Positions 1 to 64,000 of a stretch of DNA of 64,000 nt are shown one piece after another. This DNA is from Desulfatiglandales bacterium. GTDB lineage: Bacteria > Desulfobacterota > DSM-4660 > Desulfatiglandales > Desulfatiglandaceae. Position numbers and translations under genes: made by a program. The notes below the pieces were generated by a model. It saw only the letters and a list, made by a program, of their open reading frames with translations. It made no database searches and was not told the DNA's origin. The first letter of the stretch is position 1. Every line of letters begins with the position of its first letter. Location: NCBI GenBank assembly GCA_963666345.1, contig OY762721.1:416001-480000 (forward strand). The letters are read 5' to 3'.

Positions 1-1
1 T

Positions 2-94
2 ATCCCCTCCCATCTGATTCTCAAGCAAGAGCCCATAGCAGACTGCCACCGCTATGAACGTTTGGTAAGGGAGGGATACCATGCTGCGCAATGA
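2..94 (+). CDS. istA: IS21 transposase IstA, C-terminal fragment (partial)
   Basis: Frame from base 2 reads [30 protein letters not shown]; the EPxADCxRY tail is typical of IstA, and the stop lies just inside the istB start region. Confidence 0.7.
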
Positions 95-812
95 TATCAT
101 GGACCATATGGAAAAACTAAAGTTGCGGGGTATGCAGTCCATTTATGATGAAGTTGTCTCCAATGGACGCAAGACCCATTCAACTCCTGAAAAGGTAATC
201 CTGGAACTGCTCAAGGCTGAAGCTGCCGAAAGATATATAAGGAGTATCCGATATCGTATGGGACAGGCCAGGTTTCCTGTCCTTAAAGATATCGATGGCT
301 TTGATTTTAACGGGGCCTGTGTTGATGAAGCCCAGATTAGGTCTATTTATCAGGGTGATTTTATAGCCGAACATATCAACCTGATTTTTGTAGGTGGCAC
401 CGGTACGGGCAAAACCCATTTAGCCATAACTATAGCGGCCCAGGCCATAAGGAATGGCAGGAAGTGCAAGTTTTATAACCTGGTGGATCTGGCAAATGAG
501 CTTGAGCAGGAAAAAATGATTGGATTGGCCGGCAAAATCACAGCAAGACTACTTCGATTTGATCTTGTGGTCCTCGATGAACTGGGTTATCTGCCTTTTT
601 CCAAAAACGGCAGTCAACTGCTCTTTCATCTTATATCAAAACTCTACGAACAGACATCCATAGTGATTACCACCAACTTGACCTTCGGTGAATGGCCCCA
701 AGTCTTTGGAGATAAAAAGATGACTACGGCCATGCTTGATCGATTGACTCATCATTGTGAAATTATAGAAACAGGTAACGAAAGCTGGAGAATGAAACAC
801 GCAGCTTCATAG
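81..812 (+). CDS. istB: IS21 helper AAA+ ATPase IstB
   Basis: Walker [10 protein letters not shown], Walker [15 protein letters not shown] motif, LDRLTHH. Confidence 0.95.
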
Positions 813-864
813 ATAAAGAAGGGATCAACTACTCAACTATTTAACCATATTTTTTTCTCAGGGG

Positions 865-915
865 TGGGTCAATTTTGGACGCCGATGATGGGTCAATTTT
901 CAACGCCTATTGACA
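865..915 (+). repeat. IS21 right terminal repeats
   Basis: TGGGTCAATTTTGGACGCCGAT (865-886) and TGGGTCAATTTTCAACGCCTAT (889-910), followed by TGACA. Confidence 0.9.
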
Positions 916-967
916 ATTTTCGACCCTGCTTCCAACCTGACTCAAAAATTTCCCGGCGTGTAGATTA

Positions 968-1678
968 TCATCTCTTAAATGCGTTGCCCCCCATAACCCT
1001 TCCAATCGCTATAGGGCACGTCCGCGGTTTTTTCTTTCGACTGGACCAGTAAACCGCGACAGGGGCACCCGACTTATCGACCCTGAGCCAGACGGTTCCA
1101 ACGCCCACACCGCTATCGCCTTTCCTCCGCGTATCGCGTGCGTGCCCGCTGCGGGATGAATCAAGTATAACCACACGAACAGCCCCGTCTTTTTCCTTAA
1201 CAGGCCTTTTCATAACAATAGCAACATGCCCTGTACTCCCTTTCCGGGGGCAGGGCTCCCTTTTCCAGGCAATGAAATCACCCGGCTCCGCCTCCACCAG
1301 CTTAAGGACGCGCTGCCAGCCTTTACGGGTATCTTTGGTCGGCGCCTCTAAAAAGGTGTCGTAAAAATTTGCCGCGCGTGCGTGCGTACGGTTTGCATCA
1401 GCCGTCACAAGGGAAAGGGATGCGGGTGCGGCCCTTTTGAGGATGTAGCAGGCAAGAGAAGAGCAATCCAGGATATAGGTCCCTGATTTTTCATCCACCC
1501 TGGCCTTATGGCTGTACCGGCTAGATCTGAGGTTGGAAACTATCCGCCTTGCCTCATTAAAGACCCGGGATGAAGAAGATGGGGAAACTGAGGTAATTTT
1601 TTGTTCCGAAGGGCAAGATCCTGAAGGGAAAAACAGGAAAAGAAAGATGAGGGCTATTTGAATAATGCATTTTTTCAT
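968..1678 (-). CDS. Exported CHAP/NlpC-P60-like (papain-fold) hypothetical amidase
   Basis: Hydrophobic N-terminus (MKKCIIQIALIFLFLFF), DCSS and GHVAIV Cys/His motifs, PGD motif; start placed at ATG 1678. Confidence 0.6.
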   Translation of the reverse strand: MKKCIIQIALIFLFLFFPSGSCPSEQKITSVSPSSSSRVFNEARRIVSNLRSSRYSHKARVDEKSGTYILDCSSLACYILKRAAPASLSLVTADANRTHARAANFYDTFLEAPTKDTRKGWQRVLKLVEAEPGDFIAWKREPCPRKGSTGHVAIVMKRPVKEKDGAVRVVILDSSRSGHARDTRRKGDSGVGVGTVWLRVDKSGAPVAVYWSSRKKKPRTCPIAIGRVMGGNAFKR

Positions 1679-1761
1679 ATGACATTTAACCTGGAGCCCA
1701 GCCACCTTGACCCCCTATTCAGCGCGATTCAAGACGATCTGATCGGGATATGAACTTTAAA

Positions 1762-2220
1762 TTACAGCGACTTTCCGCTTATAATGCTATCGTATTTTTC
1801 CTTTTTAAGTACATGGTAAGTGCCGGTGGCGGTGGTGCACGCGGCCTTTTCACTGTTTAGGAGTTCGGCAAGCATTTTCACCTTTGCCCCCTTCCTTGAC
1901 AGTACGCGGCATGTAACTCTTATCTTCTCCCCTGATACATAAACGGGCATCAGGAACCTAACCTCAAGGCCTGAGGTGACGGCCATCTCCTTTGTGAAGA
2001 CATAACAGGTCCATCCCATTATCTCGTCAAGAAGACCCATCTGGATTCCGCCATGAAGGATCTTCCCCTGGCCTACAAAATATTGAGACGGCCGGTATTC
2101 AGTTGATACCTCCTTCTGTTTTTCATCACAGTAAAATTTCAGCTTGAGTCCATTTTCGTTGTCTCTTCCGCAGAAAAAACAGCTATTATCAGGATATGGA
2201 TCAGCTATTAGCTTTTTCAT
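1762..2220 (-). CDS. PaaI-family hotdog thioesterase
   Basis: CFFCGxxNxxGL and HGG...LLDE motifs. Confidence 0.9.
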   Translation of the reverse strand: MKKLIADPYPDNSCFFCGRDNENGLKLKFYCDEKQKEVSTEYRPSQYFVGQGKILHGGIQMGLLDEIMGWTCYVFTKEMAVTSGLEVRFLMPVYVSGEKIRVTCRVLSRKGAKVKMLAELLNSEKAACTTATGTYHVLKKEKYDSIISGKSL

Positions 2221-2230
2221 AGAATCTCCA

Positions 2231-2875
2231 TTACGTTTTCAAGAGGAAAATCTCAACCCGCTCCTTTCCTTTCCCGATATTCTTTCTTTTCAATCTTATG
2301 TCTCCCACTTCGCCAGTCTTTTTAAGGTGCGTGCCGCCGCACGCAACTTGGGCAAAACCATCTACTTCCCAGCACCGCCTCTCATTCTCCTCATTAATGA
2401 AAAAACTTCTGATGACGCGGTTTGATTCAACGATCCTGTCCACACCGACCGCGATTTCAGGCAGCAAAGAAGAAATGCTTTCAGGCCATCTGAAATCAAT
2501 TCTCGCCTTGTTTTCCCCTATGTGAGCACCTATCTTTTGTACTCCCTGCAGGCTCTTATACATAAGTTCAAGTACAATTTCCGCTGCAAAGTGAAGGCGC
2601 ATGAGCCTGTATCTCCGCCCCCATTCTATGCGAACCGTTACAGTATCGCCTTGCTTGAGCAAATGATCTTCGCTAAGTCGATACTCGATTTTCCTTCCGA
2701 GCCTGGAAGCCGAGACTACCTGATAACTTCCGATCGTTCCTCTGTCGCTTTCCTGCCCGCCGGAAAACGCGTAGAACACGGTTTCTTCAACCGAAACATC
2801 CGGGCCTTTAACAGATGTTATAAAGGTCTCATTGCTCGTCTGATATGGATCTTTCCAGAATAGTTTCTTTGTCAT
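2231..2875 (-). CDS. alaX: AlaX-type alanyl-tRNA editing protein
   Basis: LFWKDPY N-terminus, FYAxSGGQxSDxG, CGGTH; the HxxxH motif reads HFAAE. Confidence 0.85.
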   Translation of the reverse strand: MTKKLFWKDPYQTSNETFITSVKGPDVSVEETVFYAFSGGQESDRGTIGSYQVVSASRLGRKIEYRLSEDHLLKQGDTVTVRIEWGRRYRLMRLHFAAEIVLELMYKSLQGVQKIGAHIGENKARIDFRWPESISSLLPEIAVGVDRIVESNRVIRSFFINEENERRCWEVDGFAQVACGGTHLKKTGEVGDIRLKRKNIGKGKERVEIFLLKT

Positions 2876-3172
2876 CAGATTAACCGTTTTATATCAGAAA
2901 ATCATTAGTTGAGTGGAGGCCGACCCGACCGTCAGGACTCTTTGCCGCTCACCCAATTTTTTACAGGCGGCTGAAGGTCATTGTGATCTTTCAGCCGATT
3001 TATTAAGCGCTCCTTTTGTTGCCTAACTTGACATCTACCTGGATTGTATAGCAATCTATAAAAATAAAGCTTGGAGAACAGACGTCTTACCGAAATTTTC
3101 AGCATTGTGATTTTCATCAGCGTATCATGGAGACACCCGGACCTTGGTCCTTAAGTGAAAGGAGACCATTAA

Positions 3173-3493
3173 ATGATGAAGAAAATCGAGACCTGTGAGA
3201 AAAACGGTTTTAATGAAGAAAGAATGTCAAATTTTCTGGTGCATGACTCCCCCTACATGAAGGTCTTAAGCTTCAATTTCAGGGGTGGACAGGACCTGCC
3301 GATCCACTCGCATGACATAGACGGGCAGTTGTGCCTGGTTGTAATTGAAGGCAAAGGGCAGTTTCTGGGAAAAGACGGCAGCACTAGTTCCGCAAAGCCT
3401 GGAGACGTTCTCATATCAGATATCAGCGAGCCGCACGGCCTGCGAGCGTCCACCGACATGCGCGTGCTGGTCACGATAGCTCCGCCCATATGA
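3173..3493 (+). CDS. Cupin-domain protein
   Basis: GQDLPIHSH...EGKG...PGD...PHG cupin motifs; GGAG RBS upstream. Confidence 0.85.
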   Translation: MMKKIETCEKNGFNEERMSNFLVHDSPYMKVLSFNFRGGQDLPIHSHDIDGQLCLVVIEGKGQFLGKDGSTSSAKPGDVLISDISEPHGLRASTDMRVLVTIAPPI

Positions 3494-3529
3494 TTCTTCT
3501 CATAAGGAACCACGGGAGATGAAACGGAT

Positions 3530-3841
3530 CTAAAAGGTAACCACCTTATCCGCCTCCATTGACAGTTCATACAGGTCGTCCATCCACCCGATAGGACATG
3601 AACTCGATCCCACCAGACCGTGGGATTTCATGCAGACGCCTCAGACGTAAAAGTCACCTTCAAATTGATTCATCTGTCCAAGCACATCGAACTGTTCCGT
3701 GCCCGCGGTCTCGAATTTAACCCCTTTTCCGAGCATAAAGACGCTTGTTTCATCACCCTTTTTTACGGCCACATTGGCAAGTCTCATGGCATTGTAGATC
3801 GTCTCGCCGTCATCCGTTGAAATGATAAAAAGGACGTTCAT
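3530..3841 (-). CDS. DsrE/DsrF-family probable selenoprotein (Sec67, UGVC motif), 103 aa
   Basis: The 66-aa ORF stops at TGA (3641-3643) but continues in frame as GVCMKSHGLVGSSSCPIGWMDDLYELSMEADKVVTF-TAG, a complete DsrE-family C-terminus; SECIS-like hairpin downstream. Confidence 0.85.
3607..3626 (-). promoter_or_regulatory. Bacterial SECIS-like hairpin for the DsrE-family selenoprotein
   Basis: Minus strand AUCCCAC-GGUCUG-GUGGGAU, a perfect 7-bp stem whose loop starts 22 nt after the UGA. Confidence 0.8.
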
Positions 3842-4112
3842 AGGGTTTCCCCTGTTTCAGAAAATTCCTGTCTTTTCAATTTTTAATTTTCTCCATTTCC
3901 TACTGTCCCTGTCGCTCTACCCTCCGGAAGTTCCACCCGACCCTGTACCTGGTTTTTCCCTCCTCTTTCGGCTTTTTTTTCATCCTCGGAGTCATCTTGT
4001 CTATCTTGATCACGATCGAGCCGGGGATACCCTCCTTTTCCCATGAATGACTCCAGCTGGTCCAGGGTCTCTAAAAACAGCACAGGCGAAGATTCAATGT
4101 TTTCCAGACATG

Positions 4113-7100
4113 CTATTTCTGCATGAGCACCATGTTTACCATGGATTTTTGCCCGGTCCCCGTTGCCTTGATCATTATCTGGGACGCGCCCTTTTTAAGC
4201 TGAATCACTGCGAGAGGCCCTTGGGCCATGGACATCCCTGGCTTCCATCCCTTGGCGCTCAAGGCCTTCTTATAGAAATTGATCACATCTTCAGGGCCTG
4301 CCGGTGCCTCCAGATCGGCCGTACTGTTGGGGCCGAATGTCTTCTCCTTTAACACCTTGGCGCCCGGATAAAGCGGAGCCTCACCGTTTAACAGTTCACC
4401 ACCGCCGGTCTCCTGTTCGGACGTCCCTACTGATGCGCCTTTATCACCGCCAGTTTTGGGTAAGGGAGCAACCTTCGGCTGGGCCACAGGCGCAGGTGCG
4501 GCAGGTTCTTTTTCCACAGGGAACTTTGCATTGACCGTAAGAGTCTTGCCCGATTCCAACTGAATATCCCTGATCTCCCGCACTGACCCCTCCTTTCGGT
4601 CTTCGACCTTGACGTAGTAGACACCGGGAAGAAGTCTGTATTCAGCAGGCCTTCCGTCCGCCCGGGCCCAGCCGTCTCCCATGTACTTGTCATCCTTTTG
4701 CTGGTAGAGCTTGACATAAGCCTTGTAAGACACACCGTTTTTGGTGGCCTTGACATTGAGAACTCCCCCTGCAACAAAGCTTGCAAACCTTTCAACCGTC
4801 TTATCCGGCTTGACCTCCACGTTTTCTATAATGACCTCAGGCCGCTGTTTAACGCTTGTGTCCTGGATCAAGATCTTGTAGATACCCGGCAGAAGTTTGT
4901 ATTCTACTGGACTACCATCTTCCTTTGTCCAGCCGTCTCCCATGTATTTATTGTCTTCCTGACGAAAGACCTTCACGTAGGCCTTCATTGGTGCGTTATC
5001 TTTGATCGCCTTGACATGAAGGATGCCTCCAGCACCAAAGGTTGCAACTCGTTCCACCGTCTGGCCCGGCTTGACCTCCACGTTTTCAATAGTGACAACA
5101 GGACGCTCCGTCACGCTTGTATCCTGAACCTTTACCTTGTAGAGGCCGGGCAGGAACTTGAACTCCGCAGGCGTGCCGTCCTCCTTAGCCCAGCCGTCTC
5201 TCATATACTTGTTGTCTTCCTGACGAAAGACCTTTACATAGGCTTTCATAGGCGCATTTTTCTTTACAGCCTTTACGTGAAGGATGCCCCCCTCACCAAA
5301 GGTTGCAACTCGTTCAACAGTCTCACCCGGTTTTACCTCTACATTTTCAATAGTGACAACAGGACGCTCCGTCACGCTTGTATCCTGAACCTTTACCTTG
5401 TAGAGGCCGGGCAGGAACTTGAACTCCGCAGGCGTGCCGTCCTCCTTAGCCCAGCCGTCTCTCATATACTTGTTGTCTTCCTGACGAAAGACCTTTACAT
5501 AGGCTTTCATAGGCGCATTTTTCTTTACAGCCTTTACGTGAAGGATGCCCCCCTCACCAAAGGTTGCAACTCGTTCAACAGTCTCACCCGGTTTTACCTC
5601 TACATTTTCAATAGTGACAACAGGACGCTCCGTCACGCTTGTATCCTGAACCTTTACCTTGTAGAGGCCGGACAGGAACTTGAACTCCGCAGGCGTGCCG
5701 TCCTCCTTAGCCCAGCCGTCTCTCATATACTTGTTGTCTTCCTGACGAAAGACCTTTACATAGGCTTTCATAGGTGCATTTTTCTTTACAGCCTTTACGT
5801 GAAGGATGCCTTCGGTAGCAAAATTGGCCACGATCTCAGTGGTCCGGCCCTCAACCACTTCCACATCCTTTATATTCACAGTGGGTCTCTGAATGACACT
5901 CGTATCCTGGGCACAAATATCGTACATCCCCGGGGGAAGACGGAAGGCAGCTGGTTTCTCAGTGCTTGTCCATCCTTCCGCGACCCGTTTTTCCCCACCC
6001 TTGGTCAGAACCTGCACGTAGGCCTTGATAGGTTTTTCGTCTTTGATACATGTCACCTTTAAGCTTATCGGCGGTTTTTCCGCCGCCTTTTTCACTACAG
6101 CCTTTGCCGCCATCTGAAAGTCTTTGGCCGTCTTTGCCGTGAAATACTCACCGCCACCTGCCTTGGCCATGCACTCAAGCTGTGCCTTTTCTTCTTCTGT
6201 GACGTCAAATCCGATGACATGCATTACGAAATTTATCCCTGCCTCCTTGAGATCCTTGACCAGGCCGCAGGGGTCCGGATCACAGGTCTCTTTGCCGTCC
6301 GAAACAAGGATAATGGTGGTTTCGTCCTCCATCTGTTTGATACGCTCAGCCGTCATCCGAACCGACCGGGATATCGGGGTCTTTCCTTTGGGGCTCAGAC
6401 CCTGAACTGTCTTTATAAGTTTCTTCTTGTCTATTTTGCCCAGAGGAACCAGTTCTTCCACGTCGTTGCAGTCACCCTTGCGCCTGTGCCCGTAGGCCAC
6501 CAGGCCCACGACGGAATCATCCGGCAGGTCTTTGATGAGACCGCTCATGACCTCCTTGGCAATGGCGATCTTGGCCTTTCCTTCCACCCGCCCCCACATG
6601 GAGCCTGAGGCATCCAGGATAAACATTATATTGCCGGTAGAGGCCGTCTCTGGTGCTGCCTTTTGAGCGGCCTGGGCAGGTCTTGCAGGAGTGGGAGTTG
6701 TTGTTTTTTGAGCCTGAACTGTTTTTACATCTCCGGTCTCGCTCTTACCCTGGCACGCAAACTGCTCGATCTTGAAGACAATCCTGCCAGCTTCTCCTGA
6801 AAGAGAAAGGGTCCAGGGTTCCATTTCAGGCGGTATCTCCCAGGAGCGGTTCTGGTTATTTTTCAGCGCAAAACGGGCCGATTCGATGGCGTTCTTGTTC
6901 TTGTCCTGAACTATCAGGTTTGCCTTTGATATTGTTCCCGCTGGATTGTCCCCGGTGGCCGTGATCACGATACGTCTGTCAGGATCAAGGGATCGCCCTC
7001 TGCCTGAGCCCTTCTTTACCTCGATTATCTCGACCTTCGGCTTTCCCGGCCTCTTCTTCTTGGTAACCGTCGTTTGATGCCCAATGGCCTTTACCTCTTT

Positions 7101-8045
7101 GCTCCCTTCTCCGAACTGCTCCATTTTCAGACGGATCTGCCCGGACATACCGCTTACGGAAAGTGTCCAGGGCTCTTTTTCGGCAGGGATATCCCAGGTT
7201 CTGGTCTGTTCGTTTTTCAGGGTAAAAACCGCGCCTTCAATTTTTTTGTTCCTTTTATCCTGGACGGTCAGGCCCGCCTCGGACAGATCGCCTTTTGGGT
7301 TATCGCCTGTGGCAGTGATAACGATACTGCGATCAGGATCAAGGGAAATTCCCATCGCAGAGGTCTTCTTGATGACCAGGGTCTTCACGCTGGGCTTCCC
7401 TGATACGTATTTTTCCCGGGACGAGGTTCCGGAGGTAGGTTGGGGGGGACCTGCCGCCATTTCCAGTTTTGTAAAGCCTGCCGGGATCTTGAAAAGATCT
7501 GATTTTACAGTCCCTTCCTTGATATCTTTAAGCTCCATGACAGCGTTTTTGTTCAGTCCGAAGCGTTCCTCCCGGATGAGATGATTGAGCTTTTTTGCGA
7601 TCCAGACCTTGGAGGCAGGTTTTGATTTTCCCGCCTCAATGTACATCACTGTTTTGCATTCATAACCGTTAACAGTTTCGACCGGGCCGGGCTTTTCCGT
7701 CATCCCCTTGCGGGTCATGGTCCATCCGACCAGAGGATTTGTCATCATGGTCTTTTTGATATCGGCAATTTCAACGTATTTTTTCATCTGGGGATTAAGT
7801 CCCCATGTCACACCGGTATCACGGTTTACAATGCTCGGATAGGGAGGCACGTTCATCGGCCCCTTTATCTTCTGGAGTCGGTACATACGGTCTTTGACAT
7901 AGAGCTTATAGAGATATTCTCCTCCCGGTCCGGTTATAGCCATATCGGCCGTGAACTGGACTGCCTGTGCATGCGTAACTGAAAAGAACATGATTGAAAC
8001 GACAAAAAATGCAACCAGGAAACCGAGAAGTCTTTTCTGTACCAT
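4113..8045 (-). CDS. Large exported multidomain vWA protein (DUF4412-like N-terminus, internal duplication, vWA, tandem ~87-aa beta repeats)
   Basis: Signal peptide; MIDAS DASGS...GKTP...SDG; repeated GILHVKAVKKNAPMKAYVKV units; C-terminal PLYPGA...FY...GW domain; GGAGG RBS. Confidence 0.9.
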   Translation of the reverse strand: MVQKRLLGFLVAFFVVSIMFFSVTHAQAVQFTADMAITGPGGEYLYKLYVKDRMYRLQKIKGPMNVPPYPSIVNRDTGVTWGLNPQMKKYVEIADIKKTMMTNPLVGWTMTRKGMTEKPGPVETVNGYECKTVMYIEAGKSKPASKVWIAKKLNHLIREERFGLNKNAVMELKDIKEGTVKSDLFKIPAGFTKLEMAAGPPQPTSGTSSREKYVSGKPSVKTLVIKKTSAMGISLDPDRSIVITATGDNPKGDLSEAGLTVQDKRNKKIEGAVFTLKNEQTRTWDIPAEKEPWTLSVSGMSGQIRLKMEQFGEGSKEVKAIGHQTTVTKKKRPGKPKVEIIEVKKGSGRGRSLDPDRRIVITATGDNPAGTISKANLIVQDKNKNAIESARFALKNNQNRSWEIPPEMEPWTLSLSGEAGRIVFKIEQFACQGKSETGDVKTVQAQKTTTPTPARPAQAAQKAAPETASTGNIMFILDASGSMWGRVEGKAKIAIAKEVMSGLIKDLPDDSVVGLVAYGHRRKGDCNDVEELVPLGKIDKKKLIKTVQGLSPKGKTPISRSVRMTAERIKQMEDETTIILVSDGKETCDPDPCGLVKDLKEAGINFVMHVIGFDVTEEEKAQLECMAKAGGGEYFTAKTAKDFQMAAKAVVKKAAEKPPISLKVTCIKDEKPIKAYVQVLTKGGEKRVAEGWTSTEKPAAFRLPPGMYDICAQDTSVIQRPTVNIKDVEVVEGRTTEIVANFATEGILHVKAVKKNAPMKAYVKVFRQEDNKYMRDGWAKEDGTPAEFKFLSGLYKVKVQDTSVTERPVVTIENVEVKPGETVERVATFGEGGILHVKAVKKNAPMKAYVKVFRQEDNKYMRDGWAKEDGTPAEFKFLPGLYKVKVQDTSVTERPVVTIENVEVKPGETVERVATFGEGGILHVKAVKKNAPMKAYVKVFRQEDNKYMRDGWAKEDGTPAEFKFLPGLYKVKVQDTSVTERPVVTIENVEVKPGQTVERVATFGAGGILHVKAIKDNAPMKAYVKVFRQEDNKYMGDGWTKEDGSPVEYKLLPGIYKILIQDTSVKQRPEVIIENVEVKPDKTVERFASFVAGGVLNVKATKNGVSYKAYVKLYQQKDDKYMGDGWARADGRPAEYRLLPGVYYVKVEDRKEGSVREIRDIQLESGKTLTVNAKFPVEKEPAAPAPVAQPKVAPLPKTGGDKGASVGTSEQETGGGELLNGEAPLYPGAKVLKEKTFGPNSTADLEAPAGPEDVINFYKKALSAKGWKPGMSMAQGPLAVIQLKKGASQIMIKATGTGQKSMVNMVLMQK
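5033..5810. repeat. Intragenic tandem repeat, 261-bp period, about 3 near-identical copies plus diverged flanking copies
   Basis: AGGATG anchors recur at 5020, 5281, 5542 and 5803; the central units differ at only a few bases. Confidence 0.95.
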
Positions 8046-8503
8046 TATTTCCTCCTATAGCCGTTGGTATTTCACATTTCCTATAAGCAGTGGACCCGCG
8101 CTATCGCTGAAAAGGGTTATGAAAGCCCCTCACCCCTACCCTTCTTCACAAATGGGGATAAGGGGTGAAGGTATGAGGGGTTATCGATTAAAAAAAACAG
8201 CCCTTGACATATGGCAAGCAAAAAAACCGCAGGCGGGTATTTCATTTCTCCGTACATATAGAATAGTTCGATTTGTTATATAATAAGGACTGGTTCATAA
8301 AAAGGCATTAAAAATGATCCGTAGTACAAGTTAGCGACCATGATAATGCAATAAATTTAATCATTTTTCAATAAACTCTTTTCCTTATAAATAATTTATT
8401 TAATAAAACAAACCATGGAAACATATACCGATTTAATACATTTGAGTTCATACTAAAAACTCATTCAGGACAAACAGATTTTCCAGTTAGAGACATCACT
8501 AAT

Positions 8504-8548
8504 AAAAATGCCCGAACCGATGAAAATACTATCGGCACGGGCCATTTA
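8504..8548 (-). terminator. Probable intrinsic terminator downstream of the rhodanese gene
   Basis: Minus strand GCCCGTGCCGAT...ATCGGTTCGGGC followed by a T run. Confidence 0.5.
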
Positions 8549-8639
8549 AAGAATCTTATCTATTTGATATAACTATTTAAATGCTGTTACTCTAGAAGAC
8601 ACCGTCGTTAACGCTGAGAAAGCCGTTCTAAATTTTTTC

Positions 8640-9047
8640 TTACTTATAACAAGCCTTTTTCCACGCCTTTATTCCACCCAAAAGGGCCTTTACATTATTG
8701 TAGCCTTTATTGATATACTCTCCTGCCAGACCGGCAGATGTGGCCTCATTGGCTCACTTGCAATAAAAGATTATCTCGCTGTCCGTTGAAAGCCGTGGAA
8801 GCCTTTCTTCCAGTTCAGAGCGAAATATCGCGCCTTCAAGGATCTTTCCCTCACAAGCCTTGTCATCATATGCACAGACAAAAAGCGCCTCGCCCGAAAC
8901 GACCTTCCGGTGCGCCTCCTCAACTCCTATTCGCTCAACCACAAGACCTTTCTTGGTCTGACTTGTCCAACCTGTTGATGAAGCAATAAACAGGGCAAAC
9001 ATTACGGAAACCACCAACACCACGGTGAAACCATAATTTTTTTTCAT
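8640..9047 (-). CDS. Rhodanese-like probable selenoprotein (C96-K-U98) with N-terminal signal/TM segment, 135 aa
   Basis: The ORF stops at IIFYCK-TGA (8754-8756) but continues in frame as ANEATSAGLAGEYINKGYNNVKALLGGIKAWKKACYK-TAA, which contains the rhodanese LxGGxxxW signature; AGGAGG RBS before ATG 9047. Confidence 0.85.
8722..8738 (-). promoter_or_regulatory. Bacterial SECIS-like hairpin for the rhodanese selenoprotein
   Basis: Minus strand UCUGCC-GGUCU-GGCAGG; loop starts 22 nt after the UGA. Confidence 0.75.
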
Positions 9048-9112
9048 ATATTGACCTCCTTTCCTGATATGACATATCCTGGGTTTATGATTCTCGAAAA
9101 GGAGCCCTGCCT

Positions 9113-10318
9113 TTGTCACCTAAACAAGACACGAACAACTGCCCCGCCCCGGAACCGCTCAGAAATCATCTGGGTGTTGTCATATTTCTGACCCTCCTTT
9201 TTCTGATATCATTTCTTGCCAGATTTATATTTTCTCCCCTCATGCCCTCTATTGAAAAGGACCTGGGCGTCACACACGCGCAGGCAGGCTCGCTTTTCAT
9301 GGTCCTTTCGATCGGGTTCCTGACAGCTCAGCTGAGCTCCGGTTTTCTTACATCCCGGATACTTCACAGGGGCTCAATAATTACATCAGCCATTGCCATG
9401 GGGTTTTTCCTGATTCTCTTTTCTTTCCTCAGCTCCCTGAACCAGATTCGCCTGGTCATGGTGCTGCTCGGCATGGCCGCCGGGCTTCATCTTCCTTCCG
9501 CGGTAGCCACGATAACGGCCATGATAGATCGTCAGGACTGGGGCAAGGCCCTCGGGGTTCATCAAACCGCCCCAAGCATTGCCCTGGTAATGGGACCGCT
9601 TCTGGTTGTGGCACTGCCGCTTTCCTGGAGGACACTCCTTCTGCTGATAGGGATTTTATCCATTGCAGGAGGGATATCCTTTTTTATCTTTAACGGATCA
9701 GGAAGATTCCCCGGCCAGCAGCCCAGGCCTGCCAACGTGAAAGCGCTCCTTTCCTTGAAATCGTTCTGGATAATGGTCGCCCTGTTTTCCATGGGTATCG
9801 CTTCAAGTGCAGGGCTTTACACAATGATCCCGCTGTATCTTGCCTCGGAAAAGGGTTTTGATCCTGACACGGCCAATTTTCTTCTCGGTCTGTCCAGGGT
9901 TTCAGGTCTTTTCATAGTCATTGTTGCGGGATGGGTTGTCGACAGAATCGGTGAAAAAAAGACATTGTCAGGGGTCCTTTTTTTCTCCGGCCTGGGAACC
10001 ATCCTCCTTGGCCTTGCTTCCTCAAAATGGATCGTTCCGGCGCTTTTTCTTCAGCCTCTTATTGCATCCGGTTTTTTCCCTCCCGGATTCGCGGCCCTTT
10101 CACGGATAGTCTCACCAAGTTTCAGAAGTCTTGCTACTTCGCTTGTAGTTTCGATCGGCTTTCTTTTTGGAGGTGGTATGGTGCCTATGTTCCTTGGGTT
10201 GATGGGTGAAAAGGGGAACTTCGGTCTCGGGATTGTGCTACTGGGAGCTTTTACCGGCTTGATCCCGGTACTTTCCCTTTTTCTCAGGTTAAAACAGATG
10301 GAGGAACCCGGCTGCTGA
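9113..10318 (+). CDS. MFS transporter
   Basis: About 12 hydrophobic segments, motif A-like GWVVDRIGEK; AGGAG RBS before TTG. Confidence 0.9.
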   Translation: MSPKQDTNNCPAPEPLRNHLGVVIFLTLLFLISFLARFIFSPLMPSIEKDLGVTHAQAGSLFMVLSIGFLTAQLSSGFLTSRILHRGSIITSAIAMGFFLILFSFLSSLNQIRLVMVLLGMAAGLHLPSAVATITAMIDRQDWGKALGVHQTAPSIALVMGPLLVVALPLSWRTLLLLIGILSIAGGISFFIFNGSGRFPGQQPRPANVKALLSLKSFWIMVALFSMGIASSAGLYTMIPLYLASEKGFDPDTANFLLGLSRVSGLFIVIVAGWVVDRIGEKKTLSGVLFFSGLGTILLGLASSKWIVPALFLQPLIASGFFPPGFAALSRIVSPSFRSLATSLVVSIGFLFGGGMVPMFLGLMGEKGNFGLGIVLLGAFTGLIPVLSLFLRLKQMEEPGC

Positions 10319-10387
10319 CCAGGTCCCGGGGCAGATTCGACAACAGGAATGGACATTCATCAGCGGATGGAGGATTTTCAGTATTTT

Positions 10388-10537
10388 CTAACCCCTTCCG
10401 TCGTCACACGGTTCATCATCGTTTGTTGCCCTGGCATGTTCGGCACTGGGAGCAGTGGTACAATATTCAAGGTCCTCTTCAGAATCCTTTTTTATTGCCT
10501 CTTTTTTCTTTTTTTCTTCATTCTTTTTATCATCCAT
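10388..10537 (-). CDS. Small charged 49-aa peptide with two Cys (CTTAPSAEHARA...EPCDDGRG)
   Basis: AAGGAG RBS, ATG at 10537, co-oriented directly downstream of the 82-aa gene. Confidence 0.6.
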   Translation of the reverse strand: MDDKKNEEKKKKEAIKKDSEEDLEYCTTAPSAEHARATNDDEPCDDGRG

Positions 10538-10592
10538 TTCTATCTTTCTCCTTGAAAAGGACCAAAAAAAATGCAACCCAGACAGACGGGGC

Positions 10593-10841
10593 CTATTTTG
10601 CAAGGTCCTTTATGTACTGGGCTATTATTATACCAAGATATATGCAGGCGTTACCCTCGATACATCGGTCGGCATCGCCTTTGTCCAAAAAGGCGTGCCG
10701 CTCCAGATCATCCTTTTTGAATGTTATGACCCATGCATCTTTGGCTTCATCAAATTCCAGGGCCATAGACAGATCATAAGTTCCGATTTCCGGATACATT
10801 TCAAAGAGCTTTTTCCTTAAGTCTTCCTCAGCATAACTCAT
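10593..10841 (-). CDS. Small hypothetical protein with CxxGxxC motif
   Basis: GAGGAGG RBS before ATG 10841; globular, acidic composition. Confidence 0.75.
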   Translation of the reverse strand: MSYAEEDLRKKLFEMYPEIGTYDLSMALEFDEAKDAWVITFKKDDLERHAFLDKGDADRCIEGNACIYLGIIIAQYIKDLAK

Positions 10842-11064
10842 GGACAACCTCCTCGATACGGTTAACAGGTATGATCATAGAATCCGTGTCCCCTGGGCAT
10901 TAAAACTTCGGTTTACAAAATAAGATATGTATTAAAAGGGATAAATCAACGAAACCTTCCGGATCGACTGACCCGTTTTTTACATCAATATTAATTATCA
11001 ACCCCTTCCCAATCCGTCCGGATATAGGTTTCCGATAATTGAACGGTTCAGCCGGCATCCTTTT

Positions 11065-11550
11065 CTAAAGAGATGCCTTCTCAAGGATATAAATATCCTC
11101 TCTATCGGCCTTGCCGGGGTTAACCGGATAACGGGTATGGGCTATGACACTTAATCCTCCCTCAGGGACAAGGGAGATCTCCTGCTCCGTGTCCTCGGAA
11201 TCGTTGTGCCATGAAACAAGAATGACCCCGTCGTCACAGTCGGACACATGGGTCTCCCTGTAGCCCCAGTAGCAGTCATCAGGGCTGCATTTGCTCCACA
11301 CATGGATTTGAATCGTGGTAAGTTTTCTTTCGATCTTGACGGTTGTTATCCCTTGGGGCCTTACGGTATCCTTATTGACCCATGTGCCAGCAAACTCCGT
11401 GGCCTTTGCACCTGGCTGACCTAGCTTTTCCTCAGGCCCCTTACCCTTGCTGTAGAAATAAAACATGGCTACCAGCGCGGCAGCTATACTGATGACCGCA
11501 AAACTTACGCTTATTGCCTTTCTTATATCCATTCCATCACCATCACTCAT
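11065..11550 (-). CDS. Membrane-anchored hypothetical protein
   Basis: N-terminal TM helix, GTWVN and CSPDDCYWG beta-rich domain. Confidence 0.7.
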   Translation of the reverse strand: MSDGDGMDIRKAISVSFAVISIAAALVAMFYFYSKGKGPEEKLGQPGAKATEFAGTWVNKDTVRPQGITTVKIERKLTTIQIHVWSKCSPDDCYWGYRETHVSDCDDGVILVSWHNDSEDTEQEISLVPEGGLSVIAHTRYPVNPGKADREDIYILEKASL

Positions 11551-11917
11551 AAAAATTTAGGCGCCTTGCGACCTCTTTACCTCATTTTCAAAATATTCAG
11601 AAAGAAGGATAAACGGCCTGTTTTTTTGATATAAGGGAGCCATACAATCTATTATCCTTTTAATTCCATAAATGCAACCGGCTGACGGGACGCTAAATTG
11701 GCATCAAGAAGTAACATTTCCGTGCCTTATACGTTTGGAGTTGATCAGATGAAGGCAGGAAAAATTTTGTTCAGGTTTTCTACACATATCAAACTCTACC
11801 TTTTGACATGAAATTCAAATTTAACAACCAGAACAACGAATAACAAAACGGTGACAGAAATAATTCCTGCCGATAGGGCGGGACAACTGCGCTTTTTACG
11901 AAACCGTCAGGGTTGCA

Positions 11918-12415
11918 TCAGTCAAGCCTGTAACACTTAAGTATCTCCCCGAAATAGAGCGTATGGTAGTCTTTCTCAGGATAAAGCTTTTCATATTCCG
12001 CTATTAGATTATTTCTGTCCATGGGTGCCTTAAAAACGATCCTGCACTCAAAATGAATTCCCTTTGTCTTTATAACCGGGGATATGACACTCTTTGCAGG
12101 TACTGTCTCAAGGTTCAGCTCTTTTAACTTGTCATGATCGCGACCGGATTTCGTGCCGCAGAACATTATGGCATCCTTCATGTCCGACTCCGGCACCGTG
12201 ACCGTAAAATCCTCCGCCTTTTCCATTATGCCGAAGGTATGGCGTGAGTCCCTTACAGCCACCATAAATACTGGTTTTCTCCATACATAACCTATGAGGG
12301 CCCAACCGATGGTCATGGTGTTGAGGTTATTACCTGTCTTAACGGTCAAAAAGGCACCGCTCTTAATCCGTTCCATCGCCTCTTCGGCAATCTCCATGTA
12401 ATCGATATCTTTCAT
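11918..12415 (-). CDS. Flavin reductase-like (FMN split-barrel) protein
   Basis: NTMTIGW, CGTKSGRDxDK, HTLYFGEI motifs. Confidence 0.9.
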   Translation of the reverse strand: MKDIDYMEIAEEAMERIKSGAFLTVKTGNNLNTMTIGWALIGYVWRKPVFMVAVRDSRHTFGIMEKAEDFTVTVPESDMKDAIMFCGTKSGRDHDKLKELNLETVPAKSVISPVIKTKGIHFECRIVFKAPMDRNNLIAEYEKLYPEKDYHTLYFGEILKCYRLD

Positions 12416-12722
12416 AACCGATGTCTCCTTTCATTTACTGTTTTAACCGCAGAAACTCATTTACGCCGCAAAAGGATATTTACCGCCTGATTATGGGCTG
12501 AAAGCTTTAGTTCAGGTTTGCGGGATTAAAGCCGGCTGCCTGTAAAAAACAATTCCATCCGGAAAGCGCTTTAAAATTGGCATTATAGTAGAATAGATCT
12601 CTTCAAAAATAAACCATGAACAGGGATCAGGTGCCCAAATGAGCCCTTGAAAAGCTGCAATGCAGGGGGTATAAAGTCCCATTAGTTTAAAGCCCGTCAG
12701 GTTTAAAGGAGGGTAAAAAATC

Positions 12723-13331
12723 ATGCCTGTTTCATTATCGGAAAAATTGCGTATACCCTTTACAAGGATCGCGGTACTTATCCTGTGCGCATCCATCATT
12801 TTATCGACAAGCAGATGGGAGCATATCTCGATTTTAAGCGATATATTGTTTTTAACAGGATGCGTGCTCGCAGGAGTCGCATCATTGGGCCGTCTTTGGT
12901 GTTCCCTATATATCGCAGGATATAAAAACGCTACTCTTGTAACAGAAGGGCCCTATTCTATCACAAGAAACCCTCTTTATTTCTTCAGCCTCATAGGAGC
13001 GGTAGGTGTTGGACTCGCTACAGAGACATTGTTTATTCCTTTAGCGATCATAATTCTCTTCTCCATCTATTACCCGAGCGTGATCAAGAGCGAGGAGGAC
13101 AGGTTGTCGGACACCCATGGAAGAGCCTTTGATGCTTATTCAAAAAAGACTCCTGCCTTTTTCCCGAATTTATTTCTATTGAAAGAGCCGAACACATATA
13201 TTGTAAATCCGAAGATTTTCAGGAAAAACCTGATGGGAGCGCTTTGGTTTGTATGGTTCATAGGGATTTTAGAGCTTGTAGAGGCGTTTCATGAAGCGAA
13301 TATAATACCAGTTGTTCTGGAGATATATTAG
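12723..13331 (+). CDS. Isoprenylcysteine/phospholipid methyltransferase (ICMT/PEMT) family membrane protein
   Basis: LVTEGPYSxxRNPLY and EE..L...G..F..Y....P motifs. Confidence 0.9.
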   Translation: MPVSLSEKLRIPFTRIAVLILCASIILSTSRWEHISILSDILFLTGCVLAGVASLGRLWCSLYIAGYKNATLVTEGPYSITRNPLYFFSLIGAVGVGLATETLFIPLAIIILFSIYYPSVIKSEEDRLSDTHGRAFDAYSKKTPAFFPNLFLLKEPNTYIVNPKIFRKNLMGALWFVWFIGILELVEAFHEANIIPVVLEIY

Positions 13332-13408
13332 TCTTCTTTTGAGAAGAGACCTATAAATTGAAGGCCGTTTAAAGACAACCCCCAAAAGGATTTCAGGAAA
13401 GAAATATA

Positions 13409-14473
13409 ATGGGAATAAAATTCAGGCATATCAGTACACAGAACAGTCTCATAAACCCTTTAAAGGGCTTCACTCCGGATGAGATACCGCTTGAGATACG
13501 ATTCGACCCGCTCACGGGGCAGACCGGGAGGGTATTCGATCTTCCCTACAGACCCCCTGAAAGACCCGACCTTCAGAAAGTGGTAGAAAAATCAAGAGAG
13601 ATCTTCTGCCCCTTCTGCCCTGATACGCTGGCAAATTCGACACCTCTTTTCCCGGAGGAGCTTATCCCGGAGGGAAGAATAACGGTTGGAAAGGCCACTT
13701 TGATCCCCAACCTGCTCCCGCTTGACACCTACGCGGCCGTGACGGTGATCTCCGATGAGCACTATATAGCAATGGAAGACCTTGTCCCCGAAAGGATCAC
13801 GGATGCCTTTATAGCGGCTCACAGATTTATAAAGAGGGTCCTTAATGCCGATCCCGCCATGAATTATTTCTATATAAACTGGAACTACATGCCGCCTGCC
13901 GGTTCCAGCATGGTTCACCCCCACATTCAGGTGAACTGCGGAAGCGTGCCCACCAACCAGCACAGGCTCCAGATCGAGGCATGCAGGAGCTATCGTGAGG
14001 CTAATGGAAGCGACTTCTGGGCCGACTACATGGAGGCGGAAAAAATAGAAAAAGAGCGTTATCTTGGAGAATCGGGCGAAGGCACTTTCTGGGTCATGAA
14101 CTATGTACCCCAGAGCTTTATCCCTGATGTGTGGTGCGTATTCAAAGGGCATGACTCGCTTGAATTCATTTCCGAAGGAGAGATTTTCTCCTTTGTCGAG
14201 GGGCTTTCAAGGATATTGAAATACTACCACAGTCAAAATATCTACAGCTTCAACATGGGGCTTTTCTCCGTAAGGCAAGACGATGACTTCAGAATCAATG
14301 CAAAAATCTGCCCGAGGCTTCTGCCGAGGGACATAGGCAACAGCGATCAGACCTACTTCCAGACGGTGCACAAAGAACCATGCAGCGTCTGGAGACCCGA
14401 GTCAATATGTCCCATGGTAAGGGATTTTTTCAATGATGGTCAGGCCACTATAGATGGTCGCGAACGACCTTGA
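13409..14473 (+). CDS. GalT-family (HIT superfamily) nucleotidyltransferase
   Basis: RxDPLTG, CPFCP, AGSSxxHPHxQ catalytic motif. Confidence 0.85.
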   Translation: MGIKFRHISTQNSLINPLKGFTPDEIPLEIRFDPLTGQTGRVFDLPYRPPERPDLQKVVEKSREIFCPFCPDTLANSTPLFPEELIPEGRITVGKATLIPNLLPLDTYAAVTVISDEHYIAMEDLVPERITDAFIAAHRFIKRVLNADPAMNYFYINWNYMPPAGSSMVHPHIQVNCGSVPTNQHRLQIEACRSYREANGSDFWADYMEAEKIEKERYLGESGEGTFWVMNYVPQSFIPDVWCVFKGHDSLEFISEGEIFSFVEGLSRILKYYHSQNIYSFNMGLFSVRQDDDFRINAKICPRLLPRDIGNSDQTYFQTVHKEPCSVWRPESICPMVRDFFNDGQATIDGRERP

Positions 14474-14972
14474 GCAGCTTTTCTATGTCCCCTGCACCCA
14501 GTTTTCCATCCTTTCTGAAGATAAGCCGCCCCTCGCGGTCAAAGGCGAGCACATCGCTGGTGTCGTCTGACAGGCCCCATTTTTCAACAAGCGCCTTTTT
14601 GTAATCCCTCACATAGGTCGTTCTGGGGTATTGTTTCTGTTTTTTCTTGAGCGAGGAGGATATGGCAAAATTGGGGAGCCATGTGGCGGCCATATTTATT
14701 ATGGCCACGGACTGGTACTTCTCATCCGGGAAGTTTTCTTTTTTGAGTGCCTCACTGGCATCGTTATTCAAATCCTTTTCATCAGGGTCCACATAAAAGA
14801 GCACAAACACCCTGCCCCGCATTTCATCGCTGCTCCATGCCGCGCCGTCAAGGCGTCCTCCCAGATCCTCCTTAAGCTCAATTCTTTCAGGGATCTCCCC
14901 CGGTTTGACCTCTGCATAGGCAAAAGAGGCAACAAAAAACATAGACACCAGGATAAAAAGAATGCGCTTCAT
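14448..14972 (-). CDS. YtfJ-like exported protein
   Basis: Signal peptide, WSSxxxxGxV, AIIN, WGL...VLAFDxxG pattern. Confidence 0.7.
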   Translation of the reverse strand: MKRILFILVSMFFVASFAYAEVKPGEIPERIELKEDLGGRLDGAAWSSDEMRGRVFVLFYVDPDEKDLNNDASEALKKENFPDEKYQSVAIINMAATWLPNFAISSSLKKKQKQYPRTTYVRDYKKALVEKWGLSDDTSDVLAFDREGRLIFRKDGKLGAGDIEKLLKVVRDHL

Positions 14973-15370
14973 ATCTGACCTCCTTTTTTGACCCCCATAT
15001 TACAATCATTGAAGCGAAGAATCTTGCCCTCCAGGACCCGGGTTTATCCGCACGAAAACATCTTCTCCCGAATACAGTCATAAAAAGTTCTTGAAATGAG
15101 ATTAAAGGCATGCGATCAGAGGATATAATAGCATGTGATGCTGTTCTTTTAAACATCAATATAAAGACACCACCGCCCGCACGACCAGGCACCGATCTGT
15201 CCCTGAAAGGGGCTTGGTTGCCATAACGGTAATCAGGATGCCTGAAGTGAGCCGAGACATCCGGAATGAATCCGACTAATCTTTCACAGATAACAGGAGT
15301 CCGTCCTGGTCCGGCTCACAGAGCCGGTGACACTCAGGTGAAACATGAGATTCTCAAGGAGAATAGGACA

Positions 15371-16342
15371 TTGAAAATAGTAGTACTTGACGGATACACA
15401 TTAAATCCGGGGGATAACCCCTGGGACGAGATCTCCGGGATGGGTGATCTGAAAGTCTATGAGCGCTCTCACAGAGATCAGATCCCAGCAAGGGCTCAAT
15501 CCGCGCAGATCGTCCTTACAAACAAGGCACCCATCAGCGGCGATAACATCCGTGATCTACCGGATCTCAGATTTATATCCGTGCTTGCAACAGGCTACGA
15601 CATCGTTGACATCAAAGAGGCCGGCAAGAGGGGGATTCCGGTTTCAAACGTGCCAGAGTATGGTACGGACTCTGTGGCGCAGTTTGTAATGGCACTCCTC
15701 CTGGAGTTATGTCATAATGCGGGAAGTCACTCCATGAGCGTACGCGCGGGCAAATGGTGCCTTAGCCATGACTGGTGCTTCTGGAACTCCCCCCAGATGC
15801 TTCTGAAAAATAAGAGAATGGGGATAGTCGGATTCGGTCGGATCGGCAGAAGGCTCGGAGAACTAGCTCATGCCTTCGGCATGGGGGTGTATGCCTGTGA
15901 CCCTGTCCATGAACACACGCCCGATTACAGCGGCTTTCAGTGGAAATCTCTTGAAGAACTGTTCAGCCGTTCGGATGTGGTAAGCCTCCACTGCCCTCAG
16001 ACCCCGGAAAATACCGGATTCGTCAACTCCCGGCTGCTTGACAAAATGAAGCCGGGGGCCTTTTTCATAAATGCCGCAAGGGGTGGACTGGTAAGGGAAA
16101 ACGATCTTGCATATGCCCTTGACAATGGGATCATAGGAGGAGCGGCTCTCGACGTTGTTTCATCCGAACCCCCTGAAGTGAATAACCCGCTTTTAGCCGC
16201 TAGAAACTGCATCATCACCCCGCATATGGCATGGGCATCCCTTGACGCCCGAATAAAACTGATGAAGATGACAGTGAAAAATATCAAGGCCTTTCTAGAA
16301 AACAGGCCTGAAAACGTAGTAAACAGCAGGTATTTGAGTTAA
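15371..16342 (+). CDS. D-2-hydroxyacid (glycerate/hydroxypyruvate) dehydrogenase
   Basis: KIVVLDGYTLNPGD, GxGxxG, INAARGG, ITPH; start placed at TTG 15371. Confidence 0.9.
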   Translation: MKIVVLDGYTLNPGDNPWDEISGMGDLKVYERSHRDQIPARAQSAQIVLTNKAPISGDNIRDLPDLRFISVLATGYDIVDIKEAGKRGIPVSNVPEYGTDSVAQFVMALLLELCHNAGSHSMSVRAGKWCLSHDWCFWNSPQMLLKNKRMGIVGFGRIGRRLGELAHAFGMGVYACDPVHEHTPDYSGFQWKSLEELFSRSDVVSLHCPQTPENTGFVNSRLLDKMKPGAFFINAARGGLVRENDLAYALDNGIIGGAALDVVSSEPPEVNNPLLAARNCIITPHMAWASLDARIKLMKMTVKNIKAFLENRPENVVNSRYLS

Positions 16343-16355
16343 TAAGGGATGGAAG

Positions 16356-17933
16356 CTATCCATCAACCTTATGCCGCCTGATCATATTCAAGACCGTTTT
16401 GGCCTCTGAACAGCCGATAGCAAGGGCAGTGACAAAATATATAAGCGCCCCTGAAATGACAAGGGCAGTCAACTCGAAAATCATCTTTGCAAGCCCGGAA
16501 TCGGCAGATATCTCAAACCAGTTACTGCCGAGGAAATATACACACATACCCATAAGCAGGGCTGCCGCGCCGCTCTTAGCCACGGATAAAAGCACGGGTC
16601 TCAAAAATCCCGCCCCCGCCTTTCGCCCCATGATATACACAAGCATGCAGAATTGTATGGATGAAGCAATCGACAGGGCGAAGGCGAGTCCGCCATGTTT
16701 CAGCGGTCCCATCATTGCGAGGCTTAAAAGCACATTCATGACCAGGGCCACTACCGCTACCTTCACAGGAGTCTTTGTGTCCTGAAGCGCGTAAAAGGCC
16801 GCCACCATAACCCTTATGCCTGAAAAGGCCCAGAGTCCGACAGCGTAAAAAAACAGGGCCCTGCCGGTCATCATGGTGGAATAGCCGTCAAATGCCCCTC
16901 TTTCGAAAAAGAGCATGATAATCGGTCTGCCGATTATCATTAATCCCGCCATAGAAGGAAGTGTAAGAAAAAACACCAGCCGAAGCGAGTGACTCAGGGT
17001 ATCGCTGAAGCGGTTCAGGTCATTTTCCGCCGCATGCGTGGACAGAGACGGAAGCACGGCGGTACTCACGGCAATTGCAAATACTCCAAGAGGAAACTGT
17101 ACCAGCCGGTCCGCGTAATACAGCCATGACACACTTCCTTCAGGTAGAAAGGAGGCAAGCAGCGTCCCCATGAACTGGTTGAACTGGTACACGGCCGAAC
17201 CAAAGACAGCCGGAAGCATCAGTACCCCTATTCTCTTAACCGCCGGATGCCGTGGCCGCCAGCTTGGAAACAGCCTGAAACCCTCTTTTAATGCAGCCGG
17301 TATCTGGATCACTGTCTGAAGAAAACCACCTATAAGCACACCGATTGCCAGGCCTACAATAGGCTCGCTTAGATGAGGGGAAATCAAAAAGGCGGCCCCT
17401 ATTATCCCGAGGTTTAAAAATATCGGAGCGGCGGCCGGTTCCGCAAAACGCCTGAGGGAATTGAGGAGTCCCATGAAAAACGCCACAATGCTTATAAAAA
17501 AAATATATGGAAAGGTAATCATGGTAAGAAGCACTGTAAGGTCGTATTTAACTCCTGCACCACCGAAACCGAACGCCTGTATCCTTACGATCCATGGGGA
17601 AAACAGGATACCCGCCAAAGTCACCACAACAAGGATCGCCGACAGGATCGTCAGCACGACCCGTGCCAGATCAAAGGCCTCTTTTTTCCCCTTTTTTGAA
17701 AGGTATTCAGTGAACACCGGTATAAACGATATTGTGAGAGATCCTTCTGCAAAGAGCCTCCTCAGCAGATTCGGAATCCGGAATGCGACAAAAAACGCAT
17801 CGGCCGCCATGCCCGATCCAAACAGTGCCGCCACAACAATGTCTCTCACAAGTCCCAGTATTCTACTCAGGAGCGTAAAAAACCCTACTACTCCAGCCGC
17901 CCTGCTCACCCTGCTTTTCTCGGAATATGGCAA
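16356..17933 (-). CDS. murJ: Lipid II flippase MurJ
   Basis: SRILGLVRD, AFRIPNLLRRLFAEG, YYADRLVQFPLG. Confidence 0.97.
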   Translation of the reverse strand: MPYSEKSRVSRAAGVVGFFTLLSRILGLVRDIVVAALFGSGMAADAFFVAFRIPNLLRRLFAEGSLTISFIPVFTEYLSKKGKKEAFDLARVVLTILSAILVVVTLAGILFSPWIVRIQAFGFGGAGVKYDLTVLLTMITFPYIFFISIVAFFMGLLNSLRRFAEPAAAPIFLNLGIIGAAFLISPHLSEPIVGLAIGVLIGGFLQTVIQIPAALKEGFRLFPSWRPRHPAVKRIGVLMLPAVFGSAVYQFNQFMGTLLASFLPEGSVSWLYYADRLVQFPLGVFAIAVSTAVLPSLSTHAAENDLNRFSDTLSHSLRLVFFLTLPSMAGLMIIGRPIIMLFFERGAFDGYSTMMTGRALFFYAVGLWAFSGIRVMVAAFYALQDTKTPVKVAVVALVMNVLLSLAMMGPLKHGGLAFALSIASSIQFCMLVYIMGRKAGAGFLRPVLLSVAKSGAAALLMGMCVYFLGSNWFEISADSGLAKMIFELTALVISGALIYFVTALAIGCSEAKTVLNMIRRHKVDG

Positions 17934-17953
17934 GTCTTTCTCCTAAAAATACC

Positions 17954-17983
17954 TTGACACTGAAACGATCTTTATACTAGACT
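17954..17983 (+). promoter_or_regulatory. Putative sigma-70 promoter for rpsT
   Basis: TTGACA-18 nt-TAGACT upstream of rpsT. Confidence 0.45.
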
Positions 17984-18018
17984 TACAGATTCAAATTTCT
18001 TAACTAGGAGGCATGCTC

Positions 18019-18288
18019 TTGGCAAACCATAGGTCAGCCCTTAAGAGGGCTCGTCAAAATGAAGTAAGAAGGCTGCGCAACAAAGGTTATAAAAGCAAAA
18101 CCAAAAAGGCCATCAAGGCAGTGAGAGCGGCCATAGCTGAAAATTCTCCGGAACAGGCACAGGAAAGGCTGATAAACGCCGTTTCGATCCTTCAGAAAAC
18201 CGCTTCCAAGGGCGTGATCCACAAAAATCAGGCCTCAAAGAAGATTTCGCGCCTTACTCGCCAGATCAATCAGCTCGAAGCCTCCTGA
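18019..18288 (+). CDS. rpsT: 30S ribosomal protein S20
   Basis: ANHRSALKRARQ...KGVIHKN; TTG start spaced 7 nt from AGGAGG. Confidence 0.97.
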   Translation: MANHRSALKRARQNEVRRLRNKGYKSKTKKAIKAVRAAIAENSPEQAQERLINAVSILQKTASKGVIHKNQASKKISRLTRQINQLEAS

Positions 18289-18294
18289 TTGATA

Positions 18295-19305
18295 TCAGGA
18301 GCATATGGACAATATTATATTTTCGAGAACAAAATTCGCTCGAAAGCCTGACTTAAGAAGCCCGTCAGCCTGGTAGAGCAGGTGAATAGTGCCCTCAAGA
18401 TCCTCGGCAGTCCAGTTCCTTGATTGCGTGAGGAGTTTTTTTGCGATAAAAGGCTGGATCTTCAGTTTTTTGGCTATGTCCCCTGCCCTTCCACCCCCCT
18501 TAATAATCTCCACTGATCCCATCAGCAAAACCATCTGCCTGTTAATCATGGAAAGGACCCTGCCGAGCGCCCCTTCCTCCCTTTCCTCCTCCAGAAATCT
18601 CCTCAAAGCGGAGAGTGATTCAGCGCAGCGTTTCTCTGATATGCTGTCTATCAATTCAAATATAGTATATATCCTGCTGTAGATGGCACTATCCCTGACC
18701 TGCTTTATACCAACCCCTTGATCAAGAAAAAGCAGGGAGAGCTTTTCAAGCTCCGAGTACAGTTCCATGGATCTGTTTCCCACAACCTGCTGCAGGAGGT
18801 GGCAGGCATCGGGTTCCAGCCTGAAACCCAGTTCCTCGGACCTTTTCATCAGCCAGGGGAATACCTGGTTCTGGGTTATCTCACTGAAATTAACGGAAAG
18901 CCCTTTGTCCCTTATACCCTTGTAGAACCTGTTCCTGAAATCCGCCTTTGACGTCACAAAAAGGAGGCAGGTAGATTCAACCGGATTTTCCATATAGGGT
19001 AAAAAAGCTTCCAGTCTGGAAGCGCTCAACTTATCCGTTCTTCGGAGAATTATGAGCCGGTTTTCAGACATGAAAGGCATGGTCCTGGCAAGATCCAGGA
19101 CCTGAGCGGGCGCGAAATCTCTGTCATCGGCATAGAAAAGGTGGGAATTGAAATCTTTTGTCTCAGGCGGTATAAATTCCTTTCTTATTCTCTCCAGCAC
19201 CCGTTCCCGCCTGAATTCATTTGCCCCGTAAAAGAGATAATATGGGTCAAGGACCCCATTTTTCAATTTCTTCAAGACCTTCTCGGGTGAAAGCTCTGGG
19301 GCCAT
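18295..19305 (-). CDS. holA: DNA polymerase III delta subunit
   Basis: YLFYG, TMPFMSENRL, ELEKL; leuS-lptE-holA synteny. Confidence 0.9.
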   Translation of the reverse strand: MAPELSPEKVLKKLKNGVLDPYYLFYGANEFRRERVLERIRKEFIPPETKDFNSHLFYADDRDFAPAQVLDLARTMPFMSENRLIILRRTDKLSASRLEAFLPYMENPVESTCLLFVTSKADFRNRFYKGIRDKGLSVNFSEITQNQVFPWLMKRSEELGFRLEPDACHLLQQVVGNRSMELYSELEKLSLLFLDQGVGIKQVRDSAIYSRIYTIFELIDSISEKRCAESLSALRRFLEEEREEGALGRVLSMINRQMVLLMGSVEIIKGGGRAGDIAKKLKIQPFIAKKLLTQSRNWTAEDLEGTIHLLYQADGLLKSGFRANFVLENIILSICS

Positions 19306-19883
19306 TAAAATCTTTCCATTGTCTTTGCATATATTTTTCTGGAAAGCTTCCTGGAGATCTCCCGTATCGCCTCTTTCTTTTCATGCATGTTCTGCAGGGG
19401 GTCGGCGCCAACCGCGTAAGAGGCCTTTTCCTCCATCCGGCTGTCACGCCAGATCACCTTTCCGGTTTCCCGCTCAACCAGCTTCATATCAAGAGTGATC
19501 CTGATACGGCGGGAAGAGGTCGTTGCATAGTTTGTTTCAGTGCCCTGGACAATATTTTTTGTGACGTCGTAACTGAGAGCCTCTGTGCTTATCCTGTAAA
19601 CATTCCCCTTAAGCACTGCATATGCTCCGCTTTCGGAGACAAGAGGCACCCTGGAATGCCCTATGAATTCATTTCTCAACTGCCTTGTGAATTCAGACTC
19701 AAAACCAAGCGTTGAGGAACTGCTTGATATCATCGGTATGGCGAGGCTCTGGATCTGGATGCCCACTGGCGTTCCAGCCTCACGGATCTGATACCCGCAC
19801 CCGCTCAACAGAAAGGTCATCAGGACAATCAGGAGGAAAAACCTATTTTTTTGAGTAACAGCACCTTTTCGCATAATAATCAC
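19305..19883 (-). CDS. lptE: LPS assembly lipoprotein LptE
   Basis: Lipobox LSGC-GY; position between leuS and holA. Confidence 0.85.
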
Positions 19884-22456
19884 ACCACGACGTTTACAAG
19901 TTTATTTTTTATAACTATCACCTTTTTCACAGGCTTTCCATTCACAAACGACTGAACCCTTTCGTCCTTAAGCGCCTTCGCCTCAAGTTCCTTCCCGCTG
20001 CAGGATGCAGGGACCTCTATCCTGTTTCTCACCTTTCCATTTACCTGAAGAACTACGAGCACCTTCTGTACCTCAAGGGCTTCTTCCTTGAAACAGGGCC
20101 AAGCTTTATCGATAAGCCGTTCTTCTTTCCCCATCCGCTCCCACAGCTCTTCCGCGATATGGGGGACAACAGGTGAAAGCAGAACTATGGTTGCCTCTAT
20201 GGCCTCTTTCAGCACGCCCGGCGCCTGGGCTTCTTTTTCACGGCCTCCCTTAATAAAATGATTTATATCATTTACCAATTCCATTACGGCAGCTATCGCA
20301 GTATTGAAATGAAAGCGATTCTCTATATCCTCCGTGACCTTTTTCACGGTCTGATGCGTCTTTCTGTGAAGAGCAAGCAAGGGTTCGGAAAGGGATGCCG
20401 TATCAACCGCCCCTGATTCCCCGTTAAGGTCCTCCAGATTATCGGCGACCAGCCTCCACATCCGGTTCAGGAACCTGTAGGAGCCCTCCACTCCCTGATC
20501 GCTCCACTCAAGACCCCTTTCGGGAGGAGAGGCAAAAAGGCAGAACATCCTCACCGTATCGGCCCCATACCTGTCGATGAGCGTCTGAGGATCCACCACG
20601 TTTTTCTTCGACTTGGACATCTTTACGGTATTGCCAGTTATTACCTCACTGCCGCATATGCTGCATCTGTCATCCTTCACCTCGGTCGGGTATAGATAGC
20701 CGTGGGTCGGGCATTCCTGGGTTTCCTTACAGACCATCCCCTGGGTAAGAAGATTCTTAAACGGTTCTTTTATCCGGAGGTATCCGAAATCCTCCAGCAC
20801 CCTCGTGTAAAATCTCGAATAGAGGAGGTGCAGGATCGCGTGTTCGATTCCACCTATATACTGGTCAACCGGCAACCAGTAATCGACTTTCTCAGGATCC
20901 AGAGGTCCCTTGTCATATCCGGGGCATGCATATCTGTCAAAGTACCAGGATGACTCCACGAATGTATCCATTGTATCTGTCTCCCGCCTGGCCTTTCCGC
21001 CGCACAGGGGGCATTTCACCTCATAGAAGGATGGCTCAAAAGGCAGGGGGGATCCCCCGTTAGGCCTCATATCCAGATCAAGAGGCAGTACAACCGGCAG
21101 ATCCTCTTCAGGAACGGGAACAGTTCCGCATTTTTCGCAGTAAAGTATCGGTATGGGAGCGCCCCAGTAGCGCTGCCTTGAGATCCCCCAATCCCTGATT
21201 CTGTAATTTATCGTCTTGTGGCCCATTCCTTTTTCCTGGAGATAATCGGCGATGCTGTCCAGCGCCTCAAGATTTCTTTTTCCGTTAAACGGGCCTGAGT
21301 TTACGAGGATTCCCTCATCAACATACGCCTCTGTCATTGTCTCCGGATCCAGTTGATGATCAGGCGGACTTATCACCACCTTCAACTTAAGGCCGTATTT
21401 CCTGGCAAAATCAAAATCCCTCTGATCATGAGTGGGAACCGCCATAATGGCACCGGTGCCATAGTCAAACAAAACGAAATTGGCGACATATATAGGGATT
21501 TCATCCCCTGTAACAGGATTGATGCAGTATCTTCCCGTAAAGACCCCTTCCTTGACCGTATAGTCCGCGGTCCTCATGTAGCTGTCCATCTTAAGTGTGC
21601 GATCAATGAATTCAAGCACATCATTTTCTTCGGGCAGACCCTTGACCATCTCCTTGACCATCGGATGTTCAGGGGCGAAACAGAGGAAGGTGGCGCCGTA
21701 AATCGTGTCCTGCCTTGTGGTAAACACCTCTATGATCTCTCCTGAACCTGCCAGCGGAAAACAAAGAATCGCGCCATAACTCTTCCCGATCCAGTTTTTC
21801 TGCATGGTAAGTACGCTTTCAGGCCATCCGGGAAGTTTTTCACAATATTCCAGGATCTCTTCCGCATAATCGGTTATCTTGAGAAACCAGCTGTCCATCT
21901 CCTTTATCTTAACTTCCTGGTCGGTATGCCGCCAGCAGCAACCGTTTTCCACCTGCTCGTTTGCCAGCACACTCTGGCATTTCTCACACCAGTTGACAAA
22001 GGTCCTCTTCTTATATGCGATTCCTTTTTCAAACATCTTAAGGAAGACAAGCTGCTCCCATCGATAATATTCAGGATCGCAGGTCGCCAGTTCACGATTC
22101 CAGTCATAGCTGAATCCCATCCTCTTCAGTTGGGTCTTCATTGCATTGATGTTATCGTATGTCCAGCGTGCTGGATGTGTATTGTTTTCTATGGCCGCAT
22201 TTTCCGCAGGCATGCCAAAGGCATCCCAACCCATCGGATGAAGCACGTTCATGCCCTGCATACGCTTGTACCTGGCAACCACATCGCCTATGGTATAGTT
22301 TCTCACATGCCCCATGTGGATCTTGCCTGAAGGATATGGGAACATCTCGAGCAGGTAATATTTCTCCCTGTCTTTATCTTCAGTGACCTTGAAGGCCTCC
22401 TCTTTCTCCCATGTGGATTGCCATTTTATTTCTATTTCCCGCGGATCGTATCGCAT
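19880..22456 (-). CDS. leuS: Leucine--tRNA ligase
   Basis: [25 protein letters not shown]. Confidence 0.99.
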
Positions 22457-22483
22457 GATAGGATGTTCCTTCCCTGAATTTCC

Positions 22484-22930
22484 CTATTCTACAGAGCCTT
22501 TGACACCTTCATCAAAGCGCCCTTCATTTAACAGTCTGTTGAACACGTTGTCCAATACTCCGTTTATAAAGGCCGCGGAATCTTCTCCACCGAAGCCCTT
22601 TCCCAGTTCAACCGCCTCATCTATGGAGACCTTCGGAGGTATATCATCCATGTACAGCATCTCCATTACGGCAAGTCGCAATATGCTCCTGTCAAGGACA
22701 GGCATCCTCTCAATACGCCAGTTCTTGGATGCCTTTCCTATGTGGCTGTCCAGTTCACCCTTTTTTTCCCACACACCCTTAACCATCTGTCTGGCGTAAG
22801 CCATCGAAGACTTGGGTGCTTCAAAGTTGTTGCAAACCAGTTCAAAGGCCTCATCGGCATCCCCGTCACTGAAGCTGAGATGGAAAAGGACCTTTATGCA
22901 TAATTCCCGAGCTTTTCGTCTTGAACCCAT
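22484..22930 (-). CDS. nusB: Transcription antitermination factor NusB
   Basis: RRKARE, DRSILR, IDEAVEL, FINGVLD. Confidence 0.97.
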   Translation of the reverse strand: MGSRRKARELCIKVLFHLSFSDGDADEAFELVCNNFEAPKSSMAYARQMVKGVWEKKGELDSHIGKASKNWRIERMPVLDRSILRLAVMEMLYMDDIPPKVSIDEAVELGKGFGGEDSAAFINGVLDNVFNRLLNEGRFDEGVKGSVE

Positions 22931-22933
22931 TTT

Positions 22934-23105
22934 TGACGGACCCGTAAAAGTCAAAATTTAGACGTAACAGTAAAAAACTCCAAATACAAGGCCTGCCGCT
23001 TCAGGAAATCATCCCCGAGCCTCTCAAGAGGGGCAGGCATAGCTACTCGGCTTGACTCAGGACAGTAAACCCGGCGAACGGCACTTGGATTTTTTACGAC
23101 GCTGA
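22934..23105. repeat. Degenerate MITE-like interspersed element, copy 1
   Basis: Left ~60 bp align with the left end of the 23819-23971 element; right end GGATTTTTTACGACGCTGA resembles GGACTTTTTACGAAGCCGTCA. Confidence 0.55.
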
Positions 23106-23125
23106 TTTTTAAAGGCAAAATCTTT

Positions 23126-23150
23126 CTATAAGGCCTCAGAGGCCTTATAG
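23126..23150. terminator. Perfect 11-bp hairpin downstream of ribH (terminator or stabiliser)
   Basis: CTATAAGGCCT-CAG-AGGCCTTATAG. Confidence 0.45.
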
Positions 23151-23225
23151 GAATAAAAACAGGGCCGCTCCCATTTTATTAATATACCGGTGATGTATTA
23201 TCCGGGCCTGTGTTGAGAAACCATA

Positions 23226-23693
23226 TCAACCTAATTCCTTGAAAAGATTGGCCATCTCCATAGCGGCCATGGCAGCTTCATAGCCCTTGTTTCCCGATTT
23301 AGATCCGGCCCTTTCAATGGCCTGCTCGATATTTTCAGTCGTAATCACACCAAATATTATAGGCAGATTCGTCTCAAGGGAAACATTTGCGATACCTTTG
23401 GACACCTCCGCCGCCACATAATCGAAATGAGGCGTGGCACCTCTTATGACCGCTCCAAGACAGATTACCGCATCGTAATCGCCTGTAAGGGCAATTTTCT
23501 TTGCGGCCAGAGGCAATTCAAATGCCCCGGGAACCTTTACGACCGGTATCGTATCTTCCTTTGCGCCATGCCTCTTTAAGGCATCCAGGGCACCATCGAC
23601 CAGTCTTGAACATATGAAATCGTTAAAACGGCTGACTACCAGGGCAAACCTCATTCCTTCAGCAGACAGCCGCCCCTCCATTATCTTGGCCAT
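23226..23693 (-). CDS. ribH: Lumazine synthase
   Basis: [23 protein letters not shown]. Confidence 0.98.
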
Positions 23694-23818
23694 GACATTC
23701 CCCCGCAATTAAAAGTTTTAGTTTATCTATATCGTTTAACTTATCTTATTATAAAGTCTTATCTTCACCTAGGCATTGCATCAAGAGCCCTTTTTTGATC
23801 CGCCCCGTAAGGCACTAT

Positions 23819-23971
23819 TTATGCATTCGCAAAAAGTCAAAATTCAGACGGCACAGTAGAAAGTTCAAATGCAAGGCTTGCGAATCTTGAGGAATGAGGC
23901 GTACTTAAAGTACGTCGCAATGACGAAAGATGAAGCATAACGCAGCAGTTGGACTTTTTACGAAGCCGTCA
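23819..23971. repeat. MITE-like interspersed element, copy 2
   Basis: Imperfect terminal inverted repeats (TTCGCAAAAAGTC / GACTTTTTACGAA), internal hairpin CGTAC-TTAAA-GTACG; abuts the ribBA stop codon. Confidence 0.6.
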
Positions 23972-25183
23972 CTATTTGCCGTTGATGTTTTTCATAAGGT
24001 GCCCCAGTTTTTCACACTTGGTCGTGAGGTACCTGAGATTTTCAGGCCTTGGTTCACATTCTATGGGCACTCGATCCTTTACCTCAAGACCGTAACCCTC
24101 CAGGCCGATCATCTTTTTAGGGTTATTGGTCATGAGCCTCATCTTTCTAACACCCAGTTCAACCAGAATCTGGGCGCCGACACCGTAATCCCTGAGGTCT
24201 GCGGCAAATCCGAGTTCCTCATTCGCCTCAACCGTATCGAAACCCTGGTCCTGCAGCCTGTATGCCTTGAGTTTGTTGGCCAGTCCTATGCCTCGTCCTT
24301 CCTGCTGAAGATATAGTATGACTCCCAGCCCCTCTTCCTGAACCATTGCCATCGCCTTTTTGAGCTGTTCCCCACAGTCGCAGCGATATGAGCCGAAGAC
24401 ATCACCCGTAAGGCACTCCGAATGGACCCTCACAAGCACATCCTTATCAGGGGTAATATCACCCTTTACCAGCGCAAGATGCTCATAATCGTCGATATCG
24501 TTTACAAAGGCAACCGCCTTGAACTCACCGAATGGAGTAGGCAAAACCGTTTCAGCGGCCGAATGTACAAAAGACTCGGTCCTCATCCTGTAGGCGATAA
24601 CATCGGCAACCGAGGCGATCTTAATGCCATGCTTTTCTGAGAACTCTTCCAGGTCGGGAAGCCTGGCCATGGTTCCGTCATCTTTCATTATTTCGCAGAT
24701 TACAGCGGCCCCCCTGCAACCGGCCAACCTTGCCAGATCCACCGATCCCTCTGTCTGGCCTGTTCTGAAAAGAACACCCCCCCTTCTTGCCCTAAGGGGA
24801 AATACGTGACCCGGCTGGACAAGGTCGTCAGGTTTTGCATCCTCCGCTACTGCCGTCAAAACCGTTCGGGCCCTGTCCGCGGCAGATATTCCCGTGGTAA
24901 CGCCACAACGGGCCTCGATTGATTTTGTAAAGGCGGTATTGTAGGGAGACTTGTTTTCATAGACCATCTGGCTCAATTTTAACTGCTCCACTATTTCCGG
25001 ATCCAGGGCCAGGCAGATGAGGCCCCGGCCGTATCTGGCCATAAAATTGATCGCCTCCGGGGTTATCTTTTCCGCTGCCATGGTGAGGTCTCCCTCATTT
25101 TCCCTGTCCTCGTCATCCACAAGGATTATCATCTTACCCTGTCTTAAATCCTCAATTACCTCTTTAATATCTGATATAGACAT
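23972..25183 (-). CDS. ribBA: Bifunctional DHBP synthase / GTP cyclohydrolase II
   Basis: [37 protein letters not shown]. Confidence 0.98.
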
Positions 25184-25184
25184 A

Positions 25185-25847
25185 TTATTCACCAAATCCA
25201 TGTTTTGTTAACATCTCAAGGTCGATGGAAGAGCCCCTTTTTTCTTCCTCCCCGGAACTCCGCCCCTTGAATAATTTCTCCACATACTTTCCAATAATAT
25301 CGGTCTCGATGTTTACATTTTCTCCGACACCTTTGTTCAGGAGACAGGTATCCTTTCCGGTCTGAGGAATTATGTTCACCTCAAAGGCCCCCTGTCCACA
25401 CTCATTAACCGTAAGGCTTATTCCATCAACGGCGATAGAGCCCTTTGTTATTATGTAGCGTGAAAGTGTCTGATCGATGCCTATTCTGATCACCCAGGAG
25501 TTCTGTCTGTTCTCCTTCTTTTCTATTCTGCCGGTCCCATCTATGTGTCCTGAGACGATATGCCCCCCCAGGCGATCGGAAAGCCGCAGAGCCCTTTCAA
25601 GATTCACATGGTCACCGTTACGCCTCAAACCAAGGGTGGTAAGGGAAACGGTCTCCTGAGACGCGTCCATTGAAAAACTTTTCCCGGTCACACCGGTCAC
25701 GGTCAGGCATACACCGTCGACAGAAATACTGTCTCCGATCCCGCACCCCGATATATCAAAGGAGGGCTCTATCGTAAGCCTTATCTCTCCTGCCCTGCGA
25801 TCAATTGACCTTATCTTTCCTCTTCCCTCAACAAGTCCTGTGAACAT
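25185..25847 (-). CDS. ribE: Riboflavin synthase (alpha)
   Basis: MFTG, GDSISVDGVCLT, VNLE, GGH.VSGH. Confidence 0.97.
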   Translation of the reverse strand: MFTGLVEGRGKIRSIDRRAGEIRLTIEPSFDISGCGIGDSISVDGVCLTVTGVTGKSFSMDASQETVSLTTLGLRRNGDHVNLERALRLSDRLGGHIVSGHIDGTGRIEKKENRQNSWVIRIGIDQTLSRYIITKGSIAVDGISLTVNECGQGAFEVNIIPQTGKDTCLLNKGVGENVNIETDIIGKYVEKLFKGRSSGEEEKRGSSIDLEMLTKHGFGE

Positions 25848-26050
25848 AGGTTCAAACACCTCTTTGCCGGGACATTTTTTGACCGGAGCCGGAAAAGCAC
25901 CTTGCTATCCAGACCATAGAACCCCGGTTTTGTTTATTCAAAAACACACCTGCCCATTCTCCCGTACCGCTGACTGCAGGCCTGCAAGCGGAGGTGCCGT
26001 AGCGCCTGTACTCTAAATTTCAGAGTTTATATCTCTTCCTGACACGGCTC

Positions 26051-27181
26051 TTAATTTATACGGTCGACCGGAGGATACACGGGATATCCGACAGTTAGAA
26101 GATCTTCTCCAAAATGTCTGATCGAAATATCTCTCAGTTGCACACACCTGTCCATCCTCAAGGCGCCATGTCCATGGGCCATTGGAATACCGTCATTACC
26201 CCCCAGCAGTTTAGGGGATCTGAAGACATAGAATTTGTCAGCCAAGCACTCCCTCATTATGGAACCTATCACTTTTGAGCCTCCTTCCACAAGGATACTC
26301 ATAATGTCCATTTTTGCCAGCGTTTCCATCAACCAGGGGATATCGAGTCCGGCTTCTCTCTCCGGGCACCTAATGATCCTGGCCCCTTTATCTTCATACA
26401 CCTTAACCCTGTCACCCGCAATACCCGAACCAACGGCTATTATGTTTTCAGCCTTTGAATTCTGATTGAGGAGTCTGCTGTTGAGAGGAGTTCTCAGGCG
26501 GGTGTCAAGTACAATGCGGATCGGGTCTTTTCCAGCCTTCCTGCGGCATGTAAGCATTGGATCATCCGCTATCACGGTCCCCACTCCTACCATGACCGCA
26601 TCGGATCGATCTCTTAGGAGGTGGACAAAACTCCGCGATTTTTCATTGGTGATCCACTTGGAGTGACCTGTGGATGAACCTGCCCATCCATCAAGAGTAA
26701 GGGCCGACTTTACCGTTATAAAAGGCCTGCCTTCAGTTGAATGTCCGATGAAGGCCTCTATGAGCTCTTTACATTCCGGCTCCAGTACCCCTGTTACGAC
26801 CTCGACCCCCCTGCCGCTGAGATAATCACAACCACCGCCGTCCACATTTGGATTCATATCCCTTGCGCCCACCACGACGCGCACGATTCCGGCCCTCACA
26901 ATAGCCTTGGTGCAGGGAGGGGTTTTGCCATAGTGATTACAAGGTTCAAGGGTCACATAGAGGGTAGCGCCCCTCGCATTTTCCGAAACCTTGTTGAGAG
27001 CCTCAATTTCAGCGTGCGGCATACCCGATTTTCGATGGTAACCCGAGGCGATTATCCTGTCATCCCTGACGATTACCGCCCCGACAGGCGGATTGGGGGA
27101 GGTTCGCCCCAGCCCGTTTCGCGCCTGTCTCAACGCCGCCCGCATAAATCTTCTATCTCTATCTTTTAAAACCTGAGACAT
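26051..27181 (-). CDS. ribD: Bifunctional riboflavin deaminase/reductase RibD
   Basis: PNPPVGAV, HAE, TLEPCNHYGKTPPC, VEGG; start uncertain. Confidence 0.97.
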   Translation of the reverse strand: MSQVLKDRDRRFMRAALRQARNGLGRTSPNPPVGAVIVRDDRIIASGYHRKSGMPHAEIEALNKVSENARGATLYVTLEPCNHYGKTPPCTKAIVRAGIVRVVVGARDMNPNVDGGGCDYLSGRGVEVVTGVLEPECKELIEAFIGHSTEGRPFITVKSALTLDGWAGSSTGHSKWITNEKSRSFVHLLRDRSDAVMVGVGTVIADDPMLTCRRKAGKDPIRIVLDTRLRTPLNSRLLNQNSKAENIIAVGSGIAGDRVKVYEDKGARIIRCPEREAGLDIPWLMETLAKMDIMSILVEGGSKVIGSIMRECLADKFYVFRSPKLLGGNDGIPMAHGHGALRMDRCVQLRDISIRHFGEDLLTVGYPVYPPVDRIN

Positions 27182-27222
27182 GCCCTTCCACTGGAATAAA
27201 CATGGGATGTCAAAAGGGGACA

Positions 27223-27690
27223 TCAACCCTTTTCATTCTTGGTCTCTAGTATATCCTGAAGCTCCGCCATGAATTCATTTATATCCCTGAATTGCCTGTA
27301 AACAGATGCGAACCTCACATAGGCCACTTCATCCCATTCCTTGAGAATGCTTATTACCCGTTCGCCGATCTCGGAACTATCGATTTCTTTCTTTCCAAGC
27401 TCCTGGAAAAAGACCTCGAGAGAATCCACAAACTCGTCGATAGTGGTCATACTCACAGACCTTTTTCTACAGGCAAGCCGGATTCCCTTGGTGATTTTTT
27501 CCCTGTCGAACGGCTCCCTCCTTCCATCCTTTTTGACCACCATGGGAAGAAGCTCTTCCAGCTTCTCGTAGGTAGTGAATCTCCTTCCGCACTCCAGGCA
27601 TTCCCTGCGCCTTCTAATGGATCTGCCATCTTTTCCGAGTCGGGAATCTATCACCTTATTGTTTATCTTTGTGCAATAGGGGCATTTCAC
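27223..27690 (-). CDS. nrdR: Transcriptional repressor NrdR
   Basis: [28 protein letters not shown]. Confidence 0.98.
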
Positions 27691-28133
27691 GATTCGAACC
27701 TCTCAATCTCTATTCCTGCCTCCAGAAGCATACCGTCGGCCAAGGAGTCATTATATCCATCTTCAAAAACGACCCTGTTAATACCCGCATTTATTATCAT
27801 CTTTGAGCATATTACACATGGTTTGTTTGTACAATAAAGGGTCGATCCGGAGATGGAAATGCCGTGGTAGGCCGCCTGAATAATAGCGTTCTGCTCTGCG
27901 TGAAGGCCCCGGCACAGTTCATGCCTCTCCCCGGACGGAATTCCCGCGTCTTTTCGAAGGCACCCCACCTCCTCGCAATGCCTCAAGCCTGAGGGAGCGC
28001 CGTTGTACCCGGTTGCAAGGATTCTTTTGTCCTTTACGATAATAGCTCCTACCTGACGTCTCAGACAGGTAGATCTTCTGGCCACCATCTTGGTAATGGC
28101 CATGAAGTATTCAGGCCAGGAAGGTCTTGCCAC
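27687..28133 (-). CDS. dCMP deaminase / ComEB family
   Basis: RPSW..YF, TGYNG, HAEQN, PCxxC. Confidence 0.93.
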
Positions 28134-29396
28134 TTAATTACCCTCTCCCATTTGTCCGTATACGGGAAAACTGCTGCAGAGTTCGGACACCTTTTGCTTC
28201 ACATGTGATATTACCGTTTCGGAATCCGGATTTGACAGTGCATCCCTTATGAGGCCCGCGATAAGCCTCATTTCCCCTTCCAGCATTCCCCTTGTTGTAA
28301 GTGCCGGGGTACCCAGTCTGAGTCCGCTTGTTATCTTGGGACCATTTTTATCAAAGGGCACCGAATTTTTGTTTGCGGCTATACCGGCCATTGCCAGCGT
28401 GTTTTCAGCCTTTTGTCCGGTGATACCCCTGGAGCTCAGATCGAGCAAAAGAAGATGCGTATCGGTTCCTCCCGAAACTATATCAAAGCCGTAACCCTTC
28501 AGTTCATCGGCAAGGGTCCCGGCATTTTTCACGACCTGCTTCTGGTATTCGGTGAATTGCGGTCTGAGCGCCTCTCCGAAGGCAACCGCCTTGGCCGCGA
28601 TTATATGCATAAGAGGGCCGCCCTGTATACCCGGAAAGACCCCTTTTGCAATCCTGGGGCCTAATTCCTCCCCGCACAGGATAAGCCCGCCTCTGGGGCC
28701 TCTAAGCGTCTTATGGGTGGAGGAGGTGACAAAATCCGCCAATCCTACCGGTGACGGATGCAGTCCGGTGGCAACAAGGCCCGCTATGTGGGCCATGTCC
28801 GCCATCAGGTAGGAACCTGTTTCCCTGGCTATATCCTTGAATGCGTGAAAATCGATAATCCTTGAATAGGCACTCGCACCAGCGATTATCATTTTGGGTC
28901 TGTGTTCTTTAGCCAGCTCCCTGACCTGATTATAATCGATTCGTTGCGAATCCTTATCCACACCGTAGGACACGGATCTGAATATCTTGCCTGAAAAGCT
29001 TACAGAACTTCCATGTGTCAGATGCCCTCCCTGGGAAAGCTCCATTCCCAAAATGGTGTCACCCGGATTCAGCATGCTCATGTATACGGCCATGTTTGCC
29101 TGGGAACCGGAGTGCGGCTGGACATTCACATATTCCGAGTTGAAAAGTCTCTTGCCACGCTCTGAGGCAAGTCTTTCCACCTTGTCTACGAATTCACAGC
29201 CCCCGTAGTACCTTGCGCCGGGGTAACCCTCCGCGTATTTATTGGTCATTACATTGGCCTGTGCCTCAATAACCGCAGGGCTGGCATAGTTCTCAGAGGC
29301 AATCATGATCAGATTGGCCTGTTCCCTTCGCACCTCGTCCTGAATCGCGGCAAATACTTCCGGATCCAGGGTCTCTAAACTCTTGTCTTTGGACAT
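28134..29396 (-). CDS. glyA: Serine hydroxymethyltransferase
   Basis: [31 protein letters not shown]. Confidence 0.98.
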
Positions 29397-29403
29397 AACA
29401 CCC

Positions 29404-29832
29404 TCAATCAATTTTAATAATTCTTTTCTGATGACGACCGCCTTCGAAGGGAGTTTCAAGAAATACGTCAAGAATCTCTATTGCAAGTCCGGAACCGAGG
29501 ACCCTTTCACCCATGGCAAGTATATTCGCGTCATTGTGTAAACGGCTCATCCTTGCTGCATAGGAATTGTAACATAAGGCCGCCCTTATATTTCTGTGCC
29601 TGTTAGCGGTCATGCTCATCCCGAGTCCGGTTCCGCAGATCAAGATGCCCCTGTCGAACTCGCCCGACTCGACGGCCTTTGCCACCGCATGCGCTATATC
29701 AGGGTAATCTGCGGATTTCTTATCGTGCACCCCGGCATCTTTTACAGTATGCGGGGTTTTTTCCTCAAGATACTTCCTGCATATCATCTTCAAGTCGAAA
29801 CCGGCATGGTCGGAACCCAAGATTATATCCAT
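29404..29832 (-). CDS. rpiB: Ribose-5-phosphate isomerase B
   Basis: GSDHAG, CGTGLG, HNDAN, FEGGRH. Confidence 0.97.
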
Positions 29833-29995
29833 AAATGGAACCCCTTTCCTGGTAGAGGAGGGCAAAACAGCCCTGTGTTAAAGAAATGAAGCAGACAGGC
29901 TGAACTCCCTGAAAGGCTGGAGCGCTTGACTCGGCGTCTTCCAGGGTAGATCAAAAAGGGAGGAACTTTGCTGACTTATTGTCTCAATCCAAAAA

Positions 29996-31237
29996 TTACT
30001 GCTCACAGCTTTTAAAGACAAGGCTGGCATTTGTACCGCCAAAGCCGAAGGAGTTTGACATCGCCACACTTACCCCGGCCTTTCTCGCAGTGTTCGGGAC
30101 ATAATCAAGATCGCATTCCGGATCAGGGTTATCATAATTTATTGTGGGAGGGATAACCCCATGTTTTATTGTCAGTGCCGTAAAAATGGCCTCAACACCT
30201 CCAGCTCCTCCGAGAAGGTGCCCGGTCATCGATTTGGTGGAACTGACAGCAAGTTTATAGGCATGTTCCCCAAATACCGCCTTTATGGCCTTGTTCTCCG
30301 AAAGGTCATTAAGCTTTGTGGAAGTCCCGTGGGCATTGATATAATCCACATCTTGAGGGACCATCCCGGCATAGTCCAGGGCCATTTTCATGCAGTTTAC
30401 GGCCCCTTCACCATTTGGCTCCGGAGCAGTCACATGATGGGCGTCCCCTGTCAGCCCGTAACCGACTATTTCGGCGTAGATAGGGGCGTTTCTTGCCTTT
30501 GCCCTTTCCAGTTCCTCCAGAATAAGCATGCCTGAACCCTCAGCCATAACAAAACCGTCCCGGTCCATTTCAAAGGGCCTCGATGATCTTTCAGGATCAT
30601 CGTTTCTTGTTGAAAGGGCCCTCATGGAACAGAAACCGCCCAGCGCAAGAGGGGTTATAACCGCCTCTGCTCCACCGGTTATCATCGCGTCGGAAATACC
30701 TTCCCTGACTAGCCTGAAGCTTTCACCCACGGCGTGCGAACTGGCAGCACACGCGGTTTCTATGGACATATTAGGCCCTTTTGCACCTGATTCGATGGCA
30801 ATCTGGCCTGGAACCATATTGGCTATTATACCGGGGATAAAAAAAGGGCTGACCCGACGGGGTCCTTTATCAATAAGGACCTTGTGAAAGTGTTCAAGCA
30901 TTGTCAGCCCGCCGAGCCCCGTGCCGGTTATGCATCCGACACGGGTGGAATTCGAATCGTCGATCTTGAGCCCTGAATCTTCTATCGCCATCCTCGCAGC
31001 GGCAACACCGTAATGAATAAAGACATCAAAACGGCGAACCTGCTGTTTGTCCATAAAATCTTCAGAACGGAAATCTGTCACCTCCCCGGCAATCTGTGAT
31101 GAAAACTGGGAGGCGTCGAACTTCGTAATGGGACCCAGACCTGAAACACCTGCACAGGCATTCTTCCAATTTTTTTCAACCCCGGTTCCCAGGGGCGTCA
31201 CCATACCCAGACCTGTAATGACAACCCTTCTGGTCAT
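29996..31237 (-). CDS. fabF: Beta-ketoacyl-ACP synthase II
   Basis: RRVVITG, TACAAS, NAHGTST, GHLLG, NSFGFGG. Confidence 0.98.
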
Positions 31238-31302
31238 ATCTGCCGCCCCTTTATCATTCTTTCTTTTCTGCACATACCTGTTTCCCTTTAACAAAATGGG
31301 AC

Positions 31303-31542
31303 TTATCCCTCGATAGCCTTCTTGATATAATCGATAGCATCCTTGAGGGTGGCGATCTTCTCTGCGTCCTCATCAGGTATGGATATATCAAACTCCTCTT
31401 CCATTGCCATTATTAATTCCACCTGATCAAGCGAATCAGCGCCCAGATCATCAACAAATGACGCGTCGGGAACGACATTCTTTTCATCCACATCAAGCTG
31501 ATCACAAATTATCTTTTTAATCTTTTCCTCAACAGATGCCAT
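31303..31542 (-). CDS. acpP: Acyl carrier protein
   Basis: DLGADSLD phosphopantetheine site. Confidence 0.98.
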
Positions 31543-31605
31543 AAAACTTATCCTCCTGTTTTTTCTCTTCTGTTCAAAAATATTCCATAAGGGGCTTAAT
31601 ACCTC

Positions 31606-32355
31606 TTACATATACATACCACCGCTTACATGTATGACTTGTCCTGTTATATAGCTGGCTCCATTTGAGCACAGCCAGTATACCGCCTCAGCCACGTCAT
31701 CGGGCTCACCGATCCTGCCTAACGGAATCTGCCTCATGAATTCATCCTTTGCCTGCTCCGGAAGCACGCTTGTCATGTCGGTGTTTATGTAACCCGGAGC
31801 GACTGCATTGACGGTTACGCCCCGAGACGCCACCTCTCTGGCAACGGATTTTGTAAAACCGAGGATTCCTGCCTTGCTTGCCGAATAGTTTGCCTGCCCC
31901 GCATTTCCTATTTGTCCGACCACAGAGGAGATGTTCACGATACAACCGGCCCTCTGCTTCAGCATGGTCCTTACGGCCCTCTGAGTGCAGTTAAAAACGC
32001 TTTTCAGATTTACATTCAATACGGCATCCCAGTCGGCCTCCCTCATCCTCAGCAATAGGGCGTCCCTGGTTATTCCTGCGTTGTTAACGAGCACATCGAC
32101 CCTCTTGAAACGCTCGAGGATATCTTTCATGAACTCATCCACGGCACCAAAGGATGAGGCATCAACCTTATGACTTTCCGCCTTGACTCCCTCTGAATTC
32201 AAAATTGACAGGGTCTCATCGGCAGCGGTTTCATCCGGATCAAAGTGGGCTATTATTACTATCGCCTTCTCCTTAGCAAACTTAAGACACACAGATCGGC
32301 CTATACCACGTGAACCTCCTGTTACTATAACCACTCTTGGATCACTACCGACCAT
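31606..32355 (-). CDS. fabG: 3-oxoacyl-ACP reductase
   Basis: TGGSRGIG, NNAGITRD, YSASK. Confidence 0.95.
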   Translation of the reverse strand: MVGSDPRVVIVTGGSRGIGRSVCLKFAKEKAIVIIAHFDPDETAADETLSILNSEGVKAESHKVDASSFGAVDEFMKDILERFKRVDVLVNNAGITRDALLLRMREADWDAVLNVNLKSVFNCTQRAVRTMLKQRAGCIVNISSVVGQIGNAGQANYSASKAGILGFTKSVAREVASRGVTVNAVAPGYINTDMTSVLPEQAKDEFMRQIPLGRIGEPDDVAEAVYWLCSNGASYITGQVIHVSGGMYM

Positions 32356-32504
32356 AAAATGCCCCCGTAAAAAAATGAAGAATTCCGGCCGAACCTCCAA
32401 GGCCGGATTTTACAATGTCCAGGATGCCAAAATCAAGGTGCTGGAAACCTGCAACTTCAGAAATCAAAAGCTGCGGTTTACAATACTCAATTATCACAAT
32501 TCAT

Positions 32505-33533
32505 TCATGCAGCCGGCTCATTCTTCAGCAGCGGTGTACTGTCTGAATCAAAGTTTTTCAGCTGATATGCCATTTTTTCGAGCACCCCTTTGCCGACATA
32601 TTTGGCAGCCATAAAAATAGCGTTCTTAATCGCCCTCGGGGTGGAGCCTCCGTGGCATACTATGCCGACACCGTTTATTCCGAGGAGTGGGGCGCCGCCA
32701 AATGCCTCGTAATTGAACCTGCTTCTCAGTTTTTCAAATGCCCCCTTACCGAGCAATACCGCCGCGCGTCCGCGTAAACTGCCTGCAAGTTCATCCTTGA
32801 GGACCTTTGTCATTCCCTCTGCAACTCCTTCGGCAATCTTTAAGGCCACGTTCCCCACAAAACCGTCACATACTATTATATCCACATCACCGGTAAATAC
32901 GTTTCGACCCTCAACATTTCCGACGAAATTGAGATGGCTTTGCTCAAAAAGCTCCCTGGTCATCTTTACCTGCTCATTACCCTTGCTTCCCTCCTCACCT
33001 ATACTGAGGAGCCCGATTCTGGGGCTTTCCATGGCAAGGCAAGAACCCGCAAAGGCCTGCGCCATTATTCCGAACTGGAAAAGATGCGACGGCCTGCAAT
33101 CCACGTTGGCACCCACATCTATCAGAACGACATCCCCATGTTCACCGGGGAATATACTCGCGATAGCGGGCCTCTCAACACCTTCAAGCCTTCCAAGAGT
33201 CAATATCCCGGCCGCAAGTGTGGCGCCTGAATTCCCAGCGCTCACTACAGCGTCGACATCTCCCTTTTTTACAAGATCAAAGGCCACTCTTATTGAAGAG
33301 TCCCTTTTTTTTCTTACAGCCTTGAGGGGCGCCTCTTCCATTTTCACCACCTCCCGGCAGTGATGGATTGAGATGTTGTTTTCCTGCAAACAGGGTCCCA
33401 GTTCTTTTCCGACAACATCCTTGTCACCGACAAGGATGATATCAATTCCCATCTCAGAGGCAGCCTCGACTGCGCCCCGCACGACCACTTGTGGAGCGTT
33501 ATCTCCACCCATGGCGTCCACGGCTACTTTCAT
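32505..33533 (-). CDS. plsX: Phosphate acyltransferase PlsX
   Basis: AVDAMGGD, SAGNSGA, DGFVGN. Confidence 0.98.
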   Translation of the reverse strand: MKVAVDAMGGDNAPQVVVRGAVEAASEMGIDIILVGDKDVVGKELGPCLQENNISIHHCREVVKMEEAPLKAVRKKRDSSIRVAFDLVKKGDVDAVVSAGNSGATLAAGILTLGRLEGVERPAIASIFPGEHGDVVLIDVGANVDCRPSHLFQFGIMAQAFAGSCLAMESPRIGLLSIGEEGSKGNEQVKMTRELFEQSHLNFVGNVEGRNVFTGDVDIIVCDGFVGNVALKIAEGVAEGMTKVLKDELAGSLRGRAAVLLGKGAFEKLRSRFNYEAFGGAPLLGINGVGIVCHGGSTPRAIKNAIFMAAKYVGKGVLEKMAYQLKNFDSDSTPLLKNEPAA

Positions 33534-33534
33534 G

Positions 33535-33717
33535 CTAGCTCTCTTTGGTCTTGATTATTGTCTTACCCCGGTAACTCCCGCACTCCGGACAAACATGATG
33601 GGGTAATACGGGCTCATGACACTGGGGACAGGTAGTGGACCCAGGCAGCGCGGTTCTGTCATGAGATCGTCTCGAATCTCTCTTTGCTTTTGATTTTTTC
33701 TTCTTTGGTACGGCCAT
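33535..33717 (-). CDS. rpmF: 50S ribosomal protein L32 (Zn-ribbon form)
   Basis: MAVPKKK, CPQC...HHVCPECG. Confidence 0.97.
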
Positions 33718-33788
33718 GACGTATAATCACCTTTCGATTAACTAGGATAAAACTGCCGCATGAACAGGCCTGAGGCACTTTCAAGGGG

Positions 33789-34316
33789 CTACCCCAAATT
33801 CAGCCCTTTCAGTTTCATGAAACCGGGGTGACCCGTTTCCTTATGACAGCAACAGTTAGCCCTGTTCAGGTTAACACCACAGACAGGGCAAAGGCCCCTG
33901 CAATTATCGCGGCATATGGTTTGAATAGCCAGAGACAAATAGATCTGCTCCTTCACGATATCATAGAGTTCTATCTCGTAGCCGCTTATGAAATCAATGT
34001 TCATGTCTTCTTCCAGAAGTTCCACTTCCTCCATTTCCTCTGCCGGATTTACGGAGGAAAGCAAAACATTGAAGACCGAATCTATCTCCCTGTCAAAGGT
34101 CTCAAGGCACCTGTCGCACTTGAGGGCAAGTATTCCCTCGATGCGACCCTGAACCGGATAACGGTTCTCCCGCCGTGAGATATTCAAATCCACCTTTAAC
34201 GGGCCATGAAAATCGATAATCTTATCTGTTTCCCCATGTCTCTGCCACCAATCTCCCTCGAAAACAAGATGAAACTCAAGTGGTTCATGAAGAACCTTTT
34301 TCAAATCGACAATCAT
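33789..34316 (-). CDS. yceD: YceD/DUF177 family protein
   Basis: CDRCL, CRDNCRGLCPVCGVNLN; upstream of rpmF. Confidence 0.9.
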   Translation of the reverse strand: MIVDLKKVLHEPLEFHLVFEGDWWQRHGETDKIIDFHGPLKVDLNISRRENRYPVQGRIEGILALKCDRCLETFDREIDSVFNVLLSSVNPAEEMEEVELLEEDMNIDFISGYEIELYDIVKEQIYLSLAIQTICRDNCRGLCPVCGVNLNRANCCCHKETGHPGFMKLKGLNLG

Positions 34317-34649
34317 GGTGGACAGATCCTGTTAAGGAGCTCAATTTATTATTCATTCCAAAAATTAGTAAAACGTGAGTATATAAAACCCTTTTTTTTT
34401 GTCAAGGAAATTAATCGATATTACAAACATATCAAGGCACCGGGTAAAGTCTTTTGAAGATAAGGTAACCTCCCAATTTTTTTATTTTTTCTTGACACCT
34501 GCACTGCCTTGTGCTATTCGTGAAATCGATTTTATTTCGACTCCGAGCCTCCTCCGCACCGAGTATTTCCGGCCTATGTTGCCATCCTTTATTCCTATGG
34601 GCTCGCGCGGAGCTAACCGTTAATATTCTTCTATTTCAGACAGTTATAC

Positions 34650-35711
34650 ATGTGGAGATATAGAGAAGCCTTAAATTACTACGAACGGGTAAGGCGCAGC
34701 CTTTACGAAGTCCTGAGAGATTCCCTTGAAAAGAGATTAATGAGGATTTCTCTTATCGATTCCTTCTACAACTACAACAAAAACGGCATTGAATACAGTT
34801 TTGTAGACAAAAGCGAACTCAAGCCGAAATCGAAAAAGATGGAGAAGGAGTCGGAATTTTTCAATACTTTTCTCGTTATATTCTGCGAAGGGATGGTTGA
34901 CAACCATCTGAAAAATTATCTCCGTTTCTTCCCTGAAAACAGTGCCGTCAAAAAAAACCTCGAGTACCTTGCAAACCTTACTATTTATAAGAATTTCAAC
35001 CGAAATATCAGGTATTTTGAAAGCCTTGGATTCCTTGATTTTATAAATGATCTGCTTGATATTGACTATGCGCTCCTGATACAACCTGATCCCAGCGTAA
35101 GGAAAAAGAACCGTTATTCCCTTACCCACCTTCATGTCAAAATCGATTGGCCCATTGCGGATGCTGCTGAAGACCTGGCCAGATGGTTGAGATACATCCA
35201 AAACAATCTCTACGAAAATGGCGACAAGCATGCCAGAATTCTACAAAACAAGCTCTTTGAATATTACGGTTGTCACCACAGTGTAGGCGGCCGCAGGACC
35301 GCCGGGCTGATAGCGGCCCAACTTCTTAGAAAACTTGATACCATAGCCACGGTATATGTATCGAGCTCCGAGTCAAGGGCCATGTATAAATATTCGGAAA
35401 GAGGCGTCTCAAAATTTTTTCTTATAAAGCTTACCAAACACCAGGTATCCGCCCTGGCGCAAAAAGAAGGCAAAGACGTTGATACTTTCGCGGAAAATTA
35501 TCTTTATCCGGCGGATGGATATCACGTTGGAATCTCACAGGCATCCTATTCTCATACCGCCCACTCAAAACCGCCGGAGGATGGAAGGCTCAGGAGGCTG
35601 AAGCCGGCCTATAACTGGCTTAAACTGCGTGAGGAATTATTGCACCCCAAAGGCAATGCACTCTCTTCAAAACCTGTCAGCTATGCCTGGGTTTATTCAG
35701 ACTCATTATGA
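34650..35711 (+). CDS. Hypothetical protein, 353 aa
   Basis: Long ORF divergent from yceD with a TTGACA-17-TATTCG promoter-like sequence upstream (34492-34520); no family recognised. Confidence 0.75.
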   Translation: MWRYREALNYYERVRRSLYEVLRDSLEKRLMRISLIDSFYNYNKNGIEYSFVDKSELKPKSKKMEKESEFFNTFLVIFCEGMVDNHLKNYLRFFPENSAVKKNLEYLANLTIYKNFNRNIRYFESLGFLDFINDLLDIDYALLIQPDPSVRKKNRYSLTHLHVKIDWPIADAAEDLARWLRYIQNNLYENGDKHARILQNKLFEYYGCHHSVGGRRTAGLIAAQLLRKLDTIATVYVSSSESRAMYKYSERGVSKFFLIKLTKHQVSALAQKEGKDVDTFAENYLYPADGYHVGISQASYSHTAHSKPPEDGRLRRLKPAYNWLKLREELLHPKGNALSSKPVSYAWVYSDSL

Positions 35712-35713
35712 CA

Positions 35714-35968
35714 TCAGTGGTAATCGGTACTCTCCACAATTTTTTCAAGACCCCAGACATCTTTTTCCCTGTTCCGGACCAACATATATATGTGTCCGTC
35801 ATCGCCGAGCACCTTGAAATAATCGCAGTCCTGTCCGTACCGCCTTTCCAGGATCTCACTTATATCTACCCTGCTCTTTTCCAGGATAAAAGACAAAGGC
35901 ATCTCATTTGCCTTGTATCCCGAATGGCAGACAACCTCTACCTCATTCTTACCTCTATCGGGCTTCAT
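35714..35968 (-). CDS. Small hypothetical protein (CxSGYKA...YFKV)
   Basis: GGGGGA RBS before ATG 35968; convergent with the 353-aa ORF. Confidence 0.65.
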   Translation of the reverse strand: MKPDRGKNEVEVVCHSGYKANEMPLSFILEKSRVDISEILERRYGQDCDYFKVLGDDGHIYMLVRNREKDVWGLEKIVESTDYH

Positions 35969-36540
35969 ATTGTCCCCCTGGCCGTTCTTTAAAATACTGT
36001 CTGCATCCCACAAGCGGAGGTGCCTGGGCTGTTTCAGAAGGCCTTATAACCGGACAAAAAAACCGAGAAAGGCGTGAAACGACTCATAGCCTCGACTCGA
36101 ATCCCTGAATCTCTATACAGAACATCCTATCCTTAATGCTCCTCCGGATCAACAATATGGGCAGCATTACCGGATCATTCAACATCATGAGAACCCGAAT
36201 CCACCATCTAATCCAGATACCGGACTGAAGACAAATGGATTTGGGGGAATCCACGGTCACCGGCAAGGTGTCAGATTTAAGGCGCCAAGGAGGACCGAGA
36301 CCTATGACCTATAAGTTGCGCATCGCCTTTTTTATGGTGGATCAGGGAGAACCCTCTTGAGTACTCTTCACCTCTGTGCTAGACTGCGGCACATTTTTTG
36401 GCTGTTTTGCAAAATCCGATATTTCCCCTGACAACGGCCCGGTTTTAAACGTGGAGCCATCGTTTCCAGCTGCAATAACAGCCCTTAACGATCAGAAAAC
36501 CTGCAAAATTATAATGTGTGACGGAGGACTTAACCAAGAG

Positions 36541-37947
36541 ATGGATGAAGAAAAGATTGTAACCAGATTTCCCCCCAGTCCTACTGGGTATCTTCATATA
36601 GGCGGTGCCAGGACAGCGCTCTTTAATTGGCTTTTTGCGAGAAAAACGGGCGGGAAATTCATACTCAGAATCGAAGACACCGACAGGGAAAGGTCTTCAG
36701 AAGAGGCCACGACCGCGATACTGGAGTCAATGGAATGGCTCGGCCTGGACTGGGATGAAGGCCCATATTTTCAATCGCAGCGCTATGATATCTACAATGC
36801 GGCGATCGATCGACTTTTGGCAAGCGGCATGGCCTACCACTGCCACTGCACCCCTGAAGAGCTTGAAGCGAAAAGAAAGAAAGCAAGGGGAAAAGGCCTT
36901 AAGCCCAAATACGACGGGAAATGCCGCGATCTGGGGCTCGGACCCGCTCCCGGTTCCGTCATAAGGCTCAAGACACCCCTTTCAGGTGTAACAAGGTTTG
37001 AAGATCTTATAAAGGGTACTATAAGTTTTGATAACGACGAATTGGATGACCTCATCCTTAAACGATCCGACGGAAGTCCGACCTATCACATGGCGGTTGT
37101 GGCAGATGATATAGATCTGGGCATAAATTACGTGATAAGAGGGGACGATCATGTGAACAACACCCCCCGCCAGATACAGATCTACATGGCACTCGGGGAA
37201 TCGCTGCCCAAATATGCCCACGTGCCCATGATACTCGGCCCCGACAAGACAAGGTTGAGCAAGAGACATGGAGCCACTTCGGTCCTGGCATACAGGGAAA
37301 TGGGATACCTGCCCCAGGCCCTGTTGAACTCTCTGGCAAGGCTGGGATGGTCATACGGAGACCAGGAAAAATTTACAAGGGAGGAACTCATCGAAAAATT
37401 TTCCCTCAAAAACGTGGGAAAATCCGCAGGTGTATTTAACGCGGAAAAGCTCCTCGATCTCAATGCAAGGTATATAAGAGAGACCCCGGATGAAAAGCTT
37501 GCCGAAGAGGTGATAACCGGTCTTCAGGGACTCGGTCTAAATGATATTGATATGCCTAAGCTGATAAAGGCCGTTACGACCCTTAAACCAAGGAGCAAAA
37601 CGATCATAGACATGGCGGAAAAGGCCTCGTTCTATTTTGTAAAAGAGCTGAGGTATGAAAAAAAGGGAGATGACAAATTTTTCAAACCTGAGGTAGCGGC
37701 CCTTCTTGAGGATCTTGCAGAAAGGCTCACAGGGATTTCCGGCTTTGAACAGAAAGACCTGGAGGATATATTTTCAAAATTCCTGGAAGAAAAGGAGATC
37801 AAGCTGAAGGTGATAGCCCAGCCCCTCAGGCTGGCGCTGACCGGGACGACGGTGAGTCCGGGCATTTTCGAGGTTATGGAGGTCCTGGGCAAAGAGGTCT
37901 CTATTGAACGAATAGGAAAGGCGATAAGCCATATCAGAAACAAATAG
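36541..37947 (+). CDS. gltX: Glutamate--tRNA ligase
   Basis: TRFPPSPTG.LHIGG, RIEDTD, LSKRHGA; start placed at ATG 36541. Confidence 0.98.
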   Translation: MDEEKIVTRFPPSPTGYLHIGGARTALFNWLFARKTGGKFILRIEDTDRERSSEEATTAILESMEWLGLDWDEGPYFQSQRYDIYNAAIDRLLASGMAYHCHCTPEELEAKRKKARGKGLKPKYDGKCRDLGLGPAPGSVIRLKTPLSGVTRFEDLIKGTISFDNDELDDLILKRSDGSPTYHMAVVADDIDLGINYVIRGDDHVNNTPRQIQIYMALGESLPKYAHVPMILGPDKTRLSKRHGATSVLAYREMGYLPQALLNSLARLGWSYGDQEKFTREELIEKFSLKNVGKSAGVFNAEKLLDLNARYIRETPDEKLAEEVITGLQGLGLNDIDMPKLIKAVTTLKPRSKTIIDMAEKASFYFVKELRYEKKGDDKFFKPEVAALLEDLAERLTGISGFEQKDLEDIFSKFLEEKEIKLKVIAQPLRLALTGTTVSPGIFEVMEVLGKEVSIERIGKAISHIRNK

Positions 37948-37965
37948 GGTCCAGACGATATTTTT

Positions 37966-40326
37966 CTACTCGATATAGACCGGCTCCTTAAGTATCAGAT
38001 CAATACCCTCTCTAGCCACGGAGGTAAGTGCGGGGTGGGTCTCGCTGAGATTCATGACCTGTCTTAAATGGTCTGCTGTCCTCATGATGAGAGAGGCCAT
38101 ATCACCTTCATCTACAGGTACGATTTCAAGAAGTTTTTCCCAGGTAGCTCCCTTTACCCATAGATATAGGGCGATCGAGGGCCAGGAAAGAAGAGGAGGA
38201 TTGCTGAAACCCTTTTTTTCTTTCCTGAGTCTTATATCTTCTATAAGTTTCATTATGGTATCAAAAAGCTGTTTCGGAACTGAAAGATCTTTACCTTCGG
38301 GAAGGATAATCTCCAGATCCTGCTCCCTGTCCCATACAAACGGGGCAAGACCGCTTGCAAGGGCCTCAGGAGTGCAGCCCTTAAAGGCATCCTTTCTGAT
38401 CGCCTCTGCAATCAGAAGAGGCTGATCGAGCCTAAGGTTTGACGCCCATACGCCATCGTCGGTTAGATGGTCCTTTTCATCTACAAATCCGGTCTCTTTT
38501 AAGAAGTTCAGGTGCGCCTTGAAACTGAGCCACAGTCCTGTGCCCGTATCCTGCGCGACAAAGGCTATCGAACCGAACCGGCCCAAAAGGTGCCCCAGGC
38601 GTCCTTTCTTTTGCGAATGGCACAGCCTGAAATGCGCGCAATCCCTGCATGGAAAAGACTCTAGTCTTTCAGACAGTTCATGCAGTTCTTCGCTGGAGTC
38701 GACTCCCCTGTCCTGTCTCCTTATGCGTCTGATATCTCTTTTTATGTCCCTGCGCCCTTTGATATATTCAGTTATTTCATATGGATTATCAAAATTACAG
38801 GCAGCTTCAGGAAGCATCTTTTCTATTTCACCTATGATCCTGTTCAGCCTTTTTTCATTGGCAGTGCCGGTCGCGCGTTCCTGAAACGCGGCAAACGAAA
38901 GCTCAAGAAGCTCCCTTATCTCATCCGGGGCATGGGAGCGAAGCAGGTTGAGCGTCATGGAAAAATTGATATGGATCTGGCTCATCACCGGTTCGGGCGG
39001 CCCCTTTTGCAACTCATAGACCAGCTTGGGGTTCTGATACCTGGCAGGTACCAGGAGCACGAAACCTATGTTGTCCTTACCGCGCCTGCCCGCCCTGCCT
39101 ATCATTTGATGCAGATCCGTGGCCGTCAAATCGGCGAACTCCCTGCCGTTAAACCTGTCGCTCTGAAGAAGGACAACGGTCCGGGCGGGGAAATTGACGC
39201 CTGCGGCAACGGTTGATGTGGAAAAAATCGCCTCCAGATACCCTTTTTTCATCATTTTCTCGATGAAAATCTTCCAGAAAGGCAATTGCCCACCATGATG
39301 TGAACCCACGAGCGCATCTTCAAGAGGACCGAGTTGCCGGTGTCTTTTAAGATGCGGGTAATTTTTCAGAAAACTGTCTGCTGCATTTTTCACCAGGACC
39401 TTATGTTCAAAATGCACCTCCGCATTGGGGCAGCTCAGTACTGCCCTGTCACAGTCAGCCCGTGACTTGAGGAAGAAAATGGCGGGAAGCAGGTCATATT
39501 CCCTGAGACAGTTGATTATCGCTCCGTAATCTATCTTTTCAGGCCTCAGTCTTCCGACCTTTCTGTTTCCCATGAACTTCTTTATCCTGGAATTCAGACC
39601 ACTTTTCCCTCCCAGAGGGGCAATATGACCTTCGGGAAAAAGAAATAGCATCTCCAGCGGTACGGGACGCTCTTCCGCCTTAACCACCCTGTTGGGGGTT
39701 TCTCTTATTTGTCTGAGCCATCCGCAGATTTCCCGTCCGTTTGATATAGTAGCGGAAAGGAGAAGCAGCCTGACGCGGGCCGGAAGATATATCAGGACCT
39801 CTTCCCAAACCACCCCCCTGTCGGGATCGCTCAGATAATGAGCCTCATCCATGACAACCATGTCGCATCCAAGGCTGGTCCCCTGGTGCATGGCATCATA
39901 CAGCTGGTTTCTGAGTATCTCGGTAGTTCCTACAATTACAGGAGCGTCCAGGTTTTCCTTACGGTCTCCTGTAAGGATACCGCAATGATCCCGCCCGAAC
40001 TCACGACAGAAGTCCTGATAGATTGAATTTGAAAGTGCCTTCAGAGGCGAGGCATACCATACCCTTTTCCCCTCAGACAGGTAGTGACTTATAGCCTGTT
40101 CGGCTATCCAGGTCTTTCCCGCACCCGTGGGGGCGCTTACAAGGACATCGTAATCCTCGATCAGCTCAAGGGCCTCCTTCTGAAAGGGGTCCGGCCTGAA
40201 AGGTTCATCAGCAGGAACCCCTATCCTCTTAAAAACCGGCTTCAGTTCAGGTGCGATACCAGGTTTGGTAAATTGAAAATCCCTTTTGCCCCATCTTCCT
40301 TGGGGAGCTCTTTTCCTTCCAGACAC
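37966..40326 (-). CDS. Ski2/HelY-like DEAH-box helicase
   Basis: APTGAGKT, PLKALSN, DEAH, SAT, QMIGRAGRRG. Confidence 0.93.
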   Translation of the reverse strand: MSGRKRAPQGRWGKRDFQFTKPGIAPELKPVFKRIGVPADEPFRPDPFQKEALELIEDYDVLVSAPTGAGKTWIAEQAISHYLSEGKRVWYASPLKALSNSIYQDFCREFGRDHCGILTGDRKENLDAPVIVGTTEILRNQLYDAMHQGTSLGCDMVVMDEAHYLSDPDRGVVWEEVLIYLPARVRLLLLSATISNGREICGWLRQIRETPNRVVKAEERPVPLEMLFLFPEGHIAPLGGKSGLNSRIKKFMGNRKVGRLRPEKIDYGAIINCLREYDLLPAIFFLKSRADCDRAVLSCPNAEVHFEHKVLVKNAADSFLKNYPHLKRHRQLGPLEDALVGSHHGGQLPFWKIFIEKMMKKGYLEAIFSTSTVAAGVNFPARTVVLLQSDRFNGREFADLTATDLHQMIGRAGRRGKDNIGFVLLVPARYQNPKLVYELQKGPPEPVMSQIHINFSMTLNLLRSHAPDEIRELLELSFAAFQERATGTANEKRLNRIIGEIEKMLPEAACNFDNPYEITEYIKGRRDIKRDIRRIRRQDRGVDSSEELHELSERLESFPCRDCAHFRLCHSQKKGRLGHLLGRFGSIAFVAQDTGTGLWLSFKAHLNFLKETGFVDEKDHLTDDGVWASNLRLDQPLLIAEAIRKDAFKGCTPEALASGLAPFVWDREQDLEIILPEGKDLSVPKQLFDTIMKLIEDIRLRKEKKGFSNPPLLSWPSIALYLWVKGATWEKLLEIVPVDEGDMASLIMRTADHLRQVMNLSETHPALTSVAREGIDLILKEPVYIE

Positions 40327-40422
40327 GAAATGACGATTCTTATTCGTAACGGTTCACCAGCCTTCCCTTTGCTATCTCAAAGTGATGTGAGAATGCGTTT
40401 TGAAAACATGCCTGCGAAAGAC

Positions 40423-42042
40423 CTACCTGACAAGCTCGGCCGCAACCGAATCCATGTCTCTACTTCGCTTTTTAACTGCAAGACCCAGGTCAATTGATTT
40501 GAGTACCGGCTCGATTTCGGCCAGTTCCTTATCAAAACCTCGGGCAATCCTGCTACCGTTAATATAGGCCTTTTCAGCGACATCACCAGCGAAAATTCTT
40601 GCAACGGCATTCATGTATTCCGAAGTACTTCCCTGGCTTTCATCATAATGGGCCGCCTTTTTACACATTGCGCCCCCTACCTCGCACCAGGTCATGATAT
40701 CCGCAAGAAGGAACATAAGATGCTGCGATTTTGTAAGCTTATTTTTTCTTGCCTCCAGGATCATCCGGTTGAGAGCCCTGACAGATTTAGCCAAGACGGG
40801 CCCACCGCATTCATCAGGAAGCTCATCAAGACCCTTTGCCATCTCCTCGTAATAGGCACCTTTTGAGCGAACCGTGTCTCTCATTCGGAACATGGAGATT
40901 ATATTCTGCTGAATCTCGCTTGTCCCCTCATATATGGTAAGGATCTTGACATCTCTTTTGATCTTTTCCACCTCATACTCACGCGTATATCCATATCCCC
41001 CAAAGGCCTGAATACCGTCATTGGCAGCGGCATCCCCCGCCTCGGTGGCGAAATACTTTGCGATTGATCCCTCGACCTGCAGATCATCATCAACCGTGTC
41101 AAGACGCTTAGCTACCATCTCGATATACGCACGCGCCGCCGCAAGGCTGACCGCATGAGGAACCAGAAGCTTATGCGTGTACCCCTGTTTTTCACATAGA
41201 AGCGTTCCGAACTGGGTCCTTTCCTTTGAATATTTAACGGCCCTCTCCAGAGCCGCCACTCCTCCTCCCAGACCGAAGGTTGCGACCATCAATCTTGTAT
41301 AGCCGAACACCTTGTTGGCCTGTTTCAGACCCTGCCCTTCTATGCCTCCAACCAGATTCTCAGCCGGAACATAGAGATCCTCAAGCGTCAGTGCGCAGGT
41401 GTCCGAGGCCCTTATTCCATGCTTATCCTCATGCCTTTCAGGCACAAGCCCTTCAGATCCGCCTTCGACTATAAAAAAGGAGGGGCCCGACGGGGTATCG
41501 GCAAGTATTGTATAAAGATCCGCTACTCCGCCGTTTGTGATAAACTGTTTCCTTCCGTTTATCTTATAACCGGTTACTGAACCGTCATCACCCAGCACCC
41601 TGTCCGCCTTTGTCTTCAGGGACTGCACATTTGAACCCGCATCCGGTTCGGTAACCGCATAGGCCACGACAAGGCCCTCTCCTGCTATTTTACCGATATA
41701 TTTCTCTTTTTGGACATCCGTGGCACCCACCCTTATCGGATCCATACCTAGGCATATTGCGAGAAAAGAGGTGGCAACCGCAAGATCGATCTTTGCCATT
41801 TCCTCACTTACTATAGCGATTTCAGCAGCTCCCGCACCCAGGCCGCCATATTCTTCAGGAATAAATATCAGGTGAAGTGCAATCTCCGGCCCGAGCATAA
41901 ATCTTATCAGTTCATGGGGAAATACCCCTTTTGAGTCCATGTCCAGCTTTGTCTCAAGTGGGATTCTTTCCTTTTCCAGCTTTTTCAATGTGTCAAGGAC
42001 CATTGAAAAGACTTCCTGATCCATTTTTCCAGTTTGAACCAT
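40423..42042 (-). CDS. Acyl-CoA dehydrogenase with C-terminal extension
   Basis: TEPDAGS, INGRKQFITNG, GGYGY, IYEGTSEIQ; AAGGAGG RBS before ATG 42042. Confidence 0.93.
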   Translation of the reverse strand: MVQTGKMDQEVFSMVLDTLKKLEKERIPLETKLDMDSKGVFPHELIRFMLGPEIALHLIFIPEEYGGLGAGAAEIAIVSEEMAKIDLAVATSFLAICLGMDPIRVGATDVQKEKYIGKIAGEGLVVAYAVTEPDAGSNVQSLKTKADRVLGDDGSVTGYKINGRKQFITNGGVADLYTILADTPSGPSFFIVEGGSEGLVPERHEDKHGIRASDTCALTLEDLYVPAENLVGGIEGQGLKQANKVFGYTRLMVATFGLGGGVAALERAVKYSKERTQFGTLLCEKQGYTHKLLVPHAVSLAAARAYIEMVAKRLDTVDDDLQVEGSIAKYFATEAGDAAANDGIQAFGGYGYTREYEVEKIKRDVKILTIYEGTSEIQQNIISMFRMRDTVRSKGAYYEEMAKGLDELPDECGGPVLAKSVRALNRMILEARKNKLTKSQHLMFLLADIMTWCEVGGAMCKKAAHYDESQGSTSEYMNAVARIFAGDVAEKAYINGSRIARGFDKELAEIEPVLKSIDLGLAVKKRSRDMDSVAAELVR

Positions 42043-42683
42043 TAAAATAACCCTCCTTAGTAAGGTTAACCTCTTCGGCCTCAGCCGGAGAGGTTGTCCG
42101 TAAATGTCAATAGATTGTCCGGAATAGTTATCCAATTTTTCGCTCTCTTGTCAACCTGGAAGATGAATCACCTGCGCATTCCTATCTATTGATGTCAACC
42201 CACAAGCGCATATGTGCGGGTTCATTCCGCAGACCTTATCTCACAGAAAGATACCACAGGAGATACAAGTAGCCGGATGAAAAAGCGCCGGGGCCGGGGC
42301 GTAATATCTAAAAAAGGACGGGAAAGACCTCTGTCCGTTTTTTTTGCTCCGCTTAGCTCCGCCGACAAAATGCCCCTTTGGGTTGAAAGACAATCAAAGA
42401 TAGTATACCTTCAAATATCTGTGATTTTGATTAATCTCGATCAGGTTCGATATGACACCAAAGCTTAGGACGTGTAAAATGAGCTAAAATGCCTGAACCG
42501 AATGAGCCCTGACGCTTTAAAAACAACGAAGCCAGCCCCGTAATTTAAGGCACTTTTTCAATTGTGGTTCATTATAGGCATTTAACCCTATTCATTCAGA
42601 AAGAGCCGGTTTTTTAACTTGGCTCAGAGCACCCGGTTTTCTTTAATGGAATAAAACGGACATCTTCGAAAGGCTCCGAAATT

Positions 42684-43697
42684 ATGCTCAAAAACGGACT
42701 TGTTCAGATTTACAGGGGTGAATCGGATCATACCTGCTATATACCTCACGGTCTATGTCTAAGGGCGGCAGGTAGAGGGTTGAGATGTCTCATTGTCAAC
42801 CTGGCTCCCTTCAGGCTTATTAACGGGACACTTGAGGCGTCGGAAAAACTAAAACCCTATTTTGAGGTCGATAACACTGCGGCCCGGGCTGTAAAGAAAA
42901 ATCAAGGACCGGCAGATAATTGCATAACGGCAGCCATTGAAAGGGCCGGTAAAAGCCTACTCACAGGCAGATTTGATCTGGTAGTGTTATGCGGCATCCT
43001 CGATTTTCCAGACAACGGTTTGATAAATAGCGGGAATTTATTATCGCTTATCCGGAAAAAGCCGGATCACACCGAATTCATCCTCACCGGGAGACACCCT
43101 TCTCAAGACATATGTTCGGCTGCAGACCTGGTAAGCGACGTTATTTCCAAATCATGGCCCGGCACAAACAGGGGATACGGGCCTTCAATCGAGATCATAA
43201 CGGGAAACGGAAAGGGGAAAACCACCTATTGTCTTGGTAAATCCCTTCTTGCTTCATGCAGCGGGAAAAGATCAACAGTGCTGCAGTTCATTAAATCACC
43301 CGAGCAATATGGGGAGGTCATTGCCTCGAAAAATATCCCTTTAATGGAGATAACATCGATGGGGAAGGGATTTGTCTTTCCAGGGCCGGAGGAGACCCTG
43401 CAAAAACACCGGAAGGCTGCCGAGAGGGCTTGGAAATCAGCGCAAGAGCATCTGCTTTCAGGACACTATCAATTTATTGTCCTGGATGAAATCAATGTCG
43501 CCATGAGCCTTGGTTTGCTCGACCCGGCGGAGGTTATATCTTTTCTTGATAAGATACCTGAAGGAACCCGGCTGCTCCTCAGCGGAAGAAACGCCGGGCA
43601 GGATATCATAAACAAATCAGGCCTTTTTATCGAGGTGAGAGAAAAAAAGCATCCATTCAATAAAGGCATAGGTGCGAGAAAAGGGATCGAATACTGA
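42684..43697 (+). CDS. cobO: Corrinoid adenosyltransferase (CobO/BtuR type), tandem two-domain form
   Basis: C-terminal domain with TGNGKGKTT, QFIK, LDEI, KHPF..G..ARKGIEY; N-terminal domain is a degenerate copy. Confidence 0.8.
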   Translation: MLKNGLVQIYRGESDHTCYIPHGLCLRAAGRGLRCLIVNLAPFRLINGTLEASEKLKPYFEVDNTAARAVKKNQGPADNCITAAIERAGKSLLTGRFDLVVLCGILDFPDNGLINSGNLLSLIRKKPDHTEFILTGRHPSQDICSAADLVSDVISKSWPGTNRGYGPSIEIITGNGKGKTTYCLGKSLLASCSGKRSTVLQFIKSPEQYGEVIASKNIPLMEITSMGKGFVFPGPEETLQKHRKAAERAWKSAQEHLLSGHYQFIVLDEINVAMSLGLLDPAEVISFLDKIPEGTRLLLSGRNAGQDIINKSGLFIEVREKKHPFNKGIGARKGIEY

Positions 43698-43788
43698 TGA
43701 GATCGAATCATCTCAAGATCAGTTGAACCCAAACAGGGCCAACCAGGATGCCCTTCCTTAATTGAGCAGGTTTGAGCAAGAAGATTTT

Positions 43789-44628
43789 CTACTTCCGGAT
43801 CTCATACTGGCGGTTCTGGTGATAGGCGTTTCGTAGAGACACATAAGGATCAAAGGCCGCCTCTTTTAGCGCCTCATACTCTCCAATCCTGAAGGAAGTG
43901 CTGTTGACGGTCTTTACCCCCCTTGCAGCCAGGTTGTATTTTGTTGAGTCCAGGATATAGTTGAGTGGATTAAGAAAGGAGTCTCCAACCAAGCCAAGGG
44001 TGTCTCTTACGCTGGACGGTCCAAGCACCGGCCAGTTTATAAAAAACCCCGGCCCCGCGCCGTAGACCCCCAGTGTTTGCCCAAGATCCTCTTCATAAAT
44101 TTCAAATTTCAAGGCCTTGCCTGCAGGATCTCCAAGCCCCCCAACGCCCGCGGTTGAGTTGATAAAGAACCTGGCCAGTTCATTGCCGAAACGCCTCGGT
44201 TTTCCCTGCAAAAGACAGTTGACCGCCCGAACCGGCATCAAGATATTAACGAAAAAATTTTTCACACCTTTTCTAAGCGGTTCCGGAACCACCCATTTAT
44301 ATCCTCTGGAAATCGGTTTCAGGACCCAGAAATAAAGCCTGTCATTAAACTCAAAAAATGCCCTGTTTAAAGGTTCCAAGGGATCATAAATCTCATTCCG
44401 CGCAATAATTTCTCCCTGACCGGCAGGATTCTGATCCGTTTCGGTTGCACTGCACAAAAGCAAAGGGTCCTCATTTTTATTCTGCAAACCTGCCGAATTC
44501 ACACCGTCCTCTGCAATGCAAATCGAGCCTTCAACCATAAAAAAGGCCGCACAAAATAGAAAAAAAACCCCAAAAAAAATATCCTTGCTGATTTTAAATG
44601 GAGCCGCAACACCTTTTCTATTATTCAC
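43789..44628 (-). CDS. mlaA: MlaA/VacJ family protein
   Basis: DPLEPLNR.FF.FND, RFFINST.G.GG, EDLGQTLG, GPSSVRD; start uncertain. Confidence 0.93.
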   Translation of the reverse strand: MNNRKGVAAPFKISKDIFFGVFFLFCAAFFMVEGSICIAEDGVNSAGLQNKNEDPLLLCSATETDQNPAGQGEIIARNEIYDPLEPLNRAFFEFNDRLYFWVLKPISRGYKWVVPEPLRKGVKNFFVNILMPVRAVNCLLQGKPRRFGNELARFFINSTAGVGGLGDPAGKALKFEIYEEDLGQTLGVYGAGPGFFINWPVLGPSSVRDTLGLVGDSFLNPLNYILDSTKYNLAARGVKTVNSTSFRIGEYEALKEAAFDPYVSLRNAYHQNRQYEIRK

Positions 44629-44644
44629 CTTGTTGTCTCCTCTC

Positions 44645-45247
44645 CTAACCCTTTTCAACCTTTTCCCTCAACATTTCAACCAGTTTTTCATATGATTTTC
44701 TCATTATTATGCTGTTAAACTGGGTCCGATAATTATTTATAAGGCTCACGCCCTCTATGGAGATGTCGTAGACATGCCAGTTGGTGCCCTTTTTCTTCAA
44801 CTTGTATATTAAAGGTATCTCAACCTTATCTTTGCTTAAGATCTTTACATCCACACTTGCATAATCGTCATCAACATTCTCAGACCCATAGGAAATTTTC
44901 TCTCCTGAGTAGGACAGGACCCTGTCAAGATATGTCTTTTCCAGAAATTTTTCGAAGAGTTCGGTGAATTCCTTCTTTTCATGATCCTTCCTTTTTGACC
45001 AATGCCGCGCCAGTGTCCTTTTGGCCATTTCCTCTCCGTCAAAACGCTCATCCACGGAATTTCTTATGCGCATGACCTTTTCTTCTTTCTTTTCATCGCC
45101 TTGAAGGGATGGATCCGTAATAATGTCGATTATCTTCTCTGTTATCCTTTTTATTTCCTCTGTAGGTTCACCGGCAAAAGAGACGGAAGAGGCAAAAGAA
45201 AAAACCAGCAAAATCAAAAAGGCCCTGGAAAAAAAGCGCATCTGCAT
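44645..45247 (-). CDS. mlaC: Phospholipid-binding protein MlaC (Ttg2D)
   Basis: Signal peptide, W.VYD..IEGVSL..NYR.QF. Confidence 0.93.
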   Translation of the reverse strand: MQMRFFSRAFLILLVFSFASSVSFAGEPTEEIKRITEKIIDIITDPSLQGDEKKEEKVMRIRNSVDERFDGEEMAKRTLARHWSKRKDHEKKEFTELFEKFLEKTYLDRVLSYSGEKISYGSENVDDDYASVDVKILSKDKVEIPLIYKLKKKGTNWHVYDISIEGVSLINNYRTQFNSIIMRKSYEKLVEMLREKVEKG

Positions 45248-45269
45248 GAATCCTCCCACAAATTTTCCG

Positions 45270-45710
45270 TTAAAGTTTTCCAAAAACATAATTTGATATC
45301 AACTGTTCTATATCAACGGCAGGCTGAGTCTCCCTTATTCGTTCCCCCGGCTCAAGGATCTTCTCTGATCCGCCCGGTGTGAGATCGAGGTATTTTTCAC
45401 CGATCAGCCCCTTTGTCTTTATGGAGGCTATGGCGTCCTCCTGGACCTTCAGATCCTTTGGAAGGTCCAGATAGGTAACCGCCTGATAATCGTCAAGGAC
45501 TACCCGCTTCACCCTTCCCACCTCTACTCCGGCGACAACCACTGCCGCACCGGTCTTAAGGCCGCCGCTGTTGGAAAAAACAGCCTTGAGTTCATACCCT
45601 TCCTTTCCAAATACTTCCATCTTCCCCATCTTTATGGAAAGATATCCCAAGCATAATATGCCTGCCAGCATAAATATCCCCACAGCCAGTTCAAGATCGA
45701 ACCTTTTCAT
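45270..45710 (-). CDS. mlaD: MCE-domain protein MlaD
   Basis: GGL..G..V..AGV.VG.V, T.GLIGEKY. Confidence 0.95.
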   Translation of the reverse strand: MKRFDLELAVGIFMLAGILCLGYLSIKMGKMEVFGKEGYELKAVFSNSGGLKTGAAVVVAGVEVGRVKRVVLDDYQAVTYLDLPKDLKVQEDAIASIKTKGLIGEKYLDLTPGGSEKILEPGERIRETQPAVDIEQLISNYVFGKL

Positions 45711-46469
45711 CTATTCCCCCTGACGTGCTTCAGATACTGCGACATCGCTTTCTCTGCCCATAAATGAAAGCACATATGGATCGTCAGATTTATCAAAATC
45801 TCCGGGCCTCCCCTCTGCCCACAGAACACCATCCTTAATCATTGCGACCCTGTCCACGATATCAAATACCCTTTGGATCTCATGGGTGACTATTATGCCT
45901 GTGAAGGAAAGCCTCTTGTGACAGGAATCAATAAGCTTCAATATACTGTTACCGATTACGGGATCAAGGCCGGTGGTAGGCTCATCAAAAAGCATTATTT
46001 CAGGCTCCATGACCAGTGCCCTTGCAATAGCTGCCCTCTTTAACATCCCTCCGCTTACCTGAGAGGGGTATTTGAGCTCCGAACCTTCAAGCCCCACATT
46101 TTTGAGCTCTTTAAAGACCCTTTCGTTTATAAGGCTGCCGCTCAAACGCGTTTTTTCCTTCAAAGGAAAGGCGACATTTTCAAAAACCGTCATGGAATCA
46201 AAAAGCGCACCACCCTGAAACAGGAACCCAAGCCTGCTTCTCAGATCATAGAGCCCCTTACCCTTCAAGGTACGCATATCTTTCCCGTCGACTATTATAC
46301 GGCCCTTTTCAGGCTGCATAAGGCCGGCGACATGCTTAAGCAGGACGCTTTTACCGCTGCCGCTTCCACCTATAAGGGCTATTATTTCCCCCTTTTTTAT
46401 TTCAAGAGAAATCCCCTTGAGCACCCTGTTTCCGTCAAAGGATTTTTGAATGTCTTCAATACTTATCAT
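45711..46469 (-). CDS. mlaF: ABC ATPase MlaF
   Basis: GGSGSGKS, FQGGALFDS, SGGM.KR, DEPTTGLDP. Confidence 0.95.
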   Translation of the reverse strand: MISIEDIQKSFDGNRVLKGISLEIKKGEIIALIGGSGSGKSVLLKHVAGLMQPEKGRIIVDGKDMRTLKGKGLYDLRSRLGFLFQGGALFDSMTVFENVAFPLKEKTRLSGSLINERVFKELKNVGLEGSELKYPSQVSGGMLKRAAIARALVMEPEIMLFDEPTTGLDPVIGNSILKLIDSCHKRLSFTGIIVTHEIQRVFDIVDRVAMIKDGVLWAEGRPGDFDKSDDPYVLSFMGRESDVAVSEARQGE

Positions 46470-46477
46470 CTCAGTGC

Positions 46478-47257
46478 TCAAAAAAGGATAGAGGTCATTA
46501 CATAATCCCATACGAGGATCAGCACCGAAGACATTACAACCGCCTCGGTGGTTGCCCGGCTTACCCCTTCCGCTCCAAAGCCGGTATATATGCCGGTAAA
46601 AAAACCTTTAAAACAGCAGACCCAAGTAATGATTATACCAAAAGAAAAAGACTTGTATATCCCTTCGAGGATATCCTGCATCTCCACATAATTCGCCATC
46701 TCGCCGAAATAGGTGCCCGCCCCTACACCCAGCAGTTTTCCTCCGATCAGATAGCCGCCGAAGATACCGAGCACATCGAAGATTGCCGTAAGAAGAGGAA
46801 GCGAGATCATAGCTGCCAGCAGATTTGGAACCATCAGGTATCTGTAGGGATTAAGACCCATAAGCTCCATGGCATCAATCTGCTCGCTGATGCGCATTAT
46901 TCCGATTTCGGCGGTAATTGCGGAACCTGCCCTTCCTGTAACCATAAGAGCTGAGATTACCGGACCAAGCTCCTTTATGAGGGAAAGTCCGACCATGGGT
47001 CCGAGAAAGGCATCAGAGCCGAACCGGCTCAGGCTGTAAAAACCTTGAAACCCTAAGACCATACCGGAAAATCCGCCCGTCAGCACTATCACTATGATGG
47101 ACTGAAAGCCTATGAAGCGAATCTGCTTGAGCACCCTGGACAATTTCAATGGAGGGATGATCAAATAAAAAAAGGACTTAAACAAAAACAGCCCCATCCC
47201 TCCCATTCTACGCATATGTTTAAGCGTCCATACGCCCAGCATTCGAATTATTTTCAT
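46478..47257 (-). CDS. mlaE: ABC permease MlaE
   Basis: ELGPV, GRAGSA..AEIG.M..SEQIDA, GAEGVSRATT. Confidence 0.95.
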   Translation of the reverse strand: MKIIRMLGVWTLKHMRRMGGMGLFLFKSFFYLIIPPLKLSRVLKQIRFIGFQSIIVIVLTGGFSGMVLGFQGFYSLSRFGSDAFLGPMVGLSLIKELGPVISALMVTGRAGSAITAEIGIMRISEQIDAMELMGLNPYRYLMVPNLLAAMISLPLLTAIFDVLGIFGGYLIGGKLLGVGAGTYFGEMANYVEMQDILEGIYKSFSFGIIITWVCCFKGFFTGIYTGFGAEGVSRATTEAVVMSSVLILVWDYVMTSILF

Positions 47258-47455
47258 GAATTGAAGTCTTGCAGAACTTAGTAGATATGTCAAAAAAATT
47301 TTATACCGGCTCTTCTAGGCAGAGGTTACTATAGCACTGCTTTTTAGGACAAAAAGAGCGGATTTAATTCCATCTGATCATATCTTGAAATGGTTTAGCC
47401 CGGCATGGCCGATACTTCTCTTATTGATGCGCCTTGGGCCCATAAATGCGGACAG

Positions 47456-47476
47456 GCGGGGGTAAATCCCCCGCCA
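47456..47476 (-). terminator. GC-rich hairpin after the hsp20 pair
   Basis: GGCGGGGG-TAAAT-CCCCCGCC immediately after the stop codon. Confidence 0.5.
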
Positions 47477-47481
47477 TTTGC

Positions 47482-47889
47482 TCAGCCGCCCCTTACTATG
47501 ATTTTTCTCGGCTTGGCAGCTTCCGCCTTCGGCAGTATGACCTTTAACACCCCGCTTGCTATAGTAGCATCGATCTTTTCCCGGTCAATTACGCTTGGCA
47601 GAGTGAACCTCCTGAAATAATCCCCTGTCTTGTATTCGATATATATGGGAGACAAAACACTCTCATCTTTTTTGACTTGGCCCTGAATGCTCAGCTCGTT
47701 ATCGTCAAGATGAATGTCTATCCCGTCTTTTTCAACCCCAGGCATGTCCGCTACCATAACCAGTGCATCTTCATCTTCATATATGTCAACCGGAGGAACA
47801 AATACCGGGCCGGCCTTGGTCATTTCCGACTTACCTTCTATTTCCTGCTTGTCTTTTATCCGTATCTGTTTATTTTCCACTTTTCTCAC
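47482..47889 (-). CDS. Hsp20/alpha-crystallin small heat shock protein
   Basis: PPVDIYE, ADMPGV, F.R.F.LP, GVL.V.LPK. Confidence 0.95.
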   Translation of the reverse strand: MRKVENKQIRIKDKQEIEGKSEMTKAGPVFVPPVDIYEDEDALVMVADMPGVEKDGIDIHLDDNELSIQGQVKKDESVLSPIYIEYKTGDYFRRFTLPSVIDREKIDATIASGVLKVILPKAEAAKPRKIIVRGG

Positions 47890-47893
47890 CCCC

Positions 47894-48349
47894 TTATTGA
47901 ACCTTTATTTCGATTTTTTTGGCTTTTACTTCCTCAGCCTTGGGTAGAATCAGTGTCAAGATACCGTTTTTTATCTCTGCCTTTACGTTTTCAGAGGATA
48001 TCCGGGTAGCAAGAGGGAAAGTCCTGTTAAAGGCGCCCTGTTCTCTTTCTCTGCGATGATAGCTGACATTTTCCTGTTCAGTCTCAAAAAATCGCTCTCC
48101 CTTGAGTGTCACTGAGTCCTCTTTCACAATGACCTCCAGATCTTTCGGCTCCATGCCCGGCAATTCAGCGCTGACATATATATTGTCGCTATCCTGAGCC
48201 ACATTTACGAGTGGAAATACCCCGGTTCCGCCTTGATCAGCCCTCCTCCCAAATACCCTGTCAAAGAGGGTGTTCATCTCATCCTGCAACTTGTTAAGTT
48301 CCCTGAATGCCTTGCTTTCAAAAGGATCTCTCCATCTTATGATCGCCAT
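47894..48349 (-). CDS. Hsp20/alpha-crystallin small heat shock protein
   Basis: AELPG, YHRRER..G.F.R, NGILTL.LPK. Confidence 0.95.
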   Translation of the reverse strand: MAIIRWRDPFESKAFRELNKLQDEMNTLFDRVFGRRADQGGTGVFPLVNVAQDSDNIYVSAELPGMEPKDLEVIVKEDSVTLKGERFFETEQENVSYHRREREQGAFNRTFPLATRISSENVKAEIKNGILTLILPKAEEVKAKKIEIKVQ

Positions 48350-48414
48350 TTTAATTCACCTCCCAAAATAGATCAGCAAGTTTTGCATTTTTTTGGCTTC
48401 ACAATAAAAATAAC

Positions 48415-48442
48415 ATTATGATATTATTGGTTTTTATGTCAA
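48415..48442 (-). promoter_or_regulatory. Putative sigma-70 promoter for the hsp20 pair
   Basis: Minus strand TTGACA-16 nt-CATAAT. Confidence 0.5.
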
Positions 48443-48744
48443 TAATATCCGGCCGCGGCTTATGTTTTATAAATAATTCTAATTGCAAAAATGTCAAGAC
48501 TTTCAATTTAGAAAAAGAAGCCCTCACGCTTCGCAGTGTATCATTAACGGTTTTTGTATTGACCCTATCTGCCGCCCGATTTCTTCCGGCAGGGTCGATT
48601 CTCAATAACGGATTCTCTTAAAAGACATTTGCAGTTGAAATTATTATGTTATTATAATATCAGAATCTGGTCGTCTTTGTTATAAAGAGCCTTTTCCGGT
48701 CTCAGTCAGACAGGCAGCCTCCATGTCATGAAACATGTTTTTCT

Positions 48745-50262
48745 ATGAAAGGATATTTTATGAAAATCGAGAATTTTCCACAGCATGTCCGCGACCATAT
48801 CATTCCCAAAATCTCAGGCCGGATGGTTTACCGTTGTCTAGGTTGCGACAGCGAATTCGATTCTGACCGACTCCTCTATACCTGTCCTGATTGCGGCAGC
48901 GTGCTCCTGCTTCAGAACAAAAATGAAGATGCTGTTATGGGACTTGGGGGTGAAAAGTGGCGCGACATATTCGACTATCGCAGGATGTTTAACAACAGGG
49001 CAGTCAAAGGCATCTTTAGGTATTACGAATTCATAGCGCCAATTCTTCCTCTCGACCGGATAATTTACCTGGGGGAAGGACACACTCCGCTTGTGGAAGC
49101 AAACAGCCGACTGAAAGAACTGGTGGGAATAGATTTCTTTTTCAAAAATGACGGGCTAAATCCCAGCGCTTCTTTCAAGGACAGGGGCATGGCCTGCGCG
49201 CTAAGCTACCTCAATTACATCGCCAAAAAAGAGAAGACTTCAGACATTCTTGCCATATGCGCCTCAACTGGTGACACATCCGCATCAGCGGCGCTGTATG
49301 CGTCTTATCTTGGCGATTTCATCAAATCGGCCGTTCTTCTGCCAAAAGGCAAGGTAACTCCACAGCAACTTTCACAACCCCTTGGAAGCGGCGCCAAGGT
49401 GCTTGAAATACCCGGCGTGTTTGATGACTCCATGAAGGTGGTGGAAAGTCTTTCAGAAAAATATAAGGTGGCACTGCTAAATTCCAAGAACAGCTGGAGA
49501 ATACTGGGGCAGGAATCTTTTTCTTACGAAATCGCACAGGACTTTGACTATGAAGTTGACGACAAGGCAGTGGTGCTGCCGATCGGAAACGCTGGTAACA
49601 TAACGGCGGTCATGAGTGGCTTTATAAAATTTTTCAGGGCCGGAGTCATCAAATCCCTCCCAAAAATCATAGGGGTGCAATCATCCCACGCTGATCCTGT
49701 TTACAGGTATTACCTGGAAAAAGACCCAAGTAAGAGAAAATTCGTCCCGGTGGGAGTGAGCCCAAGTGTCGCTCAGGCTGCAATGATAGGGAACCCGGTT
49801 TCTATGCCGCGGGTAATCAGACTTGCCGATGACTATAACCGGCTTGCAGGAATCAAAAAGGTATTTTTCTGTCAGGTCAGCGAACAGGAGATAATGGATT
49901 CGATGATCATGGCCAACAGAAACGGCAATATCGCATGCACCCAGGGGGGCGAATCGCTTGCAGGTCTCATAAAGGCGGTCGAAAACGGTTACGTGGACAA
50001 GGCAGAGATAGGCGTTGTAGATTCTACCGCTCATATTCTCAAGTTTTCCGTTTTTCAGGATATGTATTTTGAAAACAGTTTTGACCCTTCCTTTGAGGTA
50101 AAACCGAAGGCCCGGTTCACGAACAGACCTCTTGAGGTGAAACCGGTGAGCGTCACCAAGCTCCCGGCGCCCGGCCGCCCGCTTGGAAAGAAAGACATGG
50201 ATCGTTTCGTAACGGCCATGACCGAGGAAATAGCCGCTATCCTTGATCTAAAGCAGAAGTAA
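48745..50262 (+). CDS. thrC: Threonine synthase
   Basis: LGEG.TPL, NPS.SFKDRG (PLP lysine), CASTGDTS, P.GNAGN. Confidence 0.95.
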   Translation: MKGYFMKIENFPQHVRDHIIPKISGRMVYRCLGCDSEFDSDRLLYTCPDCGSVLLLQNKNEDAVMGLGGEKWRDIFDYRRMFNNRAVKGIFRYYEFIAPILPLDRIIYLGEGHTPLVEANSRLKELVGIDFFFKNDGLNPSASFKDRGMACALSYLNYIAKKEKTSDILAICASTGDTSASAALYASYLGDFIKSAVLLPKGKVTPQQLSQPLGSGAKVLEIPGVFDDSMKVVESLSEKYKVALLNSKNSWRILGQESFSYEIAQDFDYEVDDKAVVLPIGNAGNITAVMSGFIKFFRAGVIKSLPKIIGVQSSHADPVYRYYLEKDPSKRKFVPVGVSPSVAQAAMIGNPVSMPRVIRLADDYNRLAGIKKVFFCQVSEQEIMDSMIMANRNGNIACTQGGESLAGLIKAVENGYVDKAEIGVVDSTAHILKFSVFQDMYFENSFDPSFEVKPKARFTNRPLEVKPVSVTKLPAPGRPLGKKDMDRFVTAMTEEIAAILDLKQK

Positions 50263-50349
50263 AGGATTGCAGCCCGCAGCACCGGGCATTCCCGGCTCAA
50301 GGAACCAGGCCTTCTATAATGGGATAAAAGACTTACACCAAGGAATATT

Positions 50350-50823
50350 TTGATGCTCAGGATAAGACTTATAGTTGTCGGCAAGACAAAGGAACAATTC
50401 CTCAGAATAGGCGAATCCTTCTACATGGAGAGACTTAGAAGATATGCAACCACGGAATGGATCGAGGTCAAGGGTGCGAAAATCAGAAAAGGAGCCGCTA
50501 CCGATAAGGTGCTGGAAATTGAAGGCGACGCGATTGCCGACAGGATCTGTTCCCAGGATTACGTTATCGCCCTCGACCGCCTTGGAAAGGATTTTACGTC
50601 GGAACAACTGGCAGGCCATATCGATCAACTCACACTTGCAAACAGCATGATTACCTTTGTCATCGGAGGCCCTCTCGGTTTGTCAAAAGAGGTGCTGGGC
50701 AGGGCAAGACAGGTAGTTTCTCTTTCTAAAATGACGCTGACCCACGAGATGTGCAGATTAGTTCTGCTTGAGCAGTTATACAGGGCCTTCACAATAATCC
50801 ATGGAGAAAAATACCACAAATAG
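50350..50823 (+). CDS. rlmH: 23S rRNA m3Psi1915 methyltransferase
   Basis: FVIGG..G, SLS.MT..H, EQLYRA.TI..GEKYHK. Confidence 0.97.
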   Translation: MMLRIRLIVVGKTKEQFLRIGESFYMERLRRYATTEWIEVKGAKIRKGAATDKVLEIEGDAIADRICSQDYVIALDRLGKDFTSEQLAGHIDQLTLANSMITFVIGGPLGLSKEVLGRARQVVSLSKMTLTHEMCRLVLLEQLYRAFTIIHGEKYHK

Positions 50824-50980
50824 TGTCTGCACACCCGAACCAACCGTCTGATTCAGGTACAGGTGCGAAGATAAATTGATTTGAGGAAATTCCTGGTCAA
50901 GGTGTCAGGGGCAAGGCTGAGCGATCAAAGGCAGTCACGCTTAAGCGGGACTGATAATGTCTCGACGGTGGATCCAGGAT

Positions 50981-51346
50981 CTATATCTGTTCTTTTGACT
51001 CCAGTGCCATTGATATCTTGTTTTTGAGTTCCGTAAGATCAAAAGATTTTATGACATAAAAATCCGCTGCAATAGATTTCATATCCTCCTTGAAGGTATC
51101 ATAGGCGGTGCACAGAACTACCGGAAGGTTATAGAATCTGTTTCTTATATCCTGAAGGAGATCCAGGCCGTTGTAGTCAACCATTTTTATATCAAGTACA
51201 ACAAGGTCCGGCTCTTCTGCTTCAATCTTTTCCAGGAGCCTATAGCCGCTATCTGCAGTGATTACCTCATATCCCACTTCGCTCAGTTCTTCCGAGTAGA
51301 GATAGCGTATATGTTCCTCGTCATCCACTATCAATATTTTTGCCAT
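50981..51346 (-). CDS. Single-domain response regulator
   Basis: ILIVDDE, LDIKM, TAY, K; receiver domain only. Confidence 0.92.
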   Translation of the reverse strand: MAKILIVDDEEHIRYLYSEELSEVGYEVITADSGYRLLEKIEAEEPDLVVLDIKMVDYNGLDLLQDIRNRFYNLPVVLCTAYDTFKEDMKSIAADFYVIKSFDLTELKNKISMALESKEQI

Positions 51347-51554
51347 ATTTCCGTCTCCCAGACTCTTAAAGCTTGGATACATTTAAGGCTGTATAAAGGT
51401 ATTTATCGACTTTGGGATTCTTTTAAAGCCTGTTTATTATAAGACATAAGCCCTTATTTTGCAAATTCATTGTAAAATCTTTCGTTTCATACCAGGTGCC
51501 GGAGCCTCAAGAGTCAACTCCAAGACCCGGATAAAGACACCGCAGCCATGTTTC

Positions 51555-51588
51555 AGAAAAAAAGCCCCCCGCCATGTGGCAGGAGGCG
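51555..51588 (-). terminator. Intrinsic terminator after hbd
   Basis: Minus strand GCCTCCTGCCA-CA-TGGCGGGGGGC followed by a T run. Confidence 0.6.
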
Positions 51589-51622
51589 AATGGTCGGCCA
51601 TTATTGATTTATGACATGTTAA

Positions 51623-52471
51623 TCAGTAGTCATAAAATCCCTTGCCTGTCTTCCTTCCGAGCCAGCCTGCATCCACATATTTTTTGAGAAGCGGGCAGGG
51701 CCTGTACTTTGCATCGCCGAGCCCATCATGAAGTACATTCATAATGGCAAGGCAGGTATCCAGCCCAATAAGATCCGCCAAGGCCAGTGGGCCCATCGGA
51801 TGGTTCATTCCAAGTTTCATCACTTGGTCGATATCTTCCGGCCTGCCTACTCCCTCAAACAGCGCGTAAACCGCCTCATTAATCATGGGTATCAGGATCC
51901 TGTTGCTGATAAAGCCGGGATAATCATTCGCCGGCACAGGGGTCTTTCCCATCCTTACAGACAGATCTTTTGTCGCTTCATGAGTCTGTTCAGAGGTGGC
52001 AAGACCCCTTATAATTTCCACGAGCTTCATCATAGGAACAGGATTCATAAAATGCATCCCTATTACCTTATCCGGCCTTGAAGTAACTCCTGCTATCTTG
52101 GTAATCGATATGGAAGAGGTGTTTGACGAAAGGATCACCTCATCTCTGCAGTACTTGTCCAGGTCCCTGAATATCTGGAGCTTGAGATCAACCCTTTCTG
52201 TCGCCGCCTCAACAACAAAGTCGGCCTTTGACATGTCCTCAAGAGAGGTCGAACCCTCAATTCTTGCAAGGATTTTTTTCTGCTCATCCAGGCTGACCTT
52301 TTCTTTTTTGACCAGCCTGCCAAGACTTTTTTCAATTGTATCGAACCCTTTATCAACGAATTCATCCTTAATATCGTTCATTATTACAGACAATCCGCAT
52401 GCCGCAGAAACCTGCGCGATACCGGAACCCATCTGTCCCGAGCCCACCACCCCAATGCTCTTAATCTCCAT
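51623..52471 (-). CDS. hbd: 3-hydroxybutyryl-CoA dehydrogenase
   Basis: [35 protein letters not shown]. Confidence 0.93.
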
Positions 52472-52985
52472 GATCAATTACCCTCCCAAAATTTAGCTTC
52501 AGTTTTTAACGACACCGATACGGTTTCCTGCCATCACATAAAAAACGAATTGACTAGGACCTTCGCCCGCGGCTTCATAAAAAGTTCCTCCAGGCTGATT
52601 CAAAAGCTATCTCCCAGCTTTAAACAGCAATAAGCATACCAAAAAAAAGATAAGGCATCAGATGTCTCCTCCTAATCAAAAAACACATATTCCCGGATGA
52701 AAACCAGCCGGTACCTGCAATTCATACAAGGATTTAAAAATAAATGCAAATACATGAACCCCGTATTTAAGGCATGACTTGTCAGAATTTTTTACATTAT
52801 GAAAAAACTACCTGAATTTAATTTCTCGACTAATAATGCTTTCCGGCCTTTATAGGTATAACAATGTCTTATCTGATTGGATACTTACCGGTTGAAATGC
52901 TATACTTGCCGTACAACCCTGCAGAACACGGGGAGCGCAAAACAAACCGATCCACACCAGAGGGCAGGGATTTGTTTACCGGGGA

Positions 52986-53330
52986 GTGAAAACCAGGATG
53001 GGCAATGAAGGGATAAAAATATATCGCCACCCGAACCCTGAGATAATCTCAGTTATTCTGCCCGAAGAAATCTCAACCTATCGGGTCGAATTCTTCAAGC
53101 TTCCTATCAGCCGGGAATCAAAGGAAAGGATGAAGGCACTAGGAAAGATAGCAGGGATAATGACTGAAGAGATAATGGCGATACCGGGCATAAAGGAATT
53201 ACATGTAAAACCGGATGAGATCCGTGTCAAAAAAAGACCGTCTTTTGAATGGGAAGATATAGAGGATAAGCTTGCAAGGATAATTAAAAGGGCCTTGCTG
53301 AAAAAGCGGATTCATCTCGTAAAGGGTTGA
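52986..53330 (+). CDS. Standalone Nfu/NifU N-terminal (scaffold)-like protein
   Basis: HPNPE...IPGIKELHV...IRVKK....W pattern resembles the Nfu_N domain. Confidence 0.55.
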   Translation: MKTRMGNEGIKIYRHPNPEIISVILPEEISTYRVEFFKLPISRESKERMKALGKIAGIMTEEIMAIPGIKELHVKPDEIRVKKRPSFEWEDIEDKLARIIKRALLKKRIHLVKG

Positions 53331-53354
53331 GGCACCTTTATGAATAGTCGAATC

Positions 53355-54524
53355 TCAGGGATCCTTTTCTTTCATCACCCCCGCCCTTTTTATCGCATCC
53401 CTTCCAAATCTGCCGCGTATAAAATCCATCGCCTTATCGATTTCATTCCACGTTCTCTTTTCTTTTTCACCCTTGCTGAAAAGATCCATCTGTTCAGGTA
53501 AATCCCTGCACCTCAGCAGGTGCGAAACACCTATCCCGACAAGCCTTATTTTCCCAAGAGGCCTCAGCCTGTCAATCAAAAGGCATCCATTCTCATAGAT
53601 CACCTGGGAAGAATCGGTCGGATCTGAAAGTGTAACCTGTCTTGTCAACTGGGTAAAATCAGATTTTTTTACTTTCAGGATCACCGAATAGCCTCTTACT
53701 CCTTTGATCCTTAGTTTGTGTGCGGTTTCTTCCGCCTGGGCCATCAACCGCATTTTCAAAAATCCCATATCATCCGTATCCCTGTCAAAGGTATCCTCGC
53801 AACTGACGGATTTTACTTCCAAGGACGGCGAAACAGACGATGTATCGATGCCTCTTGAAAACTGGATGAGTCTTTTTCCAAAAGCACCCGTAATCCTGAC
53901 AAGATCATCAGATGGAGTTCCACGGATATCTCCGAGCAAGCAGATACCTTTTGAATGAAGCAGGGTTGCGGTTTTTCTACCCACGCCCGGCACCTTTTCC
54001 ACGGGAAGGCCTTTTATGACATCCATTACCTCATCAGGTTCAATAAGGACTAACCCGTCAGGTTTATCCCTGTCGGAAGCAATCTTGGCAAGGAATTTCA
54101 GGGGTGCTATCCCGACGGAACATGCCAGGCCTGTCCTTTCCTTTATCTCTGTCTTTATCAACCTCCCAATCCTCTCCGGTTTTCCCCACAACCTCTCGGT
54201 TCCTGTAATGTCCAGGAAGGCTTCGTCTATTGAAATCTGTTCCACAAAGGGGGTGAATTCATGGAGTACTTCCATGACAATCCGCGACACCTGTTTATAT
54301 CTCTCAATCCTTACAGGAAGGAACACGGCCTCAGGACAGAGCCTCCGTGCCTTATACACCGGCATTGCCGAATGGACTCCATATTCTCTTACTTCATAAC
54401 TTGCGGCCGAAACAACTCCTCTTCCTCCCATACCTCCCACTACAACGGGACGCCCCTTTAAGGAAGGGTTATCCGCCTGTTCCACCGAGGCATAAAAGGC
54501 ATCCATATCTATGTGTAAAATCAT
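53355..54524 (-). CDS. dinB: DNA polymerase IV
   Basis: HIDMDAFYASVE, ASYE.R..GV.SAM, SIDEAFLD, KPDG. Confidence 0.97.
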   Translation of the reverse strand: MILHIDMDAFYASVEQADNPSLKGRPVVVGGMGGRGVVSAASYEVREYGVHSAMPVYKARRLCPEAVFLPVRIERYKQVSRIVMEVLHEFTPFVEQISIDEAFLDITGTERLWGKPERIGRLIKTEIKERTGLACSVGIAPLKFLAKIASDRDKPDGLVLIEPDEVMDVIKGLPVEKVPGVGRKTATLLHSKGICLLGDIRGTPSDDLVRITGAFGKRLIQFSRGIDTSSVSPSLEVKSVSCEDTFDRDTDDMGFLKMRLMAQAEETAHKLRIKGVRGYSVILKVKKSDFTQLTRQVTLSDPTDSSQVIYENGCLLIDRLRPLGKIRLVGIGVSHLLRCRDLPEQMDLFSKGEKEKRTWNEIDKAMDFIRGRFGRDAIKRAGVMKEKDP

Positions 54525-54570
54525 ATCGGCCACTTGAAGACATACCGGACAGGCTGACAAGGATTCCCGG

Positions 54571-55332
54571 CTATTCCCTTTTGGCGCAGATACCCACATG
54601 CAAGACCTGGGTCCCAAACATGAGGCGCCTGAATGAGACCCTTTCGATACCAGATAGAAGCATGAGCGAAGCCAGAGCTTCAGGCCTTAGATATCCTTTT
54701 GTGGAATCACGCAGATACGCGTAAGCTGACCTGTTTCCCGCAAGAAGCGCACCCAGCACAGGTATTATGAAGGTCAGGTAAAAATGGACAACCGGTCTTA
54801 AAAGCCCTCCTGAAAGAGGTGTAGTATCAAGACACACCAGCCGTCCGCCTGGCTTTATAACCCTCACCTGTTCCTCCAGTGCCCTGTGACGGTCGGAGAC
54901 GTTTCTAAGTAAATATGCTGAGATGACGGTGTCGAAGGTGTTATCCTGAAAGGGAAGTTCAAGGGCATCCGCCTGGCACCAGTTAATTGCATGGGCTTCA
55001 GGACGTTTTTTGCCCGTTTCGAGCATCTCAAGGGTAAAATCGGCTGCGATCGTCCTTACGCTCGGATCATGGCGGAGGGCCTCAATGGCTATATCCCCCG
55101 TACCGGCTCCTGCATCCAGTAGGAGTCCTCCTTGGGGAACCGCAGAAAGCCTGACGGCCTTTCGTCTCCATATCCGATCATGACCCAGGGTCATCACACT
55201 GTTGAGAAGATCATACCTTTGAGCAACCTTACCGAACATTTCCCTGATAGGAGAGACGCGTTTTGCCGTGAGCTCATCCTCAGGACCATTACTTCTTGTC
55301 TTTGCCAAATTTTTCCTTGAGCATATCTCCAA
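54571..55332 (-). CDS. ubiE: UbiE/MenG-family quinone C-methyltransferase
   Basis: MF..VA.RYDLLN, DAGAGTGD, ADA..LPF, LRNV; start uncertain. Confidence 0.88.
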   Translation of the reverse strand: MEICSRKNLAKTRSNGPEDELTAKRVSPIREMFGKVAQRYDLLNSVMTLGHDRIWRRKAVRLSAVPQGGLLLDAGAGTGDIAIEALRHDPSVRTIAADFTLEMLETGKKRPEAHAINWCQADALELPFQDNTFDTVISAYLLRNVSDRHRALEEQVRVIKPGGRLVCLDTTPLSGGLLRPVVHFYLTFIIPVLGALLAGNRSAYAYLRDSTKGYLRPEALASLMLLSGIERVSFRRLMFGTQVLHVGICAKRE

Positions 55333-56518
55333 GGGTTCCGAAAGAGCCTTGAGATCCGCCTTTGACCCCTTCCTTATATTTCACGTAAACTTCCTGGTCC
55401 TCTTGAACCTTTCCGACAGCCGCCGCCTCAGCGGTTGCCCAGGCAAGGCTCATCCTTTTTTTGTCTTTTTCAATGCCGCTTATCCTTACATCTATCTCCT
55501 GACCTTGAGACAGCACATCCCTGGGGTGATTTATACGTTTTCCCATACCAAGGTTAGAAATATGAATAAGCCCGTCAATGCCCGGTTCAAGGTTTACAAA
55601 GGCGCCGAACTTTTCTAGGCGTGCCACCCTGCCCTTGAGAACCGAGCCCTCATGATATTTTTCGTCCACCTTTTCCCAGGGATCATCGAGTGTATCCTTT
55701 ATGCTCAGAGTGATCCTTTCTCTTTCCCATTCGATATTTTTGATCGATACCTCAACCTCCTGATCCACGCACAGGAAATCGGATATATCCTCAACCCGGC
55801 CCCACGATATCTCTGAAATGGGAACCATCCCTTCCACCGCTCCCATATTCACGAATGCACCAAAATCCCTTATCGAAGAAACGCTTCCCCTGATTCGCTG
55901 ACCCGGCTTCAGGATTTTTTTCAATTCCTCTATCTCATGCCTTCGTTCTTCTTCCAACAGGGTCCTTCTGGAAAGGACCACCTGTTTTCCGCCTTGGGCA
56001 TACTCGGTTATCTTGAAAGAAAGCCTTTTCCCTTCGTATCCTTCAGCTTTCTGGTTTCTCTGCATGTCTATCTGCGAGTAGGGGCAAAAGGCGCGAACGC
56101 TGCCGGCGACCTTGACCTCGAAACCTCCCTTTATCTCCTTTTCGACATATCCTTCGACAGGGATGCCGGTTTCAAAAGCGGACTCCAGATGGTATCTGGC
56201 AGCTCCGCCCGAAATTCTGGTGGTAAAAAGATGTTCATTGTCCTTTCCGGAAAGAAAATAGACCTTCATGGTATCTCCCTCCGCCACGGTCACAGAGCCG
56301 TTTTCATCCATTACCTCTGAAACGGCAAAATACCCTTCACTTTTCAATCCGGTATCGATAAAAACCCAATCCTTTGTAACCTTTATGATCTTTGTTTCGA
56401 TCTGCTCACCAGGTTCGAACCTGACCTTATCCACCGGCATTTCTTCCAGAAACCGAGCGAATTCCTCTTTCTCTGAAATATCGAGCCCCCTCTCCATCTC
56501 ATTTTCATTGTTTTCCAT
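55289..56518 (-). CDS. rpsA: Ribosomal protein S1-like, four S1 domains
   Basis: KSEG, AFCP.SQI, FGAFV (twice), G.DGL.HIS, G.LGD tail. Confidence 0.85.
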   Translation of the reverse strand: MENNENEMERGLDISEKEEFARFLEEMPVDKVRFEPGEQIETKIIKVTKDWVFIDTGLKSEGYFAVSEVMDENGSVTVAEGDTMKVYFLSGKDNEHLFTTRISGGAARYHLESAFETGIPVEGYVEKEIKGGFEVKVAGSVRAFCPYSQIDMQRNQKAEGYEGKRLSFKITEYAQGGKQVVLSRRTLLEEERRHEIEELKKILKPGQRIRGSVSSIRDFGAFVNMGAVEGMVPISEISWGRVEDISDFLCVDQEVEVSIKNIEWERERITLSIKDTLDDPWEKVDEKYHEGSVLKGRVARLEKFGAFVNLEPGIDGLIHISNLGMGKRINHPRDVLSQGQEIDVRISGIEKDKKRMSLAWATAEAAAVGKVQEDQEVYVKYKEGVKGGSQGSFGTLGDMLKEKFGKDKK

Positions 56519-56853
56519 TTCCGCTATCTAACGCTCCTTCAAATTTTATTTGAAAATAGGCATCAGGAATATGCCTTATCCTGAACTTTATCGGTTTTCT
56601 CCGGAATACACCGCTGTCCGTCGGAGAAATACGCACCTTTCAGTCCTATTCAGCCGGGCAGCGAAGTTCTTTGTTCAGAGTGTAGCAGACTGCACGAGAT
56701 TCTACAACAACATAGGTTTTTCCCTGAACCACCTTCAATACATCATCTGTTCCGCTTCGTAACGGGTTCACGCAAGTACAGGCCTTGCATTTGGAACTTT
56801 TTGGTTTGTCGTCGCAATTATGAGTTGTTATGATGCCATCAATCTTTAGAGGC

Positions 56854-57186
56854 TCAAAAATAGGCGGTTGATTCGCAGGAAGATATAAGAGACGGGATCT
56901 CCTCGTCATCAAGGAGGTTGACTCCGTCAAACAGAAGTGTTTCCTTAAGCCCTCTTTCCAGCAGGCTTGTTCTGGGGCAGGAGATATCACCTTTTTCAGA
57001 GAGAAATTTTTTCAGCAGCTTTGAACTCTCGCTACGGCTTTCGATTAGATTGAAAACTCCTTCATCTATACAGAGCACCTTGGTTTCTGCAGCCGCCATA
57101 AGGGTCGACCATGAAAACAGGATTCCGAGAAGCGCCCTTTCATCTCCCTGTGGTTTTGATATAATTATGCATATGGAATCTATCAT
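56854..57186 (-). CDS. DsrF/TusC-like protein
   Basis: I.IIISKP, IDEGV, SL.ERG, ends in F; operon context. Confidence 0.75.
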   Translation of the reverse strand: MIDSICIIISKPQGDERALLGILFSWSTLMAAAETKVLCIDEGVFNLIESRSESSKLLKKFLSEKGDISCPRTSLLERGLKETLLFDGVNLLDDEEIPSLISSCESTAYF

Positions 57187-57196
57187 ATCTGTCTGC

Positions 57197-57592
57197 TCAG
57201 TGCCCGAAGACAAGAAAGACATCGGAGCCGAGCAGGAAATCGCAGAAGGTGTGGGCAATGTTCCCGTTTCTTAAACCCTTCTGCAGAGGCAGGGCGTCGA
57301 TTCCTCTTGCATGCTCATTCAGACTCAGGGAGGCGATATTTGCTCCCATTCGGGCGAGATCCTTCAGTCGTTCCCCGACCTTGTAGGCTTCAAGGTATGA
57401 TACGAGACTCTCTGAAATGCTGTTATCCGGCCTTGACGCACTCTTGCTCCTGGAGATATAAACCCCGTTTCCACAAAGAAAAATGTTTACCTGGTAGCCC
57501 TTTTTCATGGCAGCCTCAGCCAGATTCACCATGTCCCCGGCATCGTCATTTTCCGCAAGGCCTGAGTAAAGCACCATTGTTAAAGATCTCAA
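57197..57592 (-). CDS. DsrE/TusD-like protein
   Basis: AA...G..V.IFL.GNGVY, ARG, SD..LVF. Confidence 0.75.
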   Translation of the reverse strand: MRSLTMVLYSGLAENDDAGDMVNLAEAAMKKGYQVNIFLCGNGVYISRSKSASRPDNSISESLVSYLEAYKVGERLKDLARMGANIASLSLNEHARGIDALPLQKGLRNGNIAHTFCDFLLGSDVFLVFGH

Positions 57593-57601
57593 CTTAATCC
57601 C

Positions 57602-57901
57602 CTATATATTTACCACACGGTACTGTTCATCCATTATGAGATCGATCATTTCATCATAAGACACGGGACTGCATCCAGGGTCTAAAGGCACCCCTTTGGC
57701 CTTCACTGCATTGTCTGACACATATATCTTATCCAGATGGAGATCCTTGAATTTACCGACCATTCCTTTAGAAGCATGCCAGGCGGCATCTCCCAGAAGA
57801 AGCAGGGATTTTTTCTTTGCCCCCCCCAGAAGCCCCACCAGTTCAGGCACCCTGTTTGAACTTTTATTGATCACAAATAGCAGCATATTTTCATCGAGCA
57901 A
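57602..57901 (-). CDS. DsrH/TusB-like protein
   Basis: LLLLGDA, IYV....V.A.G, SY..MIDLI. Confidence 0.75.
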   Translation of the reverse strand: MLDENMLLFVINKSSNRVPELVGLLGGAKKKSLLLLGDAAWHASKGMVGKFKDLHLDKIYVSDNAVKAKGVPLDPGCSPVSYDEMIDLIMDEQYRVVNI

Positions 57902-57949
57902 AATTCATGTCCTGTTTTCTTAATACAAAAACAGCTGAGCCTTCCTTTG

Positions 57950-59929
57950 CTATTTAAAGAGCAAATCAGGCAGAAAGGTGGCTATCCCGGGGAATATCAC
58001 CAGTATGATCACACACAGTATCATGCATAAGAAAAACGGGATTACCCCTTTAAAGATGATATGCAAAGGCACATCAGGCGCCACGCTGCTGAGCGCGAAA
58101 ACATTTACACCTATTGGCGGGGTAATCTGGCCCATCTCCATAACGATCACCGTCACGACCCCGAACCAGATAGGATCAAACCCGAGTGCCATGATCGCCG
58201 GAAATATCGCCGGCAGTGTAAGCAGTATCATGGGTATGACGTTCATCAGACAACCAAGTATTATAAAGAGGCCCAGAACCGCGAAAAAGATCACATACCG
58301 GCCCACCGGCAGCCCCGTTACAACATCCGCCAGGATAAAGGGGAATCTGGTCGCAGCGAGGAAATAACCCAGTATGCCTACACCGATAAGTATTATCAGA
58401 AGTTTGGTGGTAAGATTTGCGGTTTCATTAAAGGCGGCGATAAGGGCTCGCTTGGTCATGCGCTTTCTGGAAAGCGCGTAAAGGAACGCGCCTACGGCAC
58501 CTATTCCTCCACCCTCTGTAGGGCTGAATATACCGCCCAGGATGCCGCCCAGGATCACTACGAAGAGGATGACCATCGCTATTACACCCTTTAGCGCGAT
58601 CAGTTTTTCCTTGAGCGTTGACCGCTCTCCCCTGGGGGCCAGTTCAGGCCTGTATTTCGCTATAAAAAATATGCTCAGCATAAAAAGGGTCGCCAGAAGG
58701 ACACCCGGTATTATGCCCGCGATAAAAAGCTTTCCAACTGATTCCTCTGTGATTATGGAATAGAATATAAAGCCGACGCTCGGCGGGATAAGTATGCCCA
58801 GGGTACCACCGGCCGCAAGGCTGCCTGTAGCAAGGCTGGGGCTGTATTTCTTCTTTTTCATCTCCGGAAGAGAAACCGCACCCATGGTAACCGCCGTGGA
58901 CATGCTGTCCCCGCAAACGGCGGCAAAACCTGAACAGCCGGCAACAGCCGCCATGGCAAGGCCTCCCGGCAGCCTGCCGAGCCATTTGTAGGCTGTGTCG
59001 AACAGATCCTTGCTTATCCCCGAATGAAAGGCGAGTTCTCCCATCAGGATAAAAAGGGGTACTACCGCCAGTATAAAAGACGCGGTGGTGTGATAAGGGC
59101 CGCTTCCAATCATGGCTAGAGGGGCTGCAATTCTCCTGCTGATAAGTATCATTCCGAGGAATCCCGTAACAGCCATGGCAAAGCCTATGGGCATACGCAT
59201 CAAAAGAAGGATGAAAAGCACCGCCATACCTGCAATACCGAGAGGCATGCCTGAGAATCTTCCGGGAAGCATCTTGAGGATAAAAGGGCTGGCGATGAAA
59301 AGGGCGCCGATCATAAAACCCATGGCTATCGGCAACCACTGTCCTTTATCCAGACACCTTGAGATCTCTTCAAGCAGGTCCCTTAAAAGGACCAGAGTAA
59401 ACAACAAGACGCCGAAGGCCGCAACGGCAAAGAAGATCGATATGGGAATCCCCAGGGCGAAACTTACCTCCCCGATCTTTTTTTCGGTCTGAAGCACCGT
59501 CTGCCAGCTCATGATGGCGAAAACAACCAGGCAGACGACATAGTTGAATATTTCAAGCGTACCTCTTGCCCTTTCGGGAAGTCTCTCAAATACGAGATCT
59601 ATCCTTACATGCCCCTTGTTCTTCTGTACAAATGCCATTGAAAGAAACACGATCAGGATCATCATGAATTCCTCGATCTCTATGACCCCGGGGATCGATT
59701 TCCCGGTGATAAGCCGGGATACGACGTCAAAAAATATGGGTACGGACATTACTCCTGCAGCTATGGCCCCCAGAAAAGCAAGTTTTTTTGTAACCGGGTC
59801 AAGTACGCGATCAAAAAGACCTACTACCCGCTTGATTGAAAAAACTTTCTCCTTCTCATCACGTTTTTTTACGGACCGTTCAGAAATACAGCCCTTTTCT
59901 ACGGCCGCCACTACACACTCTTCACTCAT
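57950..59929 (-). CDS. TRAP transporter fused small+large permease (DctQ-DctM)
   Basis: GHVRID DctQ motif in the N-terminal part; PLFILMG, GGTLGILIPPS, ITPP.G.N DctM motifs; start placed at ATG 59929. Confidence 0.93.
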   Translation of the reverse strand: MSEECVVAAVEKGCISERSVKKRDEKEKVFSIKRVVGLFDRVLDPVTKKLAFLGAIAAGVMSVPIFFDVVSRLITGKSIPGVIEIEEFMMILIVFLSMAFVQKNKGHVRIDLVFERLPERARGTLEIFNYVVCLVVFAIMSWQTVLQTEKKIGEVSFALGIPISIFFAVAAFGVLLFTLVLLRDLLEEISRCLDKGQWLPIAMGFMIGALFIASPFILKMLPGRFSGMPLGIAGMAVLFILLLMRMPIGFAMAVTGFLGMILISRRIAAPLAMIGSGPYHTTASFILAVVPLFILMGELAFHSGISKDLFDTAYKWLGRLPGGLAMAAVAGCSGFAAVCGDSMSTAVTMGAVSLPEMKKKKYSPSLATGSLAAGGTLGILIPPSVGFIFYSIITEESVGKLFIAGIIPGVLLATLFMLSIFFIAKYRPELAPRGERSTLKEKLIALKGVIAMVILFVVILGGILGGIFSPTEGGGIGAVGAFLYALSRKRMTKRALIAAFNETANLTTKLLIILIGVGILGYFLAATRFPFILADVVTGLPVGRYVIFFAVLGLFIILGCLMNVIPMILLTLPAIFPAIMALGFDPIWFGVVTVIVMEMGQITPPIGVNVFALSSVAPDVPLHIIFKGVIPFFLCMILCVIILVIFPGIATFLPDLLFK

Positions 59930-59956
59930 AATATACCTTTTCAGCAAAAATGGTTT

Positions 59957-59980
59957 TGCCCCCGCCATTGGGCGGGGGCA
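59957..59980 (-). other. Intercistronic 10-bp hairpin between dctP and dctQM (mRNA stabiliser or partial terminator)
   Basis: TGCCCCCGCC-ATTG-GGCGGGGGCA. Confidence 0.6.
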
Positions 59981-60016
59981 CATAACTAATTTTAAAATCT
60001 GAAAACAGGAGATCTC

Positions 60017-61084
60017 TTACTTGTATCCCCTTCCTGTCACCTTTGCATACTTTTCGCCAAGGCTGATTGCATCCTCAAGAATCTGGCGGGCGTTTTTAAA
60101 ACCTTTCGCCTCCATATCTGACACCCATTTTTCTCTCAAAGGCATAACCTTCTTTGCCCAGAGGGCCCTCTCCGCATCAGGCAGTTCATAAAATTCATGC
60201 CCCTTTGATTTCATCCAGGCTGAATCCCCTGCAGCCCCTTCATCAAGGGTCTTTCCGCTTATTACGGCAAGTTTTTGCCCTGTTGTTTCTTTCATTATCT
60301 TTTTAAGATCATCAGGAAGAGATGCCCAGACCTCAGGATTGGCACCGGCCCAGAACGGTCCTACAAGCAGGTCTACGATCGTATGGTATTTTGCTGCATC
60401 CGTTATCTTGAACGATTTTACCGGTGCAAGAGGACAGAGCACGCCTTCAGCCATGCCTCTTTGAAGCGCCAGGTATGAATCCGGCGGCTGTACCTGAATC
60501 GGGTTGGCTCCCAGCATCTTCATGATTTCGATGAGTTTCGGGCTCCAGCAGAGGATCTTCATGCCTTTGAGGTCGTCAAGATTCTTCACGAGCTTCTTTG
60601 TGGTGTGGAGCTGATATGTGGCGCTGGTCCACTGCCAAAGGATCTCCACCCCCTTGTACTCATTTCGCCACTCAGGATACTTGGTATAAAGATCCCAGAT
60701 TACCAGTGCACCGGCTTCAGCGCTCGGAACCATCAGGGGAAGCTCCATGACCTCTGAAATGGGAAACTTACCGGGATTCAATCCGTTGTAATTGGCTCCT
60801 ATATCCAGGATTCCGTCAACAGTGGAATCAAAATTGTCCTTTGAAGGACAAAGTGTGTTGGGGTTGAAATATTCGATATTAAGTCTGCCTTTGCTAGCCT
60901 CCCTGATCCTGTCGGCCCATGGAATCCATCCGTTTTTAACGGTCGGATGTTTGTCAAAGTAGGCGCTCGTAAAACTCAGATCAAACTTCTTTTCTCCGGC
61001 CAGAGACGGAGACACCCCGGCCGTAAAGACCAAAAGCCCCGCAATAATGGTTACAACCATAGCACTCATAAATCTTTTACTCAT
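60017..61084 (-). CDS. dctP: TRAP transporter substrate-binding protein (DctP family)
   Basis: Signal peptide, S.GRL.I, PG.FP....ELP, DLKGMK, Y.ALQRG, W..LP. Confidence 0.93.
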   Translation of the reverse strand: MSKRFMSAMVVTIIAGLLVFTAGVSPSLAGEKKFDLSFTSAYFDKHPTVKNGWIPWADRIREASKGRLNIEYFNPNTLCPSKDNFDSTVDGILDIGANYNGLNPGKFPISEVMELPLMVPSAEAGALVIWDLYTKYPEWRNEYKGVEILWQWTSATYQLHTTKKLVKNLDDLKGMKILCWSPKLIEIMKMLGANPIQVQPPDSYLALQRGMAEGVLCPLAPVKSFKITDAAKYHTIVDLLVGPFWAGANPEVWASLPDDLKKIMKETTGQKLAVISGKTLDEGAAGDSAWMKSKGHEFYELPDAERALWAKKVMPLREKWVSDMEAKGFKNARQILEDAISLGEKYAKVTGRGYK

Positions 61085-61194
61085 TATCGAACCTCCCTTT
61101 TTAATATAATAATTTTTATTATCCCCTATTCAACATAGGATGGATGGTGAATCCTTTTTCACTGCTCCCGCAAGTTTCAACCATAATATTTATA

Positions 61195-61210
61195 AGCAAG
61201 GTTCATGCCA
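61195..61210 (-). promoter_or_regulatory. Sigma-54 (-24/-12) promoter for the TRAP-dsrHEF-like operon
   Basis: Minus strand TGGCATG-AACC-TTGCT fits TGGCACG-N4-TTGC; adjacent to an enhancer-binding protein gene. Confidence 0.8.
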
Positions 61211-61370
61211 GAAACCACCCAGACGTGTATCCAATTGAATTTTATATTATTTTCCGGATATTCTGCAGAAGTGTGGTAACAAGAGACAACAAGGTGGGAC
61301 AAAATCGCGCATCAAGGCATAATAAAAGCAGCCTCAATTCACTGAAAATACAGCTTAAAAATCAGTTGAG

Positions 61371-63212
61371 TCAATTTGTCTCAATTTCGGGAGAAACAAC
61401 CCCGAATTTTTTCATTTTTCTGAACAGGGTCTTTCTTGGAATACCCAGAATAGCGGCAGCCCTGCTCCTGTTCCAATTGGTATTTGCAAGGGCCTCTTTT
61501 ATCATCATTTTCTCAAGGGATTCAATGGCATCTCGCAGATCCCGGCCCTTTTCAACCGACACCGGATCTCCGGAGTCTTCAAACGCCTGCATGGATATAC
61601 CTTTGCCGATATTTCGCATAAAATCGACCTTTCCAACAGTCAGATACCTGTGGAGCGCGTTTTGAAGCTCCCTGACATTTCCCGGCCAGTCGTAATTATA
61701 AAATGCCTCAAGCACGCGACCCGGGATGTCGGACAGCATCTTTTCCTGGTCCTGCTGCCTTAGAAAATGGTCGATAAGGAACGGGATATCCTCCCTTCTG
61801 CATCTCAGAGGCGGGATGTCTATCGGAATCACATGTATCCTGTAAAAGAAATCGGAGCGCATCAAGCCCCTTTTCACATGTTCATTCAGATTCCGGTTTG
61901 TGGCGGCCACGACACGAAAATCGGATTTTTTCGTCTCAGTTCCCCCCACGGCTGTGTAACCGCTCCCTTCTATCGCGCGAAGAAATTTCACCTGTATAGC
62001 CTGGCTCAGTTCCCCCACCTCATCCAGGAACAGGGTACCCTTATCCGCCAGATCGAGGAATCCCTCCTTGTTTCTGTAGGCCCCTGTAAAGGCACCTTTT
62101 CTGTGTCCGAAAAATTCGCTTTCAAGGAGCTGCTCAGGTATTGCCCCGCAGTTTACAGGAACAAAGGTACCGTTTCTCCGTTCACTCATCTCGTGGATCG
62201 CCTTTGCAACCAGTTCCTTCCCGGTTCCCGACTCGCCGTAGACAATAACACCCGCTTCCGATGAAGCCGCCTGCAGGATAAGCTTGTAGACCTTGTTCAT
62301 GGAACTGCTTGCCCCTACGATGTCCGACAATCGGTAACGATCCTTCATCGAAGACTTCAGCTGAATGTTCTCCCTTTTGAGACGGTTTGCCTCTGCCTCC
62401 AGGGCCTTGACCTGAGATCTGTTTTCGGTAATGTCGATTACTGTGCTCAATACGGCAGGATACCCCTCCCACTGGACACGGTTGGGATGACCCTCAACCC
62501 ATATTTCCCTGTCATCCTTGGTAATGCAGGGCCACCTCAACACCCTCAGATCCGATTCACCCTTTTCAATAGCTCTTATGGTATCCCTGAACCGCCCCTT
62601 TTCATCCTCTCTTATGTTTATTCCCGTGTCCCCTCCTATAAGTTCTTTCCTGTCCTTAAATCCGAATATCTTTGCAAAGGCCTCATTTACAAGCACAAAT
62701 TTGCCTTTTTGCATCAGGGCGACCCCGTCAGGCACATTTTCGGCCAGTATCCGATAACCCTCAAGGGACTGCATGAGGGCGGTTTCAAAATGCTTGAGCC
62801 TTGTAATATCCAGAAACGTCTGTACGGCCCCGATTATTGTCCCGTCGAATTCAAATATAGGGGCGGCGATGAAATGGAGATACCTTGCCTTGCCGCCAAC
62901 ATTGCTGAAAAATCCGCTTGCCTCCCACGCATGGGGAATGATATTTGATCGGGCTATATTTCCATCCCTGTAATGGGTAAGGATACCGTTTCTGTCATGC
63001 TCTACAATGAGGTCGGCAAGAAGCGGACGTTTTTTCTCATAAAACGGCTCCCATTGACGCTCCGTCCCTATCATCACCTCCGCCGGCCTTCCGGTCAGGT
63101 GTTCACAGGCCCTGTTCCAGCGCAATATCTTGTGATCTCTTCCGATCGCAAACTGCGGACCTGGCGAGCATTTTATTATTCCCTGATCGATTACCATGTC
63201 ATCTATTTTCAT
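61371..63212 (-). CDS. PAS-PAS sigma-54-dependent transcriptional activator (Fis-type HTH)
   Basis: Two PAS-like regions, GESGTGKE, GAFTGA, FLDEVGE, WPGNVREL, C-terminal HTH. Confidence 0.96.
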   Translation of the reverse strand: MKIDDMVIDQGIIKCSPGPQFAIGRDHKILRWNRACEHLTGRPAEVMIGTERQWEPFYEKKRPLLADLIVEHDRNGILTHYRDGNIARSNIIPHAWEASGFFSNVGGKARYLHFIAAPIFEFDGTIIGAVQTFLDITRLKHFETALMQSLEGYRILAENVPDGVALMQKGKFVLVNEAFAKIFGFKDRKELIGGDTGINIREDEKGRFRDTIRAIEKGESDLRVLRWPCITKDDREIWVEGHPNRVQWEGYPAVLSTVIDITENRSQVKALEAEANRLKRENIQLKSSMKDRYRLSDIVGASSSMNKVYKLILQAASSEAGVIVYGESGTGKELVAKAIHEMSERRNGTFVPVNCGAIPEQLLESEFFGHRKGAFTGAYRNKEGFLDLADKGTLFLDEVGELSQAIQVKFLRAIEGSGYTAVGGTETKKSDFRVVAATNRNLNEHVKRGLMRSDFFYRIHVIPIDIPPLRCRREDIPFLIDHFLRQQDQEKMLSDIPGRVLEAFYNYDWPGNVRELQNALHRYLTVGKVDFMRNIGKGISMQAFEDSGDPVSVEKGRDLRDAIESLEKMMIKEALANTNWNRSRAAAILGIPRKTLFRKMKKFGVVSPEIETN

Positions 63213-63267
63213 TTTCCGTTATTTCCGTTTTTCTAAAACCATGCCTGCCCTCGAACTGAACAGACAC

Positions 63268-64000
63268 TCATAGTTTTACCATAGCCCTTGAAATCGCTTT
63301 AAGTGTCGTTTCAATGTCTTTTGGACCTATCTTGTAATGTGTCACAGCCCTGAGCGATTTGGAGCCTAGAGCCAGCACGCGCACCCCCTCCTTTTCGAGC
63401 ATTTCAACCAGAAGACCGGCATCCGCTCCATCTTTTGAGATATCAAAAAAGACTATATTGGTCTTGACAGAAGACGGATCAAGCTCAAGTCCCTTGATGC
63501 CTGAAATGCCGAGGGCAAGTTTGTGTGCGTTTTCATGATCCTCATGCAGCCTTTCAACCATCTCATTGAGGGCGACGACTCCGCATGCAGCAAGGATTCC
63601 CACCTGCCGCATACCCCCGCCTACCACCTTTCTGCATCTTCTTGCCCTCCTTATAAAATCCTCTGTTCCGCATACAAGAGATCCCGCAGGCGCACACAGT
63701 CCTTTACTGAGGCAGAATGCGACCGAATCGGCCGGCACAACCAGCTCCTCGACTGAAACATTCAGGGCCTGGGCGGCGTTGAATATACGGGCACCGTCCA
63801 CATGGAGCTTCAGGCCTGTTTCCCTTGCAAAATCTCCCACCTTTTTCATGTAAGAGGGACCCAGAGGTGAACCGTTACACCGATTATGTGTATTTTCAAG
63901 CACTATCAACCTGCTTACGGGGAAATGGACATTCTCCTCCCTTATTGCGTGATCCAGGTCCTCAATCCTTATTTTCCCGTCGGCCTGATTCGGAACGGTA
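63268..64000 (-). CDS. ltaE: Low-specificity L-threonine aldolase (partial, 5' end outside the window)
   Basis: LENTHN, HVDGARIFNA, CLSKGL.AP.GS, GGGMRQ.G; frame open to the window edge. Confidence 0.93.
   Translation of the reverse strand, partial: TVPNQADGKIRIEDLDHAIREENVHFPVSRLIVLENTHNRCNGSPLGPSYMKKVGDFARETGLKLHVDGARIFNAAQALNVSVEELVVPADSVAFCLSKGLCAPAGSLVCGTEDFIRRARRCRKVVGGGMRQVGILAACGVVALNEMVERLHEDHENAHKLALGISGIKGLELDPSSVKTNIVFFDISKDGADAGLLVEMLEKEGVRVLALGSKSLRAVTHYKIGPKDIETTLKAISRAMVKL

Follow-up and report, generated by a model that had tools for sequence, protein, structure and literature searches.

The minus strand of the window, by which we mean the whole 64,000-nucleotide stretch of DNA analyzed here, carries at 3530..3841 a DsrE-like gene whose in-frame UGA, judged from its conservation and its sequence context, almost certainly encodes selenocysteine (Sec). 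The predicted product is a protein of 103 residues that models as a DsrE/YchN fold, in which a hairpin in the RNA would direct Sec into position 67. We consider it very likely that this reading holds as a whole, up to and including a role for the product as a selenium-assisted sulfur-relay or thiol-redox protein.

A reading frame interrupted by a conserved UGA

The frame of the DsrE-like gene opens with an ATG at 3841 and proceeds on the minus strand through 66 codons, a TGA at 3643..3641, and 36 further codons to a TAG at 3532..3530, which makes 103 sense codons when UGA-67 is counted among them. With TGA read as U, 3841..3530 (minus strand) translates as M...EGDFYV-U-GVCMKSHGLVGSSSCPIGWMDDLYELSMEADKVVTF-stop, a product of 103 residues with its single TGA at codon 67. 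The continuation of a 66-aa ORF in frame to a TAG, giving 103 aa, had been proposed in an earlier sequence-only reading of this DNA and is present as described. Under translation table 11, the same stretch yields only the 66-aa ORF at 3641..3841. The UGA (3641..3643, minus strand) would specify Sec67, the first residue of a U-G-V-C motif in which the Cys70 codon (3632..3634, minus strand) encodes the proposed resolving cysteine of the UxxC, and a third conserved cysteine, Cys82 of a C-P motif, is encoded at 3596..3598 on the same strand. A putative Shine-Dalgarno-like AGGGGA, recognized from the sequence at 3848..3853 (minus strand), lies 6 nt 5' of the ATG. No sigma-70-like promoter was found by a scan of 3100-4300, and the 3 matches to terminator-like signals are all on the plus strand, none of them beside the 3' end of the DsrE-like gene.

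Relatives of the gene were sought by scanning one genome per species, which gave 225 confirmed cases, and the best 80 of these were kept for analysis. Two patterns were used in the search, and in one of them the back-translation put W or C at codon 67, so that this pattern could not favor loci with TGA. All of the best 80 loci have TGA at codon 67, with UxxC throughout, and in all 80 the 36 codons past the TGA are conserved in frame at the protein level. The true stop varies among these loci (TAA in 39, TGA in 27, and TAG in 14), and the ATG start sits at the matching codon in 79 of them. Because the TGA is shared by 80 of 80 loci, a sequencing error in the window, a concern raised along with the original proposal, is ruled out. 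Within this close set, Cys82 is invariant and Cys70 is always Cys across 80 distinct sequences, written as TGC in 54 and TGT in 26.

A more distant set of 58 full-length homologues, at 31-47% identity, gives the equivalence of this codon with cysteine. Column 67 is occupied by Cys in 53 of these proteins, by Ser in 4, by Gly in 1, and by Trp in none, with Cys70 present in 56 and Cys82 in 45. Homologues had been expected from the sequence alone to carry a CxxC such as ACGTC at this position, and ACGTC is indeed the majority consensus of the distant set; the UGA falls on a Cys column both there and in E. coli YchN, where it corresponds to the first Cys of CKTC.

Public records treat this codon in several ways. 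Among the best 120 database homologues, 92 stop exactly at residue 66, which bears out the expectation that gene callers would shorten the gene, 22 have W67, and one (P0016) has W in a variant context. The remainder consist of three proteins with C at this position (P0014, P0024, and P0039), one with S, and one without the region. The C67 of those three may be a genuine Cys, or it may be a U that was entered as C. A RefSeq-type record, P0038, the "DsrE family protein" of Desulfosarcina variabilis, is still 66 aa long.

The hairpin and a second gene of the same layout

The perfect hairpin AUCCCAC-GGUCUG-GUGGGAU that had been noticed 3' of the UGA is found at 3626..3607 (minus strand), its loop at 3619..3614 starting 21 nt past the UGA, and we interpret it as the upper stem-loop of a candidate SECIS. 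For bacterial SECIS elements, a 2026 review (PMC13188914) gives a loop of 3-9 nt, an upper stem of 4-16 bp, a UGA-to-loop distance of 16-37 nt, a G at loop position 1 or 2 that is usually followed by G or U, and an MFE of −7.5 kcal/mol or lower. With a 6-nt loop, a 7-bp stem, a GGU start, a spacing of 21 nt, and −10.9 kcal/mol, the window hairpin agrees with all four of these published constraints, and the proposal of a 3'-adjacent SECIS stands up to the comparison.

Folded by itself, the upper hairpin (3626..3607) has a z of −2.71 for its −10.9 kcal/mol, and none of 200 shuffles folds as well. An extended hairpin of 38 nt (3633..3596, minus strand), seen in the window only and formed by a 7-bp lower stem with a 4-nt 3' bulge, reaches −17.4 kcal/mol (z −3.89; 0 of 200 shuffles). 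When the hairpin is folded as part of an 81-nt stretch, the total energy does not stand out (z −0.80, with 39 of 200 shuffles equal or better), so fold energy alone is weak evidence, and it is conservation that bears the weight.

That conservation is concentrated on the hairpin. Across 80 distinct sequences, the normalized synonymous entropy of codons 72-78 is 0.10, as against 0.82 over the 87 other degenerate codons, and at codons 73, 74, 75, and 77 the majority residue is always written TCC, CAC, GGT, and GAG, respectively. The 7-codon windows of lowest synonymous entropy begin at codons 71-74, and the remaining gene is near saturation. As we read the alignment, these frozen synonymous sites over the hairpin are the product of selection on the RNA itself. 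Loop columns 34-36 (G, G, U) are invariant over 81 sequences, and the loop overall is invariant or nearly so. Covariation is thin because the hairpin is almost invariant: RNAalifold finds a double change in 1 of 19 pairs, namely pair 28:45, which is U-A in 73 of the 81 sequences, G-C in 4, and broken in 4, and for this reason synonymous-site constraint was used instead. The form of the lower stem of the window hairpin is not conserved across the 81 sequences, and codon 77 as GAG, in 42 of the 80 distinct sequences, produces an A.A mismatch where the window stem has A-U.

A search for further genes in the window that a TGA interrupts, followed by Pfam searches of five read-throughs, upheld a single additional candidate, a rhodanese gene at 8643-9119 (minus strand) with an in-frame TGA at codon 122 and a TGA-plus-GGUCU-hairpin layout. 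Its table-11 ORF (8754..9119, minus strand) halts at the TGA after ...IIFYCK; read-through lengthens the product by 37 residues, and TGA codon 122 falls inside the Pfam Rhodanese match at residues 101-156 of the read-through. The loop of its hairpin, CUGCC-GGUCU-GGCAG, starts 21 nt past the TGA, as in the DsrE-like gene. Of the NCBIfam models, NF041203 ("rhodanese-related (seleno)protein", LYCAU motif) fits the rhodanese best, though the score of 55 bits is under the cut-off of 115, and of the six database homologues of the rhodanese four end at the TGA codon and two read W. With 3 copies in the window where 1.33 would be expected, the octamer CGGTCTGG is not significantly enriched (16 of 100 shuffles reach 3); two of the copies are the two candidate SECIS loops, and the third, at 41268-41275, falls within an acyl-CoA dehydrogenase ORF that has no interruption. 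We discarded the read-throughs of Nfu_N (52986), flavin reductase (11792), 3HCDH (51470), and MFS (9113) genes, since none of them acquired a domain beyond the TGA.

The 64-kb window contains no tRNA-Sec (ARAGORN, 0 tRNAs; Rfam at gathering thresholds, 0 matches), and Pfam identified none of selA, selB, or selD among its 62 ORFs. Sec machinery is presumably encoded in this genome, given its lineage and the second candidate gene. The LeuS protein of the window is 76-78% identical to MAG proteins of its named relatives, assigned to Desulfobacteraceae, Desulfobacterales, and Thermodesulfobacteriota, and Deltaproteobacteria had the most selenoprotein families in a 2006 survey (PMC1794560). Desulfosarcina widdelii, for which 39 known selenoproteins are reported, carries an orthologue of the DsrE-like gene (locus L003). 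In its other content, the window is ordinary chromosome, with leuS, rib genes, glyA, fab genes, gltX, and mla genes.

Domain, fold, and membership of a known family

The check by alignment to Pfam DsrE (PF02635) that accompanied the original proposal gives a match over the whole length of the 103-aa read-through, with residues 1-103 aligned to model positions 1-116 of 116 (E 7.9e-10) and a score of 39.4 bits against a cut-off of 22.7. An AlphaFold2 model based on 79 sequences (pLDDT 94.8, pTM 0.87) places residue 67 where strand 63-67 ends and helix 68-73 starts. The top Foldseek matches of this model in the PDB are all DsrE-family structures, among them YchN 1jx7 (E 3.1e-6), Swol_2425 3pnx, and 3mc3 (TM 0.86), with DsrE 2hy5_A (TM 0.82) and TusD 2d1p_A (TM 0.74) both at a probability of 1.00. 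The gene product thus models as the DsrE/YchN fold.

A single-sequence search of PDB sequences returned zero matches at E <= 1. The family profile search reaches E. coli YchN (1jx7) at E 1.4e-8, and its alignment lays the U/C-G-x-C on the CKTC of YchN, with the UGA at the first Cys, and the DKV-x-TF tail on DKVLTF. The DKVVTF tail had been described as typical of the family, which is in keeping with the homologue consensus SDKVxTF and with the ADKVLTF end of YchN. YchN is the best match by both profile and structure and has its CKTC at the same place and DKVLTF at its C-terminus, but it carries Cys at the Sec position, is without the Cys-Pro at Cys82, and is 19% identical in the structural alignment. 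In NCBIfam release 20, there is no model naming this protein, and the sole match is a sub-threshold one to YedF (TIGR03527; 21 bits where the cut-off is 110, E 2.5e-4, model 121-192 of 194); the SirA/TusA N-terminal domain that defines YedF is absent from the DsrE-like protein in Pfam and NCBIfam searches.

DsrE (2hy5) and TusD (2d1p) have the same fold, and their conserved Cys likewise comes after the third strand. DsrEFH and TusBCD differ in being heterohexamers with paralogous subunits encoded adjacent to each other and in having a single active Cys, not a U/CxxC. No further DsrE-family ORF was found among the 62 window ORFs scanned, and no DsrE-family paralogue was found among the 13 representatives of neighbor-gene clusters scanned from related loci. 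By profile, 2d1p_A aligns weakly (E 0.023), with the alignment ending, one column off, at the catalytic Cys of TusD/DsrE, which we take to be Cys78, and 2hy5_A aligns weakly as well (E 0.9), so that Sec67 does not fall exactly on Cys78.

Selenoproteins of this kind are already on record. A "DsrE-like protein, Pfam02635, UXXC" was presented as a new selenoprotein family with a predicted SECIS from the Sargasso Sea by Zhang, Fomenko & Gladyshev (2005; PMC1088965), and DsrE-like selenoproteins have been reported in Desulfovibrio vulgaris (Zhang et al. 2006; PMC1794560) and in Olavius delta symbionts (2007; PMC1976440). The 2026 review (PMC13188914) tabulates the family, whose published representative is WP_014524487.1, with PF02635, UxxC, and one Sec and describes its function as largely uncharacterized; the BSepDB paper makes no mention of DsrE. 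The window gene has PF02635, a single-Sec UxxC, and a candidate SECIS right after the UGA in common with this family, which like the window gene is found in deltaproteobacterial sulfate reducers, and we found no feature that distinguishes the two. The defining features of the family that we tested are all present, so the kind is already known, and by shared domain, motif, and lineage, on which the assignment rests, the window gene is a further member of this selenoprotein family. SaoD (CD2369 family), part of the SAO selenoprotein system, is likewise a DsrE-family protein encoded among selenoprotein genes and has an invariant CxxC and a further invariant Cys, but a preprint (Haft 2022) describes it as never found as a selenoprotein, and it belongs to another system and another lineage than the window gene.

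Tso neighbors, rival readings, and a possible role

When neighboring genes were clustered from table-11 ORFs of at least 70 aa, an ArsR-type regulator was found near the gene in 20 of 81 loci (window included in the 81), and the other neighbors were scattered. Clustering of this sort misses Tso neighbors because TGA splits their ORFs: the 500-900 bp between the regulator and the DsrE-like gene, seemingly empty, hold TsoA and TsoX when TGA is read as U. Tso stands for "three selenoprotein operon" and comprises TsoR, TsoA, TsoB, TsoC, TsoX, and TsoY (NCBIfam models; PMC13188914, citing Haft & Tolstoy 2025); the DsrE-like gene is not among the named Tso families. TsoA (LULAxC motif, NF045695) scores 210-219 bits against a cut-off of 170, TsoX (HSGNPxU motif, NF045809) 112-126 bits against 52, and TsoC (NF045708), in one locus, 130 bits against 45. 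A closer look at two loci revealed TsoR and TsoY, the regulator matching "ArsR/SmtB-type metalloregulator TsoR" (NF045707) at 165.6 and 152.6 bits (cut-off 115) and TsoY, in locus L025, scoring 515 bits (cut-off 250).

By tblastn, Tso genes lie directly upstream of the DsrE-like gene and on the same strand in 29 of the best 80 of the 225 loci. The upstream partner over the 80 loci is TsoA in 22, TsoX in 17, and TsoC in 1, and in many of the 29 loci the gap from TsoX or TsoA to the DsrE-like gene is a few to about 60 bp. TsoA, TsoX, and TsoC have no tblastn match anywhere in the 64-kb window. This clustering, with the orthologue as the final gene behind TsoR, TsoA, and TsoX in about one third of the related genomes, suggests a role for the DsrE-like protein in a selenol/thiol protein relay under an ArsR/SmtB-type regulator.

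If the UGA were a true stop, a 66-residue fragment would be the only product of the gene, and the similarity downstream would be the decaying remnant of a pseudogene. The 66-aa ORF of table 11, the annotation of 92 of the best 120 database homologues at that length, and the normal use of TGA as a terminator in this genome all agree with such a fragment. A remnant would be expected to gather stops and frameshifts, however, and the 36 downstream codons are in frame and conserved as protein in 80 of 80 loci, with synonymous sites that vary freely outside the hairpin; the 66-aa piece would also end short of the CxxC and the Cys-Pro motif and would leave the fold without its last helix and strand. 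We regard a true stop as extremely improbable. Scarcely better are the chances that the UGA is decoded as Trp or Cys, whether by reassignment of the code, by a suppressor tRNA, or by near-cognate read-through. Database proteins seem to speak for this, since 22 of the best 120 homologues (plus P0016) are predicted with W67, that is, under a TGA=Trp table, and three close homologues (P0014, P0024, and P0039) have C at 67, but the W calls come from short contigs (575-2,916 bp) and look like gene-caller artefacts. TGA ends 24 of the 61 long ORFs in the window, including the housekeeping genes rpsT, leuS, and ribH with complete Pfam matches; it is therefore an ordinary stop here, and this is not a TGA=Trp organism. 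Distant homologues have Cys at this position and never Trp (0 of 58), and simple reassignment would leave a hairpin frozen at SECIS distance without a function. The assignment of the UGA to Sec67 of a U-G-V-C motif, the core of the sequence-only reading, comes out favorably at the level of sequence on Cys pairing (53 of 58), TGA conservation (80 of 80), and the published SECIS constraints.

If the UGA does encode Sec, then its insertion would be expected to follow the bacterial mechanism as described in PMC13188914, where SelB with GTP and Sec-tRNA(Sec) binds the hairpin apex and delivers Sec. The GGUCUG-loop hairpin 21 nt past the UGA would serve as the bacterial SECIS, through which SelB with Sec-tRNA(Sec) would reach the ribosome and deliver Sec once the UGA enters the A site. 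Release factor 2 would be outcompeted at UGA-67 alone, with other genomic UGAs still terminating. Sec67-Gly-Val-Cys70 is predicted to lie where the protein passes from a strand into the N-terminus of a helix, placed as in a CxxC with a redox or transfer function, and studied DsrE-family proteins are reported to carry sulfur as persulfide. On the strength of this geometry and this persulfide carriage, we propose that Sec67 would be the attacking nucleophile, either taking sulfane sulfur or attacking the disulfide or persulfide of a partner, and that Cys70 would resolve the Sec67 adduct to give an intramolecular selenenylsulfide. The protein might instead be a selenoprotein that handles selenium or a metal(loid), for example selenide, arsenic, or mercury under TsoR, and not a sulfur relay, which we consider unlikely. 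The match of the upstream regulator in related loci to the TsoR model, above its cut-off, would fit such a role, and Sec may be a metal ligand in some families (PMC13188914), but metal-transport and resistance genes are absent beside the window copy in a Pfam search of the window ORFs. The weak match to the C-terminal part of YedF (E 2.5e-4, 21 bits against 110), whose DsrE-like domain is described as carrying CGxC and being linked to selenium use, would fit it too, but the score is far under the cut-off and the SirA/TusA domain is absent. Characterized DsrE-family members are described as moving sulfur. A sulfur-relay or thiol-redox role for the Sec67 protein is the reading that we prefer.

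For annotation, the consequence is that most public records shorten this gene to 66 aa, that some give it Trp under a wrong code, and that the NCBI family library holds no model to rescue it. It is conceivable, if doubtful, that the DsrE-like selenoprotein is an integral Tso member acting as a terminal sulfur or selenium acceptor and that the window represents a split module, in which the rhodanese selenoprotein would feed a Se-based persulfide relay. If this were true, then the detached copy in the window, with the rhodanese selenoprotein 5 kb off, would mean that the Tso module can split. For biology, the gain is a small one, one more member of a selenoprotein family known for two decades, and the near-invariant SECIS together with the recurrent position behind Tso genes may provide the handles for a first functional study.

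Genomic surroundings of the DsrE-like gene and its orthologues

Of the best 80 among 225 confirmed related loci, 29 carry the DsrE-like selenoprotein gene at the end of a TsoR - TsoA - TsoX (or TsoC) selenoprotein gene cluster, made up of Tso ("three selenoprotein operon") families. Examples include L038 (244-1712), L037 (4720-6309), L008 (4685-6309) and L025 (3270-6309), the last of which also has TsoY farther upstream, and there are others. These neighbors were missed by table-11 ORF calling because each of them is split by a TGA. Nearly all orthologues come from sulfate-reducer lineages, so the one found on a 1,687-bp contig (L059) in a MAG labeled Candidatus Saccharibacteria is probably a binning stray.

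In the window itself, the gene directly upstream on the same strand, across a 270-bp gap, encodes a 1,310-aa protein with von Willebrand A domain, DUF4412 and DUF4406 matches (4113-8045, (-)), a counterpart of which was found beside the orthologue in none of the best 80 of the 225 related loci. Just beyond the 3' end of the DsrE-like gene lie 2 mutually overlapping ORFs, one with a borderline Cupin_2 match (3173-3493, (+); 27.1 bits vs the 27.2 cut-off) and one lacking a family match (3253-3570, (-)), which overlaps the final 41 bases of the selenoprotein gene; probably only the cupin ORF is real. An IS21-family insertion sequence is represented at the start of the window, 2.7 kb from the selenoprotein gene, by its IstB-like ATPase (81-812, (+); PF01695, E 6e-74), and the partner transposase would be located outside the window.

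UGA codons in database records and in a rhodanese gene

Of the 120 database homologues closest to the DsrE-like protein, 22 are full-length proteins with tryptophan at position 67, and P0016 is another such protein (all among P0002-P0025). The contigs encoding these Trp-67 forms are all short (575-2,916 bp), and the forms apparently arose where the gene caller used a table that reads TGA as Trp. The same substitution is seen at the TGA codon in P0272 and P0273, which are homologues of a rhodanese-domain gene in the window (8643-9119, (-)); all 6 of the rhodanese homologues either end at the TGA or have W there.

From its sequence, this rhodanese gene is likely to encode a second selenoprotein. 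Its TGA (8756..8754) falls inside the Pfam Rhodanese match, within the motif FYCK-U-ANE, and is followed by a CUGCC-GGUCU-GGCAG hairpin (8737..8723) whose loop begins 21 nt 3' of the TGA. The top NCBIfam match, "rhodanese-related (seleno)protein" (LYCAU), scores 55 bits, below its cut-off of 115. The protein probably carries a signal peptide, and its database form begins at M25 (window 9047).

Codon 77 and the SECIS stem

Codon 77 of the DsrE-like gene (3613..3611, (-); column 41 of alignment A2) shows a Val/Glu dimorphism across 80 distinct sequences, with GTG in 37, GAG in 42 and GCG in 1. This variation switches one pair of the SECIS stem between A-U and an A.A mismatch, making codon 77 a site common to the protein and the RNA structure.
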